From Candidatus Eiseniibacteriota bacterium (GTDB lineage Bacteria > Eisenbacteria > RBG-16-71-46): a stretch of DNA of 20,955 nucleotides. Under the pieces are notes generated by a model. The model worked only from the letters and a program-made list of their open reading frames with translations, was not told the origin of the DNA and made no database searches. The position numbers and the translations under genes are program-made. Shown piece by piece: positions 1-20,955 of the stretch; within the stretch, counting starts at the first letter, position 1; every line of letters begins with the position of its first letter. The stretch spans positions 1 through 20,955 of the forward strand of contig JBGAOA010000071.1 in NCBI GenBank assembly GCA_044222065.1, written 5' to 3'.

Positions 1-1178
1 CTGCTCGGCGATCCGCTCGAGCGTGTCGCCCGAGGCGCTCTTGAATTGCGCGAGCCGGTTGAGGCTCGCGAGCCGCCCCTCGGCCTGCGACACGAACGCC
101 GACGACGGCTGCTGCTCGCGCACGCGCGGGTACTCGGCGCGCGCGCGCTCGAAGTCGTCGCCGACGGTTTCGTAGGCGGAGGCGACGCGGTACTGCGCCT
201 CGGCGCCGAGCGAGGTCTTCGGATAGGCATCGAGCACGCGCTGGTAACTCGCGAGCGCGGACGGCAGGTCGCCCGCGCGCACCTGCACGCCGCCGATCCG
301 CATCGTGAGCCGGCCCCAGCGCTCGTCCTCGGGACGCATCGGCGGGATCGGGCGCCCTCCGGTCGTGTCGGGCCGCGCGGGCTCCTTCTCGTGCGACAGC
401 GCGCCGCGCAACAGGCCGAGCGCCTCGTCGTACTGACGGCCCGCCTCGAGGCAGTCGGACTCCTCGAGCAGGAAGTCGAGACGCTGCTGGTCGTCGGGAG
501 CGTGCGCGCCCATGTAGCGGTAGTCCTCGCGCGCCTTCGCGAAGTCGCCCTGCGCGAACAGCGCCTCGGCGCGCGCGAGCCGCGCGCGCGTGACGAGTTC
601 GCTCTTCGGGAACTGCTCGAGCACGCGCCCCGCCGCCTCGGCGGCCTTCGCGGGCTGGTCGAGCGACATGAGCGCTCGGGCGCGCTCGAGGTGCGCGTAC
701 GGCGCGAGCGCGTGCTTCGGCGAATCCTCGAGGAACGCGTTCAGCGCGAACACCGCGTCGGCGTAGCGCCGCGCCTGGCGGTTCGCGACGCCGAGGTAGA
801 AGCGCGCCTCGGGCGTCGCCGGGCTGTTCGGATAGCGGGTCGTGAACTCGCGCAGCATCTCGACGGTCTTCAGCGGATCGTCCTTGCCGAGCAGCGAGCG
901 CGCCCACAGCAGGTAGGCGTCGTCCACCCACTTCGACTTCGGGTAGTTCGCGATCAGCTTCTTCGAGTAATCGATCGCCTTCTGGAAGTTCTGCGCCCCG
1001 CCCGTATTCGCGACGCGCTGCGCGTTCCCGGCGTCCACGAGGTACGGCGCGCCGTCGGTCGCGCGGAAGTAGTACTTCCGGGCGAGGTAGAACGTGTTGT
1101 AGTAGGCGCACGAATTCGCGAGGCCGGCGAGCGCGAGCAGCGCCGCGAGCCGGGCGAGCGCGGCGCGAGCGCGCGGAC

Positions 1179-1182
<4 letters not shown>
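1..1182 (-). CDS. Tetratricopeptide-repeat lipoprotein (BamD/CpoB- or PorW/SprE-like), 3' end outside window
   Basis: Not in the ORF track, presumably because the frame runs off the window edge. Manual translation of the N-terminal part from GTG at 1182 (GTGA overlap with the carB stop): [38 protein letters not shown]...[30 protein letters not shown]...[20 protein letters not shown]. This shows a signal peptide with lipobox-like LANSC and repeated YPxS...A.(F/Y).LG TPR motifs. Confidence 0.85.
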
Positions 1183-4390
<3,208 letters not shown>

Positions 4391-4391
<1 letters not shown>

Positions 4392-5533
4392 CAGCGCGCT
4401 CCCACGGTGGCGCCGCGCTTCTCGATCAGCTCCCGGAACGCGCGGAACCACGGCCGCGAGTCGTGCGGCCCGGGCGCGGCCTCGGGGTGGTACTGGCACG
4501 CGAGCACGGGCAGCGAGCGGTGCACCATGCCCTCGAGCGTGCCGTCGTTCCCGCTGAAGTGCGTCAGCTCGAACTCGCCCTTCGGCAGCGTGTCCGCGTC
4601 CACCATGAAGCCGTGGTTCTGGCTCGTGACTTCGACGACGCCGCTGCGCCGGTCGATCACGGGGTGGTTCGCGCCGCGGTGGCCGAACTTGAGCTTGCGC
4701 GTGCGCGCGCCGAACGCGAGTCCGATCAGCTGGTGGCCGAGGCAGATGCCGAACGTCGGCACCGCGTGCGCGACGACGCGCGTCGCCTCGATCGCGAACG
4801 CGAGCGGCTCGGGATCGCCGGGGCCGTTCGACAGGAACACGCCCGCGGGCTCCATCGCGAGCACGTCCCGCGGGTTCGTGCGCGCGGGAACGACGCGCAC
4901 GCGGAAGCCCTCGGCGCGCAGCCGGCGCAGGATGTTCCACTTGATGCCGAAGTCGTAGGCGACGACGAGCGGCTTCGCGGCGTCCTCGGCCGGGCACGCG
5001 TCGGCGGGCCCGCCGGGCCCCCACCAGAAGGCCTCCGTGCACGTGACGAGGTCGGCGAGCGCGAGGCCGAGCATGCTCGGGCTCTTGCGCGCCTTCTCGA
5101 CGAGTGAATCGGCATCGAGGTCGGTGGCCGAGAGGCAGCCGCGCATCGTGCCGCGGTCGCGCAGGTGGCGCGTGAGCGCACGCGTGTCGATGCCGCACAG
5201 CCCCGGGACGCCGCGCGCTTCGAGCAGGTCCTCGAGCCGGCCGGTCGAGCGCCAGTTGCTCGGCTGGTCGCACACTTCGCGGCACACGAGCGCCTGCGCC
5301 TTCAGGCCGCCGGACTCCCAGTCCTCGTCGTTCACGCCGTAGTTGCCGATCAGCGGATACGTGAACGTGACGAGCTGGCCGCAGTAGGACGGATCCGAGA
5401 GCACTTCCTGGTACCCCGACATCGCGGTGTTGAACACCACCTCGCCGGTGGTCTCGGTCGCGGCGCCGAACGACTCGCCGCGGAAGATGCGTCCGTCTTC
5501 GAGGGCCAGGATGGCCGGAGGCCTGCGCGTCAT
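4391..5533 (-). CDS. carA: Carbamoyl-phosphate synthase small (glutaminase) subunit
   Basis: [29 protein letters not shown], catalytic GICLGHQ, TSQNHGF and [12 protein letters not shown] motifs. Confidence 0.98.
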
Positions 5534-5618
5534 CGCGTGATGAATTCTCCTCGTGCGGGCGGGGTGACTCCGGGGCGCGCGCGGAGGTCGGCCGCGCCCG
5601 CACGCCCGGAGCGGGACT

Positions 5619-6935
5619 TCAGATTCGCGCGACGATATCGCGAATCGAGGCGTTCGCGAAGCGTTCTTCCCCGTGCGTGACGACGCCGCCGCACACGGTG
5701 AGACGCACGCGGCCGCGCACGCGCCAGCCGGCGAAGGGCGTGTTGCGCCCCTTCGAGTGGAAGGCGCCCGGATCCACGCTCCACTCGAACTCGGGCTCGA
5801 GGAGCGTGAAGTCGGCGGGCTCGCCGCGCGCGAGCGTGACGGGCGGCAGCCCGAAGACGCGCCGCGGCGCGTCGGTCCACAGTTCCAGCGCGCGCGTGAG
5901 CGAGAGGTGTCCCGGCTCGACGAGGTGCGTGATCGTCAGCGCGAGCGCGGTCTCGAGGCCCACGATGCCGAACGGCGCGGCATCGAAGGTCTGCGCCTTC
6001 TCTTCCGCCGTGTGCGGCGCGTGGTCGGTCGCGAAGCAGTCCACGGTGCCGTCCACGATCGCCCGGATCGTCGCCTCGCGGTCGCGCTCCGAGCGCAGCG
6101 GAGGGTTCATCTTCGCCGCGGTGTCGTAGTCGCCCACGGCTTCGTCGGTGAGCGTCCAGTAGTGCGGGCACGTCTCGCCCGTCACCGCCAGCCCGCGCGC
6201 CTTCGCGTCGCGCAGGCCTTCGAACGAGGCCTCGCACGAGAGGTGCGCGAGGTGGACGCGTCCGCCCGTGAGTTCGGCGAGCTCGACGTCGCGCCGCACC
6301 ATCACGCTCTCGGCCGCGGCCGGGATGCCTCGCAGCCCGAGGCGCGCCGCGGTGAACCCCTCGTTCATCGCGCCCTCGCCCTTCAGCGTGAGGTCCTCTT
6401 CGTGGCAGACGATCGGCAGTCCGGTGGGCTTCGCGTATTCGAGCGCGCGCCGCATCAGGCCGGCGCTCATCACCGGGTGGCCGTCGTCCGACAGCGCGAC
6501 CGCCCCCGCGGCCCTGAGCGCGTGGGCCTCGGCGAGCTGCTGGCCCTTCTGCCCCATCGTGAGCGCGGCGATCGGATGCACGCGGCAGTGGCCCGAGGCG
6601 CGCGCGCGCGCCTTCACCCACTCGAGCCACGCGACGTCGTCCACGACCGGGTTCGTGTTCGGCATGCAGGCGACGTCGGTGAAGCCGCCCGCGGCCGCGG
6701 CGCGCGTGCCGGTCTCGATCGTCTCCTTCGCGCCCTGGCCCGGCTCGCGCAGGTGCACGTGCAGGTCCACGAGTCCGGGCGCGAGCACGAGTCCGTCGGC
6801 GTCGAACTCGTGCTCGGCGCGCTCGGCGATGCGCGGCGCGACGGCGAGCACGCGGCCGCCGATCCACATCAGGTCCACGCGTTCGCCGGTGCGCCAGTGC
6901 GTCGCGCCGCGCAGGATGCCGGCGCCGGGGCTCAC
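5619..6935 (-). CDS. pyrC: Dihydroorotase (long, type I)
   Basis: GTG start at 6935 overlaps the pyrB stop (GTGA). Motifs PGLVDLHVHLREPG, MPNTNP, KMNPPLR, ATDHAPH, SKGRNTPF; metal ligands and catalytic Asp appear intact. Confidence 0.96.
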   Translation of the reverse strand: MSPGAGILRGATHWRTGERVDLMWIGGRVLAVAPRIAERAEHEFDADGLVLAPGLVDLHVHLREPGQGAKETIETGTRAAAAGGFTDVACMPNTNPVVDDVAWLEWVKARARASGHCRVHPIAALTMGQKGQQLAEAHALRAAGAVALSDDGHPVMSAGLMRRALEYAKPTGLPIVCHEEDLTLKGEGAMNEGFTAARLGLRGIPAAAESVMVRRDVELAELTGGRVHLAHLSCEASFEGLRDAKARGLAVTGETCPHYWTLTDEAVGDYDTAAKMNPPLRSERDREATIRAIVDGTVDCFATDHAPHTAEEKAQTFDAAPFGIVGLETALALTITHLVEPGHLSLTRALELWTDAPRRVFGLPPVTLARGEPADFTLLEPEFEWSVDPGAFHSKGRNTPFAGWRVRGRVRLTVCGGVVTHGEERFANASIRDIVARI

Positions 6936-7924
6936 GCGGCCTCCCGCACCCGCGCGTCGGCGCAGCGCGCGAGCACGGCGCAGCGGACGGCGACGCCGTT
7001 CTCGACCTGGTCGAGGATCACCGAGCGAGGACCGTCGGCGACGTCGCTCGCGATTTCCACGTTGCGGTTCATCGGCCCGGGGTGCAGCACGGGCGCCTCG
7101 GGCTTCATGAGTGCGACGCGCGGCGCCGTCACGCCCCAGCGGCGGGCGTACTCGCCGAGCGAGGGCAGGAGGCCCGAGTCCATGCGCTCCTTCTGCAGCC
7201 GGAGCGCCATCACGCCGTCCGCCCCGGCCAGCGCTTCCTCCACCGAAGGGGCCATTTCGGCGCCCAGCGCCTCGACGTCGGACGGCATGAGCGTCGGGGG
7301 ACCGCACACCGTGACGGAGGCGCCGAGCGCCGTGAGTCCGTGAATCGCCGAGCGCGCGACGCGCGAGTGCGCGACGTCGCCGACGATCGCGAGGCGCCGG
7401 CCCTCGAAGCGGCCGGCCCACGCGTCCCGCAGGGTCATCAGGTCGAGCAGCCCCTGCGTCGGGTGCTCGTGCATGCCATCGCCCGCGTTCACGATGCCGG
7501 CCTCGAGCCGCCCGGCGAGGTGCCGGGGGGCGCCGGAGGACGCGTGGCGGATCACGATCAGGTCCACGCGCATCGCCTCGATCACGGCGAGCGTGTCGAG
7601 CAGCGTCTCGCCCTTCGAGACCGACGAGCCGCCGGCGCCGAAGGACACGCACGTCGCTCCGAGCCGTCGCGCCGCGAGTTCGAACGACACGCGCGTGCGC
7701 GTCGAGTCCTCGAAGAACGCGAGGCACACGCTCACGCCGCGCAGGCGCTCGCACGGCAGTTCGCGGCGGCGCGTGCGTTCGCGCCACTCGCGCGCCTCGT
7801 CGAGCAGCTCGAGGATCGTCTCGGGCGGCGTACCTTCGAGACCGAGCAGGTCTCTCGTGCGGTGGGCAACAAAAAGCCCCGCGCCATTCGGCGACGGGGT
7901 GACGGGCACGTCGGTGAGGCTCAT
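6932..7924 (-). CDS. pyrB: Aspartate carbamoyltransferase catalytic subunit
   Basis: FFEDSTRTRVSFE, SSVSKGETLLDT, NAGDGMHEHPTQGLLD, HPGPMNRNVEI motifs; SD GGGAGG upstream of the ATG. Confidence 0.98.
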   Translation of the reverse strand: MSLTDVPVTPSPNGAGLFVAHRTRDLLGLEGTPPETILELLDEAREWRERTRRRELPCERLRGVSVCLAFFEDSTRTRVSFELAARRLGATCVSFGAGGSSVSKGETLLDTLAVIEAMRVDLIVIRHASSGAPRHLAGRLEAGIVNAGDGMHEHPTQGLLDLMTLRDAWAGRFEGRRLAIVGDVAHSRVARSAIHGLTALGASVTVCGPPTLMPSDVEALGAEMAPSVEEALAGADGVMALRLQKERMDSGLLPSLGEYARRWGVTAPRVALMKPEAPVLHPGPMNRNVEIASDVADGPRSVILDQVENGVAVRCAVLARCADARVREAA

Positions 7925-7928
7925 CGGA

Positions 7929-7967
7929 TCCTCCCTTTGCCGGCTCTCGGGTCGGCGATTAAAGGAT
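7929..7967 (-). promoter_or_regulatory. PyrR-binding-site-like RNA hairpin in the pyrB leader, overlapping the SD
   Basis: Minus strand reads UCCUUUAAUCGCCGAC-CCGAGA-GCCGGCAAAGGGAGGAUCCG-AUG. It has a lower stem CCUUU/AAAGG, the CUUUAA motif, an upper stem GCCG/CGGC and a CNGNGA hexaloop, as in PyrR binding loops. Confidence 0.7.
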
Positions 7968-7993
7968 GCAGGTGAGGCGTTGCGTCGGGCCGG

Positions 7994-8023
7994 AATCTAG
8001 TCGAGGCCGCGTTGCCGGCGCAA
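7994..8023 (-). promoter_or_regulatory. Putative sigma70-type promoter of the pyr operon
   Basis: Minus strand TTGCGC (8023-8018) - 18 nt - TAGATT (7999-7994), about 60 nt upstream of pyrB and just upstream of the PyrR-like hairpin. Confidence 0.5.
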
Positions 8024-8498
8024 GGCGGCCGCAGGCGCCGCGCGAAATGCTCGGACGGGCCCCTTCGAAGACACGGCGGCCCCGGCGGGCGTGCGATCGT
8101 TCTGGTCCGCGCGGAGAGGGCTGCGCACGCGGCGTCCGAGCCGCCGATCGCGACGCCCCGAGCGGGCGAAACGGGCGTTCGCGAGCCGGAGGCTCGCCCT
8201 CGGGTCCGCCGGGATGGCCTCGGCAGTCCGATCGTGCGAGCCCGAGGCGCGACGGACCGGCGCTACTCGAATGCGCTTGACGCGATATTCGCTCGCGCGT
8301 CGCGAAGGTCGCGAGGGCGCGTGCGCGTTCGCTCCACGATGCGGACGCTGCGCGGCGCGCGCATGAAAGCAACGCACGCTCGCGCGATGTCTCGACGCGC
8401 GACGATCGCGCGACTGGGCCCGCGCACGGCCCTCGAAATCGCTCGTGCTATGAAGAGCGCGCAGCCCCCGCGTGATCCGCCCCCGGCGGAGTTGCGTC

Positions 8499-9731
8499 GT
8501 GATTCGCTACTCGTTGACCCACGTCGCCGACGATTCGCTCCTGACCTCGCTGCGCACGCTCGTCACCCGCGAGCGCATGACGACGGCCGAGCTGCTCGCG
8601 CACCTCGCCGAAGTGGACGCCCGGAAGCTCTTCGTGCCGCTCGCGTGCACTTCGATGCACGCCTACTGCGTCCGCGAGCTGGGCTTCTCGGAGGATGAAG
8701 CGTTCAAGCGCATCCAGGTCGCGCGAGCGGGGCGTGAGTTCCCGCCCATCTTCGAAATGCTGGCGAACGGCGCGCTCAGCTTCACGGCCGCGCTGAAGCT
8801 GGCGCCGCATCTCACGCCTGCCAACGCCGACGAACTCCTGCGTGAGGCTTCCGGCCGCACCAAGGAAGAGATCGCGAGGCTGCTCGCGCAGCGCTTCCCG
8901 CGCCGCGACGTGCCGGCGTTCGTGAAGCCGCTCGGCGCGACGCAAAGCGGCAACGAACTGGTTCCGGAACCAGTTGATACCTCGAATCGCGTTCAAGCTC
9001 CCGGCCCCGCCGACTGCGCTGCGCCATCCCGCACGACGCCCCTCGCCCCGGAGCGCTTCGCGCTTCAAGTCACGATCTCGGGCGACACGCGGCGCAAACT
9101 CGAACGTGCGCGCGAACTCTTGAGCCACGCGATCCCCGACAAGAACGTCGCGCAGGTGCTCGATCGCGCGCTCGACGCGCTGATCGCGCAGCACGAGAAG
9201 CGGCGCTGCGCCGCGACGGAGCGCCCGGGCCGCCGCACGAGCGACGGCAAGTCGCGCGACGTGCCGGCCGAAGTGAAGCGTGCCGTGTGGGCGCGCGACG
9301 AGTCGCGTTGCACGTTCGTTGGCACGAACGGCGAGCGCTGCGACTCACGCACGCGCCTCGAACTCGATCACGTTACGCCGATCGCGAAAGGCGGCGCTTC
9401 GACCGTCGGCAATCTCCGGCTGCGCTGTCGCGCGCACAATCAGTACGAGGCCGAGCGAACTCTCGGCGAGCGCTTCATGAACACGAAGCGCGAGCGGGCC
9501 ATCGAAGCGAAGCAGAAGCGCGAAGCTCGCGAGGCACGCGAGAACGACCCCGACCAGAGCGTCATTCCGTGGCTCCGGCATCTCGGCTGCTCGCTCGAGA
9601 AGGCGCGGGCGCTGGCGGCGACGTGCGACGCGCTCGAAGGCGAGCCGGTCAAAGCGCGCCTGAAGCGCGCGCTGAGTTCGCTCGCGCCAGCCCAACCGCG
9701 AACCGCCGCAAACACGAGCGCCGCGACGTGA
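8499..9731 (+). CDS. HNH endonuclease with DUF222/13E12-like N-terminal region
   Basis: GGAG at 8488-8491 precedes GTG 8499 (alternative start 8472). N-terminus LLAHLAEVDARKLF...SMHAYCVRELGFSEDEAFKRIQVARA; HNH module RDESRCTF...RC...LELDHVTPIAKGGASTVGNLRLRCRAHN. Confidence 0.88.
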   Translation: MIRYSLTHVADDSLLTSLRTLVTRERMTTAELLAHLAEVDARKLFVPLACTSMHAYCVRELGFSEDEAFKRIQVARAGREFPPIFEMLANGALSFTAALKLAPHLTPANADELLREASGRTKEEIARLLAQRFPRRDVPAFVKPLGATQSGNELVPEPVDTSNRVQAPGPADCAAPSRTTPLAPERFALQVTISGDTRRKLERARELLSHAIPDKNVAQVLDRALDALIAQHEKRRCAATERPGRRTSDGKSRDVPAEVKRAVWARDESRCTFVGTNGERCDSRTRLELDHVTPIAKGGASTVGNLRLRCRAHNQYEAERTLGERFMNTKRERAIEAKQKREAREARENDPDQSVIPWLRHLGCSLEKARALAATCDALEGEPVKARLKRALSSLAPAQPRTAANTSAAT

Positions 9732-9767
9732 GCCGCGGCGCGGGGCGAATCCGGGGGCGCTACGAAG

Positions 9768-9965
9768 TCACTTGCGCGGCGGAAGGCTCGAAGCGTCCTT
9801 CAGGTTCGGCGTCGCGACCTGCGTGCCCGTCCACGCGACCTGCATCACGACTCCGCAGCGCGGGCATTCGAACTTCGCGTTCGCGCCCTCTTCGGCCGTC
9901 GGCATCCAGCGGTCCATCTTGGTCTGGCAGCCGGGCGTGTAGCACAGGTAGACGCAGAGCGGCAT
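9768..9965 (-). CDS. Small zinc-ribbon protein (FmdB-like cysteine pattern), 65 aa
   Basis: SD GGAG 7 nt before the ATG; MPLCVYLCYTPGC...FECPRCG; GC3-rich codon use; fits the gap between neighbouring genes. Confidence 0.7.
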   Translation of the reverse strand: MPLCVYLCYTPGCQTKMDRWMPTAEEGANAKFECPRCGVVMQVAWTGTQVATPNLKDASSLPPRK

Positions 9966-9992
9966 CGGTCACTCCATCGCGCGTTCGGCGCG

Positions 9993-11021
9993 TCAGTCGT
10001 CGTTCGATTCGTCGAGCGTCAGCTCGTGGAGCGTGACGCCCTCGGCGTCGGGCGAGAACTTGAGCACGTGCTCGCCGCCGCCGATCGCGACGCGGTACGC
10101 GCGCGTGCCGTCGAGTTCGACGTACGTCGCTCCGCTCGCGTCGCGCTTCACGTCCTCCCCCGCCGCTTCGGGCGGGAGCCACGCGTCGTCGCGCAGGATC
10201 CAGAGCTTTGCCGTCGTTCCCGCCAGCGGACTCGCGACCACGCCGACGCGGGCCGCATGATAGCGAAACACGAGGTAGTTCGCCGCCCCGGCACGCGCGG
10301 CGACGAGTCCGCCGACCGAAGGCGTCCAGCGGCCGGACGGGATCGGCACCTCGCGCGGGCCCTCCTCCTGCGGGCGCAGTTGCCACGCGAAGACCTGTGG
10401 AAGTCCGGCGACCGCGGTCGCGAGCGGGCCTTCGCGCACCTTGCCGGCGGCGAGCGGCACGCGGCGCAGCGACGCTCGAGGCGAGGCGCCGGCGAGCGCG
10501 CCCGGAGAGGCGCCTTCGATCGCCGCCTGGATCGCCGCGTCCGCGCGCGAAAGTCCGGCAAGTCCGAAGCCGCGCGCCGCCGGCCGGCCGTCGCGCGCGA
10601 ACACGCGCACCTCGGTCTCGGCCGGCGCCGCCTCGGCGAGCGTCGCGACGGCGCCCAGGTACCCAAGCCGCCGCACCTCGCGCGTCACCGCCGACGTGTC
10701 GGCCGCCCACGTCGCGGGCTCGGTGTGCTCGGCGACGAACTGCACGCCGAGCGGCGCGTACGCCGCGCGCAGCGTCTCGAGCTTCGCGAGGAACGCGTGC
10801 GCGCGCGGATCCGCGATCGTCCAGCGCGCGACGACCACGATGCGCCCCGTGAGCGAATCGGCCGCGAGCGGCGCCCCCGCGATCCACGTCACGTGCGCGA
10901 GTTCGTCGGCGAGCGGCGCGTCCGCCGGCGCCGGCGGCGACGTGCGCCCGCCGCACGACACGAGCGCGAGCGCGGTAGCGGCGACGGCCGCGAGCGCGAT
11001 GCGCCTGCGCGCGGTGCTCAA
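9993..11021 (-). CDS. Lipoprotein with degenerate thioredoxin-like (TlpA/DipZ) domain plus DipZ C-terminal-like beta domain
   Basis: TTG start at 11021 overlaps the upstream stop (TTGA). Signal peptide ends in lipobox LVSC. WIAGAPLAADSLTGRIVVVARWT...LETLRAAYAPLGVQFVAEH resembles DipZ Trx; GRWT...LVFRYHAARVGVV...YVELDGTRAYRV...HVLKF resembles the DipZ C-domain. Confidence 0.65.
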   Translation of the reverse strand: MSTARRRIALAAVAATALALVSCGGRTSPPAPADAPLADELAHVTWIAGAPLAADSLTGRIVVVARWTIADPRAHAFLAKLETLRAAYAPLGVQFVAEHTEPATWAADTSAVTREVRRLGYLGAVATLAEAAPAETEVRVFARDGRPAARGFGLAGLSRADAAIQAAIEGASPGALAGASPRASLRRVPLAAGKVREGPLATAVAGLPQVFAWQLRPQEEGPREVPIPSGRWTPSVGGLVAARAGAANYLVFRYHAARVGVVASPLAGTTAKLWILRDDAWLPPEAAGEDVKRDASGATYVELDGTRAYRVAIGGGEHVLKFSPDAEGVTLHELTLDESNDD

Positions 11022-11848
11022 CGCAGTGTGAATTTCACGGGCACCGCGACCCACACGGCGATGGAAGCGCCCTTGGACTTGGCCGGCTTGAAGCGCCACT
11101 TGCGGACGGCATCGATCGCCGACTCGGAGAGCCCCGGGATCGGCTTCGTGACACGCACGTCCTTCACGAGGCCGTCGCGACCGACGAGCGCCTGCACGAT
11201 GACGGTGCCTTCGATTCCCGCCTCTCGCGCCGCCTTCGGGTAGCGCGGCGAGGTCTTGTCGAGCACCTCGGGCAGCTCCTCGACGTAGACGAACTCGCCG
11301 AAGCGCGGCAGCCCCGAACCGTCGGGAACGGCGTGAGCGTCGGGTTCGAAACCGCGCGGACGCGTGCTGTCCGGAATGGCGTGAGCGTCGGGACCGCGAA
11401 CCGGCGGCTCGTCCGGTGCGCTCACGCGCCTCCAGATTTCCTCGCGTGTCGGACGCGATCCGATCACGTCCGAGAACTGCGCGCGGATCTCGCCCGCGCC
11501 CGTGAGCGCGAATCGCAGCCCGCCGAATTCGTACGGGCCGCGGGGTTCCCAGGCCTGGCCGGGCGAGCGCCACACGCCGTCGAAGCGGCCGTCGAGGAAC
11601 CAGCCGAGCGCGACGAAGCGCTTGCCGGCCGTGATGTTCACGACGCGATCCCCGCCCGCACTGATCATGAGGAAGCCGTTCGGATCGGTGTCCGAGACCC
11701 AGATGCCGTTGAGCGGCGCGGTGGCCGAGTCGGCGAGCATCGCGTAGCGCTCCGGGCGCCGAGACGCGCCACCGTCGGGCGGCGGGCCTTGCGCGATCGC
11801 CGGTGCGGCGAGCGCGACGAGAAAAAGTGCGAGGTCGAAGACGCGCAT
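11018..11848 (-). CDS. Exported protein with TonB C-terminal domain (energy transducer TonB family)
   Basis: SD GGAGG, ATG 11848, signal peptide MRVFDLALFLVALAAPAIA-Q; C-terminal PRYPKAAREAGIEGTVIVQALVGRDGLV...AIDAVRKWRFKPA...VPVKFTL. Confidence 0.85.
   Translation of the reverse strand: MRVFDLALFLVALAAPAIAQGPPPDGGASRRPERYAMLADSATAPLNGIWVSDTDPNGFLMISAGGDRVVNITAGKRFVALGWFLDGRFDGVWRSPGQAWEPRGPYEFGGLRFALTGAGEIRAQFSDVIGSRPTREEIWRRVSAPDEPPVRGPDAHAIPDSTRPRGFEPDAHAVPDGSGLPRFGEFVYVEELPEVLDKTSPRYPKAAREAGIEGTVIVQALVGRDGLVKDVRVTKPIPGLSESAIDAVRKWRFKPAKSKGASIAVWVAVPVKFTLR
11321..11392. repeat. Two-copy 24-nt imperfect direct repeat (period 48 nt) encoding PDAHA(I/V)PD in the TonB linker
   Basis: gtcgggaacggcgtgagcgtcggg (11321-11344) versus gtccggaatggcgtgagcgtcggg (11369-11392). 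Confidence 0.8.
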
Positions 11849-11913
11849 GGACGGCCTCCAGCCGCGTGAGGGGTGAACGACGCGCGCGAGCATGGTCCCG
11901 TCTGCGCCGGAAT

Positions 11914-13812
11914 TCAACGCCCGGCTTCGGCGCGCATCGCCGAGTCCACGCTCGCGAGTGCGGCGAGCGCGGGCGGATCGCCCGGCTGGTAGCTGAGCAG
12001 GATCTCGAGCTGGCGCTTCGACTCGGCCCACTCGCCGCGGAGCGCGTGCACGCGCGCGAGCGTGAAGCGCCCGTCGAGTTCGGGCGCGTAGAGCGCGAGC
12101 GCGCGCCGCGCGGCGGCCTCGGCGGCGTCGAACTCGCCGAGCGTTGCGAGCGCGTACGCCCGCTTGCCCAGCACCTCGCCGCGGAACACGACGGCGTTCG
12201 AGTCGAGCTGCAGCGACTCGGCGCGCGCGAGCGCCGCAAGCCCCGCGGGCACGTCTCCGGCGTTCAGCGCATCGAGTGCGGCGAGCAGCGCGCGCAGCGC
12301 GCCGGGCTCGACGAGCGCCACTTCGTCTGCGCGGCCGTTCTCGTACTCGACCACCGTCGTCACCGGCCGCGACGCGTCCTTGCGCCATTCCGTGAAGCGC
12401 ACCCAGCGGAGCGTCGAGTCGCCGTACCAAACGTGCAGCGCCGGCTTGTTGCCGAACGCGAATTCGGTGAGGCGCGCGAAATTTCGCTGCACGACCGCCG
12501 AGCCGGGCGGCAGCGTCGGGTAGCGCTCGGCGAGGGCCGCGCGCACGTCGATCACGAAGCGCTGGAGGCGCGTGAGGCGCGGGATGTCGATGGACGCCCC
12601 CCACGCCGGCACCTCGCTCGTCACGTCGCGCGAGGGCGGCGGCCCGACGGCGGTGAGCGCGAGCCGCAGCGCGAGCCAGCCGAAGAGCAGCGAGCGATCG
12701 GTGGCCGCGAGCAGCACGGGGATCGCGACACCGGCGCCGAGTCCGACGAACGCCATGCGGTAGGCGCCCCAGCCGGGATAGAACGGCACGAGCGTGAGCC
12801 CGAGCGCCACGCACCACGCGCCGCCCCACGCGAGCCACGGCCACGTCGCGCGCGAACGAGACGCCGCGCCGCGCTTCACGACGAGCGTGACGAGCCACGC
12901 CACCGCGAGCAGCCCCGCGGCGAGGAACGCCGGCGCGTCGCGCTTCGTCGCGATCGGCGGCAGGCTCAGGAGCGCGCGCACGCCCCACCCCGCGACCACC
13001 GTCACGCGGTGGAGCAGCGGCTCCGAGCGCGCCGCGAGTTCGATCTCGGTCGCGCCCGGCGGCACGAGCGGCGCGTGCACCCACACCCAGCGGTAGAGCG
13101 CGCCCCACGCCGCGACGAGCACCGCGAACGCCGCGATCCACCGCAGCCGCTCGCGCAGGTCGCGGAAGCGCACTGCCGGACACACGAGCACGAGCGCCGC
13201 GCCGACGACGCCGACCTCCTTGCAGAGGAACGACGCGAGCGCCGCGGCGAGGAACGTCGCGAGCCGCCGCGCGACGGCTTCGTGCAGCGCGAGCGCGACG
13301 AACAGGATGCAGCCGACGTCCTGGAAGTTGCTCGGCCACGCGATGAGCATGCGGCTCGATTCCATGAACGGCACGAACGTCGCGGCGGCGAACGCCGGCC
13401 AGGACCCCAGCGCAGGACGCAGGGCGCGGTAGAGCAGCGCGCCCGCGAGAGCGAGGCACGCGAGATGGAGCAGCGCGACCGTGAACGGCGACGACAGCAG
13501 CGTGCCGTAGAGCGCGCCGTAATACGCCTGCCGCGCGAGCGGTCGCCAGTAGAGCTGCGAGCCGAAGCCGTCGAGCCAGCCCCAGTGCGGCGTGAAACGC
13601 ATGTGGTGCAGGTACTCGTAGTCGTCCGCGACCGGCTCGCCGAGCGGCGCGCCCGCGCTGGTCGCGAGCAGGACGAGAGCCGCGAGCGCCGAGAGCCAGA
13701 GCAGCGGATCGCGCCACGCCGGAGGCGCGGGCGATGCGGCCTCGGGCGCGCCCGCGCGCGCCGTCTCGGACACGGCGGCAACGCTGCGCTTTCGTCGGCG
13801 ATCCGGAGGCAT
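11914..13812 (-). CDS. Multi-pass membrane protein with C-terminal TPRs; GT-C (TMTC/PMT-like) glycosyltransferase candidate
   Basis: First TM followed by ADDY...YWRPL, later LASFLCKE; about 10 hydrophobic segments; TPR-like C-terminus (LGKRAYALATLGEFDAAEAAARRALAL). Start could be GTG 13773. Confidence 0.7.
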   Translation of the reverse strand: MPPDRRRKRSVAAVSETARAGAPEAASPAPPAWRDPLLWLSALAALVLLATSAGAPLGEPVADDYEYLHHMRFTPHWGWLDGFGSQLYWRPLARQAYYGALYGTLLSSPFTVALLHLACLALAGALLYRALRPALGSWPAFAAATFVPFMESSRMLIAWPSNFQDVGCILFVALALHEAVARRLATFLAAALASFLCKEVGVVGAALVLVCPAVRFRDLRERLRWIAAFAVLVAAWGALYRWVWVHAPLVPPGATEIELAARSEPLLHRVTVVAGWGVRALLSLPPIATKRDAPAFLAAGLLAVAWLVTLVVKRGAASRSRATWPWLAWGGAWCVALGLTLVPFYPGWGAYRMAFVGLGAGVAIPVLLAATDRSLLFGWLALRLALTAVGPPPSRDVTSEVPAWGASIDIPRLTRLQRFVIDVRAALAERYPTLPPGSAVVQRNFARLTEFAFGNKPALHVWYGDSTLRWVRFTEWRKDASRPVTTVVEYENGRADEVALVEPGALRALLAALDALNAGDVPAGLAALARAESLQLDSNAVVFRGEVLGKRAYALATLGEFDAAEAAARRALALYAPELDGRFTLARVHALRGEWAESKRQLEILLSYQPGDPPALAALASVDSAMRAEAGR

Positions 13813-13860
13813 CGTGGCGTGCGGCTCCTCGCGCGCGACCCCGCGCCGCGCGTCGCGGCG

Positions 13861-13889
13861 ACGCTAGGGGGGGCTCACGACGCGGTCAA
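13861..13889 (-). promoter_or_regulatory. Putative sigma70-type promoter for the GT-C/TPR gene
   Basis: Minus strand TTGACC (13889-13884) - 17 nt - TAGCGT (13866-13861). Confidence 0.5.
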
Positions 13890-13927
13890 CCTCGAACGCG
13901 GCAAGGCGGCGAACGGACGCGGACGGT

Positions 13928-13957
13928 TTGAGCCGCGCGCCGCGCCCCCCGTATCCT
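13928..13957 (+). promoter_or_regulatory. Putative sigma70-type promoter for moaA
   Basis: TTGAGC (13928-13933) - 18 nt - TATCCT (13952-13957), 26 nt before the ATG. Confidence 0.45.
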
Positions 13958-13983
13958 TCCCGCGCACCGCGACACTCACCCAC

Positions 13984-14979
13984 ATGACCTACGCCCCGCT
14001 CATCGACAGCCACGGACGCACCGTCCGCGACCTGCGCATCTCGGTCACCGACCGGTGCAATCTGCGCTGCACGTACTGCATGCCGGCCGAAGGCATGCCG
14101 TGGCTGCCGAAGGACCACATCCTCACCTACGAGGAGATCGCGCGCTTCACGCGCATCGCGGTCGAACGCGGCGTGACGGGCGTGCGGCTCACGGGCGGCG
14201 AGCCGACGGTGCGCGCCGACCTCGCGGTGCTCGTCTCGATGCTGCGCGCGATCCGTGACGACCTCGACCTGTCGATCACGACGAACGCGCTGCGCCTGCC
14301 GGCGATGGCGACAGCACTCCGTGACGCCGGCCTCGCGCGCGCCAACATCAGCCTGGACACGCTCGACCGCGCGCGCTTCCAGAAGCTCACGCGCCGCGAC
14401 CTGCTGCCCGAAACGCTCGAAGGCATCGACGCCGCGGTGCGCGCCGGATTCGCGCCGATCAAGCTCAACGCGGTGCTGATGCGCGGAGTGAACGACGACG
14501 AGGCGGTGCCGCTCGCCCGCTGGGCGCGCGAGCGCGGCTTCGAGCTGCGCTTCATCGAGTGGATGCCGCTCGACGCCTCGCGCGGCTGGTCGCGCGAGCT
14601 GCTCGTGCCGGCGAGCGAGACGCTCGCGCGCATCGAAGCCGAGTTTCGGCTCGAGCTCGTCGAGGGCGAGGACCCGAGTGCGCCCGCGACGATGTACCGC
14701 TACCGCGACGGCGGCGGCCGCGTGGGCGTGGTCGCATCGGTGACGCGGCCGTTCTGCGGGCGCTGCGACCGCATCCGACTCACCGCGGACGGGCAGATCC
14801 GCACGTGCCTGTTCTCGCTCACGGAGTACGACTTCCGCGAGGCGCTGCGTTCGGGCGCGAGCGACGATGCGATCGCCGCGCTGCTGCGCGCGGCCGTGCT
14901 GCGCAAGGAACCCGGGCACCTGATCAACAGCCCGTTCTTCGAGCAGCCCTCGAGAGGCATGAGCGCGATCGGGGGGTGA
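13984..14979 (+). CDS. moaA: GTP 3',8-cyclase (molybdenum cofactor biosynthesis, radical SAM)
   Basis: LRISVTDRCNLRCTYCMP (CxxxCxxC), RLTGGEP, RFIEWMP, FCGRCDRIRLTADG...CL and C-terminal MSAIGG. Confidence 0.97.
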   Translation: MTYAPLIDSHGRTVRDLRISVTDRCNLRCTYCMPAEGMPWLPKDHILTYEEIARFTRIAVERGVTGVRLTGGEPTVRADLAVLVSMLRAIRDDLDLSITTNALRLPAMATALRDAGLARANISLDTLDRARFQKLTRRDLLPETLEGIDAAVRAGFAPIKLNAVLMRGVNDDEAVPLARWARERGFELRFIEWMPLDASRGWSRELLVPASETLARIEAEFRLELVEGEDPSAPATMYRYRDGGGRVGVVASVTRPFCGRCDRIRLTADGQIRTCLFSLTEYDFREALRSGASDDAIAALLRAAVLRKEPGHLINSPFFEQPSRGMSAIGG

Positions 14980-14989
14980 GTGGACGGAC

Positions 14990-15008
14990 GGGGGCGCGCG
15001 CCGCCCCC
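14990..15008. terminator. GC hairpin between the convergent moaA and DinB genes (possible terminator)
   Basis: gggggcg-cgcgc-cgccccc forms a 7-bp stem; no U-tract on either strand. Confidence 0.3.
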
Positions 15009-15544
15009 TACCTCGCGTCGATCTCCGACTTGATGCGCACGATCTGGCGGCGGTGGCGCTCCTCGTGCCAGCTCACGAAGTCGATCATGTCGAGGAACGG
15101 GATCGCGCCGAAGATCGGATGCGCGAGTTTCAGGCGCGACACATCGCGCGTTCGCGCGTCCTCGAGCACCGCGAGCAGCGCCGCGCGCGAGCCGTCGAGC
15201 CGCGCGAGCACGTCGGCGCGCGCCGGCGGGTCGGCGGGATCGAGCGCGTTCGCGGTGCGCACGCGCACGAGGTCGGCCACGCCGAGCTTGAAGAGCAGGC
15301 GGAACAGCGGATCGAGCGGTCCGGACTTGGCGCTCACGCCCTTCTCCATCGCGCGCCGCGATCCTGCGGCCACCGCGGCTTCCACGCGCGCGAGGTGCTC
15401 GACGGCCTGCCCTACGCACCAGCCGCGGCTCGGGCGCTTCGTCCAGCGCTCGCCGTCCACGCCCTCGATCTCGGACAGCAGCCGCCGACGCGCGGAGTCG
15501 AGCCGTGCCTCCACCTGGTCGTAGCGATCGAGGCGGACGATCAC
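15008..15544 (-). CDS. DinB/YfiT family protein
   Basis: W.KRPSRGWCVGQAVEHL, HPIFGAI, HEERHRRQI (His triad pattern); GTG start overlaps the murB stop. Confidence 0.88.
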   Translation of the reverse strand: MIVRLDRYDQVEARLDSARRRLLSEIEGVDGERWTKRPSRGWCVGQAVEHLARVEAAVAAGSRRAMEKGVSAKSGPLDPLFRLLFKLGVADLVRVRTANALDPADPPARADVLARLDGSRAALLAVLEDARTRDVSRLKLAHPIFGAIPFLDMIDFVSWHEERHRRQIVRIKSEIDAR

Positions 15545-16536
15545 GCGGCCCGCACCTCGCCCGGGATCTGCGGGCGCTTGCCCAGGAACATCACTTCCTC
15601 CTCGAGCACGACGCCGAAGCGCTCCTTCACGCGCCGCTTCATCTCGGCCGCGAGTTCAAGCACGTCGCGGGCCGTCGCGTGCCCGGCGTTGACGAGGATG
15701 TTCGCGTGCTTCGCGAACACCATGGCATCGCCGACGCGCAGGCCCCGGCACTCGCACTCGTCGAGCAGCTGGCCAGCGGCGACGCGGTGCGTGCCGGGCG
15801 AGAGCTTCGCCCCCGGCATCTGCCAGTCGGGCGGCAGGTTCTTGAAGTAGCTTCCGGCCGTGGGCTCGATGCGCCACTGCGGGTGCTTCACGCGCCGGAT
15901 CTCGAGCTTCTCGTCGATCTCCTTCTGGCTCGCGGCCAGCTCCCCCTTCGCGAGCTGCAGCAGGCACGACAGCAGCACGCGCGGTTCGCGCTTGAGCTTC
16001 GAATCGCGATAGGCGAACTCGTACCAGGGCGCTGGCTTCGTCTCGACGACGGCGCCGTCGAGCGTCGCGTGCGTGCACTCGATCACGAACGAGCCGAGGT
16101 CCTTGCCGTAGCAGCCGGCATTGCCGAACAGCGCGCCGCCGATCGAGCCCGGAATGCCGGCCGCGAACTCGAGCCCCGCGAGCCCGCGATCGCGGCACGT
16201 CAGGATGAACTCGAGGAAGTCCTTGCCGCACTCGACGTGCGCCGCGGTGCCGTCGAACTCGACCGCCTCGCACGCGTTCTTCACGACGAGCCCGCGCACG
16301 CCGTCGTCCGACACGAGCAGGTTGCTGCCGCCGCCAAGCAGGAACACGGGCAGCTCCAGCTCGTGCGCCGCCTTCAGGGCGTTCACGAGCTGCGTCGTCG
16401 TTTCGGCCGCGACGAAGTAGTCGGCGGGCCCGCCGATGCGGAACGTCGTGTGGTGGCGCAACGGCTCCGCGGTGCGGAACCCGTCGCCGACGGCATCGCG
16501 CAGGCGCTGTTCGATGGAGCGGACCGGTTTGAGCAT
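15541..16536 (-). CDS. murB: UDP-N-acetylenolpyruvoylglucosamine reductase
   Basis: HTTFRIGGPAD, LGGGSNLLVSDDG, GIPGSIGGALFGNAG, FAYRDS, PTAGSYFKN, KHAN, LEEEV; start ATG 16536. Confidence 0.96.
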   Translation of the reverse strand: MLKPVRSIEQRLRDAVGDGFRTAEPLRHHTTFRIGGPADYFVAAETTTQLVNALKAAHELELPVFLLGGGSNLLVSDDGVRGLVVKNACEAVEFDGTAAHVECGKDFLEFILTCRDRGLAGLEFAAGIPGSIGGALFGNAGCYGKDLGSFVIECTHATLDGAVVETKPAPWYEFAYRDSKLKREPRVLLSCLLQLAKGELAASQKEIDEKLEIRRVKHPQWRIEPTAGSYFKNLPPDWQMPGAKLSPGTHRVAAGQLLDECECRGLRVGDAMVFAKHANILVNAGHATARDVLELAAEMKRRVKERFGVVLEEEVMFLGKRPQIPGEVRAA

Positions 16537-16651
16537 GGCGTGCGCACGTTCGCCGATCGCGCCGCCGCCGGTCAAACCTCGCGCAGGTCCTTGCACGGTG
16601 TGCGCGCGGCGCGCGATAGTGCGCGCACACGCTTCACCCAGGGAGGCACGC

Positions 16652-16876
16652 ATGCCGAAGGTCGAGATCACCTACTGCGTTTCTTGAAACTACCTTCCCC
16701 GGGCCGTCGGTCTGGCGGCCGAGCTGAAGAAGGCGCGCGGCATCGAAGCGACGCTGATCAAGGGGCAGGGCGGGTGCTTCGAAGTGGTCGTGGACGGAGC
16801 GCTCGTGTACTCGAAGAAGGCGCTCGGACGCTTCCCCGATCCGGGCGAAGTGCTCGAGAAGATCCCGGCCTCGTAG
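16652..16876 (+). CDS. SelW/SelT/SelH (Rdx family) selenoprotein, Sec at UGA 16685-16687
   Basis: SD GGGAGG (16641-16646), ATG 16652. Reading through the TGA gives MPKVEITYCVS-U-NYLPRAVGLAAELKKARGIEATLIKGQGGCFEVVVDGALVYSKKALGRFPDPGEVLEKIPAS*, with Rdx motifs ITYCxxU, GGxFEV and SKK..GRFP. Confidence 0.93.
16702..16720 (+). promoter_or_regulatory. Bacterial SECIS element
   Basis: GGCCGUC-GGUCU-GGCGGCC stem-loop whose apical loop begins 21 nt after the UGA; the CGGUCUG apex resembles the E. coli fdhF SECIS apex CAGGUCUG. Confidence 0.8.
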
Positions 16877-16880
16877 CGGC

Positions 16881-17246
16881 TCACCCGCGAGCGGCGCCCT
16901 TCTCGAGCCGGAGCCGGTAGCGCCGCTCGCCTGTGCGCTCGAACACGAGCGCGTCCCCGACTTCGAGCCCGCGTTCGCGGCACCAGCGCATCATGCCGGG
17001 CTGCTTCGGCGAGCGCGGGCGGAAGAGCCACGTGCCGTACTGGATGTCGGTCTCGAACTCGAAGCCGAGATCGGTCTCGATCGTGACCGGCTTCACGTCG
17101 TAAGGCCGCGGCGCGTCGGCGGGTCCGCGCGGCCCGATCGCGTCGGGCGGGAAGAAGTCGAGCACGTCCCACAGCGGCACGTTCCGCTCGGTGAAGGTCC
17201 AGCGGTCGGCGTCGTTGCGGATCGGGATGCGACGCTCGTCGCTCAC
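16881..17246 (-). CDS. Hypothetical 121-aa protein, possible DNA-binding pseudobarrel (B3/EcoRII-N-like)
   Basis: GTG 17246 overlaps the upstream stop (GTGA). [11 protein letters not shown]...DFFPPDAIG...[15 protein letters not shown]...[30 protein letters not shown]; normal residue composition, unlike the upstream part of ORF 16881..18899. Confidence 0.7.
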
Positions 17247-18934
17247 CGCGCCGAGTCGCGCGCGGCCGCGAGCACGTCCTCGCCGAGCCCCGTCAGCAGC
17301 CAGCCCTTCGCCGCGAGCTCGTGCTTCCGCACGACCGCGATCACGACCGAGTCCATCGGCACCGACGGCGCGCCCGCGATCTTCGCGACCGCGTCGGCGT
17401 AAGGCGTGCCTTCGCGCGAGACGAGGATGAAGTGCTTCTCGAGCCACCGCGGGTTCGCGTGCAGCACGTAGCGGCGGCGCGTGCCGTCGGGCTCGCGCGC
17501 GTGGCGCCACAGGTCCCACAGGTCGCGCGCGGTCGTCGTGAACATGACGTCCACGCGGCTGCCGAACGTGTACACGGGATCGGTGCGGCCGTAGGTCGGC
17601 ACCCAATCGGCGCCGTACTTCGCGTTGTGCGCGTCGGTCAGGCCGAGGATGTCGCGCACGTAGAGATTCGGGCCGCCGCGGTACGGGAACTCGCCGACCA
17701 TGTTCGCGGCCACGATCGGCGGCGGCTCCATCGCCGCGAGCGTGCGGGCGACGTCGGTCTGCCACACGTCGAAGTCCGTCCCGCGCAGCGCCCGCGCGGT
17801 GAGCGGATTGCCGATCCGCGGCACGCCCTCCATGCCGCGCCACGCGCCCGCGACGAGCAGCAGTGCTGCGAGCACCGGGCCCGCGCGGCCGCCGAGTTCG
17901 AGCCCCGCCCACACGAGCATCAGCAGCACGAGCCCCCACGTCGGCACGGCGTGGCGGTTGAACGGCATCCAGTCGCCCGCGGCCCACACGCTGATTCCCA
18001 CACCGAGCCCCGCGAGCAGCAGGTACACGAGCGCCGGGGATGCGAGTCCGCGCCGGCGCACGAACTGCAGCGCGATCGCCGCGAGCGGCGGAACGAGCAG
18101 CGGGATCGCGAGCATCTCGTCGCGCGCGCCGCGCCACAGCAGCCGGATCAGCTCGCGCGGCGACTCGCGGTGGTGCAGCACCTCGCCGAGCGTGTGCGTC
18201 ATGACGGACTTGGAGCGCATCGAGGACGGCAGCCACTCGCCGAAGAACGAGTAGCGCACGAGGAACAGGATCGCGATCACGATCACCGTGAAGCCCGCGG
18301 GGCCGAAGCCCGAGCGCACGTCCCACGCGCCGCGCTGGCGCGCGACGAGGTACGTGAGCGCGAGCAGCGCGACCGCGTACACCGGGCCCTCCGCGCGCAC
18401 GATCACGAGCAGCGGCAGCCACAGCATCATGGGGCGGTACTCGCGCCGCTCGATCGCATCGAGCGCCGCGAGCGCCGCGCCCGTGAGCACGAAGCCGAAG
18501 ATCGCCGTGTCGAGTCCCGACGCGGCGTAGAAGACGACGCCGGCCGAGAGCGCCGCGCCGAGCGGCACGAGCACGTGCGCCCACACGGCGCCCGGCAGGA
18601 GCCGCCGCGCCGCGTGCCCGACCAGCACGAGCGTGCCTGCGGTGAAGAGCCCGCTCAGCGCGGGGCCCGCGAACTCGGGCGCGATGCCGATCTTCGCCGT
18701 GAGCGTGAGCAGCATCGTCCACAGCACGCTCGAGAAGCCCTCGACGCGCTCGCCCGGGTTGAACACGGGCCCGAGCCCGGCGGCCCAGTTCGCGGCGTAG
18801 CGGTAGAAGATGTACGCGTCGTCCACGCGCGCCGGCGGCTGGCCGAAGTAGTACGCGGCGAGCGCGACGAGCGCGGGCGCGTCGGTCCACGCGATCCACG
18901 CGGGACGCGGCGCCGGTGCGGCGGGTGCGGACAT
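17243..18934 (-). CDS. Membrane GT-C-type glycosyltransferase candidate (AftB/GT39-like)
   Basis: SD GAGGAG, ATG 18934; [55 protein letters not shown] and DILGLTD motifs; many TM segments. Confidence 0.78.
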
Positions 18935-19039
18935 GCGGCTCCTCACGGTCGGAGTCGTGCCCCGGGCGCGCGTGGGTCGCACACGGAGACGAAGTGGTCG
19001 CGCAGCTTCGCCGACGCGACCCCGAGCGTCAATGCGGGG

Positions 19040-19735
19040 CTACTTCGCCCGCACCGTCCACACGAACAGCACCGCGCGGTTCGTGCCCGCGATGTCGTCG
19101 AACACGCGCGTGAGCCCGGCCTTGTAGCGGAACTCGAACGACCACACGGCGTCCTTCACCGCGAAGTCGAGGCCGAGCCCGCCGACGCCCGACAGCTCGA
19201 AGCGCTGCGCATCGCGCGGCGCGGGGCCGTGGAACAGGAACTCGGGGCTCTGCGTGAGACGCAGCGACGGCGTGAGCCCCGCGCTCCAGCGGAAGCCCGT
19301 GTGCCCGAGCGCGGGCAGCGGGCCGCGAGCGAGCAGAGGCAGCTCGAGGTGCACGAAGTTCACGTTGAAGTTCGTGTGGATCGTGGAGCTGAGCGTGTCC
19401 CCGAGCAGGCTCAAGTAGCCGATCGAGACGCTGTCCTCGACCTCGGCGCCGCGCAGCGCGATGCCGAGGCCGGCGCGCAGTTCGTAGCCGCCGCCGACGG
19501 GATGCGACAGGAACGCGCCGAGTTCGTAGCCGAGCTGCGCCGAAGGGATCGCGTCGCCGAGATCGCCCGAGAGCCACGTCACGGCGGGCGCGAGCGTCAC
19601 CGACGGTTTCCAGTCACGGAGCCCCGCCGGAGCGCGGCCCTGGACGGCGGCGCCCGCGTCGGCGTGCGCCGTGACTGCGAACGATGCGCTTCCGAGCGCG
19701 CACAGTGCGAGCGCGCGGATCAATCGCCTCAACAA
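19040..19735 (-). CDS. Outer-membrane beta-barrel protein (OMP_b-brl_2/PorT-like)
   Basis: Signal peptide ending AHA, alternating amphipathic strands, FVHLELPLLAR and FEFRYKAGLT motifs. Confidence 0.65.
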   Translation of the reverse strand: MLRRLIRALALCALGSASFAVTAHADAGAAVQGRAPAGLRDWKPSVTLAPAVTWLSGDLGDAIPSAQLGYELGAFLSHPVGGGYELRAGLGIALRGAEVEDSVSIGYLSLLGDTLSSTIHTNFNVNFVHLELPLLARGPLPALGHTGFRWSAGLTPSLRLTQSPEFLFHGPAPRDAQRFELSGVGGLGLDFAVKDAVWSFEFRYKAGLTRVFDDIAGTNRAVLFVWTVRAK

Positions 19736-19742
19736 CGGAACC

Positions 19743-20357
19743 TCACGATCCCCCGGTCGGTCTGGGAACGATGGGTCGCGGCTTGACGAGGATCTCGCCG
19801 AGGCGAGCGTACTCGTCTCCCCCGAGCCGCGCGACGGGATTCAGCGCCTGGATGAGCACCCGGCCGTCCTCGATCACGGAATCGTCGGCGTGGACGAGCA
19901 CGATGCGGCCGACCACGAACGACGCGTCGCCGAGCGGCACTTCCTGGTGGACGACGCACTCGAAGGCGAGCGGGCACTCGGCGACGCGCGGCGCCCGCAC
20001 GCGCACGCTCGGAACGGGCGTGAGGCCCGCGACGTCGAACTCGCTCGTCTCGTGCGGCCAGTCGCCGCTCGCTTCGACCATGCGCTCCCAGATCGCGGCC
20101 GGCACGACGTTCACGACGAATTCGCCGGTCTCGCGCACGTTGCGCAGCGTGTCCTTGGGCGCGCCCTCGCGGTGGAGGATCGAGACGCCGAGGAGCGGCG
20201 GCTTGCTCGTGATGCCCGTGAAGAACGAGAACGGCGCGACGTTCGTGCGGCCGTCCGCGTCCACGGTCGAGACGAACGCGATCGGGCGCGGCACGATGCC
20301 GGACACCATGAGCTTGTAGACGTCGCGGCGCGGGGCGTTCTCGGGGTCGAGCTGCAT
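19743..20357 (-). CDS. Flavin reductase-like FMN-binding protein (DIM6/NTAB family)
   Basis: IVPRPIAFVSTV...NVAPFSFF, KDTLRNVRETGEFVVN, SEF...GLT..PS..V..PRVAECP, VARLGG; start ATG 20357. Confidence 0.92.
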   Translation of the reverse strand: MQLDPENAPRRDVYKLMVSGIVPRPIAFVSTVDADGRTNVAPFSFFTGITSKPPLLGVSILHREGAPKDTLRNVRETGEFVVNVVPAAIWERMVEASGDWPHETSEFDVAGLTPVPSVRVRAPRVAECPLAFECVVHQEVPLGDASFVVGRIVLVHADDSVIEDGRVLIQALNPVARLGGDEYARLGEILVKPRPIVPRPTGGS

Positions 20358-20364
20358 GCGCGGC

Positions 20365-20370
20365 AGTCTA
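20365..20370 (-). promoter_or_regulatory. Putative -10 element for a leaderless flavin reductase transcript
   Basis: TAGACT-GCCGCGC-ATG; no SD present. Confidence 0.5.
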
Positions 20371-20434
20371 GTCGCGCGCGGCAGCGGCACGCGAGCGGAC
20401 CGTGGCGGGGGCGCGCACGGAACGCCGGCTCGGA

Positions 20435-20955
20435 CTACTTCCCCGCCGCGGCGAGCTGTTGCTGCGCCGACACGAGGCCGGCGTCGTTCGGCACCGCGGC
20501 GAGTCCGCGTGCGACCGCATCGCGCGCGCCGGCGAGGTCGCCGGCCTGGCTCCGCACCTGCGCTTCGAGCAGGTAGGCCTGCGCGAGCGCCGGGCTCAGC
20601 CGCTGCGCTTCTCGGAAGTGCGTCGCGGCCGTGGCCCAGCGCTGGCGCGACAGGTCCACGATGCCGCTCACCATGGCGATGTCGATGAGCGTCTGCGGCT
20701 CGTGCGCCGCGGCGCGAGCGCGCGCGAGCGCCTCGTCGGCGCGCGCGTAGTCGCCGGCGTCGCGGAAGCGCTCGGCCAGCATCGTCCACGCGATGCCGTA
20801 GCTCGGGTCGATCGCCGCCGCGCGCTGGAGTTCGCCGCGTCCCGCCTCTTCGTTGCCGGTCGCGAGCAGCTCCTTCGCGTGCTCGACCACGGCGAGTGCC
20901 TCGCGGCGCCGGTCGGCGGCGCCGACCGCCGCATCGAGCCGGTCGGCGAGCGCGG
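20435..20955 (-). CDS. TPR-containing protein, C-terminal part (5' end outside window)
   Basis: Frame open to the window edge; TPR motifs LQRAAAIDPSYGIAWTMLA, FREAQRLSPALAQAYLLEA, ARGLAAVPND. Confidence 0.8.
   Translation of the reverse strand, partial: ALADRLDAAVGAADRRREALAVVEHAKELLATGNEEAGRGELQRAAAIDPSYGIAWTMLAERFRDAGDYARADEALARARAAAHEPQTLIDIAMVSGIVDLSRQRWATAATHFREAQRLSPALAQAYLLEAQVRSQAGDLAGARDAVARGLAAVPNDAGLVSAQQQLAAAGK

Follow-up and report, generated by a model that had tools for sequence, protein, structure and literature searches.

Evidence for a hidden Rdx/SelW-like selenoprotein gene in an Eisenbacteria genome

Introduction

SelW-like proteins (PF10262) are listed as a prokaryotic selenoprotein family in the available parts of three papers (PMC1088965, PMC9312934, PMC13188914). 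In the 2005 Sargasso Sea survey, SelW-like proteins with a CxxU motif formed the most abundant selenoprotein family, with 48 genes (PMC1088965, available in part). Read-through of selW has been shown in Campylobacter jejuni by Ribo-seq and proteomics (PMC11955535, available in part). Our literature search found no paper joining Eisenbacteria with selenocysteine (Sec); the BSepDB database itself lay outside that search and may list such genes. The name ‘Eisenbacteria’ is absent from the BSepDB main text, from one supplement to it (about 4.0 million characters, possibly incomplete) and from the 2026 review PMC13188914.

Here we analyse a candidate of this kind from Candidatus Eiseniibacteriota, which an initial annotation had proposed to be an Rdx/SelW-like gene with a CxxU motif, cut short by standard open reading frame (ORF) calling. 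The window, by which we mean the whole stretch of DNA analysed (20,955 nucleotides), is contig C119 of a host assembly of 4.2 Mb in 131 contigs, with 71.8% GC and an estimated completeness of 94%.

Results

The gene and its reading frame

From the ATG at 16652 the frame reads through 11 codons ending in ITYCVS, meets a TGA, and continues with NYLPRA for a total of 62 sense codons to a TAG at 16874-16876. Every coordinate given for it earlier holds; those of the Shine–Dalgarno sequence and start codon are in Table 1. The standard ORF list has the same frame as 16436..16687 (83 aa), ending at the TGA, the truncation reported at 16687. By eye, similar purine-rich stretches can be seen ahead of the start codon in most of 30 orthologous loci. 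Neither a sigma-70 promoter consensus nor a terminator consensus was found around the gene. RNA runs X15 and X16, which come from one sample and were used as contigs only, have no bearing on its expression; X15 gave two pieces, one of 33 nt derived from another organism and one of 229 nt belonging to the downstream gene, X16 gave none, and the Rdx/SelW-like gene itself was uncovered.

Table 1. Positions of the Rdx/SelW-like gene, its neighbours and elements, and the host Sec genes. Coordinates refer to the window unless a contig is named.
Feature	Position	Strand	Remarks
murB, divergent neighbour	15541..16536	-	Sole MurB_C match in genome
Intergenic region between the Rdx/SelW-like gene and murB	16537..16651	.	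115 bp; no sigma-70 consensus
Shine–Dalgarno sequence GGAGG	16642..16646	+	5 nt ahead of ATG at 16652; read from sequence
Rdx/SelW-like gene	16652..16876	+	74 aa with TGA as U; motif C9-V-S-U12
Cys9 codon TGC	16676..16678	+	First residue of CxxU; TGC in 30/30 orthologues
In-frame TGA, inferred Sec12	16685..16687	+	30/30 loci; 135/137 phylum matches
Predicted bacterial SECIS upper hairpin	16702..16720	+	7-bp stem; loop GGUCU 16709-16713; 21 nt past UGA
Convergent conserved hypothetical gene	16881..17246	-	121 aa; weak B3-domain match, E=0.028, below cut-off
selB	C64:20624-22552		With winged-helix domains
tRNA-Sec (selC)	C79:1319-1416		UCA anticodon; sole TCA-anticodon tRNA in genome
selD	C79, adjoining selC		Own in-frame TGA (CAG-TGA)

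Family and fold

The read-through product, the only Rdx match in the host genome, scores above cut-off with three profiles: PF10262 (70.8 bits, cut-off 22.6; E=1.2e-19 over model positions 1-72 of 74), TIGR02174 (61.9, cut-off 34.2) and NF041051 (90.8, cut-off 88). The assignment to the Rdx family thus stands, but one of the sequence features cited for it does not, as Cys42 of ‘GGCFEV’ is present in one of 30 orthologues and two of 150 database homologues and is no family feature. A structure model, built with Cys in place of U, predicts a thioredoxin-like SelW fold (pLDDT 92.9) in which CxxU follows the first beta-strand (residues 4-9) and precedes a helix (residues 15-29). The best Foldseek matches to it are SelW-related structures (E=4.6e-9 for 2fa8; TM 0.83-0.89, rmsd 1.2-2.0 A), and mouse SelW, 2npb, is also among the matches. 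In 2fa8, 2oka and 2obk the residue aligned with U12 is the second Cys of CxxC, in agreement with the proposal that the TGA occupies the Cys/Sec site of Rdx homologues.

Among 150 representative homologues, the two motif positions read CC in 67, CW in 44, CS in six and otherwise in three, while 30 are unaligned over the motif, most of these beginning just past it. Homologue tools display U as C, and some of the 67 CC proteins may therefore contain Sec. The W residues and the shortened records are likely to be the products of mis-translated TGA codons. A word-index homologue search returned four proteins.

Conservation of the TGA

A protein search of 61 genomes (the host and 60 relatives) gave 59 matches in 51 genomes, with an internal TGA in 58 of them; in the single match row also showing a TAG, this is the normal stop of that gene. 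The 30 best-scoring loci, comprising the window and 29 relatives, were cut out for checking. All have C-x-x-TGA followed by a frame that runs on for 61-72 codons, and in 21 of them a second TGA is the real stop. When the Pfam model was applied to 151 genomes of the phylum, 132 genomes matched, and 135 of the 137 matches carried one TGA, the other two being a paralogue with Cys and a fragmentary match where a contig ends. TGC or TGT at 16685-16687 was looked for and neither was found; the contigs of X1 and X2, DNA runs that belong to separate studies, span the gene, show TGA and do not differ within it, this evidence consisting of contigs rather than raw reads, with one run possibly the source sample.

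Tandem Rdx paralogues occur in one relative (L050:2630-3093, minus strand; G042:C70), one with CxxC (TGC) and one with CxxU (TGA). No Rdx match was obtained in the five genomes of family f13 (G059 and four others), although G059 has selA, selB and tRNA-Sec; a lineage-level loss of the Rdx selenoprotein in this family is possible.

A constrained hairpin downstream of the TGA

The RNA just past the UGA can be folded into a predicted SECIS-type hairpin of -12.2 kcal/mol, which fits the SECIS consensus rule of PMC13188914 (available in part). Our version of this rule was also passed by 128 of 150 TGA stops presumed to be ordinary, and by 81 of 150 in its strict form; because most presumed ordinary stops pass, we do not count it as independent evidence. 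Folding of the single sequence gave no stability above shuffles (z 0.31 to 1.08). The rule is unselective in this GC-rich genome; support for the hairpin comes from comparative conservation, which is much stronger.

Over 30 sequences, five stem pairs are kept in 30/30, one in 28/30 and the central one in 18/30, a central mismatch being tolerated in the other 12 orthologues. Compensatory swaps in the stem change G-C to C-G or A-U, and C-G to U-A. RNAalifold, run on 15 of the 30 sequences (those from plus-strand loci), found this helix and no other. With 15 of the 30 as input, both the cells paired and the covariation score exceeded 500/500 shuffles and all slid controls, with the caveats that related sequences can beat shuffles without structure and that the stem is partly fixed by protein conservation too; of the five pair measures, two did not stand out in this comparison (47/500 and 256/500 shuffles).

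Codon usage is more telling. Codon +7 ends in C in 30/30, across four amino acids, and codon +8 is only ever AGT, GGT or AGG, with the middle-position G kept. Where the loop codon encodes Ser it is AGT in 18/18 cases, compared with 0/79 Ser codons in flanking columns, and where it encodes Gly it is GGT in 9/9, compared with 17/187 flanking Gly codons. Codon choice is the clearest sign of constraint on the hairpin. In the G042 pair the loop has been lost from the TGC paralogue and is retained in the tandem TGA one, this being one case. The orthologue set with its compensatory changes, together with the loop-less Cys paralogue, makes a clean natural case of a SECIS inside a coding region.

The selenocysteine machinery and the missing selA

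It had been predicted that the host should be a Sec utiliser, and that selA, selB, selC and selD should be sought in its genome. The prediction is supported by the presence of selB, tRNA-Sec(UCA) and a TGA-containing selD (Table 1); of the four genes, only selA is missing from the assembly, which is 94% complete. No SelA match was obtained there at E<=10, tblastn with the SelA of a relative gave at best E=0.006 with 25% identity, and a search of the same assembly for SepSecS gave nothing above cut-off. A lack of selA had been named as evidence against Sec decoding, and formally this is what the assembly presents; the assembly also breaks where relatives carry selA.

SelA was matched in 36/36 family relatives. 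In eight of these, picked out for their long contigs, selA is directly upstream of smc in every case (seven adjacent, one with a single ORF between). In the host, contig C72 carries smc from its base 3 onward, beginning at about residue 164, and no contig of the assembly holds residues 1-163. Because all 36 family relatives match SelA and its usual neighbour is cut at a contig end, we believe that its absence is likely to reflect an assembly gap. A pattern scan of metagenome contigs for a bridge over the C72 gap gave 0 matches, and is uninformative because that collection may omit near-identical records.

Genomic neighbourhood

The Rdx/SelW-like gene is alone on its strand. Among 29 family relatives, murB is found within 1.5 kb upstream in 27 and the 121-aa gene within 1.5 kb downstream in 16, where it is 71-82% identical. 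Of 31 further loci, most of which come from beyond the family and have about 1-8 kb of flanking sequence, two have murB beside the gene, and we conclude from this that the neighbourhood points to no partner.

The murB gene at 15541-16536 is not part of any cell-wall gene cluster visible in the window. At 8472-9731 (plus strand), in the opposite direction to pyr/car genes, the window encodes a 419-aa HNH-domain protein (PF01844) whose match to the IscB model is weak and far below cut-off; an ORF resembling this gene by eye is near the Rdx gene at locus L042. A 579-aa membrane protein encoded at 17243-18982 (minus strand) has a weak match to NF041481, terminal arabinofuranosyltransferase (33.6 bits, cut-off 1050).

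Other TGA-containing genes in the host

Statements on further genes rest on the best 120 of 248 candidates from a genome-wide, non-exhaustive TGA scan. Among them are two further thioredoxin-fold genes with a TGA at the UxxC position, C29:12243 and C54:19689. The latter (TGA on the minus strand; L092:218-1603, minus strand) encodes 461 aa with a signal-peptide-like N-terminus, a thioredoxin-like domain containing W-TGA-H-T-C, and TPR repeats. The TGA is present in 31 of 40 family matches and nine are without a stop; the gene is likely to be a further selenoprotein with Sec/Cys switching. The fold past its TGA fails the strict SECIS loop rule. The C29 gene (plus strand; L091:537-1391) encodes a 285-aa AhpC-TSA/Redoxin protein with A-TGA-P-F-C and a C-terminal FlgD-Ig domain, and a strong hairpin is found past its TGA. 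In-frame TGAs at C123:1737 (plus strand) and C26:57273 (minus strand) have coding-like sequence on both sides and no Cys motif; these may be either nonsense changes, adjacent genes or candidate Sec sites.

Discussion

Proposed decoding and function

We conclude that 16652-16876 is a real hidden selenoprotein gene of a known family, a conclusion that is well supported. Decoding of the TGA at 16685-16687 as Sec, as first proposed from the sequence, is favoured by TGA conservation, by the constrained hairpin, by selB, selC and selD in the genome and by the two further thioredoxin-fold genes with TGA at a Cys position, and we hold it to be very likely. The reading as a whole, in which an Rdx/SelW-like gene uses the predicted SECIS hairpin for Sec insertion and its product is a likely cytoplasmic thiol/selenol oxidoreductase, is only slightly less secure and in our view highly probable. 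Motif and predicted fold make a thiol-redox catalytic role for the CxxU protein a good probability.

Translation would begin at 16652. Following the established bacterial pathway, SelD would make selenophosphate and SelA, likely lost in the assembly gap, would convert Ser-tRNASec to Sec-tRNASec. SelB on the GGUCU-loop hairpin would then bring Sec-tRNA to the UGA, for which RF2 competes (PMC1794560, available in part), and because of this competition output of the protein would vary with selenium. In the product, Cys9 and Sec12, on the loop joining strand 1 to helix 1, would alternate between the selenolate/thiol and selenenylsulfide states; they may reduce oxidised cysteines of partner proteins and be re-reduced by the cellular thiol pool. 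As the protein begins directly with strand 1, it has no signal peptide and a cytoplasmic location is likely.

Alternative readings

If the TGA were a nonsense change of a Cys codon, in a pseudogene or through sequencing or assembly error, this would fit with the absence of selA from the assembly and with the fact that no transcript was seen, the X15/X16 contigs missing the gene. Such a change is hard to reconcile with a TGA in 135/137 phylum matches, with a frame conserved for 61-72 codons past it in 30/30 loci, or with the DNA contigs of X1 and X2, runs of separate studies, which show no difference within the gene; because the TGA is conserved we regard this explanation as effectively refuted, with next to no probability. 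Equally improbable is a genome-wide reassignment of TGA to Trp or Gly, giving a CxxW or CxxG motif. The W in 44/150 homologues might suggest it, but is likely to stem from automatic code-4 translation, and in a training set TGA ends 914 of 1241 long ORFs, prfB (RF2) is present, the only TCA-anticodon tRNA is tRNA-Sec, and 21/30 orthologues stop at a second TGA. With TGA as the main stop, RF2 present and these second-TGA stops, global recoding is excluded.

The searches for SelA could also mean that the gene is a real Sec gene in a species that has lost selA, so that the protein is no longer made or Sec-tRNA is formed by another route. No SepSecS was found above cut-off that could point to such a route, SelA is matched in 36/36 family relatives, residues 1-163 of the essential smc, just upstream of which selA lies in 8/8 relatives, are missing at the start of C72 as well, and selB, selC, selD and the hairpin are intact; we judge this loss very improbable. 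Its more far-reaching form, in which selB, tRNA-Sec and selD are kept along with four or more TGA-recoded genes, selA is truly lost and Sec is made by an undescribed SelA- and SepSecS-independent route, seems to us somewhat less probable again. A less improbable alternative, though still unlikely, accepts Sec insertion and differs on function: the protein would bind or pass on metal or selenium, or be tied to murB, rather than act as a general oxidoreductase. Metal binding has been predicted for some selenoprotein families and what SELENOW-like proteins do is for the most part uncharacterised (PMC13188914, available in part), and murB is close upstream in 27/29 family relatives. However, the thioredoxin-like fold and the motif argue for redox chemistry, and the link to murB looks like ordinary synteny because it recurs in only 2/31 further loci. 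We keep to a Sec-containing oxidoreductase as the preferred reading.

Implications and comparison with known systems

The gene corrects an annotation of a kind that standard callers drop or shorten, and that protein databases often carry in fragmentary form or with a W where Sec belongs. In this uncultured phylum the Sec-type Rdx gene is nearly core, being matched in 132/151 genomes.

The window gene adds a member to a known family and calls for no new mechanism. It shares with bacterial SelW (SELENOW)-like selenoproteins the N-terminal CxxU, a length of about 75-80 aa, the in-frame UGA and a coding-region SECIS, and differs in its host lineage, Eisenbacteria, and in the extra, non-conserved Cys42. 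Like C. jejuni SelW (CJnc60) it was unannotated, is of similar length (about 80 aa) and needs UGA read-through, and its product passes NF041051, a model named SelTWH_Campy; translation past the UGA is experimental in C. jejuni (PMC11955535, available in part), whereas that of the window gene is inferred. The Cys-type structures 2fa8, 2obk, 2oka, 2ojl, 2p0g and 3dex have the same fold and motif position, but carry CxxC (as the three alignments show), are about 105 rather than 74 aa long, and are 29-40% identical to the window protein. As in the E. coli fdhF SECIS, the hairpin lies within the coding region and has GGTCTG in its loop region; in contrast to fdhF, the motif is 21 rather than 18 nt past the UGA, one codon further, and the 7-bp stem is predicted to lack a bulge and tolerates a central mismatch.
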